Part shown: positions 1 through 64,000 of the stretch, piece after piece | How the letters are laid out: each line of letters starts with the position of its first letter | How positions within the stretch are numbered: the stretch's first letter is position 1 | From: Candidatus Aldehydirespiratoraceae bacterium | GTDB taxonomy: Bacteria > Actinomycetota > Acidimicrobiia > Acidimicrobiales > Aldehydirespiratoraceae | Assembly: GCA_965249055.1 (NCBI GenBank) | Contig: CBDFKX010000002.1 | Span: 1,481,835 to 1,545,834 of the forward strand | DNA length: 64,000 nucleotides | Reading direction: 5' to 3' | Notes under the pieces: model-generated | The model's database searches: none | Told to the model about the DNA's origin: nothing | What the model saw: only the letters and a program-made list of their open reading frames with translations | Translations under genes and position numbers: made by a program

Positions 1-2
1 AG

Positions 3-368
3 CCTCGTATTGGCCTTACCGCAGCGGGGTGGCAGCTCCTCGCTGCCTTTGAGGGTCTCTCGGTCGACGAACCCCATGCCCCGGCATCCTTAGCCGCGTT
101 CCTCACTCACCTCAAGGAGCACGCCCCCGCCGACTTGAGGGGCTTCGTCGAGATCCTGGGAGCGATCGGCCCAAAGGGGGCAACACGCCAGGACGTTCTC
201 GACCACGCAAGTACGCAATGGCCCGAGTGGAACGAGAATGAGGTCTCGACCAACGCTGCTGGCTATATCGCCCGTGCCCGAGAGTGGGGACTTGTCGAAC
301 CGAAGCAATCCAATTTTCACTACCACCTGACACCTCTTGGCGTCGAACACATCATGGAAGGAAAGTAA
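3..368 (+). CDS. 5'-partial CDS, winged-helix/HTH-like protein, coupled to the downstream ATPase
   Basis: The frame is open from the window edge (...GLTAAGWQLLAAFEGLSV...GATRQDVLDHAS...GYIARAREWGLVEP...YHLTPLGVEHI). Stop TAA 366-368 overlaps ATG 368 of the next gene. Confidence 0.4.
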   Translation, partial: PRIGLTAAGWQLLAAFEGLSVDEPHAPASLAAFLTHLKEHAPADLRGFVEILGAIGPKGATRQDVLDHASTQWPEWNENEVSTNAAGYIARAREWGLVEPKQSNFHYHLTPLGVEHIMEGK

Positions 369-2704
369 TGACCATCAACGAGAAGATTGTGGAGCAGGCG
401 CTCAGCGCCCGCACGCCACAGGAAGCCGCTGCGGTTCAGGATCTGATTGCCTCGGCCATCGGGAAGCGTTACGAGCGCCCGCTCGGCGATAGGTGGAACA
501 ACCAGGGCATTCTGACTGGATCGGGTGCAAGTTACGACCACAAGTCACTCGAAGTGGTCACGAACATGCAAGACGCGGTCCTTGAACTGGAGGCGCTCCG
601 CAACTACGGCTCCCGGGATGGCACTCCCTTCTCCACCCCTCACGAGGCCGCAGGCTCGCTCTTCGCCAGCCTCAACAGGAGGCAGAAGGCGGAGTTTACA
701 ACCGTAACGATCGACAGTGCTGGCGTCGGATCGGACAAGAAGCGCATCACTCTAACAATGCGCGACTTCGGATGTGGAATCGCCGATACCGACGTCCCCG
801 AGAGTATCTTCTGCGTCGGGGCGAAGAACAAGGACGGGGTTGACTGGCAGCAGGGCACTTTCGGCCTTGGTGGTACGACCACCTACAGGAATGCGGAGGC
901 CGTTGTGCTCGTAACCCGCCAGCACCCCGAACTCTTGGAACCTGGCCAGAGCGACCGGATCACGGTCGCAGTCGTGCAGTGGGAGAGGCAGCGCACCACA
1001 ATCAACGCGTACTACCTCGTCGTCGCCGGGTGGGACAATAGCGACCACTCTTCATTTGCCCAGGCCTTGCCTTTGTCAATCCCCGCGACCGACTTCCCTG
1101 ACTTCGAACCAGGCACGCATGTAGCGCTCATCGCCTACGACACTGAGGGGTTCGCCCGTAGGTCGGGCGATGAGAAGTCTTTCGACATGGTCCTAAACAC
1201 GCGCCTCTTCAGACCGGTCCTACCCATCGTGTACCGCAACAACATCACCCGGCCAGACCGTGACGAGGTCCTAGACGGGCTTGCACGTCGGCTCGAGGAC
1301 AATCCCAGCGAAACGGGTATTGAGGGGGAGGACACCCTCCCCTTCAATCACGACGGTGAGACGTACCAGCTTCCAATCCAGTTCCGGCTCTTTTCCAAAC
1401 CTGGTGAGAGAGGTGAACGCCGCAACTTCGTTGCTCACGGTCATGCGCTATTGATCACCTCCAACGGACAGGTTCACTCCCATTGGACTCCACAGGACTT
1501 CAGACAGCGTACGAAGCTAAACAAGCTGCATGACCGCGTCCTCGTCGAAGTCCGAAGCGATGCCCTGCCCATCGAGGTCCGCACGGAGCTCTTCACAGCT
1601 GACCGGACCCAGCTCGTTCGCATCAGCGTCGCCATGCGACTTGAGAAGGAGATCGCCGCCTTCCTAGACCAGTGGGCAGAACTGTACGACGCCAACAGGG
1701 CGCTCATCCGTGAGGCGATAACGGGGGACAACAACGACCGCCCAACTATCGCCATCGCCGAGAAGATCGCCCGCGCCTTCAAGGCGAAGGGCTTCTCCCT
1801 CGGCGGAGTCGGAACCCGAGGAGGTGGAGGTGGCACCAAACCGCCGGACCCCACCCCTCCTGAAGATCTTTACGACGATCCGACCCACCTTGAGGGGCCA
1901 GAAACGGTTGAGGCGGTCCTTGGCGAGGTCAAGGGGATCCACTTCAAGCTCAACGCCAGGGATGGCTTTATCAGCCGTCGCGTCACCCCTCGGGTTACCT
2001 GCGATCACCCCGACATAGGGCCCTCGGAGATCACCATCGGCGAACTCCGCTCAGGCCGGTTCCGAGTGGCAATCGCCGTTCCAGAGAGTGCCGATCTGGG
2101 CAACTACAAGCTTGAGATCGAGTTGGATGATTGGGCCAGGTCCTCCGGGGGACTCGGTCCTCGCTTCGAGTGGACGACCAAGATCGAGTTTGTTGATGAC
2201 ATCATACCGAGGCCCGCTCCGAAACGCGGTGGAGGTAAGAAGAAGGGCAAGTCGGGCCCCGACGAGGGAGGGCTAGTGGCTCTGATCTGGAAGAGCGATA
2301 CCGAGGATGGTGTCAACTGGAGTCCTGCCACCGTCGGAGAGATCGAGATGGTACCTGGCAAGGATCTAGCCGACAAGCGCCCTGAGTACAAGGATCTCGC
2401 CAAGATCGACACCGAGATTCCCACCATCGTCCTCAACCGTACGTTCTCGCCACTCAAGTCCTACGTCCAGGCTCGGGCCGTCAAAATCGCTGAGGAGCAC
2501 AAAGAAAGAGCGCGTGAGCGGTACGCTGTTGGCGTTGGCGTCGCCCTCTTAGTCCTCGACGACGAGGAACGCAAGGCAGCTGGGAAGGCTGGCAAGCCGA
2601 TCGACGAGGCGGCCCGAACAGCGGGAAAGGTCGCTGCCGCTCGCGCCGTACTCAGCGTGCTACCGGATACGACCGTCTCGCGAAGGAGCTTGACGATTGA
2701 CTGA
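368..2704 (+). CDS. GHKL-superfamily (MORC/MutL/Hsp90-like) ATPase with a long uncharacterised C-terminal region
   Basis: Bergerat-fold motifs occur in order: LEVVTNMQDA (ExxxNxxDA), MRDFGCGI (DxGxG), QQGTFGLGG (GxxGxG). These are followed by a Gly/Pro linker, a beta-rich segment and a Lys/Gly-rich segment. ATG at 368 (MTINEK...) is preferred over the track start at 284. Confidence 0.6.
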   Translation: MTINEKIVEQALSARTPQEAAAVQDLIASAIGKRYERPLGDRWNNQGILTGSGASYDHKSLEVVTNMQDAVLELEALRNYGSRDGTPFSTPHEAAGSLFASLNRRQKAEFTTVTIDSAGVGSDKKRITLTMRDFGCGIADTDVPESIFCVGAKNKDGVDWQQGTFGLGGTTTYRNAEAVVLVTRQHPELLEPGQSDRITVAVVQWERQRTTINAYYLVVAGWDNSDHSSFAQALPLSIPATDFPDFEPGTHVALIAYDTEGFARRSGDEKSFDMVLNTRLFRPVLPIVYRNNITRPDRDEVLDGLARRLEDNPSETGIEGEDTLPFNHDGETYQLPIQFRLFSKPGERGERRNFVAHGHALLITSNGQVHSHWTPQDFRQRTKLNKLHDRVLVEVRSDALPIEVRTELFTADRTQLVRISVAMRLEKEIAAFLDQWAELYDANRALIREAITGDNNDRPTIAIAEKIARAFKAKGFSLGGVGTRGGGGGTKPPDPTPPEDLYDDPTHLEGPETVEAVLGEVKGIHFKLNARDGFISRRVTPRVTCDHPDIGPSEITIGELRSGRFRVAIAVPESADLGNYKLEIELDDWARSSGGLGPRFEWTTKIEFVDDIIPRPAPKRGGGKKKGKSGPDEGGLVALIWKSDTEDGVNWSPATVGEIEMVPGKDLADKRPEYKDLAKIDTEIPTIVLNRTFSPLKSYVQARAVKIAEEHKERARERYAVGVGVALLVLDDEERKAAGKAGKPIDEAARTAGKVAAARAVLSVLPDTTVSRRSLTID

Positions 2705-2747
2705 AATCCCGCGGTCCGAGAGGGTTGCCGTGTCTGGTAGCAGAACG

Positions 2748-3140
2748 CTACTGACCATTTCCATCCCATTTTGGCTCTGTCTGTGGGGTTTGGGCCGTCG
2801 CCTCAGGGGGCTTTGTGAGCGACCCGTCGAGCGCGACCTCAGACAAGTCGAGGCCCACGATCCGGTCAAAGGCTTCCAGCGCCTCGCCGCAAACCCGGTC
2901 GAACACCCCGACCGCGATCCATTCGTCGCGGCGGCCCCGAAGCGTGGTGTCAGACACCTCAAAATCCATGATCGCTTCCACATCGACCCACGACGCCCCC
3001 GAGATGATCCCCCGAAAACACACCCTGTCAGCGATCCGCGGTCGGTGACAACCCAACGGATGGCCCCGATCCGGCGGCGGCAACAACCACTTAGCAGACT
3101 CCGAGGCGAATCCGTTCCGGCTTAGCCGAGATAGCAACAA
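2748..3140 (-). pseudogene. IS5-family transposase N-terminal fragment (DUF4096-like)
   Basis: ...LLPPPDRGHPLGCHRPRIADRVCFRGII..ASW.DV...RRDEWIAVGVFDRV...LDLSEVALDGSLTK matches the N-terminal half of IS5/IS427-type transposases. The DDE half is absent. Confidence 0.6.
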
Positions 3141-3390
3141 GTTGGGGTTCGAGTAGGGCGAAGCTCTGCGCCGAGGATCGCTGACGCTGCCACTCGCTGA
3201 AGCGAGGTCTGCGAGTCGGTGTCACAGCCTCGTGTCATCGTTGGGTTCTCGATTCCGGTGAGTTCCATGACGTGCCAAATGCGATTTCCCCGCAAGGCCG
3301 GGATCGAGGCAGTTGATCCAATACCAGGCTGCTCGGGTATCGCCCGACTCGCAGCTGTCGGCTACTACTCTCCGTGAAAGGATCCCAAGC

Positions 3391-4461
3391 ATGGCCTATA
3401 GAACCATCGACCTCTTTGCAGGAGCGGGCGGGCTCACCGCAGGCTTCTGGCTGGCTCGCGACAGCACAGGAGTTGAACTCTACGATCCTGTCTTCGCGGT
3501 GGAGCACGAGCCGGCGGCTGCAGCCACCTACAAGGCCAACTTCGGCATACACGTCCATGACGGGGACATCGAGTTCATGGACCCCAGGGTGTACCCCAGC
3601 GCCGACATCATCATCGGAGGGCCGCCCTGTCAGGGATTCTCTCCGCTGGGCCGTGACCGCGACCCCGACTCAAAGGCGGCACTCAACGGATTGTGGGAGC
3701 ATTTCCTTGCCGCAGTCGTGCAGGTGCGACCGCGCGCGTTCGTGATCGAGAACGTCCCCCAGTTCCAGCGCTCCGCCCAGTTCAACGAGCTATTGGACCG
3801 GATGGCTAATCACCCCTTCCTGTCGCAGTTCGGCTGTGGCTACGGGGTACTGAATGCCGCGGACTACGGGGTGCCGCAGACCAGGAGACGGGGCATCTTC
3901 ATGGCGGTCTACAAACAGTCCGTGCCTTGGCCTCCTCCGCCGACGCACGGCGACTCCCCGATGTTCGAGCAGCCGTATCGCACAGTGCGCGACGCGATCT
4001 CCGACCTTCCGGCCGAACCCACGACGGATCAACCCACCACAGCCGACGACGGCTCCCAGGATCTCCATATCCGACGCAACCCGCGGGAAACCTCTCTGCA
4101 GCGTTACCGGGCTATCCCACCGGGAGGGAACCGCTTCGATCTGCAGCGCAATCGGCCCGACATCACGCCGGCCTGCTGGCTCAACAAGCCCACGGGCACT
4201 ACTGACGTGATGGGTCGGATGTGGTGGGATAAACCCGGGCCGACGATACGGACCGAGTTCTTCAAGCCCGAGAAGGGACGTTACCTACATCCCGAACACG
4301 ACAGGCCTATCACCCACCGCGAGGCCGCTCGGCTCCAGAGCTTCCCCGACGCCTTCATCTTTGAAGGATCCAAGATCGAGATCGCTCGCCAGATCGGGAA
4401 CGCAGTCCCGCCCGTGCTTGCCCGTGAGATAGCCCTGCACCTGGCGCGCATCCTCGAATAA
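3391..4461 (+). CDS. DNA (cytosine-5)-methyltransferase, partner of the NaeI-like endonuclease
   Basis: IDLFAGAGGLTAGF (motif I), GGPPCQGFS (motif IV), ENV, QTRRR, QIGNAVPP (motif X). Convergent with the nuclease gene across a 43-nt gap. Confidence 0.9.
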   Translation: MAYRTIDLFAGAGGLTAGFWLARDSTGVELYDPVFAVEHEPAAAATYKANFGIHVHDGDIEFMDPRVYPSADIIIGGPPCQGFSPLGRDRDPDSKAALNGLWEHFLAAVVQVRPRAFVIENVPQFQRSAQFNELLDRMANHPFLSQFGCGYGVLNAADYGVPQTRRRGIFMAVYKQSVPWPPPPTHGDSPMFEQPYRTVRDAISDLPAEPTTDQPTTADDGSQDLHIRRNPRETSLQRYRAIPPGGNRFDLQRNRPDITPACWLNKPTGTTDVMGRMWWDKPGPTIRTEFFKPEKGRYLHPEHDRPITHREAARLQSFPDAFIFEGSKIEIARQIGNAVPPVLAREIALHLARILE

Positions 4462-4504
4462 CGCGGGTATCCCGTGGATCACGCTCAGATCGATCTAGCT
4501 GCCC

Positions 4505-5641
4505 TCAGCCTGCTGGCCCGGACTCGATGATCTGTCGGCTCAACCCGAGATAGAGGTCACGGTCGGGACTCGGCCCCGATTTTATTTCGGCACCAGCAAG
4601 TCGCCACCACCCATCACCCAGCCAGACGCTGTTATCCGTTCCATGCTCGGCAGGGACTACCCGGCAAGAAACCAGTTCCCCCTTGTAAGGAACAGGAAGA
4701 TCCAATCCTCGGGCGATGTGGGGGTCAGCCCCCTGGTGGCCCAGGATCAAGAACCCCTCGCCGCCAAGGTTTTTGGCCAACCTCGCATCACGCGCCCGCT
4801 TCATCGGGTCCTTCTGCTGGGCGACAGTCACCATGGTCGACCGGTCGATGATCTCGCGCTGGATCTCGCGCAGCAGGGCGTTCACGCGCCCCTGGCCCGA
4901 AGTGTTCAGCAAGATTGCACGACGGTTCTCTTGGCTCATCCGTCGAAGCGGGTTCGGTGGAAGGTTCTGCAGTCCACTCCAAAGCCAATAGATGCTCTTG
5001 ATCCCGTCGTCGTTCAGACGCCGCTTGTTGTCCCGGTTGTACTGCCTACGACTCTGACCGGAGTCGTCGGTCTTGAATTTGAGCAGGTCATCGCGGATCT
5101 GAACGACACCGGCGGCCCATTGCGCATCGTCGTCGTTCATCCATACCAGGAGTGCGAGATGGTCGGCGGTGCCCGGTTGCTCGTGGTCGTCGCAGAGGTA
5201 CATCTCCATCGGGATCTCCCAACCGCCGAGGTCCTTGGAGAACTTGCAATCGACCTCGTGCCCATCGATCTCCCAGTCGAGGTCGGTGCCGTCGGAGATG
5301 TCGAATTCGATTGTGAGCCCGAGTTCAACCTTGGTGCCCAAGTGGGTCTTCTCCGTCTTTTTGAGCTGTTGGTAGCACCATCGCCGTGTGCGCTGCCCGT
5401 CGAGCAGTTCGTCCAAGGAGTCGCGGAGTACCCAGGCGAATCGCTCAAGACCGTCTGGTTGCTCTTCGAACCAACGAACAAGATCCGTGAGAGCAGGGGT
5501 AGGTGACGAGGACTCTTCACTGGGAGGACGCCGCTTGGTGGACATCCGTGCCTTCGGGTCGTCAGCGAAGCCTTCTGGCGGCGCGCCACGGGACCCCCTC
5601 GATCTTGTCCTTCTACGTCGCATGGAGTCCGGTTGGGTCAC
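4505..5641 (-). CDS. NaeI-family type II restriction endonuclease
   Basis: From memory it resembles R.NaeI along its length: ...RRWCYQQLKKTEKTHLGTKVE..., DLDWEIDGHEVDCKFS (D...D-C-K), TVAQQKDPMKRARD, FLILGHQGADPHIARGLDLPVPYKGELVSCRVVPAE. An internal ATG at 5545 is an alternative start. Confidence 0.7.
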   Translation of the reverse strand: MTQPDSMRRRRTRSRGSRGAPPEGFADDPKARMSTKRRPPSEESSSPTPALTDLVRWFEEQPDGLERFAWVLRDSLDELLDGQRTRRWCYQQLKKTEKTHLGTKVELGLTIEFDISDGTDLDWEIDGHEVDCKFSKDLGGWEIPMEMYLCDDHEQPGTADHLALLVWMNDDDAQWAAGVVQIRDDLLKFKTDDSGQSRRQYNRDNKRRLNDDGIKSIYWLWSGLQNLPPNPLRRMSQENRRAILLNTSGQGRVNALLREIQREIIDRSTMVTVAQQKDPMKRARDARLAKNLGGEGFLILGHQGADPHIARGLDLPVPYKGELVSCRVVPAEHGTDNSVWLGDGWWRLAGAEIKSGPSPDRDLYLGLSRQIIESGPAG

Positions 5642-5715
5642 ACCGCGGGTCTACCGGGACCGTCGTGGTTTTGGCAACCCTGCACACTGCACTTGCCGGG
5701 AATGCCGACTGGGAA

Positions 5716-6138
5716 CTAACGCCGGCTACCAACGGTTGTCTCGCCCTGAGGTCGCGCCGTCCCCTTGGCCGAAGTGCGGACCGACTCCTGGACTAGGTCA
5801 GCTACCGACTCGGGGTCTTCGTGCTCCCAGAACCGCAGCACCGTCCACCCCGCCTGCTGCAGGTAGGTCGTAGTCTCGGCGTCCCGTTCGACGTTGCGGG
5901 CGATCTTGTCGGCCCAGAACTCCGAGTTGGTGGCGGGCTGGGTGTGGTGCTCGGGGCAGCCGTGCCAGTAACAGCCGTCCACGAACACCGCGATCCGGCT
6001 CTTCCGCAGTACCAGATCAGCGGTACGGGGCAGTTCCGGCTGGGGACGGACCGAGACCCTGAAGCGGATACCTCGTCGATGCACCGCAGAGCGTACGGCC
6101 AACTCGGGCTTCGTATCGCGGCTCCGATTGCCCTGCAT
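5716..6138 (-). CDS. vsr: very short patch repair endonuclease
   Basis: NRSRDTKPE, IAVFVDGCYWHGCPEHH, TNSEFWADKIARNVERD, GWTVLRFWEHE. Lies 74 nt upstream of the NaeI-like nuclease gene on the same strand. The track ORF extends to 6201. Confidence 0.85.
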   Translation of the reverse strand: MQGNRSRDTKPELAVRSAVHRRGIRFRVSVRPQPELPRTADLVLRKSRIAVFVDGCYWHGCPEHHTQPATNSEFWADKIARNVERDAETTTYLQQAGWTVLRFWEHEDPESVADLVQESVRTSAKGTARPQGETTVGSRR

Positions 6139-6446
6139 CGACTTGCGGTTGCCGGGCGATGAAGCCCAAGACGTGCTCCCAGAGCCTTCGGCCACCTTCA
6201 AGACAATAGTGGATCAGTCGATCCGACACGGTGCCTCGGCACCGCTGCCCGATCCTGTGTTGGTCGCTGGTCGGATCAAGCCGCGCCATCATTCCCGTCC
6301 AGGTCGCCTGGTGATCGCTGCTGTCACACCCCTGCTGTGTGCTTGTGGTGTGGACTCTCCAGGAATTGATCGGAAGGCGCGAGGGGTGCAATTGCGTCTT
6401 GGTGATGGGCAGAGGGTGCGCGCCCGGGCCGACCGCAGCGGGCAGA

Positions 6447-7543
6447 CTGAGGGCGTGACCGTTGGCTCCGCGATCTCGCTCTTCTCCGGCGCCGGGGGTC
6501 TCGACTTGGGGATCGAGTCGGCGGGGTTCGCCGCACTGGCCGCGGTGGAATGGGACGATGATGCCTGCGATACCTTGGAGAAGAACGCCCCGATCTACTT
6601 TCAGAGTCTCCGCGAGGTGGTTCGGGCCGACCTCTACCCGCTTGCCACCGGCGCAGGTGAGGGTCTGACCACGCGGGACATCCTCCGTGCGGCAGGCCTG
6701 TCGAGCCGGGAGAGGCCTGATCTGCTCGTGGGTGGGCCACCTTGCGTTGCATTCTCCAAGTCAGGCTTCTGGCTCGACTGGAAGCGTGACGGCGTCGACC
6801 CCGCAGCGAGTCTGCTGCAGGCCTATACCCGTGTGCTTGCCGAGGCAAGGCCCCGCTACTTCATTTTTGAGAACGTGTACGCGCTGACCTTCAACAACAA
6901 GGCGAGCAAGCCGGCGTTCACCCGATTGCTGGCGGAGATCGAGGCGGCGGGATACCGGTTTTGGTGGCAAGTGTTGAACACGGCCGACTACGGAGTGCCC
7001 CAGGCCCGTCCTCGTTTGTGTGTCGTGGGGTGTCGCAAGAGAGACACACTGCCTGATCCGCCGGATCCGACTCACCACGGACCATGGGAACGACGAACTA
7101 CGACCGGTGGGCCGCTGCCCCACGTCACGGCTGGCGAGGCGCTCACCGGGTTGATCACCGACCCCGAGCCCCAGGAGGTGATGCGAGGGCGTTGGAGCCA
7201 TCTCCTGCCTGAGGTCCCGCCTGGTGACAACTACCTTTATTTCACGGAGAAGCGTGGTCATCCAGCGCCGATCTTCGAGTGGCGGTCGCGGTATTGGTCG
7301 TTCCTGTTGAAGCTCGATCCAGACAGGCCGTCACCGACGATCCAGGCTCAGCCTGGTCCCAACGTCGGTCCGTTCCACTGGGACAACCGTCGCCTTCGTG
7401 TCCCGGAGCTTCGTAGGCTCTTCACGTTCCCGGACGACTTCGCGTTCGTCGGCAAGCGAGCATCAGTGCAGGCTCAGATCGGGAACTCGGTGCCTCCGCT
7501 ATTCTCGGAGCAGGTCGCTCGAGTCGTTGCGGCTGAGTGCTAG
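6447..7543 (+). CDS. second DNA (cytosine-5)-methyltransferase
   Basis: ISLFSGAGGLDLGIE, GGPPCVAFSKSG, FENV, QARPR, QIGNSVPP. The track start at 6128 overlaps vsr. GTG candidates at about 6385-6447 are more plausible. Confidence 0.85.
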
Positions 7544-7567
7544 CGCGGCCGAACTGAGGAGTGGGCC

Positions 7568-8731
7568 GTGACGGATCTGGCTGGCCGCAGCTACCTCCCC
7601 AAGCTGTACCGCATCTCCAAGTCCCGCGAAACCGTCGTGGACCTGTTGCTCAGAGGTATCGAGGATGGAGGCGGGCGATTGGTTTCATGCTCCTTCCCGG
7701 CCAAGAAGCTGGCACCCATCTACATCGGTGCTGAAGACAGTGACAACCATCGCTTCGGCCTCGTTGTCTATCCGTTCACAACTACAAGGCGAACCACCAG
7801 AAACCGACCCAACACAGAGCACCGCTTCCAGATCCGCTACGGCGACCCAGGACGGGTTCGCCTTGAGCTGAACCCGGTCGGCCATGATCCCGCTGGAGTG
7901 GACATCACTCTGATACTCGCTGTCGACCCCGAGACGGGCATCATCGTCGGCCTGGATCCCCTCGTCTACGCGCAGCTCCCGATGGGAATCTCGGGTTACT
8001 ACCGGGACACGAATGCGGAGGGCGTGATGAGCACGGGTTGGGCCTGGTGGGCGAGGGAGAAGACAAGACCGCGCACGCCCCAGGGCGAGGGTTGGGACGG
8101 TCTGGAATCCATGGTTGGCTTCCGTCCTGATCGCTTGCTTGACTTCGCCCGTTTCGAGGCGCTCGCAACGAGTCTGGGGTTCGACACGGGTCTGCGCCTC
8201 AGCCTCGCCGAGCACTTCCTTCATGGCAGGATCGGTCGCCACGACCTTGAGACTCTCTACGGTGTCAGTGCAGCCACCATCCTCGACATCATCGAGTCGA
8301 ACTTTCGTCTCGGCGTTGCTGTGCGGGGAAGCATTGCAGAACACCACCTAGGTAACTTCCTCGATGGTGATCAGTGCATCGCCTCCTACGAGTCGATCGA
8401 CCAGGACGGAATGCCGGACTTCCGGATCTGGCTCGACGATGGACGCGAACTGACGATCGAGTGCAAGAACGCTCTCAGCGAGACCTACAAGGACGGCGAC
8501 GCAAAGGTAGAGACCCAGAAAACGCGCGACTCCGGCGCGGGAAGAAAGTACGCCTACGACGCCTTCGACATCGTCGCAGCGTGCATGTTCCCGGTCACCA
8601 AACGATGGATGTTCAAGTTCAAGTGGGCCCGCGATCTAACGCCGTGGAACAAAGACAACACAAGGATCGGCGCCATCCAGCGAATCGACGACACCTGGGT
8701 CAACTCCCTCAACGACCTGCTCAAGAGTTAG
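7568..8731 (+). CDS. putative restriction endonuclease (PD-(D/E)xK) cognate to the second m5C methyltransferase
   Basis: Begins 25 nt after the methyltransferase. The C-terminal region carries GMPDF...DGRELTIECKN (PD...E-x-K). No recognisable family otherwise. Confidence 0.4.
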   Translation: MTDLAGRSYLPKLYRISKSRETVVDLLLRGIEDGGGRLVSCSFPAKKLAPIYIGAEDSDNHRFGLVVYPFTTTRRTTRNRPNTEHRFQIRYGDPGRVRLELNPVGHDPAGVDITLILAVDPETGIIVGLDPLVYAQLPMGISGYYRDTNAEGVMSTGWAWWAREKTRPRTPQGEGWDGLESMVGFRPDRLLDFARFEALATSLGFDTGLRLSLAEHFLHGRIGRHDLETLYGVSAATILDIIESNFRLGVAVRGSIAEHHLGNFLDGDQCIASYESIDQDGMPDFRIWLDDGRELTIECKNALSETYKDGDAKVETQKTRDSGAGRKYAYDAFDIVAACMFPVTKRWMFKFKWARDLTPWNKDNTRIGAIQRIDDTWVNSLNDLLKS

Positions 8732-8946
8732 TTCCAGCGCTGAACCCACGGCTGTCTCGGGCTTCGTGTCGTGGTTTCGGTTGGCCTGCATTGACTCGCG
8801 GTTGTGAAGCAATAGAGTCCAAGACTGGCTTCCTGACCGTCAGACGCTTACAAGACCATGACTGGCTCGACCGCTGTGAGGTCCCATCTGGCGCCGAGCC
8901 ATGGGCGATTCGAGCTTTCTGATTTATGGCGATGCGCCGTAGTGGA

Positions 8947-8962
8947 TCGAACATATGTTCGA
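8947..8962. promoter_or_regulatory. LexA SOS box (actinobacterial/Gram-positive type)
   Basis: TCGAACATATGTTCGA is a perfect match to TCGAAC-N4-GTTCGA. It is embedded in an 18-bp perfect palindrome (8946-8963) at the 5' end of the RDD gene. Confidence 0.6.
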
Positions 8963-9632
8963 TACATTATGGACCATGTGCGAGAATCACGTTGAAGGTC
9001 AGAGGCCCGTTACAGGCGAATCCCTCCTAGAGAATGGAACACGTGTCGAACTGGCCTCGCCTGGCGCACGCCTGCTCGCACGCCTGGCAGACACGTTCTT
9101 TGTGTTCTTTCTCGCAGCTGTTGTTCTGATCGTCATCCACAGCCTTCGTGTAGGGCACTTCGAGGAGCCCGAGATTGTGGAACTAGGAGGCCTGGAGGGA
9201 GCTGTCATCGGGGCGGTGTGGTTACTCTATGAAATCGCCGGGTATAGGCGCTGCGGGTCCGGATCGTCGCTGGGTAAGCGCTTGCTGAGAATCCGAGCCG
9301 TTAACGCGAGGGATGGTAGCGCTGTCTCTCTCTGGGCTGCCCTGAACCGCTGGAGCATACTGGCCGGTGGACTGATTGTTTTGGTGATCGCGAGCGGATC
9401 AAACCCGCCCCTGACCTATGTTGCTTTTTCTGCCGTGAGCGCTGTGTCTATACTCTGGTCTCCGACGCGGCAGGGGTGGCATGACATGGCCGCAGGATCC
9501 GTTGTGATCCAGGTGCCAACATGGACGTTTGCTACGTTGTGGGAGCGATTTCGTGAGTCGCGTCGCGAAGATTTGGAGTTGTTGCGCGGTATTCGACGGC
9601 GGATCAAATCGGCTTTCCCCAGCAGACGCTAG
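8955..9632 (+). CDS. RDD-family integral membrane protein
   Basis: ARLLARLADTFFVFFL, hydrophobic segments, and GWHDMAAGSVVI near the C-terminus. ATG 8976 (MCENH...) is an alternative start that would place the SOS box fully upstream. Confidence 0.65.
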   Translation: MFDTLWTMCENHVEGQRPVTGESLLENGTRVELASPGARLLARLADTFFVFFLAAVVLIVIHSLRVGHFEEPEIVELGGLEGAVIGAVWLLYEIAGYRRCGSGSSLGKRLLRIRAVNARDGSAVSLWAALNRWSILAGGLIVLVIASGSNPPLTYVAFSAVSAVSILWSPTRQGWHDMAAGSVVIQVPTWTFATLWERFRESRREDLELLRGIRRRIKSAFPSRR

Positions 9633-9844
9633 AGCCTCGGCCACCAGATCTCCGCTATCTCAAAGCGGGCGCCATTGTTCACCGGGCTGCTGGCGGATTG
9701 TCGGAGCTAACTAATCCTCATCTTCTTGCCGCTTCGTAGGTACCGTCCTGAAGCGCTGAATCGTGACCCCCGACCTCAGAGGCGCTATGTGAGGCGGAAC
9801 GACGCAGCCCGAACTCACAACCGTTTCCTGCAAAAAGTCTGGCC

Positions 9845-10696
9845 GTGGACCAGGGATACGACTCATGTCGCTGGATCGGGCATGGTGGTGTGGTGATTGT
9901 GGTGGCGACAAGCGCGGACGAGCTTGACGGGATGTGCGAACGGCTTCGAGAATTCGGTGTGGGATCGCTGGATGTGACCGAGCCCAGCGACACGCGCCGG
10001 GTGATATTGGCCGCCGTGGAAGACGAGCGGAGTGCCGGGAGCCTTGTGGCGTCGCTTCAAGCTGAGGGTGTGATGGCGGTGACAAGGCCGGACCACGGGG
10101 CAGCCCTGCAAGCATGGTTCCGTGACACCCGTCCGGTCACTTTCGGTGGACGACTGAGCGTCTGCCCGGCATGGTCGGAGCACGACCGCAGCGATCTTGT
10201 CGGGCTGGTCGAACTCGGATTGGGTGGATTTGGAAGCGGCCACCATCCCACGACACAGCAGATGATCGAAGCACTGGTGGAGCGGATCTCCGGCGGTGAG
10301 AGGGTCCTCGATGTCGGCTGCGGGAGCGGGATTCTCGGGCTCTGCGCGCTCAAGCTCGGCGCAGCGAATGTGGTGGCGGTTGATGTCAAGCCGGACGCGG
10401 TCGAAGCGGCACGGCGCAATGCTCGAATCAACGCCATGGGCGATCAGATGGAAGCGACACTCGCCGGTCTGAGCGAAGTCGACGGACCTTTCGATGTGGT
10501 CGTCGCCAACATCGCCAGAGCCGGGATCGTGGAACTCGCCCCGGAGTTGGTCTCCCATGTGTCACCGGGCGGATGGCTTGCCGTAGCAGGGATCTCGCCC
10601 TCTCAATGTTCCCAGATCGTCGAGTTCCTCCATCCCCTCGTCGAAACCGAACGCCGAACGGCCGGTGAATGGTCGACTCTGGTCCTCGCCAACTGA
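9845..10696 (+). CDS. prmA: ribosomal protein L11 methyltransferase-like SAM methyltransferase
   Basis: GSGHHPTTQQMIEAL, VLDVGCGSGILGL, AVDVKPDAVEAARRNARIN, VVANI. The start is uncertain. Confidence 0.65.
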   Translation: MDQGYDSCRWIGHGGVVIVVATSADELDGMCERLREFGVGSLDVTEPSDTRRVILAAVEDERSAGSLVASLQAEGVMAVTRPDHGAALQAWFRDTRPVTFGGRLSVCPAWSEHDRSDLVGLVELGLGGFGSGHHPTTQQMIEALVERISGGERVLDVGCGSGILGLCALKLGAANVVAVDVKPDAVEAARRNARINAMGDQMEATLAGLSEVDGPFDVVVANIARAGIVELAPELVSHVSPGGWLAVAGISPSQCSQIVEFLHPLVETERRTAGEWSTLVLAN

Positions 10697-10769
10697 GACC
10701 GGCAGCGCTGTCGTTAGTTGGTGATCTTGTAGATGTGGATGTAGCCGAGTTGGTGGATCATGGTTGTCG

Positions 10770-11549
10770 TCACCAGCGAAGTTCCCGCTTCCTTACTATG
10801 TCTGCGGGCATGAATAACAGCAACCAAATGGCGACGCACACTGCGAGGCAAGCAAAAAGAACTATCCCCATAACTACCGCGGAGAACGCTAGGGCGGTAA
10901 TCAGGCTGCCGATGCCTTTCTCTAGTCCGAATGATCGGTCGAATACATTGACAGCGGCGTAGGGGATTGCGCAACACGCGAGGATTGTTGCGGTGACCAC
11001 GATCCTCTTCCCCGGCTCTGCGGTGAAGACTCTCGGGCAGGGTCCTGCGGGAGAGTCGGCGATCTTGTAGGTGACGAAGCCGACGGCGACGATCGTCGCG
11101 GCGTAGATCACGGGTATCCCGAGGATGAAGAAGGCTCCGCCGATATTGGCTCCGTAGACGCCCGCGGTGATAACGCGTCCTCCGAAGCCTGTGCTGATTC
11201 CCAAACCGCTGAGTAGTCCCAGGATCATGAACCATGCTCCGCGCCAGTTCCTCAGCCAGTATTCCAAGGCCAGCCAGCTAAGGGCGGCGAACACCGCGAG
11301 CACCGAAACAAGGCCGATGGGATGCTCCAGTTCGACCCAGGAGTCCGGGACCGTGTAGATAGGGCTGTCTCCGGATTCGAGTGTTTGGTCGCCATATAGA
11401 TGCCACGTCGCAACCGGTAGCGCTCCGATCAACAGCCCGCTCGGCAGCACCAGCCGATACCTCGGCCTTCGACCATCCGTTGGAGCGGGCGCTTGCTGCG
11501 GTGGCGGTGGGAGCGACCGGTCGCTGCCTTCGAGCACAGGGGCGTTCAC
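10770..11549 (-). CDS. polytopic membrane protein, unknown function
   Basis: Several long hydrophobic stretches and a Pro-rich N-terminus. The track ORF (to 11720) overlaps the upstream gene by 140 nt. GTG at 11549 avoids the overlap. Confidence 0.35.
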   Translation of the reverse strand: MNAPVLEGSDRSLPPPPQQAPAPTDGRRPRYRLVLPSGLLIGALPVATWHLYGDQTLESGDSPIYTVPDSWVELEHPIGLVSVLAVFAALSWLALEYWLRNWRGAWFMILGLLSGLGISTGFGGRVITAGVYGANIGGAFFILGIPVIYAATIVAVGFVTYKIADSPAGPCPRVFTAEPGKRIVVTATILACCAIPYAAVNVFDRSFGLEKGIGSLITALAFSAVVMGIVLFACLAVCVAIWLLLFMPADIVRKRELRW

Positions 11550-11577
11550 AGTCTCACAGTAACTGGGTCGATGGTGG

Positions 11578-12942
11578 TCATGGTGTTTGGTCCGGCCTGT
11601 CGGCGAGTGTGCTCTCGACGATGGCGGTTGACTCTCGGGAAGCGGCGGCGTAGATGCCTTTGGCCATGAGAGATCGCTCGACACCCCGTCGGGCCATGTA
11701 GATCTCCGCCCGGGCGCCATGTGCCGCGACCGACTCCGGCTCGGCAGTCGTGGCCAGCTCTATGAGTTCGCATGCCAGGCGGAAGTCTCCGGCTGTGGCG
11801 AGCTCTTGGGCGCGACTGATGACCTTCTCTCCGCTACCGACAAGCCGAACGATCTCGGCCGCATATGCGGCCTCGCTCGCAGTCTTGAGCTTTGCGGGGT
11901 TCTGGTCCCACCATCCGCCATAGAGGCGCCAGATGTTGCGAACAACAAACTCGGGTTCGTCGTAGATGGGTTGGAGCCACGGTTTGGACAACAAGTCTTC
12001 GGATACGTCGACGGTCTGAATGATGGTGTCGAGCGATGCTCCATCATTCATCAGCTCAAGCGTGGCATCGACCAGGCCCTCGAGCGCAGAGGCGAGGTCG
12101 CCCAGGATCAGATTGACCTCTGCGGTTCCACGCACTGGGAGGCCGTGCGCAGGTAGCAGAAGTTCGGCCTCGAATGCTTGCATGCGTCGCAGTGCTTTGG
12201 CCCACTCCAGTGGGTACCGCTGGACCTTCTGTGGGTTGCCGGCGTTTGGGAACACCCAAGTTACGAAGTCGCCAACGCACAGGGCGCGGTGCTCTGGAAC
12301 CCATGCCCACGTGTGATCGTCGGTCTCGCCTTTGTCGTGGTGCAGGACAAAGTCGGTGCTGCCGACTGAGACGGTCAGATGATCGTGGTAGGTGACATCT
12401 GGCCAGAGCGTGTCTGGACCGACGAAACGATCAGCACCCGCGCGCAGACTTCCCAGATTCAGTCGTCTCGACACCCCGCCGAACTGACGCGCGTTGATGG
12501 CGACGTTGTAGCCATTTGTGTCTTCGTAGCGTTGTAGACGGACTGGAATGTTGGCGTGGCCGACAACGCGTGGTGGTCGATGGCCAAGAGCCTCGGCATC
12601 GGCCGCGACGGCGCCGCTGCCGCCGACGTGATCCATGTGCCCATGCGTGTAGACGAGCGAATCGACTGGCTTTTTCGACCAGCCCCGGAGAGCTTTGGCG
12701 ACGGCAACACCGCTGAGAGCACCGCTCGCGTCGAAACACACAAGACCGGCGTCGGTCGAGAACGCAACCATATGGGAGAACGACTCGACGATTGCGATGC
12801 CGTCATCGAGTTCGGTGAGCGTGTTGGTTACCCGGTTGGTCGGTTCGTCAGCTGTGCCGGATGCGATCACGCGCGCCGAAAGCTCGAGTGGATCGGCAGT
12901 GCGGAAGGCCGTCGGGTCACGAGGCTTGGGGTGCAGTGACAT
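11578..12942 (-). CDS. MBL-fold alkyl/aryl-sulfatase-like hydrolase (type III sulfatase family, no SCP2 tail)
   Basis: YTHGHMDHVGG (HxHxDH). An SdsA1-like dimerisation region is present (FVVRNIWRLYGGWWDQNPAKL). Confidence 0.65.
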   Translation of the reverse strand: MSLHPKPRDPTAFRTADPLELSARVIASGTADEPTNRVTNTLTELDDGIAIVESFSHMVAFSTDAGLVCFDASGALSGVAVAKALRGWSKKPVDSLVYTHGHMDHVGGSGAVAADAEALGHRPPRVVGHANIPVRLQRYEDTNGYNVAINARQFGGVSRRLNLGSLRAGADRFVGPDTLWPDVTYHDHLTVSVGSTDFVLHHDKGETDDHTWAWVPEHRALCVGDFVTWVFPNAGNPQKVQRYPLEWAKALRRMQAFEAELLLPAHGLPVRGTAEVNLILGDLASALEGLVDATLELMNDGASLDTIIQTVDVSEDLLSKPWLQPIYDEPEFVVRNIWRLYGGWWDQNPAKLKTASEAAYAAEIVRLVGSGEKVISRAQELATAGDFRLACELIELATTAEPESVAAHGARAEIYMARRGVERSLMAKGIYAAASRESTAIVESTLADRPDQTP

Positions 12943-13115
12943 GCTGCATCCTACCTGTGCACAAAGTTGGCCTTGCCTGAGCAGGGATCATCGGACTCGC
13001 CGTAGCTAAAACATTTGCTAGTTAAAAGCGCACTAGTTAGGCTCGGCGCAGGATGACTTATACCCTCTACCGGTGGCTGGTCACGAGTCACGGTTGACCA
13101 AGGAGGACTGACATC

Positions 13116-14273
13116 ATGACTGGTGGAGATGCCACAATGCGGGCGTACGGGGGGCAGCAGCCGGTCCCGACGTTCGACGACCCAGCGTTCAGGAAACTCA
13201 ACAAACCTCTTGCTGAAGCCCGTGTTGCGATCGTGACCTCGGCAGCGCTGCACCGGCCCGATCAGGATCGCTTCGCTGCGGTCGACACAGGCTTTCGGGC
13301 GCTTGACCGTGCTGACCGCAACATCGTCCTGGGCCACTGGAGTCCCAACTTCGACCACACAGGCTTTCAACTCGACCTCAATGTCGTGTATCCGATCGAC
13401 CGGTTGGAGGAATTGGCCGCTCAGCGTGTCATCGGTGATGTCGCGCCACGGCATTTCGCCTTTGCCGGCAACCAACCTGAGACAGTCAGCGAACTGCGTC
13501 TCGACACCGGTCCCGCATGTGCGAAGGAGATGTTGGCCGATGCGGTCGATGTGGTGGTGCTAACGCCGGTTTGACCGGAGTGCACGCGTACCGTGAGTGC
13601 GCTCGCCCATGTCTTCGAAGCCGCTGGTTTGTCAACCATTGTGCTCGCTTCGATGAAGGAGGTAGCCGAGCGGATGATGCCTCCGCGCACGCTCTACTGC
13701 GAGTTCCCGCTGGGCCGTCCGCTGGGTCGTCCCGACGACGTTGAGTTGCAGCTTGATGTCTTGAACCGCGCCTTGGCATTGCTCGACTCGAACGAACCTG
13801 TACTCGAGACCCATCCGCTGGTGATCGAATCCGAGGAAACACCTTTGGCGTGCTCGATCCCGCCGCGCTTCGATGCAACGTTGCCGCCCGCGGTTGATGA
13901 GGCCCAGGGTTTGCGAGCTGCCTATGACCGGTCATTCGACGCTCGGGGTGTCACCTCGGTCGGCCGCGCCATCGACGCCGACACAGTTGTCGATGCACTC
14001 GACGTCCTGGCTCAGTGGGCCGAAGGTTCGTCGTGGAAGGAAACTCCGCTACCGGGCAAGAACACGATCGCGGTCTGTCACGACATACGGGCCTACTACA
14101 CCGAAGCAGCCCTTGAGCTAGCGACAGGGCCGGAGCCAGGAGGGCGTGCGGTCGAAGCCTGGTTCTACACCGAGACCGAAGCCGGCAAGACCATGATGGC
14201 GGCGCGCACACAACTGAAGGAGCAGGACGCACCGTTCCCGTTCTGGTTCTACATGGCCCCCGCCCACCGCTAG
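13116..14273 (+). CDS. GrdB/PrdB-family (glycine/sarcosine/betaine reductase component B-like) candidate selenoprotein, in-frame TGA at 13572-13574
   Basis: Track ORFs 13116..13574 and 13593..14273 are in the same frame and separated only by one TGA. Read-through gives ...DVVVLTPV-U-PECTRTVSALAHVFEAAG.... A paralog at 23967..25199 has the same arrangement. Confidence 0.65.
13578..13604 (+). promoter_or_regulatory. SECIS-like hairpin downstream of the TGA
   Basis: GAGUG/CGCUC outer stem and CACG/CGUG inner stem with loop CGUAC, starting 4 nt after the UGA. Folded by eye only. Confidence 0.3.
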
Positions 14274-14747
14274 CCTGACGGAGGTCGAACTCCGCCATTA
14301 GCCGATAATTAAGGCACAACCCACAACCAGAGAGGAGTCAAATGAACTGAGGACGCCCGTGACTAAAGGCTAGGCAAAGGACGGAGAACCGTTCGGAACA
14401 TGGAAACGTTTGCCACAACTTCGGGGTTGCCAATGGTAACCAACAGCGGGTTGAGCCTTTGAGCAACGGTTTGTCCCTCGATGAACCTCAACCACAAGTC
14501 GTTTTCGACCGCTCAATAGATGTCCCAACAGCACATCAACACGCCGCGGTGCTGCAACATCATGAGCACGGCACGAGAGGGATTCTCTACAGGCGCGCCG
14601 AATGAGATGAGACGCCTTTTACTGAGGTAGACAACCAGCAAGTTGAAGTTGTAGTTGTGATCAGTGCGCCGCCCATGAGCACGGTAGGATTCCTCGGCTT
14701 GCACGTACCGAACGGAAAAGGTGTAAAGTCAGGAGCCGAAGCCGAGC

Positions 14748-14776
14748 TTCGCAAATTGTTTAGGGAGCGTTATAAT
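14748..14776 (+). promoter_or_regulatory. sigma70-like promoter candidate in the AT-richer islet
   Basis: TTCGCA-N17-TATAAT, about 240 nt upstream of the endonuclease-like gene. Confidence 0.25.
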
Positions 14777-15017
14777 TTGTTTTTGACTATGTCGTCGCTA
14801 AGGCACCCGACTTGAAATCCAACATCGACAGCTGAGCGGAAGAACTGGGGCCGACTGGGATGACGGGCGCGGAGCGCGGCCGTCGTGTGGCGAGAGGCGC
14901 GCTGACGCAACGCTCGTGGCGTTAGTTGAGTCCTGCACGCGAATTCTGTTACTGTGCACCGCGATGTCTGTCGAACGACAAGAAATTGATGAATTGTGTT
15001 TTAATTCCAGTGTTGGC

Positions 15018-15575
15018 ATGCCGTATCAGCTCCGCCAATACGACTTTTTTCTTGCAATGCAGGACGTTTATGATTTTTTCTACGATGTCAATACACACCT
15101 GACAAGCAAAGGATTGAGTCGCTTAGAAGATACCCTGCGGAAAGCAAATTTATCAGGAACTCTTTCGGATATGATTACAGCGAATCTGGCGAATCACTCC
15201 CGGGCATTGACGCAAAATACATACCACAACGGTCACCCCGATCTTATTGTCAAAGGAATGTACCCTAATGATTCAATTAAGTCAGGAAGCAATGGTGTTG
15301 AGATAAAGACTACAGTTAAGAAGGGCGGAGCAGTGGACACTCATGGAGCGCGAGAGCAATGGCTGTGCGTTTTTGTATACACGGTTGACAATGCAACCGA
15401 ACCTGCGATTAACCGTTTGCCTCTGAGATTTACGGAAGTGTATCTATCTCATGTCACGGTCGATGACTTTAGGAGAAACGAAAGAGGCGAACTAGGAACC
15501 CGTACGGCTACTCTTCATAAGGAAGGCATCGAAAAACTGCGACGCAATTGGGTCTACCGTGATCTTGATCCTTGA
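15018..15575 (+). CDS. putative type II restriction endonuclease (PD-(D/E)xK)
   Basis: GHPDLIV...NGVEIKTT (PD...E-x-K). Visibly AT-rich codon usage. Convergent with, and overlapping by 22 nt, the methyltransferase gene. Alternative starts at 14916 and 14964. Confidence 0.45.
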   Translation: MPYQLRQYDFFLAMQDVYDFFYDVNTHLTSKGLSRLEDTLRKANLSGTLSDMITANLANHSRALTQNTYHNGHPDLIVKGMYPNDSIKSGSNGVEIKTTVKKGGAVDTHGAREQWLCVFVYTVDNATEPAINRLPLRFTEVYLSHVTVDDFRRNERGELGTRTATLHKEGIEKLRRNWVYRDLDP

Positions 15576-16489
15576 GAAGGTTCGTAATCGATCAACAGCG
15601 GTATGGCGCTTTTGGCAATGTCTAGGTACTTGGGGTCCGACTCAATGCCTACACTCTCATAACCGATGTACTCAGCAGCTGCCATAGTCGATCCTGATCC
15701 GGCGAAGGGATCAAGCACGATTCCATCCCCTAGAGGCAGGATTGCCCGGACTACTTGACGGAGAAATGCCTGTGGTTTGAGGCTGGGATGAGGTGCGATT
15801 CGGCGCTCGTCTGGCCGGGTTGGAGCAGAGGCAATGACATCACCGAAAGGTTGCTCGAGCGAGACACGCCTTAGCCCACCAGTACCCCAGCGACGTAGAT
15901 TGTCTTGGACACGGCCTTGTAGCGGCTTTCGAAACAAGAGCCACGGTTCCCACTTAGACCGAGGCATCACGGAAACGTCGGGGAACTCGTCATGGGCGTT
16001 CTTCGGTCGGTCTCCGCCGCGCATCGTCATGACAAGCCGGACGACTTCACCCCGTCGCTCAAAACCAGCGCGACACACTGCAGGCGCGACACGGTGTGAA
16101 AGAAGAGGATTGGAAGCAACAAGAACATGGGCTCCTGGGACGAGCACAGGGATTAGGGCACGAGCCCACGCTGTAAAAAAGCAGTCCAAAGAGTCCAAGT
16201 CTGCTTCGGTCAACGTGGTGAATCTCGGTACGGGCGATCGCTGATGCCCGTCGAACGCTGGAGGCAAGCGCCATACACCACCCCGCCCCTTCCGCAGTTT
16301 CTGTTGCTGTTCTGGTGTGTACTCCACAAGTCCATACGGAGGGTCAGTTACGACACCGTGTATTGAGTTGGGAGGCTGCTCAGTCAGCCAGTTGATACAG
16401 TCGCCGTGAAACAACGACGCCCTCCCAAACCCAAAAGCGAGCGGCCACACCTTGTGGCCGCTCGCTTCAGCCGAGTTCGTAAACACCAC
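15554..16489 (-). CDS. beta-class DNA methyltransferase (N6-adenine or N4-cytosine)
   Basis: VVTDPPYGL (motif IV) precedes VLDPFAGSGST (motif I), which is the beta-class order. The start is ambiguous: GTG about 16489, overlapping the upstream HTH gene stop, or ATG 16594. Confidence 0.8.
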   Translation of the reverse strand: MVFTNSAEASGHKVWPLAFGFGRASLFHGDCINWLTEQPPNSIHGVVTDPPYGLVEYTPEQQQKLRKGRGGVWRLPPAFDGHQRSPVPRFTTLTEADLDSLDCFFTAWARALIPVLVPGAHVLVASNPLLSHRVAPAVCRAGFERRGEVVRLVMTMRGGDRPKNAHDEFPDVSVMPRSKWEPWLLFRKPLQGRVQDNLRRWGTGGLRRVSLEQPFGDVIASAPTRPDERRIAPHPSLKPQAFLRQVVRAILPLGDGIVLDPFAGSGSTMAAAEYIGYESVGIESDPKYLDIAKSAIPLLIDYEPSQGSRSR

Positions 16490-16718
16490 GTCGGACCCTA
16501 CTGAACTGCTTGGTTGGCCCAGTGTTGAGGTTGAGGTAGCTGCGGACGGAAGACTTGGCAATGGTTGCTCCAAGTCGAGTTTCAACTGCGGCATGGATTT
16601 CTTTCACGCTTAAAGGACCGCCAGCGCTGGCGAGAGCATGCCCGACGGCGTCGCGCACTTCTCCCGGTCTCCGGCGGTTTCGGGTTTTGGGGGAAGCGTT
16701 GACCATGGCTGCAAACAT
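16467..16718 (-). CDS. small HARE-HTH-like DNA-binding protein
   Basis: ...GPLSVKEIHAAVETRLG...SSVRSYLNLN...FSRVRRGVYELG fits the HARE-HTH pattern (PLxxxEI...SVRxxL...FxRVxRGVYxL). Sits directly upstream of the methyltransferase. Confidence 0.45.
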   Translation of the reverse strand: MFAAMVNASPKTRNRRRPGEVRDAVGHALASAGGPLSVKEIHAAVETRLGATIAKSSVRSYLNLNTGPTKQFSRVRRGVYELG

Positions 16719-16891
16719 AGACGTCCAGACGTCAAAATGAGTGGATAGTTGATCTTTGCCGGAGCTTATTGGGAGGGAGTGACAACGACAGTTGCTCAGC
16801 ATGAACCGCCAGCTAGTGGCTTACGCTTGCCGTGAGGGATGGAGCGGTAGCCGAGCCATGTTTGAAGTCGCCAATAAGCTACTAGGTTCAG

Positions 16892-18121
16892 ATGGACCAG
16901 CCTGAGCCGACAATTACAGTTCGTCCGGGGCATCCAGACTTCTTGGATCTCGCCTGGGAGCAGTCCGTCGTCGATTGGGACAGTCCTCGGCTGGTGACGC
17001 TGCCGAAGGGGATCTCGCGTCACGAGGTCAGGTTCGTCGCCTACGACGAAGGCCTGTATGCGATCAAGGAACTGCCCCACAGAGCGGCGCGCAACGACTA
17101 CCAGGTGCTTCGCGCGCTTGAGCGGCTGGAGGGACCGTCGGTCAGTGCGGTGGGCTTAGTTGAGGACCGCTGGGATGACCCTGGAGCGGAACGTTCAGCT
17201 GCTCTGATAACGAGATATGTCGACTTCTCGTTTTCATACCGGGAGTTGCTCGAAGGAACTGGTTTCGGTGAACGGCGCCGACAGATGCTGGCTGCTTTCG
17301 CCGGGCTGCTCGTCGAATTGCATCTGGCTGGTTGTTTCTGGGGTGACTGTTCGTTGTCGAACGTTCTCTTCAAGTACGACGCAATGGCTATAGAGGCTCT
17401 GATGGTTGATGCCGAAACCGCTGAACTGCACCCCGAACTCAGCGACGGTCAACGCCTCCACGACATCGACATCATGACAATCAACGTGGCAGGTGGTATG
17501 GCCGACATAGCGGCTTCACGAGGGGTTGGTATTGATGACGCTGATACCGACCTTGGCGAAGAAATGGCTCGTTGGTACGAATGGCTGTGGGACGAGACAA
17601 CCAGTGAGACCGTGATCGGCACAGACGAGCGCTATCGCATCACCGAACGGATTCGGCACCTCAACGAACTCGGGTTCACGGTCGACGAAGTTGACCTCAC
17701 CTCCACCGATGGAGGCACCCGGCTGCGGATGCGGCCAAGCGTCGGCCCCCGGAACCACAACACGCGTCGCTTGCGGGAGATCACAGGAATTGAGGCGTCG
17801 GAGTGGCAGGCTCGGCACCTGCTCAGCGACATCTATCACTTCTCAGCAGGACGCAGCAGCGAGAAAAGCGGTGATCTGGTGTTGGCTGCGATCCGCTGGC
17901 GAGCCGAACGTTGGGAGCCGGCAATCCGCCGAATTCAAGCTCAGGCGGGGGATGACAATGTCCTGCAGGGATACTGCGACTTCCTGAATTATCGCTATAG
18001 GGCATCGAGTAGCGCCGGCGCCGATCTGGGCCAAGAAGCCGCGTTCGACGGATGGCTCGCAGCCGGTCGCCCCGGTTTCCGCCCCGAACCCGAAGCTTCA
18101 CCGACAAGGACCGACATTTAA
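16892..18121 (+). CDS. DUF4032 domain protein (protein-kinase-like fold)
   Basis: LYAIKELPHRAARNDYQVLRALE..., LHLAGCFWGDCSLSNVLF, MVDAETAELHPELSDGQRLHDIDIM. Confidence 0.6.
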   Translation: MDQPEPTITVRPGHPDFLDLAWEQSVVDWDSPRLVTLPKGISRHEVRFVAYDEGLYAIKELPHRAARNDYQVLRALERLEGPSVSAVGLVEDRWDDPGAERSAALITRYVDFSFSYRELLEGTGFGERRRQMLAAFAGLLVELHLAGCFWGDCSLSNVLFKYDAMAIEALMVDAETAELHPELSDGQRLHDIDIMTINVAGGMADIAASRGVGIDDADTDLGEEMARWYEWLWDETTSETVIGTDERYRITERIRHLNELGFTVDEVDLTSTDGGTRLRMRPSVGPRNHNTRRLREITGIEASEWQARHLLSDIYHFSAGRSSEKSGDLVLAAIRWRAERWEPAIRRIQAQAGDDNVLQGYCDFLNYRYRASSSAGADLGQEAAFDGWLAAGRPGFRPEPEASPTRTDI

Positions 18122-18159
18122 CGTACAAATTGCTGTTCAGTAGTTGTACACTTACCGTT

Positions 18160-18423
18160 ATGGATGTAGCGGTCACTGATTTTCGAGCCCATTTGAGGCA
18201 CTGGTTGGATCAGGTGAGAGACGGTGAAGAGGTTGTGGTCACCGAGAGAGGAATCCCGGTGGCAAAGATCATCGGACTGGAAACCACCGCGATAATCGAG
18301 TCACTGGTCCAGCAGGGAAAAATCTCCAAGCCTTCTTCTCAAAACCGGCCCGTGGCTACCGGTCGCGCGCGGCCGCGGTCCCGCCAGTCGGTCTCAGAGG
18401 TGGTTTCCCGGCAGCGGGACTGA
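18160..18423 (+). CDS. type II antitoxin, Phd/YefM family
   Basis: MDVAVTDFRAHLRHWLDQVRDGEEVVVTERGIPVAKII. Lies 4 nt upstream of the PIN toxin gene. Confidence 0.75.
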   Translation: MDVAVTDFRAHLRHWLDQVRDGEEVVVTERGIPVAKIIGLETTAIIESLVQQGKISKPSSQNRPVATGRARPRSRQSVSEVVSRQRD

Positions 18424-18427
18424 TCGC

Positions 18428-18865
18428 TTGGCCATCGTCTATTTCGACTCCAGCGCGCTTGTCAAGCTGCTGGTTGAGGAGTCTGGGAGCGATATTGTTG
18501 TCGCTCTCTGGGACGGGTGCGATGCTGCGGTCTCGAGCCGTCTCTCCTATCCAGAGGTGTGCGCAGCATTGGCCGCGGCTGGACGCAACCACGACTTGGA
18601 CCAGGCCAGTCTTACTCGCTGCGAACAAGACTGGGAGCACTATTGGGCGGCGATTCGCCCCGTTGAACTCACTCACCCTGTGCAAATGGCGGCTGGTCGG
18701 CTGGCCAAGCAACACAGCCTTCGCGGAGCCGACGCGATCCACGTCGCCAGCGCTTTGGCACTAGGTACTGCGGATGTGGTGGTGGCTGTGTGGGACCCGA
18801 GGCTCCATGCCGGAGTAGTATCGGAGGCTCTGGCAGTGTCTCCGCCCAGTTTGGAAACGACATGA
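18428..18865 (+). CDS. vapC: PIN-domain ribonuclease toxin
   Basis: (TTG)AIVYFDSSALVKLLVEE...SSRLSYPEV...DAIHVASAL. The PIN acidic residues are present. Confidence 0.8.
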   Translation: MAIVYFDSSALVKLLVEESGSDIVVALWDGCDAAVSSRLSYPEVCAALAAAGRNHDLDQASLTRCEQDWEHYWAAIRPVELTHPVQMAAGRLAKQHSLRGADAIHVASALALGTADVVVAVWDPRLHAGVVSEALAVSPPSLETT

Positions 18866-19830
18866 AGGCGATCGAGATCCAAGGTGACCGACTGGTGTGG
18901 AGCGACACACTGAGTCCGTCGTTGGGGGATGGGGAGGTCCGCATTGAGGTCAAAGCCAGCGCCGTGAATCGGGCTGATCTGGCGCAACGAGCGGGCGTCT
19001 ATCCAGCGCCGCCGGGTGCCAGTCCGATTCTCGGACTGGAGTGTTCGGGCGTGGTGTCCGATATCGCCCCAGGTGTGTCCGGCTTTGAGATCGGCGATGA
19101 AGTTTGTGCCCTTCTCGCCGGAGGCGGTTATGCCGAAGAAGTCGTAGTCCCGGCCCCGCAGGTTGTCCCGGTCCCTGCCGGTTTGTCGTTCGTTGAAGCC
19201 GCCGCTCTGCCCGAGGTCTTCGCCACCGCGTATCTGAATCTCTACACCGAAGCTGCCTTGGCTCCCGGCGAACGAGTCCTGTTGCATGCCGGAGCGAGTG
19301 GTGTGGGCACCGCCGCTATTCAATTGTGCAGGGCCTTCGGCAACCCCGTTTTCGTAACGGCTGGTGCCGATGACAAGATCGAGCGCTGCGTAACGCTGGG
19401 GGCGTCCCGAGGCTGCAATCGACATTCAGGGAGATTCGTCGATCACGTCAAGAGCTGGACCGATGGCAACGGCTTCGACGTAATCCTCGATCCGGTGGGT
19501 GCTAGCTATCTCAACGACAACATCAGAAGTCTCGCCATCGACGGTCGGTTGGTGCTGATCGGCTTGATGGGCGGCACCAACGCAGAAATCTCGCTTGGGC
19601 TGTTGATGATGAAACGACTGCGAGTGATCGGTTCAACACTGCGAGCCAGGCCGGTGGCTGCGAAAGCTGTGATCATGTCGGCGCTTCGCGAACGGGTCTG
19701 GCCGCTTATCGAATCGGGTGAGATCGGTCCCATCATCAACGAGGTGATCCCCATTGCCGAGACCGAGCGGGCTCACGAACTGATCGAATCCAACGGAACT
19801 TTCGGCAAAGTCGTCCTCAAAGTTGACTAG
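18862..19830 (+). CDS. NAD(P)H:quinone oxidoreductase (zinc-independent MDR family)
   Basis: MKAIEI...VNRADLAQRAGVYPAPPGASPILGLECSGVV...HAGASGVGTAAIQL. ATG 18862 overlaps the vapC stop (ATGA). Confidence 0.8.
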   Translation: MKAIEIQGDRLVWSDTLSPSLGDGEVRIEVKASAVNRADLAQRAGVYPAPPGASPILGLECSGVVSDIAPGVSGFEIGDEVCALLAGGGYAEEVVVPAPQVVPVPAGLSFVEAAALPEVFATAYLNLYTEAALAPGERVLLHAGASGVGTAAIQLCRAFGNPVFVTAGADDKIERCVTLGASRGCNRHSGRFVDHVKSWTDGNGFDVILDPVGASYLNDNIRSLAIDGRLVLIGLMGGTNAEISLGLLMMKRLRVIGSTLRARPVAAKAVIMSALRERVWPLIESGEIGPIINEVIPIAETERAHELIESNGTFGKVVLKVD

Positions 19831-21046
19831 TTAGGCCAAGCACCGCCCCGGTTAATCGCTGGTTCGGCTTTTCAGGTTGGGAACATGGCTTCGATGAGAT
19901 GGGGGCCGGGTTCGCGGTAGGCGCGGTCAAGTTCGTTGCACAGATCCTCGGCTGTGGTGACCCGCGCGGCGGGGACGCCTTGGCCCTCCGCGAGGCGACA
20001 AAAGTCGAGATCAGGCTGACTCAAATCGAACATGGCGCGAGCCGCCGGGCCGCCAGCATCGGCACCCACACGGTCGAGTTCCATCGCAAGAATTGCGTAG
20101 GCCCGATTGTTGCACAACAGCGTGGTGACGTTGAGTTGCTCATGGGCCTGTGTCCACAACGACTGAATCGTGTACATGGCGCTGCCGTCGGCTTGGAGGT
20201 TCAGCACCGGACGGTCTTTGCACGCAACCGCGGCAGCCGTTGCGACCGGCATGCCCTGGCCGATCGCTCCGCCAGTCAGGCTGATCCAGTCGTGCTCGGG
20301 AGCATTGCGGGTGGCACCGAGCATGAACATCCCGCAGGTAGCGGCCTCGTCAGACACAATCGCCTGCTCAGGCAGGGTGGCGGCCACGGCTTGTGCGGCT
20401 GTCACCACATCAATCGATCCTGTCGGTCGCTCCAATTCGCCAGCTTGCGGAACCTTGGTCAGGTCCGCGTCGGCGGCGATCAAATCGCTGAGCGTTTCGA
20501 GCGCGCAAAGTGCTTCAGTGCCCGGCTCAGCCAGAGTGTGCAGAGTGCAGCCGCTCGGAACCAACCGGCTGGGTTTGTCCGGATAGGCGAAGAAGGCGAC
20601 GGGTTCACGTGCCCCCACCAAGATGAGATGTTCGACATCGTTGAGCTGGGCCATGGCCATCTCGCCGAGATATGGGAGCCTGCCCGGCTCGAACCTGCCG
20701 GCACCTCGTGTCATTCGGGTGGGAAAGGTCTCGTGCAGCGCCTTGGCCCCTGTGACATCACAGATTCGTTCCAGTGCTCCTACACCGCGACGATTCAACA
20801 CTGCGGCTCCGACCAGCAGTGCGCTCCTAGACCCGACTGTGCTCAGGGTGCGTGCGGCGTCTTCGATAGCAGCATCGCTAACCGCAGGCACCGAGGTTGG
20901 CTTGATCCGAGGCGCCCCGACGGCACCGGAGGACCAAGAAACATCTGCGGGAAGAATCAAAGTGGCGATGCCGGCACCCGAACGCGCCGCGGCAACGGCT
21001 TGTGCCGCGTCGGCTGCTACCGCTGCGACACTTTCGCTACGTCGTA

Positions 21047-22540
21047 CCCCCCTTTACCTTGTTGGTGGCCCTGGTGTGGCAATGTCGGGGTTGGTTGCTC
21101 GCCGCGGTGGGTAGGGCTGTTTCCCCCTGTCACTTTTGATGGCTTGGGGGGTGTTGCCGCCCGCTGTGGTCGGGTGTCTGGGACCTCTTACAGGGACATG
21201 CTTTAGGGCTGAATGTAAAGTGGTTGAGGCGCAGGCTCCGGGAGCATCCGAGTTCAGATCAATCCCAGAGCAAAGGAGCTTCTGTAATGTCAGATTCGGT
21301 TCATGTCGGTGTTGAGGTGTTCGTCGGTGTCGACATCGCCAAAGGCGATCATTACGCCTGCGCGGTGACCTCGACCGGTGAGGAGGTGTTGGCTCGGTCG
21401 GTGCGAAACGACGAGACAACGATCCGCTGCCTGATCGACGATGCAAAGGTGCACGGCGCTGTGGCGTTGGTGATCGACACGACCAGCTCGGCGGCGTCGC
21501 TGCTGATGGAGACCGCAGCATCCACCCAGGTGCCGGTGGCTTATGTCACCGGCCTAGCGATGCGCCGCGCCGCGGATCTTTATGCCGGAGCGGCAAAGAC
21601 CGACCCTAAAGACGCTTTGGTCCTCGCCGACTATGCCCGCCGTAACGCCGACCGCCTGAGTTGGACACGAATCAACGACGAGCTGCTGGTGAAGCTACGC
21701 ATCTTGAACGGACGAGACGTCGATCTAGCCGCGGACGCCACCCGGACCGTCAACAGGCTCAGAGACGCCTTATTGGCTATATCACCAGCACTGGAACGAG
21801 CCATAGGCGACAAACTGGTAACCAACCAAGGGCTGCGCGACGTGTTGGTGTCGTGGCCCACGCCCACAGCGCTCAAAGCAGCCGGCCGCTCCCGCATAGC
21901 CAACCGCATCGCCAAAAACTCACCACGCACAACTCAACGACTGACCGAGGCGATCACCGCAGCGCTCGACGCGCAGAGTCTCACAGTCACAGCCGAGACC
22001 GCCTGGGGCGACACCATCTGTGACCTCGCCGCGGACCTCAACCGAATCTGTCAACACCGAAACCAACTCGGCATCGACATCAACAACGCGTTCATGGAGC
22101 ACCCCCTGGGAAAAGTCCTCGCTAGTCTGTGCGGGTTCGGCCCGCGGACCGGAGCTAGAACCCTCGCTGAGATCGGCGATCCCCACCGCTTCGCCAACCC
22201 TGGCAGACTCGCCTCCTACGCCGGACTCGCACCCATCAACTGGCAATCAGGCACCCACAACACCACCCGAAAATCCCGAGGCGGCAACCACCGACTCAAA
22301 AACGCCATGTTCCAAGCAGCCTTCGTCGCCACCCAACACGACCCCACCGCCCGCGCCTACTACCAACAAAAACGAGCCCAAGGCAAACGCCACAACGCCG
22401 CCGTCATCTGCGTCGCCCGCCGCCGCTGCGACATCATCTTAGCCATGCTCAAAACCCAAACCCCCTACCAACCCACACAACACCAACCCCTACCCCAAGC
22501 CGCCTAAAAAGACTTGACAACAAGACAGGGACACCCCCCC
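21047..22540 (+). mobile_element. IS110-family insertion sequence, copy A (1494 bp)
   Basis: The shared sequence with copy B starts at a C6 run and ends at a C7 run. It has a 240-nt non-coding left end and a 33-nt right end, and no terminal inverted repeats. Confidence 0.9.
21287..22507 (+). CDS. IS110-family (DEDD) transposase/recombinase
   Basis: [14 protein letters not shown]... (DEDD_Tnp_IS110 N-terminus) and [22 protein letters not shown]...[13 protein letters not shown] (Transposase_20). AAGGAG lies 9 nt upstream of the ATG. Confidence 0.9.
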
Positions 22541-22918
22541 GAAACGGACGCCGCAACGGAATCGATGTCGGATTCGAGCGGTGCATCAAGCGCCTTGTGG
22601 TGCAGGGCATGGTCGCCAACCACGTTGATCATCGGTGTGCCGGCCCGGCGGGCGTTGTGCAGGTTCGCCAGCCCATTCCCTAGCCCAGGGCCGAGATGCA
22701 GCAACGTTGCAGCCGGAATGCCTGTCATCCGGGCGTAGCCGTCGGCTGCCCCGGTGACCACGCCTTCGAACAGTCCGAGCACGGCCCGCATTTCTGGCAC
22801 ATCGTCGAGCGCGGCGACGAAATGCATCTCGGAGGTACCGGGGTTGGCGAAGCAGACGTCAACGCCGGAGTCAACGAGTGTTCGCAATAGGGCTTGGGCG
22901 CCGTTCATCTCGGCCATG

Positions 22919-23974
22919 TCAGTTATGGATCAGGCCGTCGTCGAACACATCGGCAGTGGTCACCAGTCCGGCCCGGTTGTCGAAGTCGGGCGCCAGTTCC
23001 CGTCCGTCATAGAGGACCAGCCAGAGGCGCAGGAGGTGGCGTTTGCGGTCTGGTTCGTCATAGTCCTCGAAGGCTGAGCGTGAATGGGCGACGGCGTAGT
23101 TGTTGACTAGGGCGATATCGCCTTGTTTGAGCCGGAACCGGACGTGGATGCCGGGGTCAGCGGCAAGCTGGTCGACGAGGCTCAGCAGCTGGTCCTGTGC
23201 CTCGGTCAGTGGGGGGCACTCGTCGAAGCGCCGGGCCGCGGTTCGGGCGTAACCCGAGTTGTGGCGCAGCGAGAGTTGACCGTTGGTCATCGAAGCCAAG
23301 ACTCGGGTGTAGAAGGGCCCGCCGTCGGGGTGCTCCTCATAGCGACAGTCGAAGTTGAACGGCTGGTAGTAGGTGTCGATCAAGTCTGGTCGGCGGGAGA
23401 GTACTTCGTTGTAGATGGCCTGGAGCGGTGCCAGAGCGCTGTCGCCGCCTTCCCTGGAGGTTCGCAGGCACATAAGAGCAAGCAGATCGGTTGACGTATC
23501 GGTGTGGAACGGTAGGGCGATCCGAACCTGGTAGCCGCGGGCGTTGGTGTCGGTGAAAATGTCCTTGCCGGTGTCTCGGACGTGTCCAAGCAGATGACCC
23601 TGGGCGTTCTGCTTGACCGGGACACCCATCTGGCGGCCGAGGGCGTAGTAGACGAGTCCAGCTTCACGTTCACTCCAACCCTCGATGTCGAGGCCGCGGA
23701 TCACCACGAAGCCGATGCCGTTCTCCAGTTGCTCGGACCATTGAGCGATCGTGTCAGCCAACCCAGGCAGCGGGACCGAGGTGGGGTCGATGGCGCCGAG
23801 GCCGGTCTCGCGAGCCACCAGGTCGACGCGAAGGCGCTCAAGTTCGGCGAGTTCGATGTCGTTGAGTTGGTAGATGTAGTCGCTGGGCCTTAGGTCTACG
23901 CCACGCCAGGTGGCAGCGCCGGTTAGCGGTTCACGCACTATGACTCGGCTATCAGGTACTCGGTTGTCAGGCAT
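22919..23974 (-). CDS. TauD/TfdA-family Fe(II)/2-oxoglutarate dioxygenase
   Basis: [11 protein letters not shown] (HxD), ...[12 protein letters not shown] (distal His/Arg). Overlaps the upstream GrdB-like gene by 8 nt. Its stop is 1 nt from the ThDP enzyme start. Confidence 0.75.
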
Positions 23975-25199
23975 TGGTCTCTCCAGTCGTTGGCAGTGGG
24001 TCGGGAATCAGCGCTGCCATGTGGTCTCGGGGGACCACCGCTCGTTCACCAAAGTTCCGCAAGACAGGGTCGGGGTCTTGCAGTAAGCGACCAGCCAGCG
24101 CGCCGAGTAATCGACCGAGCGCCGTCTGGCGCCAGAACCAGGTCGTACGTTCGGCGGTTGTTGCGGCGCCAGGCTGTTGGGAGACGGCATGCAGGTACCA
24201 GGTCCGTAAATCATCGGCGGCTAGGCGAGCGGCGTTGACCAGTGAGTGGTCGCCCAGAAGATCCGAAACGTCTGTGCCCGCAGCGACCTGTCCGATGAAG
24301 GAGACCGCCTCATCGAGTCCCATGTTGCTGTTCGGGGCCGGAGCAGGCGCAAGCTCAGCCCACGGGGCGAGTTTGCGGATCTCCACAAGAGCAGCATCGA
24401 CAAGTTCTGGTTCATCGGTGGTTTCGGGAGCGAAGGAGATCGGACAGGCCCAGACCATCTCGTCGTCCGTCACCGGAGCGTCGTCTGCGAAGTCAGCCAA
24501 CACAACCGGCCCGTCGGAGCGTTCAAGCAACTCAAGCGCCTCGCGCAACACTCGACGTTGGAAGTCAGGCTTGTTCGGCGCGCCGAACGGACGGCCGAGT
24601 TCGAACGGCACCCACAAAAACCGGGGTAGTCGCATCGCTTCGGTCTGCTCCCGAATGAGTGAGATACCCGTTGTCGCCACACCAGCTGCTTCCAGGTAGT
24701 GCGATACCGCGCCGACCGCGCGGGTGCAATTCGGTCAAACGGGGACCAAACAAACGGCGTCGACACTGTCAGCTTCAAGGAGCCGGGCAAGCTCTGCTGT
24801 GGTGGGTTCGATCATCACCGGGGGCCAACCCGCGCCCATCAGCGAGTAGTGGTGATCGGCAACCGACCCGATCACGCCCTCGGCGGCCAGTTCACGGAGC
24901 CGATCGAGTGGGAAGACCGTGTTGACGTCTTCACGAAAACCGGTGCGGTCGAAGTGCACCGACGAGTGGGTCATGGTGAGCCTTGTCAGGTCGATATCGC
25001 CCGGAACCACCCGGTAGGACAGATCGACGTAGGAGAAGGCGTCGTCGCCCAGTCGATGAAGTCCGGCCGTGGTCAGCAGAGCGACTCGGCGATCGTGCAG
25101 CGGCGGTCCCTCGACCCAGGGTGAAGCGTCGTAGATAGGCAGTTCTTTGCCCATGATGTGGTCTCGTTCGGCTTTGGTGAGATCGCTGAGTTGGACCAT
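23967..25199 (-). CDS. GrdB/PrdB-family candidate selenoprotein, paralog 2, in-frame TGA at 24735-24737
   Basis: Track ORFs 24735..25199 and 23967..24680 share a frame. Read-through gives ...DAVCLVPV-U-PNCTRAVGAVSHYLEAAG.... Homologous to copy 1 on both sides of the TGA. Confidence 0.65.
24707..24723 (-). promoter_or_regulatory. SECIS-like hairpin downstream of the TGA
   Basis: On the mRNA, CCGCGC-GGUCG-GCGCGG forms a perfect 6-bp stem with a 5-nt loop, starting 12 nt after the UGA. A possible UGC/GCA outer stem is also present. Confidence 0.35.
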
Positions 25200-25238
25200 G
25201 GTTATCGGCGGTGAGTCACAGGGGGTCGGGTGGCGGAC

Positions 25239-26329
25239 TCACACCAACTGGGTCTCGCGCCGCGAATCCGACATCGAGACGATGTACCCGATCGCCGGGT
25301 CGGCCTGGCCCTCTAGGAGGTTCTGATAGACGGCGATGATCTCATTGGGGCCGGTTCGATGAGTGACAGTGAGCCAGCGGTCCGTGGTGTCTAGGAGACT
25401 GTGGAACGAACGGCCGATCCGCGAGGTCAACTCAGCTGCCCCCCACTCTTGGTTCCGCTTCGTTACCTGGCCCGGAGCGAAAAAAACTCGGGCTTCGGCC
25501 CCGCAAGATCTGTAGCCGAGCCGCCCGGATCCTCCCAGTGAGTGGCCCCGACCGTCAGCGAGCAAGCAAGGTTGTCCGCGAAGTGTGTGTGTACTGCCGA
25601 GCGGACCGTGCCGCTGCCAGCGGTGTCGACCAGACACGAGGTGATTAAGGCGTCAAGGTGGCCGATCTCGTCGTAGGTGATCACCTGTCCGTACATGCGG
25701 AGGCTCTCGACGAAACTACGGTTGCGGGACGACGTGAGTCCGACGCAGTCGTGGCCGCGGTGGGCCAGACAGTCAGCGAGGCAGATCGAGGTCTTTGATG
25801 AGGCGCTGGTGACGAGGGTCTGGGAAGCACCGTGGAATTTGTGATCGGCGAGGTAGTCGTCAATGAGGAACGAAGTCATGAACAGACCGCGCAGCAGCAG
25901 ATACTCATCGACTTGGTCGCTCCGAAACGTCGGGTCGCTGTCGACATCGATGAAGTCGGTGTAGGTGCTGGCGTGGTTGGCGCGATGCGCGCCGATATCG
26001 CGGAACCCGCTTCGTCGGGGCTGAGCGTTGATGACAAGCTGGTCAGACATCGGGTAGAAGCCGAAGAAGCGCCCGCCGAGGGGAATTTCAGGGTTGGACG
26101 TTTCGACAACCGAGCCGAGTCCCATGGCCGGGAGCCGTCCCCAAGGGGTTTCGGTGGGGAAGAACTCCCAGTAGTCGAGCATGTCGCCAGCCACTGCGTA
26201 GGTGACGTTGTTGGTGGTGAATGCGAACCGTTCGACGGCGAGACGAATCTGGCCTTCTGCTAGTTCAGCAGCGGGTTTGTCGATGATCCGGGTGTCTCTG
26301 AAATTCTCGCGGTTGACCTCGAAATCCAT
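25239..26329 (-). pseudogene. DUF2855-family protein with a frameshift in a T7 run
   Basis: N-terminus: MDFEVNRENF...LAVERFAFTTNNVTYAVAGDMLDYWEFFP. The ORF ends ...PEFFSLRAR*, while the +1 frame continues ...FFAPGQVTKRNQEWGAAELTSR... to 25239. The frame switch is at the homopolymer 25480-25486. Confidence 0.55.
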
Positions 26330-26430
26330 GGGCGGATCCTAACAACTGAGCACAACTATTGCCAGTCTGAAGCGCAATACAGTAGGTTGAAGCGGTAATT
26401 CAAAGCCGATACAGGATACTCCGGCCGACT

Positions 26431-27396
26431 ATGCACATTCTTCAAACACCCGATGACGCAGCCGACCACCTGGTCGACTATCCGGGAAGCCGCCGCTACG
26501 TGTCAGTCCCGGCCGGCGACGGGCAAGACCTGAGAATCCATATGGTCGATGCCGGTGACCGATCTGCTCCAGCGGTGGTGTTCCTCCATGGCAACCCCTC
26601 GTGGTCGTACCTGTGGCGGCACCAGATCGCGGCAGCGGTTGACGCCGGGTACCGGGCGATCGCTCCAGATCTGGTTGGGATGGGTCTGTCCGACAAACCG
26701 TCTGAGATGTCCGACTACAGCGTCGCACGCCATGTCGGCTGGATGCGCGCGGTGTTGTTCGACCAGCTCGGCCTCACCGATATCTCATTCGTGCTACACG
26801 ACTGGGGTGGGATAATCGGGATGCGCCTCGCCGCTGAGCAGCCCGAACGAGTCGGGCGCATGGTCATCTCCAACACCGGACTGCCGTGGCGTGACGTTAC
26901 TGCACCGTTGCCCGAAGTCATCGAAGCTTCGGGTCCGCTGGCCGACTTCCAGGCATTCGCGGCGGAAGCCCCGAAGTGGGAGCCTTGGACTCTGCTTGGA
27001 ATGGTCATGGCCTCCCAACCTGGGTCCGAACTCGAATCGGCTTACCAAGCGCCATACCCGGAGCAGAATCTGACGGTCGGCAGTCGCGCCTTCACACAGT
27101 TGTTACCGACCCGCGCCGACAATCCGATGTACCCCGACAACTATGAGGCCTGGAAGGTTCTCGACACCTTCACCAAGCCTGTGCTCACTGTCTTCAGCGA
27201 CAAAGATGCGGTGGCCCCCGACGGGTGGAAACCGATTGTTGACCGCATCCCTGGAGCCGGCGGCCAACCCCACACGATCCTTGAGGGAGGTGGCCACTTT
27301 GTCCAAGAAGACCTGCCGGAGCAGTACACAGAGACACTGATGGGTTGGTTGGGAGACGCAGGTGAGCGTCCGCTTGCTACGGTCGTGGCGCGATGA
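26431..27396 (+). CDS. haloalkane dehalogenase (alpha/beta hydrolase)
   Basis: VVFLHGNPSWSYLWRHQI, FVLHDWGGIIG (nucleophile elbow), GGHFVQED. Confidence 0.8.
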   Translation: MHILQTPDDAADHLVDYPGSRRYVSVPAGDGQDLRIHMVDAGDRSAPAVVFLHGNPSWSYLWRHQIAAAVDAGYRAIAPDLVGMGLSDKPSEMSDYSVARHVGWMRAVLFDQLGLTDISFVLHDWGGIIGMRLAAEQPERVGRMVISNTGLPWRDVTAPLPEVIEASGPLADFQAFAAEAPKWEPWTLLGMVMASQPGSELESAYQAPYPEQNLTVGSRAFTQLLPTRADNPMYPDNYEAWKVLDTFTKPVLTVFSDKDAVAPDGWKPIVDRIPGAGGQPHTILEGGGHFVQEDLPEQYTETLMGWLGDAGERPLATVVAR

Positions 27397-27998
27397 CAGA
27401 CAGCGGCGAAATCCAGACCCCGATCGACGGGCGTGCCGCTCGACGGGAACGCAACATAGACATTGTGCTCGACGTGGTGCTTGAGATGTTTGCCGAAGAG
27501 TCGCTGTTCCCCACCATCGAGCAAGCCGCGAAACGGTCCGGGCTGTCGTTGCGCTCGTTGTATCGGTACTTCGCTGACCCAGGAGAGTTGCTTGAAGCAG
27601 TCATTAAACGCAACCGCGAGGTCTCAGCTGATGATGCCCATCTTTCGTCGATCGGCCAGGGACCGCTTCTTACTCGGGTCGATGATTTCATAGCGATGCG
27701 GATGCGCCTCCACGAGAGGATTGGCCCGGTGTATCGAGCGACGGTCGCCAACGCCGCGCTGAATTCACGCATCCGCGACGAACTGGCCGCAACCCGCAAC
27801 GATTTCCGTGTTCAATTCGAGCTTCAGTTCGCCCCCGAATTGAATGAACGCAAGCGGTCTGATCGAGTGGCTGTGCTGTCCGCCGGAGACGTGATCACTC
27901 AACTCGATTCGATCGATTTTCTGCGCCGTCACCGTCAACTGACCGTTGCTGAGACTGAGGACTCGCTGCGCATCGTGCTGTTGGCAATTCTCGTGTAG
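27393..27998 (+). CDS. TetR-family transcriptional regulator
   Basis: N-terminal HTH (...TIEQAAKRSGLSLRSLYRYF). ATGA overlap with the dehalogenase gene. Confidence 0.8.
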   Translation: MTDSGEIQTPIDGRAARRERNIDIVLDVVLEMFAEESLFPTIEQAAKRSGLSLRSLYRYFADPGELLEAVIKRNREVSADDAHLSSIGQGPLLTRVDDFIAMRMRLHERIGPVYRATVANAALNSRIRDELAATRNDFRVQFELQFAPELNERKRSDRVAVLSAGDVITQLDSIDFLRRHRQLTVAETEDSLRIVLLAILV

Positions 27999-28064
27999 TG
28001 CCAGTTAAACTAGCATAATATCGTCCAACTGAGTCACCAGACTCATTCCAGAAGGTCACCACCG

Positions 28065-28589
28065 ATGAACAGTCCGACAAGTCCCACGATTAACTCGATA
28101 CCCGTAGCCAAGACACCCCCCGGTGGCTGGACCGAATGGCCGGCCCCGATCCTCGTTGGTTGCCGGGAACCCCGCCCCGAGGGCGCACCGGACCTTGATG
28201 GTTACTGGCAGACGATTGAGGTGACGGTCAACGATCAGGTCGTACCCGACCACCCGTCGGTAGGAGGTGTCACTCGGATCGAGCAGGCCGGTGATCGACT
28301 GGTTGTGATCGGTGGGGGCGTGGTTCACGACATGCGCTGCGACGGCACGCTCGAAAACGGGGTCCATGATGTGGCCGAGTTCGACAAGAGAACCGAGATC
28401 AATGTCGCGGCGAGCTACGAAGACGGTGTGCATGTGCTGCGCCCCGAGGGGATGAACTTTGAGGTTCGTCGCTGGCGCGAGGGTGAACACCTGGTCTGGG
28501 ACTACGCGCGTTTCGTGGCGCGAATGAGACATCTCGGGTCATCAGATCTCGATCCCAGCGATGTCTTTGCTGCAATCGCCGACGCCTGA
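28065..28589 (+). CDS. hypothetical protein (paralog of 31432..31803)
   Basis: Coding-like. Duplicated at 31328 onward, with the first 82 nt identical. Confidence 0.45.
   Translation: MNSPTSPTINSIPVAKTPPGGWTEWPAPILVGCREPRPEGAPDLDGYWQTIEVTVNDQVVPDHPSVGGVTRIEQAGDRLVVIGGGVVHDMRCDGTLENGVHDVAEFDKRTEINVAASYEDGVHVLRPEGMNFEVRRWREGEHLVWDYARFVARMRHLGSSDLDPSDVFAAIADA
28117..28575 (+). repeat. segmental duplication, copy 1 (matches about 31328..31786)
   Basis: 28117-28198 is identical to 31328-31409. The remainder is roughly 85% identical by eye. Confidence 0.8.
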
Positions 28590-28623
28590 TACGAACCACC
28601 ACTAACCAACGAAGGAGCGACAG

Positions 28624-29085
28624 ATGGAGGTAGTGAACGAAGTAGTGCCGAGCACCGCGGAACGCATTGAGGAAATGATGCAACCCGGTCCCGACGCCCC
28701 GATCTACATGGTCAACCTCTTGAAGTTCAAGGACCGGGCTGAGTATGAAGACGGGCGCGAGACTGATCTCAGCGGCTATGACGCGTATCAGATCTATGGA
28801 CGAGAGGTCTTCAAGTTGTTACCCGAATACGGCGGCAAGTTCGTGTTTGCCGGTGATGTGACCTTTCTGTCACTCGGCCAGGTCGAGGAACTCTGGGACG
28901 AGATCGCCATCGTGATGTACTCGTCGCGGGCAGATCTGGTGGCAATGTCGTCGTCGGAGGCGTGGCAGGAGATCGCGGTGCATCACACCGCGGGACTGGC
29001 CGGCCAACTGAACATCGAAACCGTGGCTCAGCCAGGATTGCCGGTTGCGCCCGGTGGCCGACATCTTGCGGGAGTCCTGGCATGA
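28624..29085 (+). CDS. DUF1330-domain protein with a chimeric C-terminus
   Basis: PIYMVNLLKFKDRAEYEDG...IAIVMYSSRADLVAMSSSEAWQEI. The last 13 or so codons are read out of frame from a copy of the nitronate monooxygenase 3' end. Confidence 0.55.
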   Translation: MEVVNEVVPSTAERIEEMMQPGPDAPIYMVNLLKFKDRAEYEDGRETDLSGYDAYQIYGREVFKLLPEYGGKFVFAGDVTFLSLGQVEELWDEIAIVMYSSRADLVAMSSSEAWQEIAVHHTAGLAGQLNIETVAQPGLPVAPGGRHLAGVLA

Positions 29086-29112
29086 TTGCCAGGCCCGTGC
29101 CCGTTCCCTAGG
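29046..29112 (+). repeat. 67-bp copy of the 3' end of the nitronate monooxygenase gene (matches 32659..32725)
   Basis: 64 of 67 positions are identical. The copy ends exactly where the IS481-type remnant begins. Confidence 0.8.
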
Positions 29113-29662
29113 TGTGCATTCCGAGGACGTTGTCCTTGGTTAGTTGGGTGAGGGTGGCCATGGGGGTGTCCCAGTTGAGGGCTCCGTGGGGCCGGTGTTG
29201 ATTGTAGTGGGTCATGAACATTTGGTGGGGGTCGCTGCGTTGGGTGTCTGATTCCCAGTCGCGGGCGTAGGCCCATTCCTCGTTGAGGATGCGGTTGAAT
29301 CGCTCGACTTTGCCGTTGGTCTGGGGCCTGTAGGGCCGGGTGCGCTTAGGGCTGGTGCGGGTGTCTTTGAGTGCTCGTCGGAAGGTGTCTGAGCGGTAGC
29401 ACGGTCCGTTGTCGGTGAGCACGCGTTCACAGCCGATCCACAACAGCGCGAACCAAGCGGCGGCGCGTCTCCAGAAACCGGCTGCGGTGTCGCCGGTCTC
29501 GTTGGTGTGGATCTCTGAGTAGCCGAGGCGGGTGCGGTCGTCGATGGCTGAGTGCACGTAGCGGTACCCGACCTTGCGTCGGGGCCCGGCCCGGCCGCGG
29601 CCGTGTATGCGCCAGCCGCCGCCGTCAGGGATCGCGGGGAGTTTTTTGACGTCTACATGCAC
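29108..29662 (-). pseudogene. IS481-family transposase, integrase-core fragment (N-terminal HTH region lost)
   Basis: ELVHVDVKKL...DDRTRLGYSEI...VLTDNGPCYRS...TRPYRPQTNGKVERFNR...YNQHRPHGAL. There is an in-frame stop just upstream of the core and no recognisable HTH region. Confidence 0.75.
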
Positions 29663-30081
29663 CAGCTCGCCTGGGGTTTCGCGCTGCAGGCCTGGTCACG
29701 ATGGCAAAGTGTGCGACGCCGACACCCGCCGCCGTCGCATCCCTTACTCGCAGCGATCCCGACCTGGCGTCGTTTTCCCGAATGCCGGGTGCCTCGGCAT
29801 CGACGCACCGGATCGATGACATTCGGGCCGTGATTGCCGGCCTTCGGTTTGGTCGGATCGGCTGCGTATGGCAGATGGAAGCCACCGTCCCAATCGCAGC
29901 TCGGGCCGTTGATAACGACCTCGCCGAGGTGAAGCGCAGGTGGCATGGGATTCTCGATCGGGCCATGGATCATCGAACAACCGGAGCAAGTGGATAGTCT
30001 AGTGAATCGCATTCACGCAGTGGTGAGCGACCCTCAGATCACGATCGCGTAGTAGCCTCCAGTCTCGCTCGCGGAACCAGA

Positions 30082-31203
30082 TCACTCGAAGAATTGAACG
30101 CAATTGAGTTCCTCGAACGCCTGGATGAGTCGTGCGCCGAACGACGCCTCACCAGCACGAAGCCAGCCCCGCGGGTCGTAGTGCTTCTTGTTCGGTGCGT
30201 CCTTGCCCTCGGGGTTGCCGATCTGCCCTTGTAGGTAGTCGCCCCGCTCGTTGGAGTAGTCCCGGACACCCGACCAGAAGGCCCACTGCAGATCGGTGTC
30301 GATGTTCATCTTGATCACGCCATACCCGATCGCCTCGCGAATCTCAGCCTCAGTCGAGCCTGATCCTCCGTGGAACACGAAGTTGACTGGTTTGGGCGAC
30401 GCGGTGTCGAACTCCGTGTGTACATGAGCCTGAGCGTCGCGCAGAATGGTGGGCGTCAGCTTCACGTTGCCTGGCCGGTACACGCCGTGCACGTTTCCGA
30501 ACGCGGCGGCGATAGTGAAGTTGGGCGAGACTTTCTGGAGTTGGCCGTAGGCGTAGGCGACTTCTTCGGTCGTCGAGTACAGATCCTCGGGACTTGCGTC
30601 TTCGTTGTTGACACCATCTTCCTCACCTCCGGTGATGCCGAGTTCGATTTCGAGCGTCATGCCCATGGCGGTCATGCGTTCGAGGTACTTGGAGCATGTG
30701 TCGATGTTCTGCTCGATCGGCTCTTCGGAGAGGTCGAGCATGTGGGAACTGAATAGAGGGCGACCGGTCGCTGCGTAGACCGCCTCACCTTCGTCCAGCA
30801 GCCCGTCGATCCATGGCAGCAGCTTGCGCGCAGCGTGATCCGTGTGGAGAATTACGCGCGCGCCGTACGAAGCGGCAAGGGCGTTGACGTGGTGGGCAGC
30901 CGCGGTGGCCCCTGCGACCGCGGCGTCGTTCGAGCCCAACCCGATTCCCTTGCCAGCGTTGAACGCTGCTCCGCCGCTCGAGAACTGAATGATCACGGGA
31001 CTGTTTACCGCGACCGCAGCTTCCATTGCCGCGTTCATCGAGTTGCTTCCGACGCAGTTCACCGCCGGGATCGCTCTCTGCTCCGCCTTGGCTTTGGCGA
31101 AGATTTCACGGAGCGAGGAACCGGTCAGAACTCCAGCGGGGAAGTCAGTGTTTAATTCTGCTACCATCGACTCAGGATAACGGAGCGGTTCGGCGATGAT
31201 CAA
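30082..31203 (-). CDS. fbaA: class II fructose-bisphosphate aldolase
   Basis: Collinear with actinobacterial FbaA from memory: IIQFSSGGAAF, HTDHAA, LEIELGITGGEEDGV, AAFGNVHGVYRPGNVKL, FVFHGGSGS, KMNIDTDLQWAF. ATG 31167 is an alternative start. Confidence 0.85.
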   Translation of the reverse strand: MIIAEPLRYPESMVAELNTDFPAGVLTGSSLREIFAKAKAEQRAIPAVNCVGSNSMNAAMEAAVAVNSPVIIQFSSGGAAFNAGKGIGLGSNDAAVAGATAAAHHVNALAASYGARVILHTDHAARKLLPWIDGLLDEGEAVYAATGRPLFSSHMLDLSEEPIEQNIDTCSKYLERMTAMGMTLEIELGITGGEEDGVNNEDASPEDLYSTTEEVAYAYGQLQKVSPNFTIAAAFGNVHGVYRPGNVKLTPTILRDAQAHVHTEFDTASPKPVNFVFHGGSGSTEAEIREAIGYGVIKMNIDTDLQWAFWSGVRDYSNERGDYLQGQIGNPEGKDAPNKKHYDPRGWLRAGEASFGARLIQAFEELNCVQFFE

Positions 31204-31431
31204 GGTTTCGAGCGAGAGCAGCGTCCGACCTGTGGCGACAATCGACTCGGTAGTGTTCGACCTAAATGGCAGACTCGTGGACTCGCGGGGCGCACTGGCT
31301 CGGACACGCAGTGAGGCGGTCCGTCAGCCCCCGGTGGCTGGACCGAATGGCCGGCCCCGATCCTCGTTGGTTGCCGGGAACCCCGCCCCGAGGGCGCACC
31401 GGACCTTGACGGCTATTGGCAGACGTTCGAA

Positions 31432-31803
31432 GTGACGGTTAACGATGAGGTCGTACCCGACCATCACGGCTTGGGGGTTGTCACTCGGATCGAACAAGCC
31501 GGAGATCGAATAATCGTGATCGGTGGGGGGGTGGTTCACGACATGCGCTGCGACGGCACGCTTGAGAACGGAGTCCGTGACGTGGCCGAGTTCGATAAGA
31601 GCACTGAGATCATCGTCGCGGCGAGTTACGAAGACGGTGTACATGTGCTGCGCCCCCAAGGTATGAACTTTGAGGTCCGTCGTTGGCGCGAGGGTGCACA
31701 CTTGATGTGGGACTACGCCATGTTCGTGGCGCGGATGAGGCACCTCGGGTCATCAGACGCTGATCCCCAGGAGGTCCTGGCCTCAGTCGCGGTCCGCTCC
31801 TAG
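31432..31803 (+). CDS. hypothetical protein, paralog of 28065..28589 (possibly N-terminally truncated)
   Basis: Homology starts at 31328, but an in-frame TGA lies just upstream and the first usable start is GTG 31432. Confidence 0.4.
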   Translation: MTVNDEVVPDHHGLGVVTRIEQAGDRIIVIGGGVVHDMRCDGTLENGVRDVAEFDKSTEIIVAASYEDGVHVLRPQGMNFEVRRWREGAHLMWDYAMFVARMRHLGSSDADPQEVLASVAVRS

Positions 31804-31814
31804 GAGGTGCCGGG

Positions 31815-32741
31815 ATGAAGACCCGGATCACAGAACTCTTGGGGATTGACATCCCGGTGGTGCAGGCCCCAATGGGTTACATCGCCCGGGCGCAGTTGGC
31901 TTCGGCGGTATCCAACGCTGGAGGTATGGGCATCATTGAGACGTCCTCGGGTCAACTCGATGAGATCAAGGTGGAGATCGCCAAGATGCGTGACCTCACC
32001 GACCGCCCGTGGGGGGTCAACATCGCTCAGATGTTGATGCCGGACGCCACTGTGATCGATTTTGTGATCGAACACGATGTCCGGTTCGTGACGACCTCGG
32101 CAGGCGATCCTCGGCGTTTCACTTCAATGCTCAAGGCTGCGGGGATCACCGTGTTTCATGTGGTGCCGACCTTACGAGGCGCGCTCAAAGCGGTTGACGC
32201 TGGGGTGGACGGATTGATCGTGGAGGGAGTCGAGGGCGGCGGTTTCAAGAACGCCCACGGGTCGTCGACGATGGTGCTGACGCCACTGGTAAGAGCCGCG
32301 GTGGAGGTGCCGGTGATCGCTGCGGGAGGTATCTGCGACGGTGTGTCGATGGCCGCCGCGCTAACGCTCGGCGCCGACGGTGTACAGATGGGCACGCGAA
32401 TGCTGTCCGCTTCAGAGTCACCGGTTCACGACAACTGGAAACAGGCGGTAATAGCGGCCGCAGAGACCGACACGGTGTTGTTGAACCGATTCGGACGTCC
32501 GGGCATGCGGGCGTTGCGAACAGAGCTGACAGCTGAGATGGAGCACAGCGATCAAGTTCATCTGCCTGGGTTGGATCTGCTCATGGAGCAGTACTTCGGT
32601 GGGCGGATGGATGTGGCGGTGCCGTTCGGCGGCCAAGTAATGGGCCGTATCGATGAAGTGCGCCCGGTGGCCGACATCTTGCGGGAATCCTGGCATGATT
32701 GCCAGGCCCGTCTCCGTTCCCTAGGCGAGGCTGCCGGCTAG
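31815..32741 (+). CDS. nitronate monooxygenase (NMO/FabK-like FMN oxidoreductase)
   Basis: ELLGIDIPVVQAPMGYIA...NAGGMGIIE...PVIAAGGICDG...GADGVQMGTR. Confidence 0.8.
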   Translation: MKTRITELLGIDIPVVQAPMGYIARAQLASAVSNAGGMGIIETSSGQLDEIKVEIAKMRDLTDRPWGVNIAQMLMPDATVIDFVIEHDVRFVTTSAGDPRRFTSMLKAAGITVFHVVPTLRGALKAVDAGVDGLIVEGVEGGGFKNAHGSSTMVLTPLVRAAVEVPVIAAGGICDGVSMAAALTLGADGVQMGTRMLSASESPVHDNWKQAVIAAAETDTVLLNRFGRPGMRALRTELTAEMEHSDQVHLPGLDLLMEQYFGGRMDVAVPFGGQVMGRIDEVRPVADILRESWHDCQARLRSLGEAAG

Positions 32742-32751
32742 CGAACATAGC

Positions 32752-32924
32752 AGCTACTTTGGGCGGTGAGTCAGTTCGCTCGCAGCGGTGACCGCCTTGC
32801 CCCCGACCAAGGCGAGGTGGTGGCAAGCGGTTCACCTGTCGATGTTCTGTCAGACCCTCGTGTCATCGAGTCGTACTTGGGCACCGAATCCGCTGCCAGT
32901 CAACGATCTGGACCAAGATCATGA
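32752..32924 (+). pseudogene. C-terminal remnant of a Liv-type branched-chain amino acid ABC ATPase
   Basis: ...GDRLAPDQGEVVASGSPVDVLSDPRVIESYLGTE fits the LivG/LivF C-terminus (DR..VL..G.V.A.G.P.EV..DPRV.EAYLG). No upstream part is present. Confidence 0.5.
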
Positions 32925-32975
32925 TGTCGGAGTGCATCCGGCGAAAGAGCACGAATAGCCGGGTAATGTTTCGTT

Positions 32976-33602
32976 ATGACTAGTCGGGTGCGACGGGATC
33001 GCGCAGATATCCGTGATCTGCTGCTGGAAGCGGCTATCGCCGAGTTTGCGGAAAATGGTTTCGAAGGCGCTTCGACGATCTCAATTGCCAAAAGAGCCGA
33101 CGCGCACCAGCCCCAAATCAACTACCACTTCTCGTCAAAAGCGGAGTTGTGGCGAGCCGCAATGGACCACCTGTTCTCCCAACTTGACGAGGGCCTCGGT
33201 TACTTCGATCCTGACGCCGATCCGGCGCGAAACTTTGTGTTCTTCCTGCGAAGGTTTGTTGAGTTTTGCGCTGAACGCCCGCAGCTCAACCAGATCATGG
33301 TTCAGGAGGCGACTGCCGTCTCGGAGCGGTTGGAGTGGCTCGTCGACAGGCACATCCGCCCGAGATATTCAACGTTGGCTGCTCAATGGACACAGCTACA
33401 AGATCTTGGTGTCGCGGCCCCGATCGATGTCAGACTCTTTCATCATGTGCTTATGGGAGCGGTCTCGTTGCCCTATACGGTTCGGTTGGAGTTGGAGCTC
33501 TTGACCGGCGCCGATCCTTCCGATCCTGCGCTGATTGACGCACACGTCGACGGCCTGGTTGCAACCCTTCTTCCCGGGCTTCGCGATTCGATGACAAGCT
33601 GA
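32976..33602 (+). CDS. TetR-family transcriptional regulator
   Basis: LLEAAIAEFAENGFEGASTISIAKRADAHQPQINYHFSSK. Confidence 0.8.
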   Translation: MTSRVRRDRADIRDLLLEAAIAEFAENGFEGASTISIAKRADAHQPQINYHFSSKAELWRAAMDHLFSQLDEGLGYFDPDADPARNFVFFLRRFVEFCAERPQLNQIMVQEATAVSERLEWLVDRHIRPRYSTLAAQWTQLQDLGVAAPIDVRLFHHVLMGAVSLPYTVRLELELLTGADPSDPALIDAHVDGLVATLLPGLRDSMTS

Positions 33603-33617
33603 GAGTGTGCAGCAGAG

Positions 33618-35087
33618 TTGAGCGAACGGTTGATTGTGCGGACCCGAGGCCCTCACCCGTTGGTTGCTGCGGCGCTTTCGGTGATTTGGCCCGGTCTCGG
33701 ACATTTTGGGCATCGCAACCGCCGCGCTTTGGTACTGCTACTGAGCTCACTCGCACTTAGCGGCGCGTTGGTTGCCTATGTTGCCACGCGCAGTCAATCA
33801 ACCTTGCTCACCTGGACTTTTGCTCGGTCACCTTTGTGGATCGCCATTGTTGTTGCGGCACTGTCTCTGGTATTTCGAATTTGGGTTGCGGTTGATGCTT
33901 ACATGGTTGCCCACGGCTGGCCTCAACCCCGAGTTCGATCCCGTCGGACTCACCGAGCGATTGCGGCTGCGACGTTTGTTGTTTTGGCCGCCTTCATTGC
34001 CGTGCCGCACTTCTTTGTCGTTCGCTACGCGGTTGCTCAGCTTGATCTGTTGCACGACGTCTTCAGTGCGACAACGACCGTGACCGCAACTCCGACTCCG
34101 CTTGTCGATACGGAGGAGCCATCCGAAAAAGATTCGCTTGCGCATGGTTCTCCCGATCAGGGTTCCGAGCCGGGTTCTTCGTCGATTCCTCCGGATACAA
34201 CGGTGCCAAGAGAGACTTGGGATGGAGACGAACGCCTCACCATCGCGTTGCTTGGCGGTGATAGCGGATTTGACCGCGTTGGAGTGCGAACGGACACGAT
34301 CATTTTGATTTCCATTGATGTGGACACCGGCGACGCGGCAGCTTTCAACATCCCTCGTAACTGGAGAGACCTCACATTCCCTGAAGGCACACCCGCGGCC
34401 GAGCAGTGGCCTGATGGCTATATGGGTATTGCCAACGAGGTCTATTCCCTCGGTTTGAGTCACCCAGATATTTTCCCGGATGTAAGCGACCCTGCGGGTC
34501 ACGCCATCAAGTCCGCCATTGCTCAACTCACGGGCATACCGGTGCAGTATTACGTGCTGATCGACATGGTGGGCTTTATCGAGGTCGTCGACTTGTTCGG
34601 CGGTATCGACCTCCACGTCACCGAAGAGATCAACGACCGACTAAAGCCCGCCGTACTCGGCGGCGAACCAATGGACATCGTGGTCGAACCTGGGAACTAT
34701 CGCTTCAATGGTTTGACCGCTCTGGCTTATGTGAGGGCCAGAACCCGATCCTCTGATTATCACCGCATGAATCGGCAACGTTGCGTCGTCGAAGCCTTGA
34801 TCAACCAGGTGTCGATTCCAGCGGTACTCACCAACTTCGTGTCACTGACCGGGATCATTTCGTCGCATGTCCAAACAGACATTCCGCTTGATCGTGTTGA
34901 CGAACTCGTTGATGTTGCCCGCAAGCTTGACACTTCGTGGATTGTGACCGTCAATTTCATCCCTCCGGAGTTCCCGTCGGGCAGTGCGCCAACGCCTTTG
35001 GTGCGGGAGGCTGTTGCCGAGGCGTTGTTAGGCGTCGCAAACGAAGCTAATGCTGCTCTCTCTGAGTCCTGCCAAAACCCCGAGTAG
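33618..35087 (+). CDS. LCP-family (LytR-CpsA-Psr) cell-envelope phosphotransferase with an N-terminal membrane region
   Basis: GVRTDTIILISID...AFNIPRN...ALAYVRARTRSSDYHRMNRQ. Confidence 0.8.
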   Translation: MSERLIVRTRGPHPLVAAALSVIWPGLGHFGHRNRRALVLLLSSLALSGALVAYVATRSQSTLLTWTFARSPLWIAIVVAALSLVFRIWVAVDAYMVAHGWPQPRVRSRRTHRAIAAATFVVLAAFIAVPHFFVVRYAVAQLDLLHDVFSATTTVTATPTPLVDTEEPSEKDSLAHGSPDQGSEPGSSSIPPDTTVPRETWDGDERLTIALLGGDSGFDRVGVRTDTIILISIDVDTGDAAAFNIPRNWRDLTFPEGTPAAEQWPDGYMGIANEVYSLGLSHPDIFPDVSDPAGHAIKSAIAQLTGIPVQYYVLIDMVGFIEVVDLFGGIDLHVTEEINDRLKPAVLGGEPMDIVVEPGNYRFNGLTALAYVRARTRSSDYHRMNRQRCVVEALINQVSIPAVLTNFVSLTGIISSHVQTDIPLDRVDELVDVARKLDTSWIVTVNFIPPEFPSGSAPTPLVREAVAEALLGVANEANAALSESCQNPE

Positions 35088-35871
35088 GACCCGTGTCAGT
35101 GTGATCGTGTCCTTGCTGGCCGTGATGCCCGTGATCGTCTAGCACGAGCATGCCCTGATCGTGTTTGTGATCTCGGTGGTCTCCCAGTAGGCGTTCACCG
35201 AAAGCCTCCCTGAGCCGCTCCTCGGTGAGCATTTCTTGTGGGCTGCCAGCCCCGATGAGCCTGTTGGCGAGCAACATCACAGAATCACAGTGCCGGGCTT
35301 CGTCAAGGTGGTGTGTGGTGAGGATCACAATCGCGCCCCGGCGGGAATAATCCTCGATCATCGCAAGGATTCGGTCTTGGCTTGGGATGTCAAGACCGGT
35401 TATCGGCTCGTCCAAGAGCAACAGATCCGGTTCAGACGCCAGTACTTGGGCGATCCGGACTCGCTGCTGCTGTCCACCGCTGAGTTCGCCGAAACTGTGA
35501 TTAAAGAGATGGTTGATGTTGAGGCGCTCGCCGGCAGCGTGCATGGCTGCTCGGTCAGCGGCCTTGAGACGGCCGGTGAGGCCCCGCTCGCGATATCGGC
35601 CCATTGCTAACACTTCCTTGGGGGTGAGAGGCATCCAGGTAGCGGGCAGGTGTTGGCAGACGTATGCAAGCCGGTCGGGTACGCCATCGATCTGTCCGGA
35701 GGTGGGGTGTATCAATCCAGCGATGCTCTCCAGCATTGTGGTCTTGCCCGAGCCGTTGACTCCCATGACCGCGGTGGACGTGCCGGGTTCGAACCTGTGG
35801 GTGACATCGTCGAGAGCGTTGAAGTCGTCGAATCGAACGGTCAGGTTCTCAACTTTCACGGCCATCTTCAC
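35047..35871 (-). CDS. metal (Zn/Mn) ABC transporter ATP-binding protein with a His-rich C-terminal tail
   Basis: GVNGSGKTT (Walker A), LSGGQQQRVRIAQ, LLLDEP. Tail: HRDHKHDQ...DDHGHHGQQGHDH. Confidence 0.85.
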   Translation of the reverse strand: MKMAVKVENLTVRFDDFNALDDVTHRFEPGTSTAVMGVNGSGKTTMLESIAGLIHPTSGQIDGVPDRLAYVCQHLPATWMPLTPKEVLAMGRYRERGLTGRLKAADRAAMHAAGERLNINHLFNHSFGELSGGQQQRVRIAQVLASEPDLLLLDEPITGLDIPSQDRILAMIEDYSRRGAIVILTTHHLDEARHCDSVMLLANRLIGAGSPQEMLTEERLREAFGERLLGDHRDHKHDQGMLVLDDHGHHGQQGHDHTDTGPTRGFGRTQREQH

Positions 35872-35880
35872 GCAGTCAGA

Positions 35881-36921
35881 CTAGTTGGGCTGTGCAGAGG
35901 AAAACCGACGGCTTCTCCGGTCCGTTCTGCTCGGCAGAAAGTCCGCACCGCAGCTGTCCTCAGCGCAGTCAGTACCGGAAGATTCGAATTGGAAGGTTGT
36001 GTGTGTGATTCCGTGTTCCTGCTCAGCGATGCGCTGTAACTCAACCAGCAGCTCCGCTTGATCCCTGGATTGGTCAGGGTCGATGAGAACATGCGCCGTA
36101 AGCGATACGAACCCTGACGTCACCGTCCATGCGTGGACATCGTGAATCGCATCCACACCCGGCACGTTCTCCATGTCCGAGCGCAGCTTGCGCAGGTCAA
36201 GATCCTCCGGTACGCCCTCCATCAACACGGCAAGCACCGTTTTGGCGAGATTCCAAGAACCGATGAGGATTAGCAGCACGATCAAGACGCTGATGATCGG
36301 GTCGACGATGACAATCCACTCAACGTCACGCCACACCAAGATGATGATTCCTGAGAGCAGGACGCCGATCGAGCCCATGATGTCGGCCATGACGTGTTGC
36401 AGAGCGCCCTTGACGTTGATGCTTTGTTTTGATGGGTCGCGCAGCATATAAGCCACGGCGATGTTCACGAACATACCGATGCCGCCGACGACGAGAACGG
36501 TGGCTCCTTCGACCTCCGTTTCTCGCCAGCTATTAAAGCGGTTGATCGCTTCCCACATGATCCAGCCAGAGATCAGCCATAGCGACACGACGTTGACCCC
36601 GGCCGCCAGAATCTCGGCGCGGTTGTTGCCGTAGGTGCGCTTGGCCGAGGCTGGCCGTTTGGCCAGCCGGATGGCGAAGAGCGCCAAAGCGATGGAAGTG
36701 CTGTCGGTAAGCATGTGGCCCGCGTCGGCGATCAGCGCCAGGCTTCCCGAGATCACGCCTCCTAGGAGCTCGACGACCATGAAGAGGCCTGTGATCGTGA
36801 GCGCGCCGACAAGGACGCGTCGCGATGCCTCTCTCAGATCGTGATGGTCCTGCCCGTTGTTCCGGTTGCTGCTGTCGCCTGAGGCGGATCGAGCCCTGCG
36901 TCTACGCAGTCTGCGAGCCAT
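35881..36921 (-). CDS. cation diffusion facilitator (CzcD/ZitB-like) efflux transporter
   Basis: Six hydrophobic segments, SLALIADAGHMLTD, HVMADIMGS, and a C-terminal cytoplasmic domain. Confidence 0.85.
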   Translation of the reverse strand: MARRLRRRRARSASGDSSNRNNGQDHHDLREASRRVLVGALTITGLFMVVELLGGVISGSLALIADAGHMLTDSTSIALALFAIRLAKRPASAKRTYGNNRAEILAAGVNVVSLWLISGWIMWEAINRFNSWRETEVEGATVLVVGGIGMFVNIAVAYMLRDPSKQSINVKGALQHVMADIMGSIGVLLSGIIILVWRDVEWIVIVDPIISVLIVLLILIGSWNLAKTVLAVLMEGVPEDLDLRKLRSDMENVPGVDAIHDVHAWTVTSGFVSLTAHVLIDPDQSRDQAELLVELQRIAEQEHGITHTTFQFESSGTDCAEDSCGADFLPSRTDRRSRRFSSAQPN

Positions 36922-37044
36922 GGCGTTCCTAACCGGGGTATTGATGGGCTACCAACCTTGATTTCAGTATGCCCAGTTGATTCAGAAAGTAGCAAGGTTC
37001 GACGACGCCTCGGTGCTGGTGACGGGCTGTCAGCGGTCCAACTT

Positions 37045-37521
37045 TCAGACGAGACGCTCGCATTTTGCACAGTGACCGTGAAGGTCAAGGCTGTGATGAA
37101 GGGGCTTGAAACTGGCGCGGGTAGCGACCAGGTTGAGGTGCTGATCTAGCAGCTCCTCGACCGCATCGTCGAGACGGACATCTTCGATAACGCCGCAGTT
37201 GACGCATACGAGGTGATGGTGGTGTGAGAGCAATGGCTCGGCCAATTCGAAGTGGGCATGGCCGCCGCTGCTGGTTATGCGATTGACAATACCGCATCGC
37301 TCTAGGACTTCAAGGTTGCGGTAGACGGAACTGGAGGCCAGATCGGGCGCGATTGCGACGATGTCGGGCAGCGTGAGCGGTTGGCTCGATCCAACTAATG
37401 CATCGACAAGACGGTGGCGCCCGGTTGTATAGCGGTGGTTGTCGTTGGAGAGTCGCTTGTGCACAAAAGCATGATGTTCAAAGGACTGGTCGTCGGGTCG
37501 GGTTGCTGTTGGCTTTTCCAT
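37045..37521 (-). CDS. zur: Fur-family metalloregulator, probably Zur
   Basis: RYTTGRHRLVDAL..., HHHLVCVNCGVIEDV, HGHCAKCE. Divergent from the znuA-like gene. ATG 37521 leaves the operator-like palindrome upstream. Confidence 0.75.
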   Translation of the reverse strand: MEKPTATRPDDQSFEHHAFVHKRLSNDNHRYTTGRHRLVDALVGSSQPLTLPDIVAIAPDLASSSVYRNLEVLERCGIVNRITSSGGHAHFELAEPLLSHHHHLVCVNCGVIEDVRLDDAVEELLDQHLNLVATRASFKPLHHSLDLHGHCAKCERLV

Positions 37522-37538
37522 CAGGGGTTTTAAATGTA

Positions 37539-37551
37539 AATGAGACTCATT
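37539..37551. promoter_or_regulatory. Fur/Zur-box-like palindrome
   Basis: AATGAG-A-CTCATT (6-1-6 perfect) inside an AT-rich patch between the divergent zur and znuA-like genes. Confidence 0.4.
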
Positions 37552-37589
37552 ATCATTATTACGCATCAACTCTCGAAGGGATCATAGTC

Positions 37590-38576
37590 GTGCGTGTCAG
37601 ACTGCGAACCATATTGGTGATCACGGGGCTGGTTCTAGTGATAGCTGGATGCGCAGATGACTCGTCGGATGGGGAATCGTCGGGTGATGCCGTCGCTACT
37701 GTTCCTAGGGTTCTAGCGACAACTGGTATCTGGTCAGACATCGTTTCGAACGTGGCTTGTGGCGGAATCGTTGATGTGGAGACGATTATCCCCGTCGGCG
37801 GTGATCCCCACGGGTTTGAGCCGTCGCTACAAGACCGTGAGCGCATGGAGAACGCCGCTCTAGTGGTGGTCAACGGCCTTGACCTGGAAGAACGCCTCGA
37901 AGATACCTTGGCAGCAGTTGAGGACTCCGGCACCCCCGTGTTCGAAGCCACCGAGCACACTGAAGCGATCCCCTTCTCGTCGGAGCTGAGCGAACATCAC
38001 CGCGACGGTTCCGAAAATGATGTCGCCGAAGAAGATGACCACCCGGGCGGTGGGGATCCGCATGTATGGTTCGATCCACAGCGGGTCTCGGAAATACTTC
38101 CCGAACTGGCCCATCGCTTGACTACCGATGTGGGGCTCGCGACCGATGCCATCGAGGAGTGCCTGCGTGACTACCAAGCCGAACTCGCAGCGGTTGATGG
38201 CGAAATTATGGAACTAGTCGAGCGAGTGCCTGCCGACAGCCGCAAACTAGTAACCAACCATGACGCTTTGGGTTACTTCGCCAATCGCTACGGATTCGAG
38301 ATTATCGGGACAGTGATCCCCACAGGGGCAATATCTGAGACAAGCCCCGCCCAGCTTCAGGCGTTGGCTGAAACCATCGAACACCAGGGGGTCAAGGCAA
38401 TATTTGCCGAGACTCTGCACTCCACCGACGTCGCCGACACACTTGCGTCGCGGGTCGACGACGTCGAGGTCGTGACGCTTTTTACTGGCAGTCTCGGCCC
38501 ACCGGGCAGTGGCGCAGAGGACTATGTCGGGTTAATGCGCACCAATGCACGTCTGATAGTTGACGCGCTCGGTTAG
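37590..38576 (+). CDS. metal ABC transporter substrate-binding lipoprotein (ZnuA/TroA-like)
   Basis: GTG start. Signal peptide with lipobox LVIAGC. Acidic/His-rich loop (SEHHRDGSENDVAEEDDHPGGGDPH) typical of ZnuA. Confidence 0.8.
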   Translation: MRVRLRTILVITGLVLVIAGCADDSSDGESSGDAVATVPRVLATTGIWSDIVSNVACGGIVDVETIIPVGGDPHGFEPSLQDRERMENAALVVVNGLDLEERLEDTLAAVEDSGTPVFEATEHTEAIPFSSELSEHHRDGSENDVAEEDDHPGGGDPHVWFDPQRVSEILPELAHRLTTDVGLATDAIEECLRDYQAELAAVDGEIMELVERVPADSRKLVTNHDALGYFANRYGFEIIGTVIPTGAISETSPAQLQALAETIEHQGVKAIFAETLHSTDVADTLASRVDDVEVVTLFTGSLGPPGSGAEDYVGLMRTNARLIVDALG

Positions 38577-38584
38577 AACTGACT

Positions 38585-39442
38585 GTGGAGTTTCTGACCG
38601 ACCCAGTGACGTGGTGGATAGATCCATTCACGTCCAACTCATTCATGCGAAACGCGCTCTACGCGGGCTTGCTTGTGGTACTCACCACCTCGGTTGTGGG
38701 CACTTGGGTCGTGTTGCGTGGGATGAGCTTCTTGGGCGATGCCCTGGCACACGGCGTGCTCCCCGGCATCGCTGTAGCGTTCATCATCGGTGTGAACACC
38801 ACAATCGGAGCGTTTGTTGCAGCCTTGGTGATGGTGTTGGGTATCAACTTGATCCGAAATCATTCGCCGCTCCCCGAAGACGCCTCAATTGGAGTGCTCT
38901 TCGTGGGTTTCCTGGCTCTGGCCGTGGTGATCATGTCGAGTTCGTCGGGGTCATACACGGGTGACCTCAATCGCTTTCTGTTCGGCTCGATCACCGGAGT
39001 CGACTCTGGAGACCTTCGGCGTCAAGCAATTGCGGCGGTGATCTCGTTGGCTGGCGTGACTGTTTTTTATCGAGCGTTTCTGGTGATGACTTTCGACGAA
39101 GCCCAGGCACAGGTCTTGGGTCTGCGCCCCCGTCTAGCGCACGCGATGCTGCTGGTGTTGCTGGTGATCTCAATCGTTTCGTCTTTCGAAGCGGTCGGGA
39201 ACCTATTGGTGTTCGCCTTTTTGATCGCGCCGCCCGCGACTGCGGTGCTGCTGGTAAGGAGAGTGCCGCGCATCATGATCGTGGCGACTGCCATCGGAGC
39301 GGGGTCGACAGTGGTCGGGCTGCTCATCAGCTATCACCACAGCACCGCCGCCGGAGCCACGATGGCCCTTGCGACGGTAGTTGTCTTTCTCGTCGTGCTC
39401 ACCTCAAAGTCGGTGCTGAATGCAATTGGAGAGCGTCGCTAG
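38585..39442 (+). CDS. metal ABC transporter permease (ZnuB-like)
   Basis: Polytopic. MSFLGDALAHGVLPGIA is typical of the ABC-3 family. Confidence 0.8.
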   Translation: MEFLTDPVTWWIDPFTSNSFMRNALYAGLLVVLTTSVVGTWVVLRGMSFLGDALAHGVLPGIAVAFIIGVNTTIGAFVAALVMVLGINLIRNHSPLPEDASIGVLFVGFLALAVVIMSSSSGSYTGDLNRFLFGSITGVDSGDLRRQAIAAVISLAGVTVFYRAFLVMTFDEAQAQVLGLRPRLAHAMLLVLLVISIVSSFEAVGNLLVFAFLIAPPATAVLLVRRVPRIMIVATAIGAGSTVVGLLISYHHSTAAGATMALATVVVFLVVLTSKSVLNAIGERR

Positions 39443-39501
39443 AACTCAACGCGGCAGACTTTGGGATTGGTCGCAGACCTGCGCCTAATATCAGTCGGGC
39501 T

Positions 39502-41097
39502 ATGGCTGCGTCGGAACAGCAACGCCGGCTAGGTGAGCATTTCGAGTTCCCCCAGACCGTCGAACACGTTGAGGGCAGCGGGCCGCGCAACATGGTCGTC
39601 TTGCTGCTTGACAGCCTTAACCGCCACATGCTCGGGGCCTACGGGGGCGACGAATTCGAAACCCCCAACCTTGATCGCCTAGCGGCTCGGTCGCTCAGGT
39701 TCACCCGTCATTACTCGGCGTCCTTGCCTTGTATGCCGGCCCGACACGATCTGCTCTGCGGATCCTGGGACTTCCTGTGGCGTCCCTGGGGGTCGATTGA
39801 ATTGTGGGAGAACAACGTCACCCAGGATCTACGGATGACCGGGGTAACGAGTCAGCTGATTACTGATCACCCTCATCTGTTTGAAACTGGCGGGGAGAAC
39901 TATCACACCGATTTCTCTGCCTGGGATTACCTCCGGGGTCACGAAGGTGACCCTTGGAAGACCCGTCCCGACCCGTCGTGGCTGGGTACTCCCGCTTTGC
40001 CTGCAGCACAGGGGATGTTTCGACGTGGTTATGACTACTCCCGTACCTACTTCCGGGAGGAGGGCGATTTCCCGGGCCCGAAAACCATGGCGGCAACCGC
40101 CGATTGGCTCGACCACAACGCAGGTGCCCACGAACGCTTCTTTTTGTTCGTCGATGAATTCGACCCCCACGAACCTTTCGACACGCCCGATCCCTGGACA
40201 TTCAAGTATCACGACCAGCGAGACGCGGAGTTGATGATCTGGCCGCCGTACGGCACCGATCCGGTCGGCAGTGGTGACATTACCGAGGCTCAGGCAGCGC
40301 AAATCCGTGCCAACTACGGCGCCAAACTGTCGATGATTGATCACTGGCTGGGCCGTGTTCTCGACGCTATGGACCGCAACGGGCTGTGGGACGACACGGT
40401 ACTTGTGCTTTGCACCGATCATGGGCACTATCTCGGTGAACACGGCGGCGCCTTCGGTAAACCGGGATTGCCGATCTACAACACGCTGGGGCACATTCCG
40501 ATGCTGATCTCCTGGCCGGGAGCGGTACCGGGCGCTTGTGATGCGCTCACGACCACGGTCGACATCCACGCCACGATCGTCGATCTTTTTGGTGCAGAGC
40601 CCCGCCACCGCACCCACGGCAAATCGTTGCGGCCGTTGCTCGACGGCCACGCCGAAGCGGTTCGCGAGTGGACTTTGCAGGGCTATTTCGGTCGTGAAGT
40701 AAACGTGATTGACGTTGCCGGGAAATACGTTCGCACCACGCCAGATGGGCCGTTCCCGTTGTCGATGTGGTCGAACCGTTGGTCGACGATGCCGGTCCAC
40801 GCTCTGCCGCGTTTTGGGCTGCCCCGCCCAGACGACCGAGCGTTTCTTGATCGAATGCCAGGATCAGACGTGCCGGTGATCCGCCAACCCTTCAGCGCAG
40901 AATCAGACGGGTCGCATCCCTTCATTGCCGGCCGTTCGGTTTCGGATACGCATCTTCTTTTCGATGTTGCTGATGCGGACGAGTCGGAGAACATGTCCGG
41001 TTCGCGACGCGAGGCGTACTACGTCGAGTTGCTGAGACATGCCCTGAACGAGGTGGATGCACCCGAAGATCAACTGCAACGACTCGGCCTGTCGTGA
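39502..41097 (+). CDS. type I (formylglycine-dependent) sulfatase 1
   Basis: VVLLLDSLN..., SLPCMPARHDL (C-x-P-x-R), CTDHGHYLGEHG. No signal peptide. Confidence 0.8.
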   Translation: MAASEQQRRLGEHFEFPQTVEHVEGSGPRNMVVLLLDSLNRHMLGAYGGDEFETPNLDRLAARSLRFTRHYSASLPCMPARHDLLCGSWDFLWRPWGSIELWENNVTQDLRMTGVTSQLITDHPHLFETGGENYHTDFSAWDYLRGHEGDPWKTRPDPSWLGTPALPAAQGMFRRGYDYSRTYFREEGDFPGPKTMAATADWLDHNAGAHERFFLFVDEFDPHEPFDTPDPWTFKYHDQRDAELMIWPPYGTDPVGSGDITEAQAAQIRANYGAKLSMIDHWLGRVLDAMDRNGLWDDTVLVLCTDHGHYLGEHGGAFGKPGLPIYNTLGHIPMLISWPGAVPGACDALTTTVDIHATIVDLFGAEPRHRTHGKSLRPLLDGHAEAVREWTLQGYFGREVNVIDVAGKYVRTTPDGPFPLSMWSNRWSTMPVHALPRFGLPRPDDRAFLDRMPGSDVPVIRQPFSAESDGSHPFIAGRSVSDTHLLFDVADADESENMSGSRREAYYVELLRHALNEVDAPEDQLQRLGLS

Positions 41098-42608
41098 CGC
41101 GGCATCAGGCCCGTCAACCCAACGTCTTGTGGTTGATGTGCGACGAGTTGCGGCCCGACGGCGTGGGTTGCTATGGCAACAAGTGGGGGGTTGTCGATAC
41201 ACCAAACCTTGATTCTTTGGCTGAGACCGGTACCCGTTTTGATCGTTTCTTTGTGAACTCTCCGATTTGTGTGTCGTCGCGCACGGCTTACCTGACAGGA
41301 CGTCGCCCCGCGGTTACGGGCGCGTACGGCAACGAAGCTTCGTATCGCTGGTTCCCACCCGAGACCTATACACCGCAACAACAAGAGACTCCCGAGACAT
41401 TTGTGGAGATGCTGGCTGATGCTGGCTACGTCACGCGCAACCTTGGGAAACAGCATCTCAACAGATTGCTTGAGCCATTCGAAACGTCTGACACCAGTAA
41501 CGCGGATCAGTGGCGTCTCATGCAAGCAGTCTCTCAGGTTGGAGTCGATATCCAGCGCAACGGGGTCGGCTCTGCGATCGGAGGTGTCTGGCCCACCGGT
41601 CACGAATATCCCCACGACGCGCTGGCAGATCAGGCGGGGGCGTGGTTTGCCGAGGCGCCGACGGACAAGCCGTGGTTGCTGCGTGTTTCGTTCTTGCAAC
41701 CGCACACCCCAGTTGTGGTTCCTGAACCGTTCGCGAGCCGTTTCGTTGACCAGGACTGGACCACACCCAGAGATATCCGCGCTTCGGTCAGCGCCTTTGA
41801 ACAGAACTTCGGTGACGTCACTAGGCCAAGCGATGTCGATGATGAGTGGATCAGCTTGGCGAGAGCCCGCTACTACGGGTTGACAGCATGGCTCGACCAC
41901 CAGATTGGGCAGGTCTTGTCCGCGCGCGAAGAGTCTGGACAGCGTGACTCGACCGTCGTGGTGTTCTGCTCAGACCACGGAGCCGGGTTGGGTGAAAGGG
42001 GCAACTGGGCCAAGCATGTTTTTGCTCCCCAAGTTCAGGGTTCGCCGCTGATCGTGGCGGGGGCAGGTATAGACCAGGGCGTGCTGCGCAACGACCTCTG
42101 TGAAGCAGTTGACTTTGCTCCAACAATCCTCGCGCTCGCCGGGGTGGAGCCGACGGCTGCTGTTGACGGCCGTGACCTATTCGCGTCAAACAGCGGGGGA
42201 CCGGCATTCGGCGCAATCGGATACGGGCTTCGAGAATGTTTGGCGCAACCAATGACACGTAACGGACAGTGGCCCGACGGCCGGGGTTGGCCGCAACGTT
42301 TTTGTGTGCGTGATGATCGCTACCGACTTGATCGCTCGACTCGAATGGACGGGCATGTCATTGACGCTGAGGACACGGATGCGGATATCTTCTTGGCCGA
42401 TTCGCAAACGGACCCCGATGAGATCTGCAACCTGGCCGACGATGGGGCCAATGCTGAGGTACGTGATCGGTTACTTTCGCTGCTTGAGAGCCACATTGTC
42501 AGAGCAGCCGTTCCTGAACTCGATGACTTCTACCAAGCTTGGCCGTCGATCATTGAGGAGATAATCGCTGAGAGGCTGGGACCTAAGAGTTCGGGAGAAG
42601 ACACTTGA
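41094..42608 (+). CDS. type I sulfatase 2 (variant C-V-S-S-R signature)
   Basis: LWLMCDELRPD, SPICVSSRTAYLTGR, CSDHGAGLGERG. ATGA-type overlap with the upstream gene. Confidence 0.8.
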   Translation: MTRHQARQPNVLWLMCDELRPDGVGCYGNKWGVVDTPNLDSLAETGTRFDRFFVNSPICVSSRTAYLTGRRPAVTGAYGNEASYRWFPPETYTPQQQETPETFVEMLADAGYVTRNLGKQHLNRLLEPFETSDTSNADQWRLMQAVSQVGVDIQRNGVGSAIGGVWPTGHEYPHDALADQAGAWFAEAPTDKPWLLRVSFLQPHTPVVVPEPFASRFVDQDWTTPRDIRASVSAFEQNFGDVTRPSDVDDEWISLARARYYGLTAWLDHQIGQVLSAREESGQRDSTVVVFCSDHGAGLGERGNWAKHVFAPQVQGSPLIVAGAGIDQGVLRNDLCEAVDFAPTILALAGVEPTAAVDGRDLFASNSGGPAFGAIGYGLRECLAQPMTRNGQWPDGRGWPQRFCVRDDRYRLDRSTRMDGHVIDAEDTDADIFLADSQTDPDEICNLADDGANAEVRDRLLSLLESHIVRAAVPELDDFYQAWPSIIEEIIAERLGPKSSGEDT

Positions 42609-44029
42609 TGGCCAACTCTTCGAGTCCCTCGAACTTGGTGCGACCCAACGTTTTGTTCATCATGACCGACCAATGGCGCTGGGATTGGCTCAGTTGTATG
42701 GGGACTGTCGGCCCGAGCACGCCACACGTTGACGCCCTAGCTGCGCGCGGCGTTCATATGACTCACCTGGTTACGGACTCTGCGATTTGCGCGCCAGCAC
42801 GGATTGCTCTGGCATCAGCGATGTCACCGCTACGTCTTGACTGTTTGACGAACAGTTCGGTCCTTCCGGCCGGTACCGAAACGTGGCACCACCGTTTCCG
42901 TGACAGCGGATACCGGGTTGGGTTGGTCGGCCAAACTGATCTGTCGAAACCGACCCGCAACATAGGGTTGAAGGGCAATCGCGAGCTTGTCTATGAATGG
43001 GGTTTCAGCGACGGGCTCGAGGTGGAGGGCAAGATGCATGCCGCGGCTGGTGGAGAGGGATATCCACTGGGACCGTACGGCGCGTTCCTTGCTTCACGAG
43101 GACTATTCGAGGCATTTCACCACGATTACAACGCCCGCAACATCCCCATGTACAAGGCCATGTTCAGTAACGGGCATTACGACGACCCGGACTGGTATCG
43201 GGATTCGGTGCTTCCCGCGGATGCATTTGCAGACACCTGGATCGGTGAACGCGCGGTGGACTGGCTTGCTACGGCGGGAGACGGCCCGTGGAATCTGATG
43301 GTGAGTTTCGCTGGACCCCATGATCCCTTCGATCCACCGACCGTCTGGGCCGACATGTTCCGACATGCCGACATGGCCGATCCGGTTCTCAACGCCAACG
43401 ACAACAAACCGCTTTACCTCACGACTTCGGCTTGGGGATTTGATGCTGCCCACATAGCGGAGATTCGGCGTCAATACAGCGCCTCGTGTGCCGCCATTGA
43501 TCACGAGGTTGGCCGCATGGTGGCCGTGCTTGAGGACCGCGGGCTTGTTGCTGAGACGATTGTGGTCTTCACCTCAGATCACGGGGAGATGCTCGGCGAT
43601 CATCACCGGTTCCAAAAGCATGTCGCGTATGAGCCCTCGGTGCGGGTTCCTTTTGTGGCTGCCGGTCCTGGTATTGCCCAAGGAAGCAGTGAAGCGCTGG
43701 CGCAGCTCAGCGATGTGGGGCCGACCCTTTGTGAACTCGCTGGTCTTGAACCCTGGCGCGGTGTTGATGGAATGTCGTTTGCCTCGACTCTGACCTCTCC
43801 CACGGTTCCGCATCGTGATGCTGTCGTCTGTGTTGAACCGCATTACCGCATGGTTCGAACCCAAGACCGCAAATTCATCTGGAACCGCAACGACATCGAG
43901 GAGGTCTACGATCTCGGCGGCGACCCCGGTGAGTGTGAAAATCTGCGTGGGACTGCGCCCGAACACGAACTACTCGACCTCCTGATTGAGCACACCGGAC
44001 CCTTGCCCGAAGGCCCTAGTCTGTTGTGA
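42605..44029 (+). CDS. type I sulfatase 3
   Basis: LFIMTDQWRWD, SAICAPARIAL, TSDHGEMLGDHH. Overlaps the upstream gene. Confidence 0.8.
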   Translation: MMANSSSPSNLVRPNVLFIMTDQWRWDWLSCMGTVGPSTPHVDALAARGVHMTHLVTDSAICAPARIALASAMSPLRLDCLTNSSVLPAGTETWHHRFRDSGYRVGLVGQTDLSKPTRNIGLKGNRELVYEWGFSDGLEVEGKMHAAAGGEGYPLGPYGAFLASRGLFEAFHHDYNARNIPMYKAMFSNGHYDDPDWYRDSVLPADAFADTWIGERAVDWLATAGDGPWNLMVSFAGPHDPFDPPTVWADMFRHADMADPVLNANDNKPLYLTTSAWGFDAAHIAEIRRQYSASCAAIDHEVGRMVAVLEDRGLVAETIVVFTSDHGEMLGDHHRFQKHVAYEPSVRVPFVAAGPGIAQGSSEALAQLSDVGPTLCELAGLEPWRGVDGMSFASTLTSPTVPHRDAVVCVEPHYRMVRTQDRKFIWNRNDIEEVYDLGGDPGECENLRGTAPEHELLDLLIEHTGPLPEGPSLL

Positions 44030-44153
44030 CGGGAAACAACTGGGGAGCGCAACTTGAATTCGATGCATCGCCAACAGAATCTGGGCGAACAGCTTCTTGA
44101 GATAATCCGCACGACCCGCTCGGCGGATGATTCGAACCGGTTGAGGAGGAAGC

Positions 44154-44942
44154 ATGGATCTATCCACCATCGACTACGAAGTACGTGACCATGTGGCCCA
44201 TCTGAGGTTCACCCAAGGTGATAGCGCAAATGTCGTTAACCGGGTCTTTGCTGCGGATTTGAGGGCGGTGATGCTTGAGATCGAGTGGGATGACAAGGTG
44301 CGTGCCGTGTCGGTTACAGCCGAAGGCAAGTTGTTCAGTGCTGGTGGCGATCTCAAAGAGTTCCATTCCAAAGGCGCGGATCTTCCCAAACATGTCGCCG
44401 ACCTACTCGCCGACTTCCACACGGCCATCTACAAGATGAACCGCATCCCCAAACCGTTCGTGGCCGGGGTCCGTGGTGGAGTGGGCGGAGCGGGACTCTC
44501 GCTGGTCGGGGCTTTCGATCTAGTCGTATCCGGTGAATCAGCCAAGTACACGATGGCCTACACCCGAGCGGGTATGACACCCGACGGAACTTCTAGCTAC
44601 TTCGTTGCCCGCCACATTGGGGTACGTCGGATGCTCGATCTGACGCTCACCAACCGGACGTTGTCAGCAGTCGAAGCTGAAGCTTGGGGGTTAGTGAACC
44701 GGGTGGTGCCCGATGATGAGGTCGACGAGGCGACTCAGCAGCTTGCTCAACAACTAGCCGACGGTGCCCCGTATGCGATCGGTAACGCCAAGCGCATCAT
44801 CTATGAGGGTTACGAGCGGTCTCTCGAAGAAGCCGGCGAGATTGAAGGTGTGATGATCACAGGCGCAGCCGCAACCAACGACGGCAAGGAAGGAATCGCC
44901 GCATTCGTTGAAAAACGCCGTCCCAACTTCACTGGTTCCTGA
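44154..44942 (+). CDS. enoyl-CoA hydratase/isomerase (crotonase) family protein
   Basis: FSAGGDLKEF, GGVGGAGLSL, oxyanion-hole pattern. Confidence 0.85.
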   Translation: MDLSTIDYEVRDHVAHLRFTQGDSANVVNRVFAADLRAVMLEIEWDDKVRAVSVTAEGKLFSAGGDLKEFHSKGADLPKHVADLLADFHTAIYKMNRIPKPFVAGVRGGVGGAGLSLVGAFDLVVSGESAKYTMAYTRAGMTPDGTSSYFVARHIGVRRMLDLTLTNRTLSAVEAEAWGLVNRVVPDDEVDEATQQLAQQLADGAPYAIGNAKRIIYEGYERSLEEAGEIEGVMITGAAATNDGKEGIAAFVEKRRPNFTGS

Positions 44943-44953
44943 AACGCCCGACC

Positions 44954-45727
44954 TTGACTGACCAGCCGACTTCTCCAACGAACAGGCAACCTAGCGACGA
45001 GCGCTACATGCACGGGTACCACGAGGTGATCGTGGGGTCGTACACTCGCCATACCGCGGAGACGTGCGCGGGCTTTCTGCTGCCTGGCCTGCAACCGGAC
45101 ACAGTGCTACTCGATTTGGGTTGTGGCCCCGGCACGATCACTGCCGGTCTGGCTCGCCGGGTCGGGCGCGCGGTCGGATTAGATGCATCCGCGGAGATGG
45201 TCGACGCTGCGCAAAACCACGCCGCAGACTGCGGGATCGACAATGCGACTTTTGAGGTCGGTTCGGCTTACGACCTGCCATTCAGCGATGACAGCTTCGA
45301 CGTGGTGTACGCCCATCAGGTGTTCCAGCATCTGTCGCAACCCGTCGAGGCACTGCGGGAAGTCCGCCGAATCCTGAAACCCGGAGGGATAGTGGCAATT
45401 CGTGACTCCGATTACGAAACGATGATCCACGCTCCAGTGACCGAGGCCATCGTTCGTTGGCGAGAGCTCTATCACCAGGTGTCCAGGGCCAACGGCGGCG
45501 AACCGAACGCTGGGCGGCATTTGTTGTCCTGGGCGACCGAGGCCGGATTTGTTGAGCCCGAAGTCACCACCGACACGGTCACGCATGCGACTCTCGAAGG
45601 GCGCACCGCTTGGGGCGAGATGTGGGCGGTGCGCGTAGTAGACAGCGACTTTGCCCGTCACGCGGTAGACCACGGGCTCTCCACCCGAGCCGAACTGCAG
45701 CAAATATCGGACTCCTTTCGCCACTGA
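44954..45727 (+). CDS. class I SAM-dependent methyltransferase (see finding: TGA at an expected Trp, ORF continues to 45796)
   Basis: VLLDLGCGPGTIT, FDVVYAHQVFQHL, LKPGGIVAI. Confidence 0.75.
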   Translation: MTDQPTSPTNRQPSDERYMHGYHEVIVGSYTRHTAETCAGFLLPGLQPDTVLLDLGCGPGTITAGLARRVGRAVGLDASAEMVDAAQNHAADCGIDNATFEVGSAYDLPFSDDSFDVVYAHQVFQHLSQPVEALREVRRILKPGGIVAIRDSDYETMIHAPVTEAIVRWRELYHQVSRANGGEPNAGRHLLSWATEAGFVEPEVTTDTVTHATLEGRTAWGEMWAVRVVDSDFARHAVDHGLSTRAELQQISDSFRH

Positions 45728-45919
45728 ACGAGCGAACCCTCCGGTTTCTGGGCCTACATGTGCGGCGAAGTCATCGCCACCTGCCCCTCAACTTGACCAG
45801 ACTGGAGTTCTTGTCCTGCCCAGCAGTCTGCTGAGTGATCTGCGGGATCGTTCGGCGAAACCAACTAGGGTCTGGCGCTGATGGCTGGAGGCCGACGAGA
45901 GGAGGACCTTGGGGTGGTG

Positions 45920-46912
45920 ATGTCCTCGGAGGTTGCGGGTCGGGTTCCGCTCGTTGACTTGTCGGGAGCGTTCGAGCCAGGCCGACGGCGCGATCACGCC
46001 GTTGAGGCGATCAGGCGGGCCTGCGAAGAAGTGGGTTTTCTGGTCATTACAGGTCACGGAGTCAGCAGCGAAACCGTGCAAAGGATCGAAGAAGTCTCCC
46101 GCCAATTCTTCGCCCTCCGGATTACCGAGAAGATGAAACTCATGTGCCCGGAAGGCAACAGGCGGGGCTATAAGCCTCTCGGTGGCACGCTGCTGGCGTC
46201 GTCACGTGGGGTTGAGACACCCCCAGACCTGTGCGAGTTGTACCTCCTCAACCGGTTTGATGACTCCGAAGCGGCCCGGCGCGCTGGATTGCGCGAAGGC
46301 CGCGAAGCCTTCTTCGCGCCAAACGTCTGGCCTGACCCAGAGCAGGTTCTGAATTTCCGGGAGACCTTCGAGACCTACTACGCGGTGATGGAGGGTTTGG
46401 CCGCCAGGCTGATGGCCTTGATGGCGCTGGCCCTCGGCCTGAACGAGCACTGGTTCGACGACAAGATCGCCGACCATGTCACGGCCCTCTCCGCCATCCA
46501 CTACCCGGCCCTTGGCGTAGCCCCTCTCCCCGGGCAGTACCGACGCGGGCCGCATTCGGACTGGGGCAGCCTCACTGTGTTGCACCATGACGGTGGACCG
46601 GGTCTGCAGATCATGTCGCCCGAAGGCCAATGGGAGGACGTACCGGTGGTCCGCGGGTCCTTTGTGGTGAATATCGGTGACCTGATGGCAATGTGGACCA
46701 ACGACCGTTGGGTTTCGACGGTGCACCGCGTCGTCGTGCCATCCGATGACTGGCGTGAGCGGATCTCGATCGCGTTCTTCCACCAACCGACTTACGACGC
46801 ACGCATCGAATGCATCCCCACCTGCACGTCAACCGACGACCCTCCTCGTCATGAACCGACCACTTCAGGCGAGTGGCTGGAATCGATGATCGACAAGACC
46901 ACCGCCTATTGA
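45920..46912 (+). CDS. 2OG-Fe(II) oxygenase (isopenicillin-N-synthase-like family)
   Basis: VPLVDLSG...GFLVITGHGV (DIOX_N), HSDWGSLTVLHHD, WVSTVHRV. Confidence 0.75.
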   Translation: MSSEVAGRVPLVDLSGAFEPGRRRDHAVEAIRRACEEVGFLVITGHGVSSETVQRIEEVSRQFFALRITEKMKLMCPEGNRRGYKPLGGTLLASSRGVETPPDLCELYLLNRFDDSEAARRAGLREGREAFFAPNVWPDPEQVLNFRETFETYYAVMEGLAARLMALMALALGLNEHWFDDKIADHVTALSAIHYPALGVAPLPGQYRRGPHSDWGSLTVLHHDGGPGLQIMSPEGQWEDVPVVRGSFVVNIGDLMAMWTNDRWVSTVHRVVVPSDDWRERISIAFFHQPTYDARIECIPTCTSTDDPPRHEPTTSGEWLESMIDKTTAY

Positions 46913-46989
46913 CGGAGCGGCCAAGACTCGATGTCTCCGAACCTCTAGCATGAGTGCCGGCTGGGACGTACCAAAGACCGGGAGGTCGC

Positions 46990-48009
46990 ATGAACCCTCG
47001 AAGAGACATGGTCATCGGTGCCATTGCCTGCATCGTCATCTTCTTCTTCTTTGTCAGCATCGATTTGTACGAGACAGTCTCGGACTTCACGAGTGAACAC
47101 GAGGGCTGGCAACTCGTTGAGATCCTGGCGGCTGTGCCTACGCTCGCCCTGGTCACCTCCTGGTTCGCCGTGCGGCGCTGGCTGGAAGTAGCCCACCTCA
47201 ACGACAGGCTGGCTCATACCGTCGGACAACTCAAAGAAGCGATTAATGAACGCCAGGCCATGGAGGAACAGATCGGCGAGGCTTACAAAATGGCGGCGAT
47301 GGGCGCGCTATCTGGAGGGCTCACCCGGGAACTCAACAATGTGATGCAGCCGATCGTGACCTTGGCGCAACTGGGAGTCGACCAAATCGACCAAAGCGAG
47401 GCGCAACGGGAGAATATGGGTCGCATACTCTTGGCGGCGGAGCGTGGTTGCAAGATTCTCGAGAGTTCATTGGCTGACCCTGTTGGCGGATTCGGTGACG
47501 CAGAAGAGATCATCCCGTCGCAGGGGTTGTCGAGTGTGATTGCCCAGGTAGGAAAGTCGGTCGGAAACGATGTGACGATTGTGTCCCGCTTCAGCGACGA
47601 GGGTGGCGTGATCTCAGTGAACCGTGAAGAATTCGACTCGGTGTTTACGAGTTTGCTGACCAACGCGGCACAGGCCATGAAGCGTGGGGGCGAGATCACG
47701 GTGGGACTCTCGACCCGCACACTTGACGAGGCCCAGGCGAGTGTGCAGGGAGTTTCAGCTGGCAGCTACTTCAGTGTCACTGTGGCCGACCAAGGCATTG
47801 GCATGACCGATGATGTGCGAACCCAAGTTTTTGATCCGTTCTTCACAACCAAATCGGCCGACGGATGCGCCGGTCTGGGTCTCACCATCGCCTATGAACA
47901 GGTTCACGGATGGTCGGGCAGGATCACTGCGGAATCGTCTTATGGTGAGGGTTCGACGTTCGAAGTTCTCATCCCCCACCACCATGCAGACGAAGCCCCA
48001 GGAGCCTGA
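46990..48009 (+). CDS. membrane histidine-kinase-like protein with Arg in place of the H-box histidine
   Basis: Two N-terminal TM segments. DHp-like ...MGALSGGLTRELNNVMQPI (expected AHELNNP). Intact N, G1 (DQGIGM), F (FDPFFTTK) and G2 (GLGLTIA) boxes. Confidence 0.7.
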   Translation: MNPRRDMVIGAIACIVIFFFFVSIDLYETVSDFTSEHEGWQLVEILAAVPTLALVTSWFAVRRWLEVAHLNDRLAHTVGQLKEAINERQAMEEQIGEAYKMAAMGALSGGLTRELNNVMQPIVTLAQLGVDQIDQSEAQRENMGRILLAAERGCKILESSLADPVGGFGDAEEIIPSQGLSSVIAQVGKSVGNDVTIVSRFSDEGGVISVNREEFDSVFTSLLTNAAQAMKRGGEITVGLSTRTLDEAQASVQGVSAGSYFSVTVADQGIGMTDDVRTQVFDPFFTTKSADGCAGLGLTIAYEQVHGWSGRITAESSYGEGSTFEVLIPHHHADEAPGA

Positions 48010-48012
48010 ATA

Positions 48013-48384
48013 ATGGCGACCGTGTTGGTGGTTGACGACGACCCGGGGGTGCGCTTTGCGCTGACGCGGCTTTTGGATGCTTGTGGTGACCATGAGGTAA
48101 TCGAAGCCGACAGCTGCGAAGCAGCGCTGGAGCTAATGGCTTCCCGCAAGCCGGACCTGGTTTTGACAGAGTCCGTGATGCCGACAATGACCGCGATCGA
48201 GTACATAAAGGCGTTGCGCTGGGCCTGCCCTCGCGCCGGGATCGTGGCTTTGTCTGCGGGTGGTATGCACCAAAGCCCAGAGTTCGCTACCGGCCTTGCC
48301 AGCACCGCAGGAGCCGACGAAGTCCTGCGCAAACCTGTCAAAAACGAACCCCTGCTAGCCGCCGTCAACAAAGTCCTCCGCTGA
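48013..48384 (+). CDS. stand-alone receiver domain with Glu at the phospho-acceptor position
   Basis: VLVVDDDPG..., PDLVLTESVMP (expected DLVLLDxxMP), VALSAG, LRKPV. Confidence 0.75.
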   Translation: MATVLVVDDDPGVRFALTRLLDACGDHEVIEADSCEAALELMASRKPDLVLTESVMPTMTAIEYIKALRWACPRAGIVALSAGGMHQSPEFATGLASTAGADEVLRKPVKNEPLLAAVNKVLR

Positions 48385-48731
48385 GCCCCCGGATTGCCTT
48401 CCCGCAAACCGGCTTGCTCCTAACGGAAGGTGCTCCAAGAGGCGAGGTAAGATAGTGCGGATGGACGGATCGACTGGATCTGCTGCTGATGACGCTGCGC
48501 TTCAGAAGCTCCTTGAAGCTTGCCAACTGTACGAGGACTATTTGGCCGTCAGGTCTGTCGCCGAGTCGGCGACGCTTCGTGATCTGGCGACCAAGGCCGT
48601 GTCTGAGGACAGCTACCTAGACCACGCCTCGACTCGCCGACATGAAATATCGGTCCAGAAAGACTCATATGTCCAAGCGCTGAGGTCCGCCACCGCGGAC
48701 ACCGACGGTCTGGTTTCAGGAGATGTGCGAA

Positions 48732-49115
48732 ATGGCTCTTGCTGAGATAGCAGTGGTTGGCTCCCTAGGCTCCACCTCAGAGCCAGCATTGCTAGCTGCG
48801 GTGCACAAAGCACTGGTCACCGGACTCAGTGTGCCAGAAGACGACCCGACCGTCCTTCTCTCTGACGCGTCGACCAAGAACGCATTATTACCAGGGAAGC
48901 TCGCAAGGATGGTTCTTGTCAGGGTAACGATGTTTGTGGGTCGTAGCCCGGCGACGCTTTCCAAGTTGCACGCAATTATCGCTACCGAACTGAACGCTGC
49001 TGGCATCGAATCAGACGAGATCAGAACGGTCTTCATCGAAACCACAGTGTCCAACTGGGGGATAGCTGGACGGCCGCAGAACGTTGCGAGCGTGGGCTTT
49101 CAGATTCACAGATGA
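48732..49115 (+). CDS. tautomerase-superfamily-like protein (Tautomerase_2 type)
   Basis: ...VRVTMFVGRSPATLSKLHAIIATEL...DEIRTVFIETTVSNWG. The N-terminus is MA..., not the catalytic MP.... Confidence 0.35.
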   Translation: MALAEIAVVGSLGSTSEPALLAAVHKALVTGLSVPEDDPTVLLSDASTKNALLPGKLARMVLVRVTMFVGRSPATLSKLHAIIATELNAAGIESDEIRTVFIETTVSNWGIAGRPQNVASVGFQIHR

Positions 49116-49234
49116 GGAGGTGGCCCGGTGGACTCGACATCAGCGCTGACTCATGGACCCGACCGACCCGACCCTTTTGTCGCGTCTCAGGGCGCTCCAA
49201 ACGCTGGCACTCTCGGGACGACCGTTAGAGGGAT

Positions 49235-49465
49235 TTGATGATCCGAACCGTGACGTTCGACTGCTACGGTACGTTGATTGATTGGGACACCGGCGTGTTG
49301 CAGGCGATCGCTGATGCCTGCGCTGAGTCGCGACAATTCGATGACCAGATTGCGCTCAAGTCCTTTGATCGGGCAGAAATCCTTTCCACTTCTAAGCCGT
49401 ACCGCTCTTACAGAGAAGTCCTCGCCGAAGTAGCGCGGGCCACAGGATCCTACGCGTATTTGTGA
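49235..49465 (+). pseudogene. HAD-superfamily (haloacid dehalogenase type II-like) N-terminal fragment
   Basis: VTFDCYGTLIDWDTG (DxYGTL motif I). Only 76 codons; motifs II-IV are absent. Confidence 0.5.
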
Positions 49466-49511
49466 GTTGTTGGTTGGTTTAGGCGATGTCGACGTCGTCG
49501 GGTCCTGCAGA

Positions 49512-50636
49512 TCACAGGTGCGCCCGCGTCCAGAGGTCTAGGTCGGTGGTGAGTTGTAGGGCGTGGAGGGCTTGTTGGGCGTTTTCGAGTAGTGCGGCGC
49601 CGCGTTTGGCGAAGAACTCGTCGGAGTCGGCGACAGCATCGCCGCCGTAGCGTTGGTGTTCGGTGTCTGAGGCACGTTCGAGCATCAGAGGGGTGAGCCA
49701 GTCGTATTTGACCGCTGAGGCGGCCATGGCCAGTTCGACAATTCTTGGATCGCCGTGCCAACCGGCATCACCGAGGCCACCAACGTAAGCATCGAGTGTC
49801 GCTTGGCGAAGCTGGGGTAGCTGATCCGGCTCAACGAAGAAGTCGAACGCTGCGTCTGGAACGAGGTTTCCTATGTCCTCGCCGAGCGCTCCGTCACCGA
49901 CGAAGGCCCAATCCAGCAGAACAAAGCCATCATCAGTCTCGATCAGGTTCTTGGTCCAGAAGTCAAGGTGGCACAGGGTGCGTGGAAGCGACTCGAGCAC
50001 TGAGTAGAGCCGATGACGCTGTGCGTGCAGTTCGGTGGCGGCCGGCCTCAAAGCCGGGGGGAAGTTGTCGGCAACAACGGGTTGATCCCACGCGCGATCG
50101 TCGTCGAGCAACTCCCAGACAACCGGTTTTTCGCTGCTGTAGTCGCGCAAGAAGCCTTGAGACAGCCATTCAACGTCTGGTAGCGCTCCGCTGAGAGCGA
50201 GTTTGCCTTGAGCTGCTCCCAAACGCCGTGCTGCTTCGGCATAGGTGTCAATGTCCCAGTTCTCGGCTGGTGTGCCGTCAACGAATTCCATGGCAACAAC
50301 CGTGTCTTCGTCGGTGATATCGAGACCCACGCAGACCGGTGCCCGTACACCTTCTTCAGCGAAGCACTGGACGACACCGGATTGGTAGGCGAGAGGCTCA
50401 CGAAGCCAGTAATTCCACCGATCAGTGGATTCGCAGTCCTGTGACCAGTGCCGCGTGAACGCCGTGGTACCAACCTCGCGGTGGCGGGCCAGTCGCTTCA
50501 CGACCAGACGGCGATCACCCTTCGTCAATTCCCAGATATCGGCTGTAAGCCAGCGATTGTGCTGGGGCTCCACGACATCCCACGCGTCCGCCTCCAACCC
50601 AACCCGAATCAGGGTTTCGTTCAGCCGCGGATCCAC
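49512..50636 (-). CDS. phosphotransferase (APH/choline-kinase-like) family protein
   Basis: LCHLDFWTKNLI (Brenner motif HxDxxxxN), LLDWAFVGDGALGEDIG. Confidence 0.7.
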   Translation of the reverse strand: MDPRLNETLIRVGLEADAWDVVEPQHNRWLTADIWELTKGDRRLVVKRLARHREVGTTAFTRHWSQDCESTDRWNYWLREPLAYQSGVVQCFAEEGVRAPVCVGLDITDEDTVVAMEFVDGTPAENWDIDTYAEAARRLGAAQGKLALSGALPDVEWLSQGFLRDYSSEKPVVWELLDDDRAWDQPVVADNFPPALRPAATELHAQRHRLYSVLESLPRTLCHLDFWTKNLIETDDGFVLLDWAFVGDGALGEDIGNLVPDAAFDFFVEPDQLPQLRQATLDAYVGGLGDAGWHGDPRIVELAMAASAVKYDWLTPLMLERASDTEHQRYGGDAVADSDEFFAKRGAALLENAQQALHALQLTTDLDLWTRAHL

Positions 50637-50695
50637 CCTTTAACCCTAGAAGCACCTGCAATCGCAGAGAGCGGATAGCGACGCGGGCGGGATGG

Positions 50696-51358
50696 CTAGG
50701 GGCTAGGTGTGGAGTTGGAGTCGGGAGGATGGGTGACTTTAAGGGACAAGAAGCGGAGTGGGAGCTCGATCAGCGCGGTGGGACCGTGTGTCACCTCACC
50801 CCGAAATTGCATGGAGTCGCCTGCGGTGAGCACGTACCGCTTGGTGCCGTAGCCGTACTCGACGCAGCCCTCAAGGATGTATATGAACTCCACGCCACCG
50901 TGTTGGAACAGCGGGAAAACCTCGTTGGGTTCGGTGATTGTGACGTACAGCGATTCGATCTCACGGGTTGGACCTCGCAGCGATCCGAGATCGTGATACA
51001 CCCTGCCGGGTCCAGCACCTTCGTGAATGATCTCCATCCCTTGTCCAGCGGGGACGATCACTGCATCGCGTTCTTCGTCCAGCCCTCGAAAAAAGGCTGT
51101 AAAGGGAACCTCGGCCGCGTCAGCCAAGCTGATGAGTGTGCTGAAACTTGGTGAGGTCTGCCCATGCTCGACTTTGGAGAGCATCCCGATTGATAGTCCC
51201 GCGGCGTCTGCGAATTGCTCCATGGTCAAGCCCATGCCCACCCGGAGTTCGCGCACTCGCCGACCAACGCTCTCGCACACCTCATCGGTTGTCAGTCGGC
51301 CTGTTCGGCTGTCGCTGACGGTCCGCGGCGCTTCTGGGTCGCTTCCTTCAGGTGGCAT
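50696..51358 (-). CDS. XRE-family HTH regulator with a C-terminal cupin domain
   Basis: VGRRVRELRVGMGLTMEQFADAAGLSIGMLSKVEHG, followed by a cupin region (FIYILEGCVEY...GDSMQF). Lies 17 nt downstream of the gmaS-like gene. Confidence 0.75.
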   Translation of the reverse strand: MPPEGSDPEAPRTVSDSRTGRLTTDEVCESVGRRVRELRVGMGLTMEQFADAAGLSIGMLSKVEHGQTSPSFSTLISLADAAEVPFTAFFRGLDEERDAVIVPAGQGMEIIHEGAGPGRVYHDLGSLRGPTREIESLYVTITEPNEVFPLFQHGGVEFIYILEGCVEYGYGTKRYVLTAGDSMQFRGEVTHGPTALIELPLRFLSLKVTHPPDSNSTPSP

Positions 51359-51375
51359 GTTGGTGGCGTCGATTC

Positions 51376-52731
51376 TCAGAACAGAGTGAGGTACTGGTCG
51401 ATCTCAGATTGGGTGACCTGGTGATGGTGGGCCATGAACTCAGCTTTTTTGGTCTTTACAAAATAGTCCCGATAGGAGCCGTCGGGGGTCATCCCGAGTC
51501 CTTTCTCAAGGACATCGCAGGTGGCCAGGTTTTCTGCTGCATGCAGCAGAGTAGGCGGCAACGTGACGATCCCTCGGTCTGCGATCTCTTCAGCGGAGAG
51601 CTTGAACAAGTTGTCCTCATTCGGTTGACCGGGGTCGACTCCTCGGTCAATACCGTCGAGTCCGCAAGCAAGCATCGCCGCGAACATCAGGTATGGGTTC
51701 GCTGCTCCATCGGCGAGACGGAGTTCCAACCGGTCTGGCTCGGGTATGCGGATCATCTGGGTGCGGTTGTTGCCCCCATACGCCGCGTAAGCCGGTGCCC
51801 ATGTCGCCCCCGATGTTGGGGCACCCACCCCCATTCGCTTGTAGGAGTTGACGATGGGGCAGAGGATTGCGACAAGCGACGGGGCATGTTCGATCAACCC
51901 GGCCGCGAACTGATAGGCCAAGTCGCTCAATCCCAAGCCTTTGGAGTCGTCGTCGCCTCCAACGAAGAGCGGTTCGTTGTCGAGCGACCAAAGGCTTGAA
52001 TGAGCATGGAGCCCGTTGCCGGTCTTGTCGGCGAAGGGTTTGGGCATGAACGTCGCATAGCGGCCATCGCGGGTGGCCATTGTGTGGATCATCAACCGGA
52101 ACAGCACCAGCCGATCAGCGGTTGTGAGGGCATCGGCATACTGCCAGTTCTGTTCGAACTGGCCGTTGGCGTCCTCATGGTCGTTGGCGTAGTTGCCCCA
52201 TCCCATGGCGTTGAGATTGCGTGAGACTTCGGTGAGGTGGGGCAGCATGCGGGTGAGGCCCTTGGCGTCATAACAGGGTTGTTCGTCCACGTCACGCTCG
52301 TCTGCGACCACGATTGACCCGTCGGGGTTCCTGTTGACCAGGGAATACTCGGCTTCGACACCCGCGTTGAACACCAAACCACGCGACGTGAGATCGTCGA
52401 GCGCTTGGCGCAGGATCACGCGTGGTGCATAGGGCCAGAGTTCGCCTTCAACGGTTGGGTCGCATTGCAAGGCGGCGACATTGGGTTGCCATGGCAACTG
52501 GGTGTAGGAAGCGGGATCGGGAATGGCCAAGATGTCGGGGCTAGACGGGTCCTGGCCAATGGGACCCGCGGCAAAACCTGCGAATCCGGCACCTTCGTTC
52601 ATTACGGTCTCGAGCGCTTCAACCGGAACTAGCTTGGCGCACGGTTTGCCGTGCATCTCCACAAACATTGCGTAGATGAACTCGACACCATCGTTTTCGA
52701 CCCGTGCTTTGATTTCTTCGTATGCGCCCAT
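51376..52731 (-). CDS. gmaS: glutamine-synthetase-family ligase, gamma-glutamylmethylamide synthetase-like
   Basis: GS beta-grasp and catalytic motifs (FMPKPF.DKTGNGLHAHSSLW, NRTQMIRIP). GAAGGAG lies upstream of ATG 52731. Divergent from the mgsABC-like genes. The symbol is assigned from context only. Confidence 0.65.
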   Translation of the reverse strand: MGAYEEIKARVENDGVEFIYAMFVEMHGKPCAKLVPVEALETVMNEGAGFAGFAAGPIGQDPSSPDILAIPDPASYTQLPWQPNVAALQCDPTVEGELWPYAPRVILRQALDDLTSRGLVFNAGVEAEYSLVNRNPDGSIVVADERDVDEQPCYDAKGLTRMLPHLTEVSRNLNAMGWGNYANDHEDANGQFEQNWQYADALTTADRLVLFRLMIHTMATRDGRYATFMPKPFADKTGNGLHAHSSLWSLDNEPLFVGGDDDSKGLGLSDLAYQFAAGLIEHAPSLVAILCPIVNSYKRMGVGAPTSGATWAPAYAAYGGNNRTQMIRIPEPDRLELRLADGAANPYLMFAAMLACGLDGIDRGVDPGQPNEDNLFKLSAEEIADRGIVTLPPTLLHAAENLATCDVLEKGLGMTPDGSYRDYFVKTKKAEFMAHHHQVTQSEIDQYLTLF

Positions 52732-52907
52732 CGACAACTCCTTCGTCTGAACTGAACCTGTGCGCGATTCACCTGAGGAAACCTCTACTGTAGGTGAAAT
52801 ATCTTCACCGTTGTCAAGAGATGCGGCTAAGGTTTGCGAACCTGCCCGAGGCAGACCGCCGAGCTTAAACCGCCCGAAGAAAATTCTTGGAGGAGTCGAA
52901 CTCAAGC

Positions 52908-53807
52908 ATGTGTGGGATTGTCGGTTTGTTCTTAAAAACTGCCACTTACCGCGACGAACTGGGAAGGCTCACCGCGGTCATGCTGCATGAAATGCGTGAA
53001 CGAGGCCCCGACAGCGCCGGATTCGCCGTCTACGACCAGGGTGACAGCGAACGAACGAGGATCACTGTGCTGGTGACCGACGAATCGGTCAACCGTCGCC
53101 AGACAGCCGACGCTTTAGAAGCCGAGCTCGGAGCCGAAGTCACTCTGCGGGAAATCCATGACCACGCCGTGTTCGAAACAACCGGAGATGGTCGTGTTGC
53201 GCGCCAATGGCTCATCGACAACGTAGCTGGAGTCGATGTATTGAGCTATGGCCAACAGATCGAGCTCTACAAGTCGGTCGGAGATCCCGATCTGGTTGCT
53301 ATCCGCTACGACCTTGCGTCACGCCGCGGTACACACGCCATCGCGCACACTCGCATGGCTACTGAGTCCGCCGTCACCACCAACGGATCGCACCCGTTCG
53401 TAACCGGGGCGGACACATGCTTGGTCCACAACGGCTCACTGTCTAATCACAACCAGCTTCGGGAACGGTTAGTCCAGCGAGGCGAGTCTTTCCAGACCGA
53501 GAACGATTCCGAAGTTGCTGCCGGCTATCTCTCCTGGAAATTGCGTACCGGCGACACCATCGACGGTGCCCTATCCAGCGCACTGAGCGACCTCGACGGC
53601 TTCTACACCTTCGCCATCGGCGTCAAGAACGGTTTTGCCATCCTGCGAGACCCGATTGCATGCAAGCCGGCCGTCGTGGCGGAAACCGATGATTGGGTAG
53701 CGATGTCGTCGGAGTATCGAGCAATCGCTCAACTCCCCGACGTAAGCCATGCAGAAATATTTGAACCCGAGCCGACCCGTGTCTACTCGTGGAGTTTGGC
53801 CTCATGA
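52908..53807 (+). CDS. class II glutamine amidotransferase-like subunit (MgsA/GlxB-like)
   Basis: MCGIVG N-terminal nucleophile, HTRMATES, HNGSLSNH. Confidence 0.75.
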   Translation: MCGIVGLFLKTATYRDELGRLTAVMLHEMRERGPDSAGFAVYDQGDSERTRITVLVTDESVNRRQTADALEAELGAEVTLREIHDHAVFETTGDGRVARQWLIDNVAGVDVLSYGQQIELYKSVGDPDLVAIRYDLASRRGTHAIAHTRMATESAVTTNGSHPFVTGADTCLVHNGSLSNHNQLRERLVQRGESFQTENDSEVAAGYLSWKLRTGDTIDGALSSALSDLDGFYTFAIGVKNGFAILRDPIACKPAVVAETDDWVAMSSEYRAIAQLPDVSHAEIFEPEPTRVYSWSLAS

Positions 53808-54499
53808 CCGTTTCGATCGACCTGTCCCAGGTACCACTACGTGAACTGAACAAACGCCTGCACGAAACCGATGAGGGACACTTCGTTGTGCGCAATCCAC
53901 GCGGGGCCCATGCCTTGGCGGTAGGAATCACATCGGCGGTCACCGTCGACGTGGATGGATCAGTCGGTTACTTCTGTGCGGGGATGAACATGATGGGCAC
54001 GGTGCGTGTCGACGGCAACGCCAGCACCGGACTCGCTGAGAACATCATGTCGGGGATGGTACGGATAACCGGTAACGCCACGATGTCGGCGGGCGCTACG
54101 GGTCATGGCGGTTTGGTGGTCATTGAAGGCAACGCTGGGGCTCGCTGCGGTATTTCCATGAAAGGCGTCGACATTGTGGTCGGTGGCCATGTCGGGCATA
54201 TGAGCGCATTCATGGCCCAAGCCGGCAACCTCGTCGTGCTCGGCGACGCCGACCACGACCTTGGCGATTCGATATATGAAGCTGAGGTGTTTGTGCGGGG
54301 CAAAGTCGCATCGTTGGGATCTGATTGCGTGGAAAAAGAAATGACCCCGCAACACCTGGACACGCTCAGCCGCCTGCTCACAGCCGCAGAAATGTCTGCC
54401 GAACCAAGCGACTTTCGTCTCTACGGATCAGCCCGAGAGCTCTACAACTTCCATGTTGACGACGTTGATGCGGCCGCTGCGGCGAAAGGACGGCCATGA
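53804..54499 (+). CDS. GXGXG-motif protein (MgsB/GlxC-like, GltB C-terminal-domain-like)
   Basis: Repeated beta-helix pattern (VDGSVGYFCAGMN..., VRITGNA..., VVIEGNAGARCG...). ATGA overlap with the upstream gene. Confidence 0.75.
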   Translation: MTVSIDLSQVPLRELNKRLHETDEGHFVVRNPRGAHALAVGITSAVTVDVDGSVGYFCAGMNMMGTVRVDGNASTGLAENIMSGMVRITGNATMSAGATGHGGLVVIEGNAGARCGISMKGVDIVVGGHVGHMSAFMAQAGNLVVLGDADHDLGDSIYEAEVFVRGKVASLGSDCVEKEMTPQHLDTLSRLLTAAEMSAEPSDFRLYGSARELYNFHVDDVDAAAAAKGRP

Positions 54500-55812
54500 A
54501 CCAACAGAGATGGCACCACCGAGAGTCCTACACGTTCGACCGCAATGTGATCGCGGAGATCCGGCGGGCGGCCAATACCGGGATCTACCGGATTCGAGGT
54601 TGGGGAGCCAAGCGGGAACTGCCCACCTTCGATGATCTCGTGTTCCTCGGTGCTTCGATGTCGCGCTACCCGTTGGAGGGTTACCGCGAGGCGTGTGCCA
54701 CGGATCTTGTGATTGGTGAGGCGCGTGCCGAGCGACCCGTTCGTCTCGCCATTCCGATCACCATCGCAGGGATGAGTTTCGGGTCGTTGTCGGCGCAGGC
54801 AAAAGAAGCTCTCGGTCGGGGTGCTACCGCGGCTGGTACCTCTACGACCACCGGGGACGGCGGTATGACGGCTGAGGAGCGCGGACACTCCAAGACGCTT
54901 GTTTACCAGTACTTGCCGTCGCGTTACGGGATGAACCCAGATGATCTGCGCCGCGCTGACGCTATTGAGGTAGTTGTTGGGCAAGGTGCCAAACCAGGTG
55001 GCGGCGGGATGCTGCTAGGGCAGAAGATCAATGAACGCGTGGCGGAGATGCGTACGCTCCCCGAGGGGATCGATCAGCGGTCAGCGTGTCGTCATCCCGA
55101 CTGGACTGGTCCTGACGACCTGATGATCAAGATCATCGAACTGCGCGAGATCGTCGATTGGCAGGTTCCGATCTATGTCAAGGTTGGGGCCGCTCGCCCG
55201 TACTACGACACCTGCTTGGCGATCAAGGCGGGTGCCGACGCGATAGTTGTCGACGGGATGCAGGGGGGCACAGCAGCCACCCAAGATGTCTTTATCGAAC
55301 ATGTCGGTATCCCCACGATCGCTGCTGTTCCGGAGTCGGTGCGCGCGCTCAAGGAACTCGGTGTCCATCGTGAGGTGAAACTGATCGCTGCTGGCGGGAT
55401 TCGTTCGGGTGCCGATGTGGCTAAGGCAATAGCGTTGGGGGCCGACGCGGTTTCGCTCGGCACTGCCGCACTGATCGCCATCGGAGACAACGATCCCGCG
55501 CTTGACGAGCAGTATCGGGAATTGGGTTCGGCGGCCGGTTTTTGGGAAGACTTTCAAGCAGGAAACGACCCGGCGGGGATTACCACGCAGGAACCTGAGT
55601 TGGCGAGCCGCCTTGATCCAGAACTGGCCGGTCGGCGCTTGGCCAACTATTTGCAGGTTTTGACCCTTGAGCTTCAGACGCTGGCTCGGGCCAACGGAAA
55701 GTCCCATGTCCACAACCTTGAGCCTGAGGATCTGGCTGCTCTCACCGTGGAGGCAGCAGCCATGGCCAGGGTGCCGCTCGCGGGCACGGAATGGATTCCC
55801 GGTAGTTCTTGA
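54496..55812 (+). CDS. FMN-binding glutamate-synthase-family protein (MgsC/GlxD-like)
   Basis: ISAMSFGSLS-type segment (IAGMSFGSLSAQAKEAL), QGAKPGGGG, VDGMQGGTAA, AAGGIRSGADVAKAIALGADAV. Confidence 0.8.
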   Translation: MNQQRWHHRESYTFDRNVIAEIRRAANTGIYRIRGWGAKRELPTFDDLVFLGASMSRYPLEGYREACATDLVIGEARAERPVRLAIPITIAGMSFGSLSAQAKEALGRGATAAGTSTTTGDGGMTAEERGHSKTLVYQYLPSRYGMNPDDLRRADAIEVVVGQGAKPGGGGMLLGQKINERVAEMRTLPEGIDQRSACRHPDWTGPDDLMIKIIELREIVDWQVPIYVKVGAARPYYDTCLAIKAGADAIVVDGMQGGTAATQDVFIEHVGIPTIAAVPESVRALKELGVHREVKLIAAGGIRSGADVAKAIALGADAVSLGTAALIAIGDNDPALDEQYRELGSAAGFWEDFQAGNDPAGITTQEPELASRLDPELAGRRLANYLQVLTLELQTLARANGKSHVHNLEPEDLAALTVEAAAMARVPLAGTEWIPGSS

Positions 55813-55887
55813 CGGAGGCGCGGCCCATGTGTCAGCGTGTCAATGTCTTGAATCTTGGAGCAGTAAATTTCGTGGGAGGGAAACCTA

Positions 55888-56061
55888 ATGCCATCCAGTC
55901 TGCAGTCGACAGGGATGCTTCTAGTTGTCGCCTTGGTTTTTGGCTTGACACTCGCCGTTGTGGGAGAGTCTGGCCCTGCGGGTGCTGATTCCTTCCCGGG
56001 AGGCAACGGAAAACAGGCAGTCGGCAAGCTCTACTGGTGGTTGCGACAGAGTGCAGTGTAG
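55888..56061 (+). pseudogene. 5' fragment of a secreted-protein gene truncated by IS30
   Basis: Untracked 57-codon ORF with a signal peptide: MPSSLQSTGMLLVVALVFGLTLAVVGESGPAGADSFPGGNGK... It runs into the IS30 inverted repeat at 56036. Confidence 0.3.
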
Positions 56062-57056
56062 GTGTGTTGGGCTGAGTTCCAGTTGTGGAGTTTGCGGGGC
56101 ATGTGGTTGAGGTTGTCTTGGATCAACGCGAGTTGTATGGGGTTGAGGTTGAGGTTGGTGCTTTTGGGGAGCCGGCGTCGTAGCAGTCCGTTGGTTTGTT
56201 CGTTGCTGGGGCGTTGCCACGGGGATCGTGCTTGGCAGAAGAACACTTCGATGTTGCAGTTGTGTTCGATGTCGGCCCAGCGTGCCATTTCGCTGCCTTG
56301 GTCCCAGGTGAGGGTTTTGGCCATCTCAGCGGGTTGACGACCAAACGCTGCGGTGACGGCTCGGGTCACGTTGTCGGCGCTGTAACCGTGCGGCAGCGGC
56401 ACCACCAAAGTGAGCCGGCTGACGCGTTCTACGAGCGTGGCGATCGCGCTGGCGTTGTTGGCGCCGATCATCAAGTCGCCTTCCCAGTGTCCTGGTTCGC
56501 TGCGGTCGTCTGCTTGCTGGGGGCGTTGCGTCAGGGGCCGGTACGGGCCTAAAGCGCTGCGTTTGGCGGTTTCGCAACGGCTGCGGGGTTTACGCCTGCG
56601 CCGACCGCGGGGCAGGCTCTGCCACGAACCCGCTTTGAGTCCGCTGGTGTTGTTGTTGTTGGCGTAACAGGCCCGATAGATCGTCTCGGCGGACACCGCC
56701 ATCCCTCTAGTGTGCAGGTCCGCAGAGATCGCATGCGGCGATCAACGCAGTTTCAACCCCTTAGCGACCTCACCAGCCAAAACCGCGTCACCAGCGAGTT
56801 TGTGAACCTTCGGTCGAGCCGCGTCGACACCCGTGCGGCGATGAGCGCGACCAGCCCGATAACCATCACGCCCGCCGCCACGGCCAAGCTCGCGATACAC
56901 CGTGGACCGGCAACGACCCAACCGATCCGCCATCTCCGCCACGCTCAACCCCGCCTCAGACATCACCTCGATCCGTGTCCGCTCATCGAAACACAAACGC
57001 TGTGCCATACTGAAAACCTCCATCGGTTCGGTTGCTGACTCTTCACCGACCATCAT
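56031..57056 (-). pseudogene. IS30-family transposase with an in-frame TGA (56742-56744)
   Basis: Both track ORFs (56742..57056 and 56031..56702) share a frame. Reading ...GLKLR-TGA-SPHAISADLH..., Trp (RWSP) is expected at the stop. The DDE region (HWEGDLMIG...TWDQGSEM...NEQTNGLLRR) is intact. Confidence 0.8.
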
Positions 57057-57077
57057 GGCCGATCTGTCGCAACCACC
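56036..57077 (-). mobile_element. IS30-family insertion sequence (about 1042 bp)
   Basis: Perfect 15-bp terminal inverted repeats: GGTGGTTGCGACAGA at 56036-56050 and its complement at 57063-57077. No clear target duplication was seen. Confidence 0.75.
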
Positions 57078-58069
57078 GATGGAGGTCGCCGTCCTCGAAA
57101 ATCGGGTTTTCTGAATTTGGCACGCACAGGGTCCGTCGGTGGGGTGGTGGGGTCTTGTCGGCGTTCGGGCGGGTGGTCCGGTTGGTGTGGCACAAGCAAC
57201 GTTGGCCTTGCCCAGCAGCCGGGTTCAACAGGGTGAGTAGGGTCCACTTGTTCGCGAGTATTCGGATGCGGTTGACGCTTCAGTCTGCTGTCACCGTCGG
57301 TTCCGTACGGCGCCGATTACCGGCTCTACGCGTATTAGCGGGGAGTGATGGTGTTTGGGGAAGTCCTCAGTTGAGCTTCTATGTCAACCGGGGGCAGGGT
57401 TGTTGTTTTAGGTCGTCTTGGAGGGATTTCCAGACACGGTCTTAGATGCGCCGTTTGAGGTATCGGATGGCTTCTCGTTTGTTTTTGCCGCGGTCAAGGC
57501 AGCGTTGGTAGCAAGCGCGGCCTTCGGAGCCGGGTCGGCTGATTTGGGTGATGGCGGCGGTATGGATGGCGCGGTTGAGTTGGCGGTTGCCTCCTCGGTT
57601 GAGTCTGCGGCGCACGACGCGCCCTGAACTGGCTTCGATTGGGGCGGTGCCGTTGGCCATGGCGAAGCGGTCTTTGGTCGCGAAGCGGGCTGGTTCGCCG
57701 ATCTCGGCGAGGATCTCTGCTGCGGTCAGCGCGCCGATGCCGTAAATGTCGTTGAGGCTGGTGGGTGTCGCTGAACGTCGAGGCGATACGTTGGGCCAGC
57801 GCGTCGATCTTGCGGCCGAGGCGGCGTATGTTGCGGATTCGGATGCGGATGCGGGTGATTTCGGCGGATGCGCTGTCGTTGCCCCGCAGAAACCTGCTCG
57901 CGGCGTCGAGACCGGCACCGCTGGTGAGTGGCCCGGCACGGTGTGATATCCGCAGCGGATCTTCTCCAGGGTGCTGTGAGCCGGTTGAGGGCCACGGTGC
58001 GGTCCTTGACGAGTTCGCGGCGGTAGCGGACCAGCGCGGCGAGGACGTCACAAGCGCCGACGAAGCGGA

Positions 58070-59563
58070 GGGGGGGTGTCCCTGTCTTGTTGTCAAGTCT
58101 TTTTAGGCGGCTTGGGGTAGGGGTTGGTGTTGTGTGGGTTGGTAGGGGGTTTGGGTTTTGAGCATGGCTAAGATGATGTCGCAGCGGCGGCGGGCGACGC
58201 AGATGACGGCGGCGTTGTGGCGTTTGCCTTGGGCTCGTTTTTGTTGGTAGTAGGCGCGGGCGGTGGGGTCGTGTTGGGTGGCGACGAAGGCTGCTTGGAA
58301 CATGGCGTTTTTGAGTCGGTGGTTGCCGCCTCGGGATTTTCGGGTGGTGTTGTGGGTGCCTGATTGCCAGTTGATGGGTGCGAGTCCGGCGTAGGAGGCG
58401 AGTCTGCCAGGGTTGGCGAAGCGGTGGGGATCGCCGATCTCAGCGAGGGTTCTAGCTCCGGTCCGCGGGCCGAACCCGCACAAACTAGCGAGGACTTTTC
58501 CCAGGGGGTGCTCCATGAACGCGTTGTTGATGTCGATGCCGAGTTGGTTTCGGTGTTGACAGATTCGGTTGAGGTCCGCGGCGAGGTCACAGATGGTGTC
58601 GCCCCAGGCGGTCTCGGCTGTGACTGTGAGACTCTGCGCGTCGAGCGCTGCGGTGATCGCCTCGGTCAGTCGTTGAGTTGTGCGTGGTGAGTTTTTGGCG
58701 ATGCGGTTGGCTATGCGGGAGCGGCCGGCTGCTTTGAGCGCTGTGGGCGTGGGCCACGACACCAACACGTCGCGCAGCCCTTGGTTGGTTACCAGTTTGT
58801 CGCCTATGGCTCGTTCCAGTGCTGGTGATATAGCCAATAAGGCGTCTCTGAGCCTGTTGACGGTCCGGGTGGCGTCCGCGGCTAGATCGACGTCTCGTCC
58901 GTTCAAGATGCGTAGCTTCACCAGCAGCTCGTCGTTGATTCGTGTCCAACTCAGGCGGTCGGCGTTACGGCGGGCATAGTCGGCGAGGACCAAAGCGTCT
59001 TTAGGGTCGGTCTTTGCCGCTCCGGCATAAAGATCCGCGGCGCGGCGCATCGCTAGGCCGGTGACATAAGCCACCGGCACCTGGGTGGATGCTGCGGTCT
59101 CCATCAGCAGCGACGCCGCCGAGCTGGTCGTGTCGATCACCAACGCCACAGCGCCGTGCACCTTTGCATCGTCGATCAGGCAGCGGATCGTTGTCTCGTC
59201 GTTTCGCACCGACCGAGCCAACACCTCCTCACCGGTCGAGGTCACCGCGCAGGCGTAATGATCGCCTTTGGCGATGTCGACACCGACGAACACCTCAACA
59301 CCGACATGAACCGAATCTGACATTACAGAAGCTCCTTTGCTCTGGGATTGATCTGAACTCGGATGCTCCCGGAGCCTGCGCCTCAACCACTTTACATTCA
59401 GCCCTAAAGCATGTCCCTGTAAGAGGTCCCAGACACCCGACCACAGCGGGCGGCAACACCCCCCAAGCCATCAAAAGTGACAGGGGGAAACAGCCCTACC
59501 CACCGCGGCGAGCAACCAACCCCGACATTGCCACACCAGGGCCACCAACAAGGTAAAGGGGGG
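58070..59563 (-). mobile_element. IS110-family insertion sequence, copy B (1494 bp, inverted relative to copy A)
   Basis: All six-frame ORFs inside it are reported with translations identical to copy A on the opposite strand. Coordinates map as x <-> 80610-x. The same C-run ends are present. Confidence 0.9.
58103..59323 (-). CDS. IS110-family (DEDD) transposase/recombinase, copy B
   Basis: Translation identical to 21287..22507. Confidence 0.9.
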   Translation of the reverse strand: MSDSVHVGVEVFVGVDIAKGDHYACAVTSTGEEVLARSVRNDETTIRCLIDDAKVHGAVALVIDTTSSAASLLMETAASTQVPVAYVTGLAMRRAADLYAGAAKTDPKDALVLADYARRNADRLSWTRINDELLVKLRILNGRDVDLAADATRTVNRLRDALLAISPALERAIGDKLVTNQGLRDVLVSWPTPTALKAAGRSRIANRIAKNSPRTTQRLTEAITAALDAQSLTVTAETAWGDTICDLAADLNRICQHRNQLGIDINNAFMEHPLGKVLASLCGFGPRTGARTLAEIGDPHRFANPGRLASYAGLAPINWQSGTHNTTRKSRGGNHRLKNAMFQAAFVATQHDPTARAYYQQKRAQGKRHNAAVICVARRRCDIILAMLKTQTPYQPTQHQPLPQAA

Positions 59564-59686
59564 CAGGTCGTCGTCGCGTGCTGAGATACGGGCGATCTCC
59601 AAGGCGTCGACCGGGTCGGTTTTGGTGCGGGTGCGCTGCCTGCGGCGGGCCGCTGCGGTGAACTGCGGGAGGTTATCGATTCGGTA

Positions 59687-60103
59687 TTGCTTGCGTTAAC
59701 GACCTCAGTACCCGACCGGATGGCTCAGGTGATCCCAGGTACGAGTAACTCCATGTTGGAATCACTGCGCTCTGGCGGTAACGAGGTTTTTGAGACGTAT
59801 CACTCGTACCTGCGGGCTTACATCCAACACTTCCATGTCGCGCCGATCCTTGACGCTGTTTCTGTCCTCCCAATTGACGAACTTGGGGCGATGGCAGAGA
59901 CCCTCGTGAATCTGACCTCATTCAAACGGCGTGTGACCCTTGATGCGGAGACGGTTGGCGGGCCGATTGATGTCGCGGTGATCTCGAAGGGCGATGGACT
60001 AGTCTGGATTTGCCGGAAGCACTATTTCGACCCAACACTGAACCATCACTTCTTCGCCAACTATTTTCGCTACGGTTCTTCCAAGGAGCAGGGTGAACTA
60101 TGA
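59687..60103 (+). pseudogene. 3' part of a gene of uncertain family (possibly Ntn/proteasome-beta-like), 5' end lost at the IS junction
   Basis: ...ETVGGPIDVAVISKGDGLVWICRKHYFDPTLNHHF. The upstream in-frame sequence is the antisense of the IS remnant. Confidence 0.3.
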
Positions 60104-60291
60104 CAACAGGCCAAACGCAGAACAGAGTCTTCAGGTCGTACGAGCAACTCGAACGTGAACTGATGCCGAAGCGTGCCAAGGAACTGCGCGCCAGACGAAT
60201 GGAAGGGGATCTTCGGAAGACGTTACTGGAGATTAAGCGCCGACCAATCACCGACGCAGCAGCAGCAATCACCGACGCCGCAGCGGAGTAG
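60100..60291 (+). CDS. small charged hypothetical protein
   Basis: ATGA overlap with the upstream ORF. Lys/Arg/Glu-rich with a duplicated ITDAAA tail. No family recognised. Confidence 0.2.
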   Translation: MTTGQTQNRVFRSYEQLERELMPKRAKELRARRMEGDLRKTLLEIKRRPITDAAAAITDAAAE

Positions 60292-60316
60292 CGCCCTCTA
60301 GCTGTATCAACGCCCC

Positions 60317-60898
60317 CTAGGCGCGGATCCATTTGGGGTCGTTGGAGTTGCTGTGATTGGCGAGCGCGTCCAGCAGCGCAGCAGGACATTCCTCGGCCAG
60401 CAAGGTGTGGCGGTTGGAGGGTTTGAGGATCGTCCGCTTGACCATGGTGTCGAACTGGTCGAGAAGAGGCTGCCAGAAACCGTTGACATTCAGCACGCCC
60501 ACCGGCTTGGCCATGATGCCGAGTTGGTTCCAGGTGAGGGTCTCGGCAAGTTCGTCGAGCGTGCCAAAACCGCCAGGAAGGGCGATGAAAGCATCGGACA
60601 TCTCATACATGAGTGCCTTGCGGGTATGCATCGAATCGACTTTTTCGAGAGAGGTGAGACTCTCATGGCCAACCTCGTCGTCAAAGAGGTCGGTCGGGAT
60701 AATCCCGGTCACGCGTCCGCCCCGTGACATCACCGTGTCGGCGATCAAACCCATCAGTCCGACCGCACCACCGCCGTAGACAAGTTCAATGTCGCGCTCA
60801 ACAAGAAGTTTGCCCAACTCGATTGTTGCATCGGTGATCTCTGGGTCCGTTCCCGGAGACGAAGCGCAGAACACGCACACTCGTTGAAACTTGTGCAT
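60317..60898 (-). CDS. LOG-family cytokinin riboside 5'-monophosphate phosphoribohydrolase-like protein
   Basis: VCVFCAS, YGGGAVGLMG, PGGFGTLDEL. Confidence 0.85.
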   Translation of the reverse strand: MHKFQRVCVFCASSPGTDPEITDATIELGKLLVERDIELVYGGGAVGLMGLIADTVMSRGGRVTGIIPTDLFDDEVGHESLTSLEKVDSMHTRKALMYEMSDAFIALPGGFGTLDELAETLTWNQLGIMAKPVGVLNVNGFWQPLLDQFDTMVKRTILKPSNRHTLLAEECPAALLDALANHSNSNDPKWIRA

Positions 60899-60989
60899 CG
60901 GGAAACCCTACTGTGCTGTGCTTGTTGTTGGTCACGGGGTTTGGTTCCTCAAGAGGACGGCAACTGGTCAGACGGCGTACTGTTGGAGC

Positions 60990-61781
60990 GTGCAGCACGG
61001 GATATTTGTAGCGCCGTTCGGGCCGTTCGCGGACCCCCATCGACTGATGGATCTAGGGCGAGCGGTCGAGGAGTCGGGTTGGGACGGAATCTACGTGTGG
61101 GACCATGTGCTGCGCCCCGAGAGCAACGAGATCATCGACACGTGGGTCGCTCTGGCGGTTTTGGCCACGGCCACGCGGCGGCTTCGTCTCGGTCCGATGG
61201 TCACACCGGTGCCACGCCGTCGTCCCATAAAGCTGGTCAGAGAAGTGCTGACGGTCGATCTGCTGAGCGAGGGCCGGTTGACTCTCGGTGTCGGATCCGG
61301 CACCGACACCGGAGGCGAACTGGCCCGTTTTGATGAGGTGATCGACCCGCGGATCCGCGGCCAGCGCCTCGACGAGGGCCTGCGGATCGTTGCCGAACTC
61401 TTGGAGGGCGAGTTCGTCGTCCATTTCGGTGAGCATTTCACTGTGGACGGCGTATCGGCCGAGCCCCGAACGGTGCAGCGACCCCGCCCCCCGATCTGGT
61501 GCGCGGCGCGCGGCACTGCAATGAAACCGGTGCGCCGCGCGGCCCGTTACGAGGGCATGTTCCCGATCGAACTGAACCACGACAGCTTTTGTCGGGCACT
61601 TGACGAAATAGCCACCGTGCGCGGCAATCTCGATGGGTTCGATATCTGCCTACGAACCGAATTCGACGGCACACCGCCGCCGTTTGTTGACGAGGGAGCC
61701 ACCTGGCTTCTGCGCTCTTTTCCTGCTGTGACCGACCCGGCAACCGTGTTCGACGCAGTTATCCACGGCCCGCCAGGCTGA
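60990..61781 (+). CDS. luciferase-like (LLM class) flavin/F420-dependent oxidoreductase
   Basis: GIFVAPFGPFADP...AVEESGWDGIYVWDHV...RLRLGPMVTPVPRRRP...GRLTLGVGSG. The start is uncertain. Confidence 0.7.
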   Translation: MQHGIFVAPFGPFADPHRLMDLGRAVEESGWDGIYVWDHVLRPESNEIIDTWVALAVLATATRRLRLGPMVTPVPRRRPIKLVREVLTVDLLSEGRLTLGVGSGTDTGGELARFDEVIDPRIRGQRLDEGLRIVAELLEGEFVVHFGEHFTVDGVSAEPRTVQRPRPPIWCAARGTAMKPVRRAARYEGMFPIELNHDSFCRALDEIATVRGNLDGFDICLRTEFDGTPPPFVDEGATWLLRSFPAVTDPATVFDAVIHGPPG

Positions 61782-61894
61782 GCCGCCAGACGAGTCGCCA
61801 CGCCAAATCTGATAGTTCGCAGTGTGGATCAACTGCGGCTGGTTCGGGCACGGCTGCGTAAGCCAGATAGATTGCGGGCGTGGTTGACCAGTCA

Positions 61895-63436
<1,542 letters not shown>

Positions 63437-63459
63437 GGGCTCCAGAGTGGACCGTTGCG

Positions 63460-63630
63460 ATGATTGAGTTCTCACCGACACCTTCAGAAGAGGAAGCCGC
63501 AGCCATTCTGGCCGCCTATGAGCTCCTGTGGCCTCAGCCGAGTGAAGTTGTTGCGCCGCGGAGTGTGTCTCGTTGGCGTTTCGCCGGTCGTCGCTGGTCA
63601 CCGCGCCCCGGCTACGGCGGTTGGGCCTGA
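63460..63630 (+). CDS. acyl-CoA carboxylase epsilon subunit (untracked 56-codon ORF)
   Basis: MIEFSPTPSEEEAAAILAAYELLWPQP...SRWRFAGRRW... Lies 24 nt downstream of the beta subunit. The PTxEExAA N-terminus and the W/R-rich tail match the ACC_epsilon pattern. Confidence 0.6.
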   Translation: MIEFSPTPSEEEAAAILAAYELLWPQPSEVVAPRSVSRWRFAGRRWSPRPGYGGWA

Positions 63631-63643
63631 CCCGTCGACCAGT

Positions 63644-64000
63644 TCAGTTGTCAGCCAACAGTTCCAGCAACGCTGGGCCGAGTATTTCGGCCGCGAAAAT
63701 TTCGGAGCGCTCGAAGTCAAGGTGAACGCCGTCGGTTCGGCCGTAGCGACCGTGATGACCCGAAGCATCCAACTCGACCGCAGTGTCGACCAAAGCCACG
63801 CCTGCACCTTCAGTGTCGGACTCGAATTCAGCCACCAGAGCACGTACAAGCGAGTTGTAAGCCTCGGCCCTGCGGGGGTCGTGGTCGATTCCCACTTCGT
63901 AATACGAGAGCAGATAGGGAGCGGTTGCAAACACGACTTTGGCGTTGACAGAGTGAGCGTTCGTCAACAACTTTCGGTAGGAACGTTCTATATCGGCTGC
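63644..64000 (-). CDS. SGNH/GDSL-like hydrolase, partial (continues past the window end)
   Basis: C-terminal DGVHL (block V DxxH). The frame is open to position 64000. Confidence 0.4.
   Translation of the reverse strand, partial: AADIERSYRKLLTNAHSVNAKVVFATAPYLLSYYEVGIDHDPRRAEAYNSLVRALVAEFESDTEGAGVALVDTAVELDASGHHGRYGRTDGVHLDFERSEIFAAEILGPALLELLADN

What the first reader, a model, noticed from the sequence alone, without database searches (positions are those of the whole stretch)
46990..48384. Two-component-like pair in which both phospho-acceptor residues are replaced (His to Arg, Asp to Glu)
The kinase-like protein keeps membrane anchors, a DHp-like helix and complete N/G1/F/G2 ATP-binding boxes. 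However, the H-box reads GGLT-R-ELNNVMQP (CGG at 47326-47328) where A-H-E-L-N-x-P is expected.

The receiver gene starts 3 nt downstream. It keeps the acidic pocket (VDDD), the Ser/Thr (ALSAG) and the Lys (RKP). It has Glu (GAG 48169-48171) in DLVLT-E-SVMP where the phosphorylatable Asp belongs. D-to-E substitutions are classical phosphomimetics.

Co-loss in both partners suggests a phosphorylation-independent signalling pair. ATP binding or protein-protein interaction may be retained. Random decay of one gene looks less likely.
Basis: partly seen in the sequence, partly recalled or inferred. Interest (0 to 1): 0.55.

Follow-up and report, generated by a model that had tools for sequence, protein, structure and literature searches.

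The report
Kinase-regulator pair without phosphorylation sites
A bacterial sensor kinase and its partner regulator have both swapped their phosphorylated residue (His to Arg, Asp to Glu) yet stay under selection across a whole clade, so the pair probably signals without phosphate transfer and could serve to study such "pseudo" signalling proteins.

Summary
Window 46990-48009 encodes a two-helix membrane histidine-kinase-like protein. Its H-box reads GGLT-R-ELNN, and Arg113 (CGG 47326-47328) aligns with the phospho-His of CckA and LvrB. Three bases downstream, 48013-48384 encodes a single-domain receiver in which Glu53 (GAG 48169-48171) aligns with the phospho-Asp.

This is not recent decay:
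- All 25 kinase cluster representatives of the clade carry Arg, down to 58% identity. All 23 receiver representatives carry Glu.
- Both codons vary synonymously across the clade.
- dN/dS is about 0.13 for the kinase and 0.15 for the receiver.
- The ATP-binding boxes, the ExxN motif and the receiver's DDD, Ser and Lys are all kept.
- The sister and outgroup orthologues sampled (39-52% identity) carry His, and each is paired with an Asp receiver.
- The Arg clade is monophyletic (100/100), so both changes map to one branch.

A second, independent His-less lineage of the same family (His to Gly or Ala) has no adjacent receiver.

Best reading: a selectively maintained pseudo-two-component pair that signals by binding rather than His-to-Asp phosphotransfer. 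An Arg113-Glu53 contact at the old transfer site is possible but untested. Pseudo-kinases and Asp-less receivers are each known. I found no description of a co-substituted cognate pair. It is a new variant of a known kind, of moderate interest.

The parts
46990..48009 (+). Histidine-kinase-like gene (339 aa, P0001), stop codon included
   Evidence: ORF list and translation. HATPase_c 9.9e-17. Best NCBIfam similarities are VirA-like, CckA and AtoS kinases, all far below their cut-offs. Orthologues begin at MNPRRD.
47008..47064 (+). Predicted transmembrane helix 1 (residues about 7-25)
   Evidence: Hydrophobic stretch MVIGAIACIVIFFFFVSID. AF2 model helix 3-34. The region 1-62 has the second-lowest dN/dS of the four regions tested, 0.084.
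47110..47175 (+). Predicted transmembrane helix 2 (residues about 41-62), continuous with the linker and DHp helix; the external loop is only about 15 aa
   Evidence: AF2 model helix 42-127. The sequence is conserved across the family.
47275..47475 (+). DHp-like helical hairpin (residues about 96-162)
   Evidence: Aligns to the DHp of CckA 5idj and LvrB 8vc9. AF2 helices 42-127 and 137-162. RELNNVMQPIVTL is identical in 12 of the 13 aligned Arg-clade representatives; the thirteenth has Leu for Met.
47326..47328 (+). CGG = Arg113 at the phospho-His position
   Evidence: The codon is CGG, CGA or CGC within the clade and CAC or CAT in the His-bearing relatives.
47503..47979 (+). CA (ATP-binding, GHKL) domain, residues about 172-330, holding N225, D267/G269/G271, F281/F284 and G295-L298
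   Evidence: HATPase_c residues 215-330. These residues are invariant across all 23 family members aligned. AF2 pLDDT is 83-92 over most of the domain, but about 50 over the ATP-lid loop at residues 286-296. Foldseek matches the CckA CA domain 5idm with TM 0.81. dN/dS is 0.167.
48000..48015 (+). Coupling junction: AGGAG Shine-Dalgarno inside the kinase 3' end, TGA stop at 48007-48009, 3-nt gap, receiver ATG at 48013
   Evidence: In relatives the junction is either this 3-nt gap or a TAATG or TAGTG stop/start overlap (L004, L006, L010).
48013..48384 (+). Single-domain receiver gene (123 aa, P0002), stop codon included
   Evidence: Response_reg 1.5e-17 over the full length of the model. There is no output domain.
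48034..48042 (+). Acidic pocket D8-D9-D10
   Evidence: Invariant in all 23 Glu-type receiver representatives.
48169..48171 (+). GAG = Glu53 at the phospho-Asp position
   Evidence: The codon is GAG or GAA within the clade and GAC or GAT in the partners of His kinases.
48253..48255 (+). Ser81 at the conserved Thr/Ser position (ALSAGG)
48331..48336 (+). Lys107-Pro108 at the conserved Lys position
   Evidence: Invariant in alignment A4.

Best explanation
This is an anciently fixed, selectively maintained pseudo-two-component pair.

Shown:
- The membrane protein keeps the full sensor-kinase architecture: two TM helices with a tiny external loop, a DHp hairpin and an ATP-binding CA domain. It has Arg where the phospho-His belongs and no conserved His anywhere.
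- Its translationally coupled partner is a single-domain receiver with Glu where the phospho-Asp belongs.
- Both changes arose on the same branch from a canonical His/Asp system.
- Both genes have since been under purifying selection.

Inferred mechanism:
- Canonical His-to-Asp phosphotransfer is lost.
- The sensor still transduces a signal. Its TM and linker regions are its most constrained parts.
- The sensor probably still binds nucleotide in the CA domain.
- The output is a signal- and nucleotide-dependent change in how the DHp/CA core binds or releases the receiver.
- The receiver is held in a phosphorylated-like conformation by Glu53 acting with the retained Ser81, Lys107 and acidic pocket. 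When released, it acts on an unidentified target by protein-protein contact.

Speculative and untested: Arg113 and Glu53 would face each other in the classical kinase-receiver docking geometry. The longer, oppositely charged side chains could form a salt bridge across the gap the phosphoryl group used to occupy. That would explain why both partners changed together.
For: - Acceptor columns: Arg113 aligns with the phospho-His of CckA and LvrB, and Glu53 with the phospho-Asp.
- Clade-wide fixation: 25 of 25 kinase and 23 of 23 receiver cluster representatives carry Arg and Glu. So do 12 same-genus genome loci plus two deep members, at 61% and 58% kinase identity.
- Ancestral state: four His-bearing orthologues each have an Asp receiver 3-18 nt downstream.
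- Phylogeny: the Arg clade is monophyletic at 100/100 and nested among His-bearing members.
- Selection: within-genus dN/dS has a median of 0.126 for the kinase and 0.150 for the receiver. By region it is 0.084 (TM), 0.065 (linker), 0.121 (DHp) and 0.167 (CA). Arg is encoded by CGG, CGA or CGC and Glu by GAG or GAA.
- Only six kinase columns separate the two clades, and Arg113 is the only radical change.
- N225, D267, G269, G271, F281, F284 and G295-L298 are invariant, as are E114, N116 and N117 of the ExxN motif.
- The receiver columns that separate the clades cluster round the active site: D, D+1, D+2, the beta3-alpha3 loop, T+1 and K+2. DDD, Ser81 and Lys107 stay invariant.
- The stop/start junction is a conserved 3-nt gap or a short stop/start overlap, with a Shine-Dalgarno sequence.
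- Complex prediction of kinase residues 85-339 (two copies) plus the receiver gave ipSAE 0.57, against 0.00 for the best of 3 controls. The tool's verdict was 'weak support'. The mark was reached by 58 of 80 solved complexes and 2 of 110 mismatched pairs. At 0.60 or under it was reached by only 7 of those 80, and by both mismatches that passed. The runs agree in at least 76% of contacts and the partner's pLDDT is at least 80. Kinase-receiver complexes are solved, so the pass may reflect likeness only.
- Natural contrast: a second, independent His-less lineage of the family (His to Gly or Ala, long branches) has no adjacent receiver.
- Literature: Glu is the commonest replacement at the Asp site and can act as a partial phosphomimic (PMC4395418, PMC12632262).
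Against: - No experiment exists. ATP binding, kinase-receiver binding and the conformation of the Glu receiver are all inferred.
- The complex prediction is only weak support and gave no contact list, so Arg113-Glu53 proximity could not be checked.
- Both changes map to one branch, so the co-variation is a single event. It cannot show statistically that one change required the other.
- Full retention of the Mg-binding DDD, Ser and Lys and of the ATP boxes is more than a pure binding role obviously needs. In Asp-less receivers generally, the second acidic residue is kept in only 29% (PMC4395418). This leaves room for residual chemistry.
- In ChxR and other cases, Glu at this site was shown not to be the cause of constitutive activity (PMC4395418, PMC12632262).
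- No conserved neighbouring gene suggests an output.
- One genome (G011, L003) has a frameshift in the receiver.
Confidence: 0.55

Rival explanations
1. The pair works as a modulator of other, canonical two-component systems rather than as a self-contained pathway. The His-less kinase could heterodimerise with a real kinase or act as a scaffold, as DivL or RetS do. The Glu receiver could be a non-phosphorylatable competitor or inhibitor that docks on real kinases, as Osp, FixT or possibly CmrT do.
For: The genome holds other kinases and about nine receiver domains. Single-domain receiver-like proteins that bind kinase transmitter domains and block autophosphorylation are documented (PMC9430884). 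DivL is a pseudo-kinase that reads a receiver's state (PMC4211667). The docking helix of the DHp is fully conserved.
Against: The His/Asp ancestor was already a tightly coupled two-gene module found in varied genomic contexts. No second kinase or receiver lies next to it. The conserved translational coupling suggests that the two proteins act on each other. No partner candidate was identified.
Confidence: 0.2
2. The CA domain is still an active kinase but has changed acceptor. It phosphorylates a Ser, Thr or Tyr on itself, on the receiver or on a third protein. Precedents are the GHKL-type Ser kinases SpoIIAB and RsbW, the mitochondrial BCKDK and PDK, and plant ethylene-receptor and phytochrome kinase-related domains. 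This comparison rests on established knowledge of those families and was not tested here.
For: The ATP-binding residues are invariant long after His was lost. The CA domain is under purifying selection, with dN/dS 0.167. Invariant Ser, Thr and Tyr residues exist in both proteins, for example T52 beside Glu53, and Y64 and S81.
Against: T52 and S81 are also present in the Asp-bearing relatives, so no new acceptor appeared with the switch. Position 112 beside Arg113 is Thr in most members but Ile or Val in some. No sequence feature of known Ser-kinase GHKL proteins was found.
Confidence: 0.12
3. The pair is a functionless relic on its way to loss.
For: One genome has a frameshifted receiver (L003). 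Two of 17 same-genus genomes lack the pair. A related His-less lineage has already lost its receiver.
Against: dN/dS is 0.13-0.15 over synonymous divergence up to saturation. Both codons change synonymously while the residues are kept. All other motifs are invariant. The reading frame is intact in 13 of 14 Arg-type loci examined. In one of those 13 (L018) the receiver is only seen up to residue 59, where the contig ends.
Confidence: 0.05
4. A non-canonical phosphorelay persists. Arg113 is phosphorylated, giving a phosphoramidate like phospho-His, and passes the group to Glu53, giving an acyl phosphate like phospho-Asp.
For: Both substitutions keep the chemical class of the acceptor atom. Every residue that catalyses the two reactions is kept: the ATP boxes, ExxN, DDD, Ser and Lys. 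The Asp-less-receiver survey notes that Glu can be phosphorylated in principle (PMC4395418).
Against: No GHKL kinase is known to phosphorylate Arg; known protein Arg kinases have another fold (my own knowledge). Asp-to-Glu mutants of receivers are used as non-phosphorylatable phosphomimics (PMC12632262). Both side chains are longer, so the in-line geometry with a phosphoryl group between them would need a rearranged interface.
Confidence: 0.05

Closest known systems
Canonical class-I sensor kinase plus single-domain receiver (CckA, LvrB, NtrB or HK853-RR468 type)
   Same: Same architecture and fold: TM anchor, DHp hairpin, CA domain and a CheY-like receiver in one operon. Direct orthologues with His and Asp exist.
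   Different: Both phospho-acceptor residues are replaced, by Arg113 and Glu53, so the defining chemistry cannot occur as known.
DivL of Caulobacter (pseudo-histidine kinase, Tyr for His)
   Same: A kinase-like protein without the His, which is retained and functional and works by binding a single-domain receiver (PMC4211667, PMC5361649). DivL 4q20 is among the structural matches.
   Different: DivL reads the phosphorylation state of a true receiver (DivK) that is phosphorylated by other kinases. Here the cognate receiver itself cannot be phosphorylated at the canonical site.
PsmA of Streptomyces (hybrid histidine pseudokinase)
   Same: An actinobacterial kinase-like protein that lacks the H-box His and is conserved in a lineage (PMC12963549).
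   Different: In PsmA the residue at the His position varies (Glu, Asp, Gln, Val, Tyr), the ATP motifs and the ExxN motif are degenerate, and its receiver keeps the Asp. Here Arg is fixed, the ATP and ExxN motifs are invariant, and the receiver has Glu.
Asp-less or pseudo-receivers with Glu at the site (ChxR, plant PRR/TOC1, fungal Rim15p)
   Same: Glu replaces the phospho-Asp. Glu is the commonest such replacement, at 26% of Asp-less receivers (PMC4395418, PMC12632262).
   Different: [quoted passage not shown] Most also carry output domains. This one is a stand-alone receiver, translationally coupled to a kinase-like partner that has lost its own site, and it keeps DDD, Ser and Lys.
Osp and FixT (receiver-like inhibitors of kinases)
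   Same: Single-domain receiver-like proteins that act by docking on a kinase transmitter domain without being phosphorylated (PMC9430884).
   Different: Osp and FixT keep the Asp but lack the acidic pair or the Lys, and they target an active kinase. Here the acidic pair and Lys are kept, the Asp is lost, and the partner is not an active His kinase.

Membership tests
Sensor histidine kinase (HisKA-type, class I) | Phospho-accepting His in the H-box of DHp helix 1 | tested here: not met
   Arg113 occupies that column. No invariant His exists anywhere in the clade.
Sensor histidine kinase (HisKA-type, class I) | DHp helical hairpin followed by a GHKL CA domain | tested here: met
   Alignment to CckA DHp-CA over residues 96-332. 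AF2 model and Foldseek hits to WalK, LvrB, CckA and HK853.
Sensor histidine kinase (HisKA-type, class I) | ATP-binding N, G1, F and G2 boxes | tested here: met
   N225, D267/G269/G271, F281/F284 and G295-L298 are invariant in 23 family members. The two residues before GLGL vary in both clades. ATP binding itself was not tested.
Sensor histidine kinase (HisKA-type, class I) | Autophosphorylation and phosphotransfer activity | not testable with these tools
   This needs labelled-ATP assays.
Sensor histidine kinase (HisKA-type, class I) | E/DxxT/N phosphatase motif next to the His | tested here: met
   E114 and N117 are invariant or nearly so. The motif is meaningless without a phosphorylatable partner.
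Response regulator receiver domain (PF00072) | Full-length match to the receiver domain model (fold not modelled here) | tested here: met
   Response_reg 1.5e-17 over positions 1-111 of 111. 100 PDB receivers match.
Response regulator receiver domain (PF00072) | Phospho-accepting Asp at the end of beta3 | tested here: not met
   Glu53 occupies that column.
Response regulator receiver domain (PF00072) | Acidic pair, Thr/Ser and Lys of the active-site quintet | tested here: met
   D8-D10, S81 and K107 are invariant in the clade.
Pseudo-histidine kinase (sense of Collins and Childers, as cited in PMC12632262) | Kinase-like protein that lacks one or more kinase functions yet is retained | tested here: met
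   The His is missing. The gene is retained under purifying selection.
Asp-less receiver (ALR) / pseudo-receiver | PF00072 domain without the phosphorylatable Asp | tested here: met
GHKL Ser/Thr protein kinases (SpoIIAB, RsbW, BCKDK type) | Ser/Thr phosphorylation of a partner; no DHp His required | not tested
   No family-specific profile match was seen among the top NCBIfam or Pfam hits. Activity cannot be tested here.

The most novel reading that the evidence does not exclude
The pair still moves a phosphoryl group, but by chemistry not known for this fold. The GHKL domain would phosphorylate Arg113, and the group would pass to Glu53 as a glutamyl phosphate. This would explain why every catalytic residue except the two acceptors has been kept invariant for so long: the ATP boxes, ExxN, the Mg-binding DDD, Ser and Lys. 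A less radical version would also be new. In it, Arg113 and Glu53 form a salt bridge that mimics the transfer state and turns the kinase-substrate encounter into a signal-gated latch.
Probability: 0.05. Interest if true: 0.95.

Novelty: new variant of a known kind. Interest (0 to 1): 0.57.

Why it matters
Pseudo-kinases and pseudo-receivers are common. About 0.9% of HisKA domains lack the His and about 2% of receivers lack the Asp (PMC12632262). How bacterial pseudo-receivers are switched on and off is described in that review as a mystery. Nearly all studied examples are orphans with no known partner.

Here the partner is known: it is translationally coupled. Both proteins are small, and everything except the two acceptor residues is intact. 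Natural His/Asp orthologues at 39-52% kinase identity provide a built-in control, and a sister lineage shows the alternative outcome of His loss with receiver loss.

That makes several questions directly testable with a few proteins and point mutants:
- What does a two-component system do once phosphotransfer is gone?
- Does Glu lock the receiver in one state?
- Does nucleotide binding still gate the interaction?
- Are the two substitutions mutually dependent?

Tried and rejected
- The search for related loci on genome contigs with the family alignment. As a rough baseline, His sat at the H-box in 62 of the 63 of those 80 loci where a loose motif search matched; the exception looks like a spurious match.
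- Phylum-wide sample of 400 genomes with the kinase at E <= 1e-45. No further orthologues turned up, so the taxonomic home of the His-bearing relatives stays unknown.
- Profile search with the receiver alignment. It was dominated by an unrelated large family of 125-aa receivers that I had included in the alignment. It added nothing on the Glu/Asp counts.
- The look-up of sequencing runs for expression evidence.
- Search for an alternative acceptor. No invariant His exists in the kinase clade, and no new invariant Asp, Ser or Thr appeared in the receiver with the switch.
- Conserved gene neighbourhood as a clue to output. Flanking genes differ between lineages. The upstream 2OG-Fe(II) oxygenase is shared only by the closest relatives. 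This lead was rejected.
- The absence of a Pfam HisKA hit as evidence of degeneration. Rejected, because the His-bearing relatives also lack the hit.
- Literature searches for a described cognate pair with both sites replaced. None was found. This is not proof that none exists. The Collins and Childers review and Xu and Yang 2024 were not in the library.
Full report
**What is there**

Window 46990-48009 (+) encodes a 339-aa protein (P0001). Window 48013-48384 (+) encodes a 123-aa protein (P0002). The kinase stop TGA (48007-48009) and the receiver ATG (48013) are 3 nt apart. An AGGAG sits at 48000-48004.

Pfam finds HATPase_c (9.9e-17, residues 215-330) in the first protein and a full-length Response_reg domain (1.5e-17) in the second. 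NCBIfam places the first nearest to VirA-like, CckA and AtoS kinases, all far below their cut-offs. It places the second among single-domain and other receivers.

An AlphaFold2 model shows helices 3-34 and 42-127, the second running from the membrane straight into DHp helix 1. It also shows DHp helix 2 (137-162) and a confident CA domain (pLDDT 83-92 over most of 172-330, about 50 over the lid loop at 286-296). Foldseek's best matches are WalK, LvrB, CckA DHp-CA (5idj), the CckA CA domain (5idm, TM 0.81), HK853 and DivL.

The external loop between the two membrane helices is only about 15 residues. This looks like an intramembrane-sensing or membrane-anchored kinase type.

In phmmer alignments to solved structures, GGLT-R-ELNN aligns to GGVA-H-DFNN of CckA and to TMA-H-EINN of LvrB. 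Arg113 (CGG 47326-47328) therefore occupies the phospho-His column. DLVLT-E-SVMP aligns to DLILT-D-INMP and DLVTM-D-IVMP, so Glu53 (GAG 48169-48171) occupies the phospho-Asp column.

The N, G1, F and G2 residues of the kinase are present. So are D8-D10, Ser81 and Lys107-Pro108 of the receiver.

- The residues just before GLGL are G-C-A rather than the commoner G-T. That position also varies among His-bearing relatives.
- The missing Pfam HisKA hit is a property of the whole family, His-bearing members included. It says nothing about degeneration.

**Comparative evidence**

The genome is an Acidimicrobiia MAG, according to the names sources give to close homologues. G000 has 3.59 Mb in 2 contigs. 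Orthologues occur in 15 of 17 same-genus genomes and were not found in the other genera of the family, order or phylum sampled.

Database homologues fall into two groups. All 25 cluster representatives at 58-93% identity carry Arg. Those at 39-52% identity carry His. All 23 receiver representatives at 60% identity or more carry Glu, together with DDD, ALSAGG and KP wherever the sequence is full-length.

I fetched genomic context to pair the genes:
- The His kinases P0029, P0032, P0034 and P0035 are each followed, 3-18 nt downstream, by a receiver with Asp (LTD, ITD or VTD).
- The deepest Arg kinases, P0024 and P0026, are followed by receivers with Glu (VVVTE).
- All 12 same-genus loci carry Arg plus Glu.

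An IQ-TREE phylogeny puts the Arg kinases in one clade (100/100) nested within His-bearing members (repeated with more taxa). Both substitutions therefore map to one branch. No intermediate (Arg/Asp or His/Glu) was sampled. This is one evolutionary event, so co-variation counts should not be read as independent replicates.

**Selection**

Nei-Gojobori dN/dS within the genus has a median of 0.126 for the kinase and 0.150 for the receiver. All four kinase regions are constrained: TM 0.084, linker 0.065, DHp 0.121 and CA 0.167.

The Arg codon is CGG, CGA or CGC and the Glu codon is GAG or GAA across the clade. The relatives have CAC or CAT and GAC or GAT. The residues are held while their codons drift.

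Only six kinase columns cleanly separate the two clades (positions 95, 113, 157, 301, 304 and 326), and Arg113 is the only radical change. The docking helix RELNNVMQPIVTL is identical in 12 of the 13 aligned Arg-clade representatives; P0023 has Leu for the Met.

In the receiver, the discriminating columns cluster round the active site: D, D+1, D+2, the beta3-alpha3 loop, T+1 and K+2. This fits a remodelled pocket.

The kinase clade has no invariant His at all. No new invariant Ser, Thr or Asp appeared with the switch.

The stop/start junction is a 3-nt gap or a TAATG or TAGTG overlap in nearly all relatives. That implies co-translation.

**A natural contrast**

An exhaustive profile search added more full-length family members. 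Most carry His. P0267 and P0289 read GGF(A/S)-G-(E/A)LRR, with His replaced by Gly. P0301 has Ala at that column.

On the tree these form a separate clade (100/100) with a long stem. His-bearing members separate them from the Arg clade, so this is a second, independent loss.

In both contigs that carry them, no receiver gene follows and tblastn finds no remnant. In the 26-kb contig the next gene is a GyrA/ParC-like gene 284 nt away. The second contig extends only about 345 nt beyond the kinase stop, less than a 123-aa receiver gene needs, so it counts for little. That lineage also degraded the ExxN/NN motif.

The family thus shows two outcomes of His loss. In one the receiver is gone and the H-box has decayed. 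In the other, Arg is fixed, the rest of the H-box is intact, and the receiver is retained with Glu. This argues that the Arg/Glu state is a maintained functional arrangement rather than a step in decay.

**How it most likely works**

Shown:
- Neither canonical acceptor exists.
- Both genes are maintained.
- The sensor, linker, DHp and CA regions are all constrained.
- The ATP-binding residues and the receiver's metal, Ser and Lys residues are invariant.

Inferred:
- The protein still senses, because its TM and linker regions are its most constrained parts.
- It still binds nucleotide.
- It transmits by changing how its DHp/CA core holds the receiver.
- The receiver is biased to an active-like state by Glu53 working with Ser81 and Lys107. 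This phosphomimic effect is known from engineered Asp-to-Glu mutants but is not universal (PMC4395418, PMC12632262).

The complex prediction gave ipSAE 0.57 against 0.00 for the best of three controls, and the tool rated it 'weak support'. The mark was reached by 58 of 80 solved complexes and 2 of 110 mismatched pairs. At 0.60 or under it was reached by only 7 of the 80, and by both mismatches that passed. The runs agree in at least 76% of contacts and the partner's pLDDT is at least 80. Kinase-receiver complexes are solved, so this may be memory of the fold. No contacts were returned.

Speculative: in the classical docking geometry, the His and the Asp face each other across the phosphoryl group. 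This is established knowledge from HK853-RR468 structures such as 3DGE and 5UHT, which appear. Arg and Glu are each longer and carry opposite charges, so a direct salt bridge could fill that gap. That would give a reason for the joint change. I could not test this.

**Rivals**

- The pair modulates other two-component systems, in the manner of DivL, RetS, Osp or FixT (0.20).
- The CA domain is a kinase with a new Ser, Thr or Tyr acceptor (0.12).
- The pair is a decaying relic (0.05). This is disfavoured by selection, although one genome has a +1 C frameshift in the receiver and two genomes of the genus lack the pair.
- A phospho-Arg to Glu relay operates (0.05). The unusually complete retention of catalytic residues keeps this alive.

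**Comparison with what is known**

Pseudo-histidine kinases (DivL, PsmA) and Asp-less receivers (ChxR, plant PRRs, Rim15p) are established. Glu is the commonest replacement at the Asp site, at 26% (PMC4395418). About 0.9% of HisKA domains lack His and about 2% of receivers lack Asp. [quoted passage not shown]

PsmA differs in having a variable residue at the His site, degenerate ATP and ExxN motifs, and an intact receiver Asp (PMC12963549). DivL pairs with a true receiver (PMC4211667). Osp and FixT keep the Asp but lack other pocket residues (PMC9430884).

In six full-text searches I found no description of a cognate, operon-coupled pair with both acceptors replaced and everything else intact. 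I therefore rate it a new variant of a known kind. It is not categorically new.

**Verdict**

- The mechanism is inferred.
- Interest is moderate (0.57). The value lies in the pair as a compact, well-controlled natural system for asking what two-component proteins do after phosphotransfer is lost.

Noticed in passing
L099:3001-4014 (P0267); L100:585-1571 (P0301); P0289: This is a second, independent His-less lineage of the same kinase family. The H-box reads GGFA-G-ELRR or has Ala at the His column. The ATP boxes are still present. The lineage sits on long branches. No receiver gene lies downstream; in L099 the next gene is GyrA/ParC-like, 284 nt away.
   Followed up: partly
L003 (genome G011), receiver gene, about codon 11: One extra C in the run GACGACGACCC(C)GGGGG shifts the frame of the receiver after MATVLVADDD. 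G011 is a 430-contig MAG, so this may be an assembly error or a real pseudogene. The same locus also reads LKP where the other genomes have RKP.
   Followed up: partly
window 48253-48290 and the same region in L013-L017: The receiver family carries a distinctive conserved stretch after the Thr/Ser position, GGMHQ(S/T/N)PE(F/L)A, with an invariant His86. Both the Asp-bearing and the Glu-bearing clades share it. Its role is unknown.
   Followed up: no
P0036, P0274, P0289, P0316 (database proteins): Several family members in the metagenome databases have garbled, Arg/Pro/Gly-rich C-terminal halves typical of frameshifts. These are probably long-read assembly indels rather than biology.
   Followed up: no
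window 48455-48745 (+) and 48723-49115 (+): A 96-aa ORF with no Pfam match lies downstream of the receiver. Only its first 60 residues or so are conserved, and only in the closest relatives. It overlaps the start of a tautomerase-like ORF (Tautomerase_2, 6.1e-08). Neither is conserved next to the pair in more distant genomes.
   Followed up: partly
window 49235-49465 (+): A 76-aa ORF matches only the N-terminal motif of HAD-like hydrolases (E 0.0016). It may be a truncated gene or a gene with a frameshift.
   Followed up: no
window 45881-46912 (+): A 2OG-Fe(II) oxygenase gene (DIOX_N plus 2OG-FeII_Oxy) lies directly upstream of the pair. This neighbour is shared by only six of the eleven other same-genus loci, so it is probably not functionally linked.
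   Followed up: partly

What the first reader, a model, noticed from the sequence alone, without database searches (positions are those of the whole stretch)
46990..48384. Two-component-like pair in which both phospho-acceptor residues are replaced (His to Arg, Asp to Glu)
The kinase-like protein keeps membrane anchors, a DHp-like helix and complete N/G1/F/G2 ATP-binding boxes. However, the H-box reads GGLT-R-ELNNVMQP (CGG at 47326-47328) where A-H-E-L-N-x-P is expected.

The receiver gene starts 3 nt downstream. It keeps the acidic pocket (VDDD), the Ser/Thr (ALSAG) and the Lys (RKP). It has Glu (GAG 48169-48171) in DLVLT-E-SVMP where the phosphorylatable Asp belongs. D-to-E substitutions are classical phosphomimetics.

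Co-loss in both partners suggests a phosphorylation-independent signalling pair. ATP binding or protein-protein interaction may be retained. Random decay of one gene looks less likely.
Basis: partly seen in the sequence, partly recalled or inferred. Interest (0 to 1): 0.55.

Follow-up and report, generated by a model that had tools for sequence, protein, structure and literature searches.

The report
Kinase-regulator pair lacking both phosphorylation sites
A membrane sensor kinase and its neighbouring regulator have both swapped the residue that normally carries the phosphate (His to Arg, Asp to Glu), and a whole bacterial lineage has kept them that way under selection, so the pair probably signals without passing a phosphate.

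Summary
Arg (CGG 47326-47328) sits in the phospho-His column of a CckA/VirA-type kinase (46990-48009). Glu (GAG 48169-48171) sits in the phospho-Asp column of the receiver gene that starts 3 nt downstream (48013-48384).

This is not local decay:
- All 25 closest kinase clusters (49-93% identity, Acidimicrobiia MAGs) carry Arg, and 26 receiver clusters carry Glu.
- More distant members of the same two-gene family (Gemmatimonadota and Gammaproteobacteria MAGs) carry His and Asp.
- In 13 loci where both genes could be read, 7 are Arg/Glu, 6 are His/Asp and none is mixed.
- The kinase tree needs one His-to-Arg change.
- dN/dS inside the Arg/Glu clade is 0.13-0.19.
- Both codons vary synonymously.
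- The ATP-binding boxes and the other four receiver active-site residues stay invariant.

The best reading is a selected pseudo-kinase/pseudo-receiver pair that signals by binding or allostery and still binds nucleotide.

One control limits this. His-to-Arg recurs in at least 36 other kinase lineages, and their receivers all keep Asp. The double change is therefore peculiar to this family and rests on about one evolutionary event. Biochemistry is untested.

The parts
46990..48009 (+). Pseudo-histidine kinase gene (339 aa): two membrane helices, a long linker helix running into DHp helix 1, then the HATPase_c catalytic domain.
   Evidence: ORF. HATPase_c 1e-16. VirA-like, CckA and AtoS NCBIfam matches cover residues 84-347 of the 351-aa form. 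The start is set by homologues. In the AF2 model, helix 42-131, a turn and helix 137-162 precede an alpha/beta domain at 172-329.
46980..46985 (+). GGGAGG ribosome-binding site, 4 nt before the ATG at 46990.
   Evidence: Read directly from the sequence.
47008..47064 (+). Membrane helix 1 (residues 7-25).
   Evidence: Kyte-Doolittle 19-residue window above 2.
47113..47172 (+). Membrane helix 2 (residues 42-61). The loop between the two helices is only about 16 residues.
   Evidence: Hydropathy. The segment is conserved across the family.
47314..47352 (+). H-box GGLT-R-ELNNVMQP. Arg113 (CGG 47326-47328) stands in place of the phospho-His. The E-x-x-N motif after it is kept.
   Evidence: Aligned to the His of CckA and LvrB. 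Arg is present in 26 of 26 clade rows and His in 41 of 41 other family rows.
47653..47676 (+). N box (LLTNAAQA, Asn225).
   Evidence: Invariant in both clades.
47788..47805 (+). G1 box (DQGIGM).
   Evidence: D267, G269 and G271 are invariant. D and G are also found in 711 of 711 carriers in the census.
47830..47853 (+). F box (FDPFFTTK).
   Evidence: Invariant or nearly so.
47872..47883 (+). G2 box (GLGL).
   Evidence: Invariant.
48013..48384 (+). Stand-alone pseudo-receiver gene (123 aa) with no output domain.
   Evidence: Response_reg 1.5e-17. The AF2 model has mean pLDDT 91.6 and a (beta-alpha)5 order.
48034..48042 (+). Acidic pocket, Asp8-Asp9-Asp10.
   Evidence: Kept in all Glu-type receivers (EDD in one).
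48169..48171 (+). Glu53 (GAG) at the end of strand beta-3, in place of the phospho-Asp.
   Evidence: Alignment to CheY-like structures. Beta-3 spans residues 49-53 in the model. Glu in 26 clusters and Asp in 65 clusters of the family.
48253..48279 (+). Conserved Ser81, followed by the family-specific GGMHQxP loop between beta-4 and alpha-4.
   Evidence: Ser or Thr in all members. The GGMHQ motif is shared by Glu-type and Asp-type members. This loop has lower pLDDT.
48331..48333 (+). Conserved Lys107 (RKP).
   Evidence: Invariant.

Best explanation
This is a two-gene sensor module derived from an ordinary CckA/VirA-type two-component system. On one ancestral branch the kinase changed its phospho-His to Arg and the cognate single-domain receiver changed its phospho-Asp to Glu. 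An Acidimicrobiia lineage has since kept both states by selection.

Shown here:
- The columns are the acceptor columns.
- The two changes go together in every locus read.
- Both genes are under purifying selection.
- The ATP-binding boxes, the E-x-x-N motif next to the Arg, and the receiver's DD, S and K residues are all retained.

Inferred:
- His-to-Asp phosphotransfer is impossible. The membrane sensor therefore controls the receiver by direct binding or allosteric coupling, that is, signal-dependent capture or release of the receiver, or stabilisation of one conformer.
- The Glu-type receiver sits in a fixed, phosphomimic-like state and acts on an unknown target by protein contact.
- The catalytic domain still binds nucleotide as a conformational co-factor.

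A more specific guess is that Arg113 and Glu53 meet at the former phosphotransfer site as an ion pair, and that the ATP gamma-phosphate may compete for the Arg.
For: - Column assignment.
- Clade-wide retention: 25 kinase clusters (94 member sequences) with Arg, and 26 receiver clusters with Glu against 65 with Asp, with no third residue.
- Pairing: 7 Arg/Glu loci (window, L088, L089, L093, L005, L001, L097) and 6 His/Asp loci (L003, L090, L092, L004, L091, L095), none mixed.
- The kinase tree needs one change. The Arg clade is nested among His clades when rooted by CckA-like outgroups (support 100 for the 25-row core, 86 with P0026 included).
- dN/dS is 0.13-0.16 for the kinase and 0.16-0.19 for the receiver in pairs with dS below 1. 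Arg is written CGG, CGA or CGC, and Glu is written GAG or GAA.
- N225, D267, G269, G271, F281, F284 and G295-L-G-L are invariant, and the E and N of the E-x-x-N motif are kept.
- The receiver quintet is DD-E-S-K throughout.
- The gene gap is 2-9 nt in all loci, while the neighbouring genes differ, so the pair is a self-contained module.
- The genome holds one copy and no close paralogue.
- Complex prediction gave weak support. The score was 0.57 against a best control of 0.00. That mark was reached by 58 of 80 solved complexes and 2 of 110 mismatched pairs. At 0.60 or under it was reached by only 7 of the 80 solved complexes and by both mismatches that passed. The runs agree in at least 73% of contacts and the partner's pLDDT is at least 81. 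Kinase-receiver complexes have been solved, so the pass may reflect likeness only.
- Precedent: His-less DesK H188Q and EnvZ H243Q still signal to their regulators (PMC12033271). Glu is the commonest replacement in pseudo-receivers and can mimic phosphorylation (PMC12632262).
Against: - No biochemistry exists. Binding, nucleotide binding and lack of phosphorylation are all inferred.
- The co-change is about one event, so coupling cannot be tested statistically.
- In a scan of metagenomes, 57 other kinase ORFs (36 clusters) have Arg in the same H-box. Their 25 fused receivers all keep Asp, and 9 of 11 adjacent receivers keep Asp, the other 2 (one family) having Gly. Arg therefore does not need a Glu partner, and the ion-pair idea is not a general rule.
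- No output or target of the receiver is identifiable, and gene neighbourhoods are not conserved.
- Two Glu-type receiver clusters (P0143, P0150) are frameshifted or truncated. This could be assembly error or occasional decay.
- The receiver tree is too short to confirm a single origin.
Confidence: 0.6

Rival explanations
1. The module works inside a larger phosphorylation network. The Arg-type kinase keeps a phosphatase, scaffold or heterodimer role towards a different, canonical regulator or kinase. The Glu-type receiver is a constitutive regulator of the kinase, with reversed information flow as in DivL-DivK.
For: - The E-x-x-N motif needed for HisKA phosphatase activity is kept (motif as cited in PMC12963549), and His is not essential for that activity (PMC12632262).
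- The genome has about 8 other receivers and several other kinases.
- Other Arg-type kinases keep Asp receivers, which fits a role in phospho-networks.
- DivL is a precedent for a His-less kinase that reads a receiver (PMC4211667).
Against: - No paralogue at E 1e-10 or better exists in the genome for heterodimer formation.
- The tight 3-nt operon, the matching history of the two genes and the simultaneous change in both point to the neighbour as the working partner.
Confidence: 0.2
2. The pair is still a phosphorelay with unusual chemistry. The kinase would phosphorylate Arg113 (a phosphoramidate, like phospho-His) or another residue, and pass the phosphate to Glu53 or to a Ser/Thr. Alternatively, Arg113 acts as an arginine finger that makes the core an ATPase.
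For: - The complete ATP-binding and Mg-binding residues, the acidic residue next to the Arg, and the receiver's metal pocket, Ser and Lys have all been kept over dS above 1.
- His-to-Arg recurs in 36 other clusters, several with intact G1, F and G2 boxes.
Against: - I know of no GHKL-fold histidine kinase that phosphorylates Arg.
- From memory, CheY D57E is not phosphorylated.
- Retention of the boxes is equally explained by nucleotide binding without transfer.
- I scanned for Arg only, so enrichment of Arg over other replacements is not shown.
Confidence: 0.07
3. Both genes are relics of a dead two-component system drifting towards loss.
For: - Both acceptor residues are gone.
- Two receiver variants are frameshifted.
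- The family is rare: own genus only among 401 genomes of the class.
Against: - dN/dS is 0.13-0.19.
- Reading frames are intact in all 7 loci read and in 25 kinase clusters.
- There are synonymous changes at both key codons.
- The H-box and ATP boxes are invariant.
Confidence: 0.03

Closest known systems
CckA / VirA / AtoS-type (HPK4-like) histidine kinases with their receivers
   Same: - Nearest by sequence (NCBIfam VirA-like 1e-43, CckA 1e-34; PDB 5idj at 5e-17).
- Same H-box context (GG-x-A/T-x-E/D-x-N-N).
- Same catalytic-domain boxes.
- Same operon layout with a receiver.
   Different: - Arg replaces the phospho-His, and Glu replaces the phospho-Asp in the partner.
- There are no PAS domains and no fused receiver.
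- The input is a minimal two-helix membrane segment.
DivL of Caulobacter (pseudo-histidine kinase)
   Same: A conserved His-less kinase (Tyr) whose kinase core is used to bind a single-domain receiver rather than to phosphorylate it (PMC4211667, PMC9430884).
   Different: - DivL reads phosphorylated DivK, which keeps its Asp and is phosphorylated by other kinases.
- It has PAS domains.
- It is not an operonic pair in which both sites have changed.
PsmA of Streptomyces (histidine pseudokinase)
   Same: An actinobacterial kinase-like protein without the H-box His. Its function does not depend on phosphorelay (PMC12963549).
   Different: - In PsmA the residue at the His position varies (E, D, Q, V, Y).
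- Its ATP motifs and the E-x-x-N motif are lost.
- Its fused receiver keeps Asp.
- Here Arg is invariant and the ATP boxes are intact.
Allosteric coupling activation by His-less kinases (DesK H188Q, EnvZ H243Q)
   Same: A kinase without its His still transmits its signal to the cognate regulator by contact (PMC12033271). This is the mechanism proposed here.
   Different: - Those are engineered mutants of working systems whose regulators keep Asp.
- Here the state is natural, fixed and present in both partners.
Pseudo-receivers (aspartate-less receivers) with Glu: plant PRRs, fungal Rim15, many bacterial ones
   Same: Glu is the commonest replacement of the Asp, and it is thought to mimic phosphorylation (PMC12632262, PMC4395418).
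   Different: [quoted passage not shown]
- This one has an obvious cognate sensor that is itself a pseudo-kinase.
- It keeps all four other active-site residues.

Membership tests
Two-component histidine kinase (HisKA-type DHp plus HATPase_c) | Phospho-accepting His in the H-box of DHp helix 1 | tested here: not met
   Arg113 aligns to the His of CckA and LvrB and to the His of 41 family members. No other His is conserved in the clade's DHp.
Two-component histidine kinase (HisKA-type DHp plus HATPase_c) | Catalytic ATP-binding domain with N, G1, F and G2 boxes | tested here: met
   PF02518 scores 1e-16. The boxes are invariant. The model of residues 172-329 has pLDDT of about 84-92.
Two-component histidine kinase (HisKA-type DHp plus HATPase_c) | Helical hairpin (DHp) before the catalytic domain | tested here: met
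   The model has helix 42-131, a turn and helix 137-162, with Arg113 inside helix 1. Pfam HisKA itself gives no hit, and this is also true of the His-type family members.
Two-component histidine kinase (HisKA-type DHp plus HATPase_c) | Autophosphorylation and phosphotransfer activity | not testable with these tools
   Needs purified protein and labelled ATP.
Response regulator receiver (PF00072) | (beta-alpha)5 fold | tested here: met
   PF00072 scores 1.5e-17. The AF2 model has mean pLDDT 91.6 with five strands alternating with five helices.
Response regulator receiver (PF00072) | Phospho-accepting Asp at the end of beta-3 | tested here: not met
   Glu53 occupies this position.
Response regulator receiver (PF00072) | Acidic pair (DD), Ser/Thr and Lys of the active site | tested here: met
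   D9, D10, S81 and K107 are kept in all Glu-type members.
Pseudo-receiver / aspartate-less receiver | Recognised as a receiver but lacking at least one of the five catalytic residues | tested here: met
   Asp is replaced by Glu and the other four residues are kept. The definition is from PMC12632262.
Pseudo-histidine kinase | Kinase architecture lacking one or more kinase functions, here the acceptor His | tested here: met
   Arg at the His column is conserved in 25 clusters. The definition is as summarised in PMC12632262.
DivL-type pseudokinase | Tyr at the His position, PAS input domains, and a partner receiver that is phosphorylated | tested here: not met
   Here the residue is Arg, there is no PAS domain, and the partner has Glu.

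The most novel reading that the evidence does not exclude
Arg-type H-boxes are a functional class of kinase core and not dead enzymes. In this reading the Arg takes part in nucleotide chemistry. It would act either as an arginine finger that turns the DHp-catalytic core into an ATP-driven switch or ATPase, or as a phospho-acceptor (phospho-Arg). In this family the receiver has adapted to it with Glu. This would explain two things: why the full ATP and metal machinery of both proteins has been kept, and why His-to-Arg recurs in at least 36 other kinase lineages.
Probability: 0.07. Interest if true: 0.9.

Novelty: new variant of a known kind. Interest (0 to 1): 0.58.

Why it matters
How bacterial pseudo-receivers are switched on and off is described as a mystery in PMC12632262, and almost all studied examples are orphans with no known input. 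This module supplies a pseudo-receiver with an obvious cognate sensor that is itself a pseudo-kinase. Close His/Asp relatives are available as natural controls.

That makes three questions directly testable with two small proteins and four point mutants:
- Can a kinase-regulator pair signal by contact alone, that is, by the allosteric coupling proposed from engineered DesK and EnvZ mutants?
- What is the retained ATP site for?
- Do the Arg and the Glu meet?

The side finding that His-to-Arg recurs in many CckA-type kinases suggests an overlooked class worth a systematic survey.

Tried and rejected
- The genome-contig scan with the family alignment returned only distant CckA-like kinases at 26-34% identity. 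It was used later only as a His-type control.
- The class-level genome search found the family only in the window's own genus (3 of 401 genomes), so it added just two loci.
- Sequencing runs: no RNA holder was listed, so nothing can be said on expression and read laying was not used.
- Pfam HisKA gives no hit. This is a trait of the whole family, including the His-type members, and is not evidence about the Arg.
- P0192, a further Glu-type receiver, lies on a 514-bp contig, so its kinase could not be read.
- The receiver tree (130 columns) leaves P0192 and P0342 unresolved. It can neither confirm nor reject a single origin of Glu.
- No compositional sign of recent transfer: GC is 0.575 and 0.61 for the two genes against 0.60 for the window.
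- No clear terminator or promoter beyond chance around the pair.
- An alternative acceptor was considered and rejected. Asp48 is the usual P-D-L-V motif at the start of beta-3, and no other His is conserved in the clade's DHp.
- Sequencing error was rejected, because the same states occur in many independent assemblies.
Full report
**The observation**

The window holds two adjacent genes on the + strand.

The kinase-like gene runs 46990-48009 and encodes 339 aa.
- The ATG at 46990 is preferred over an upstream GTG at 46954. Homologues begin at the same MNPRRD, and GGGAGG lies 4 nt upstream of it.
- Pfam finds HATPase_c (1e-16).
- NCBIfam places it nearest to the VirA-like, CckA and AtoS kinases.
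- CGG at 47326-47328 encodes Arg113.

The receiver gene runs 48013-48384, encodes 123 aa and starts 3 nt after the kinase stop codon.
- Pfam finds Response_reg (1.5e-17).
- GAG at 48169-48171 encodes Glu53.

**Are these the acceptor columns?**

- A sequence search of solved structures aligns GGLT-R-ELNN to GGVA-H-DFNN of CckA (5idj) and to the H-box of LvrB.
- The same kind of search aligns LT-E-SVMP to the LT-D and TM-D of CheY-type receivers.
- The structure models agree. Arg113 lies in the long helix (42-131) that precedes the hairpin turn and the second DHp helix. Glu53 ends strand beta-3 of a confident (beta-alpha)5 receiver model with mean pLDDT 91.6.
- The strongest evidence is internal. 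More distant members of the same family have His and Asp in exactly these columns.

**The family**

The kinase belongs to a compact family of 329-359-aa proteins.
- They share the same two membrane helices and a short loop of about 16 residues.
- They have a direct helical connection to the DHp and no PAS or HAMP domain.
- Each is followed, after 2-9 nt, by a stand-alone receiver that carries a family-specific GGMHQxP loop between beta-4 and alpha-4.
- Flanking genes differ from locus to locus, so the pair is a self-contained module.

The family is rare.
- Among 401 sampled genomes of the class, only the window's own genus has it.
- In a census of 36,145 genera, close relatives appear in only a handful. 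At the His column, 708 of 711 carriers of related kinases have His.
- Names attached to near-identical proteins place the Arg-type members in Acidimicrobiia/Acidimicrobiaceae MAGs. His-type members fall in Gammaproteobacteria and, for the sister group's receiver, in Gemmatimonadota MAGs.

**Distribution of the two states**

| Set | Altered state | Canonical state |
|---|---|---|
| Kinase clusters (49-93% identity to the window for Arg; 44-52% for His) | Arg: 25 clusters, 94 member sequences | His: 41 clusters |
| Receiver clusters | Glu: 26 | Asp: 65 |
| Loci with both genes read | Arg/Glu: 7 (window, L088, L089, L093, L005, L001, L097) | His/Asp: 6 (L003, L090, L092, L004, L091, L095) |

No third residue occurs at the receiver site, and no mixed locus was found.

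A quick maximum-likelihood tree of the kinases was rooted with CckA-like outgroups.
- It needs a single change.
- The Arg rows form one group nested among His clades. SH-aLRT support is 100 for the 25-row core and 86 when P0026 is included.
- The sister group is His-type.

The receiver tree is too short to resolve the two deepest Glu rows, but it does not contradict one origin. Both changes therefore occurred on the same stem branch. Each needs one base change: CAC to CGC, and GAC to GAA or GAG.

**Selection**

- Within the Arg/Glu clade, pairs with unsaturated dS give dN/dS of 0.13-0.16 for the kinase and 0.16-0.19 for the receiver.
- Arg is encoded by CGG, CGA and CGC, and Glu by GAG and GAA. 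The residues themselves are therefore being maintained.
- The catalytic-domain residues stay invariant in both clades. These are N225 (N box), D267, G269 and G271 (G1), F281 and F284 (F box) and G295-L-G-L (G2).
- The Glu and Asn of the E-x-x-N motif next to the acceptor are also kept.
- The receiver keeps its acidic pair, Ser and Lys in every Glu-type member.
- This differs from PsmA of Streptomyces, where the residue at the His position varies and the ATP motifs have decayed (PMC12963549).
- Clade-specific substitutions cluster in DHp helix 1 (I95, M119) and helix 2 (L157, E158 and S159, against V, K/R and N in the His clade), and at a few catalytic-domain sites. The helix 2 triplet includes a charge reversal.

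**A control that limits the interpretation**

I scanned the metagenome collection for the DNA pattern encoding GG-x-A-R-D-F-N-N, the CckA-type H-box with Arg.
- 66 stretches matched. 57 are in frame within kinase-like ORFs, forming 36 clusters at 60% identity.
- Some are diverged, recurrent families that all carry Arg. One is a hybrid of about 701 aa, at 79-87% identity across four distinct sequences. Several full-length ones keep G1, F and G2 boxes.
- All 25 fused C-terminal receivers keep Asp. Of 11 adjacent receiver ORFs, 9 keep Asp and 2 (one family) have Gly. None has Glu.
- The same pipeline on 79 His-type kinases gave Asp in 94 of 94 receivers.

Two conclusions follow.
- His-to-Arg is a recurrent natural state of this kinase type.
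- The accompanying Asp-to-Glu change is peculiar to the window's family and is not a general consequence.

I scanned for Arg only and have no denominator. I therefore cannot say whether Arg is favoured over other replacements.

**How it most likely works**

Shown:
- The canonical acceptors are absent in both partners.
- The pair is cognate, given the tight operon and the matching history of the two genes.
- The pair is under selection.
- The nucleotide-binding and receiver-pocket residues are preserved.

Inferred:
- The sensor controls the receiver by contact and not by phosphotransfer.

Precedent exists for this inference. DesK H188Q and EnvZ H243Q still activate their pathways (PMC12033271). 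Glu at the Asp position is the commonest pseudo-receiver state and can mimic phosphorylation (PMC12632262).

I propose the following:
- The Glu-type receiver is fixed in an active-like conformer.
- The membrane sensor captures or releases it, or shifts its conformation, in response to a membrane-associated signal.
- The catalytic domain binds nucleotide as part of that switch.

The idea that Arg113 and Glu53 form an ion pair at the old phosphotransfer site is attractive, because those two positions face each other in solved kinase-receiver complexes (established knowledge). It is unproven, however, and the control above shows it is not required for Arg-type kinases in general.

A complex prediction gave weak support.
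- The score was 0.57 against a best control of 0.00.
- That mark was reached by 58 of 80 solved complexes and 2 of 110 mismatches.
- At 0.60 or under it was reached by only 7 of the 80 solved complexes and by both mismatches that passed.
- The runs agreed in at least 73% of contacts, and the partner's pLDDT was at least 81.
- Such complexes have been solved, so the pass may reflect likeness only.

The receiver's target is unknown. It has no output domain, and there is no conserved neighbour.

**Rivals**

- The kinase may keep a phosphatase or scaffold role towards other regulators. The genome has about 8 other receivers, and His is not needed for HisKA phosphatase activity (PMC12632262). The Glu receiver would then act as its regulator, as with DivL-DivK. 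The lack of any close paralogue and the simultaneous change in the neighbour make this less likely, but it is not excluded.
- Unusual chemistry is the most novel reading: phospho-Arg, acyl phosphate on Glu, or an arginine-finger ATPase. It is kept alive by the retained catalytic residues but has no direct support.
- Decay is contradicted by the selection data.
- Sequencing error is contradicted by the many independent assemblies.

**Comparison with what is known**

Pseudo-kinases (DivL, PsmA) and pseudo-receivers are each established. About 0.9% of HisKA domains lack His and 2.0% of receivers lack Asp (PMC12632262). In the papers I could search, I found no description of what is seen here: a conserved operonic pair in which both partners changed together, to one fixed residue each, with the ATP site and the receiver pocket otherwise intact. 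[quoted passage not shown] I therefore rate this a new variant of a known kind, of moderate to good interest. It offers a natural two-protein test bed for phosphorylation-independent kinase-to-regulator signalling, with His/Asp relatives as built-in controls.

Noticed in passing
L098-L163 (metagenome contigs), e.g. L102, L117, L134, L151, L163: His-to-Arg in the CckA-type H-box (GG-x-A-R-D-F-N-N) recurs in 57 kinase-like ORFs forming 36 clusters. These include diverged families that all carry Arg (one hybrid of about 701 aa at 79-87% identity). Several have intact G1, F and G2 boxes, and the fused receivers keep Asp. This may be an overlooked class of Arg-type pseudo-kinases.
   Followed up: partly
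L115:1352-2233 and L125 (reverse strand) 6368-7048: One Arg-type hybrid kinase family (its fused receiver has Asp) is followed by a second receiver gene that has Gly at the Asp site and an altered acidic pair (EH-G-T-K). This is another pseudo-receiver next to a pseudo-kinase.
   Followed up: no
P0143 (contig of 50,291 bp) and P0150 (contig of 69,925 bp): Two Glu-type receiver variants are frameshifted: after GG of the GGMHQ loop in P0143 and after residue 31 in P0150. This is either long-read assembly error or occasional decay of the receiver.
   Followed up: no
window 50696-51358 (-) and L093:4392-4934 (-): An XRE-type HTH plus cupin regulator lies convergent to the receiver, immediately after it in L093 and 2.3 kb downstream in the window. 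In the window a tautomerase-like gene and an APH-family phosphotransferase gene lie in between. This is partial synteny of unknown meaning.
   Followed up: partly
L003:5409-6173 and window 44954-45727: In the His/Asp sister locus, a class I SAM methyltransferase gene overlaps the end of the receiver gene by 4 nt. A methyltransferase of the same Pfam families lies 1.3 kb upstream of the kinase in the window. Whether the two are orthologous was not tested.
   Followed up: no
L001:6398-8836: An 812-aa gene with DruA and DDE_Tnp_1 (Tn5-like transposase) hits lies 1 kb from the deepest Arg/Glu pair and interrupts an ABC-transporter operon that is intact in L002.
   Followed up: no
window 42605-44029 (+): A 474-aa ORF has a sulfatase-like N-terminus (LFIMTDQ and C-A-P-A-R motifs, read by eye). 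It was not run against any family library.
   Followed up: no
L094 (contig name ROBB21-1_SAMN13943214) and NCBI names: The family's members come almost entirely from MAGs and metagenome contigs of a few recent studies. The Arg/Glu and His/Asp versions sit in different phyla (Acidimicrobiia, Gemmatimonadota, Gammaproteobacteria), which suggests horizontal spread of the module in a shared habitat. The habitat was not established.
   Followed up: no
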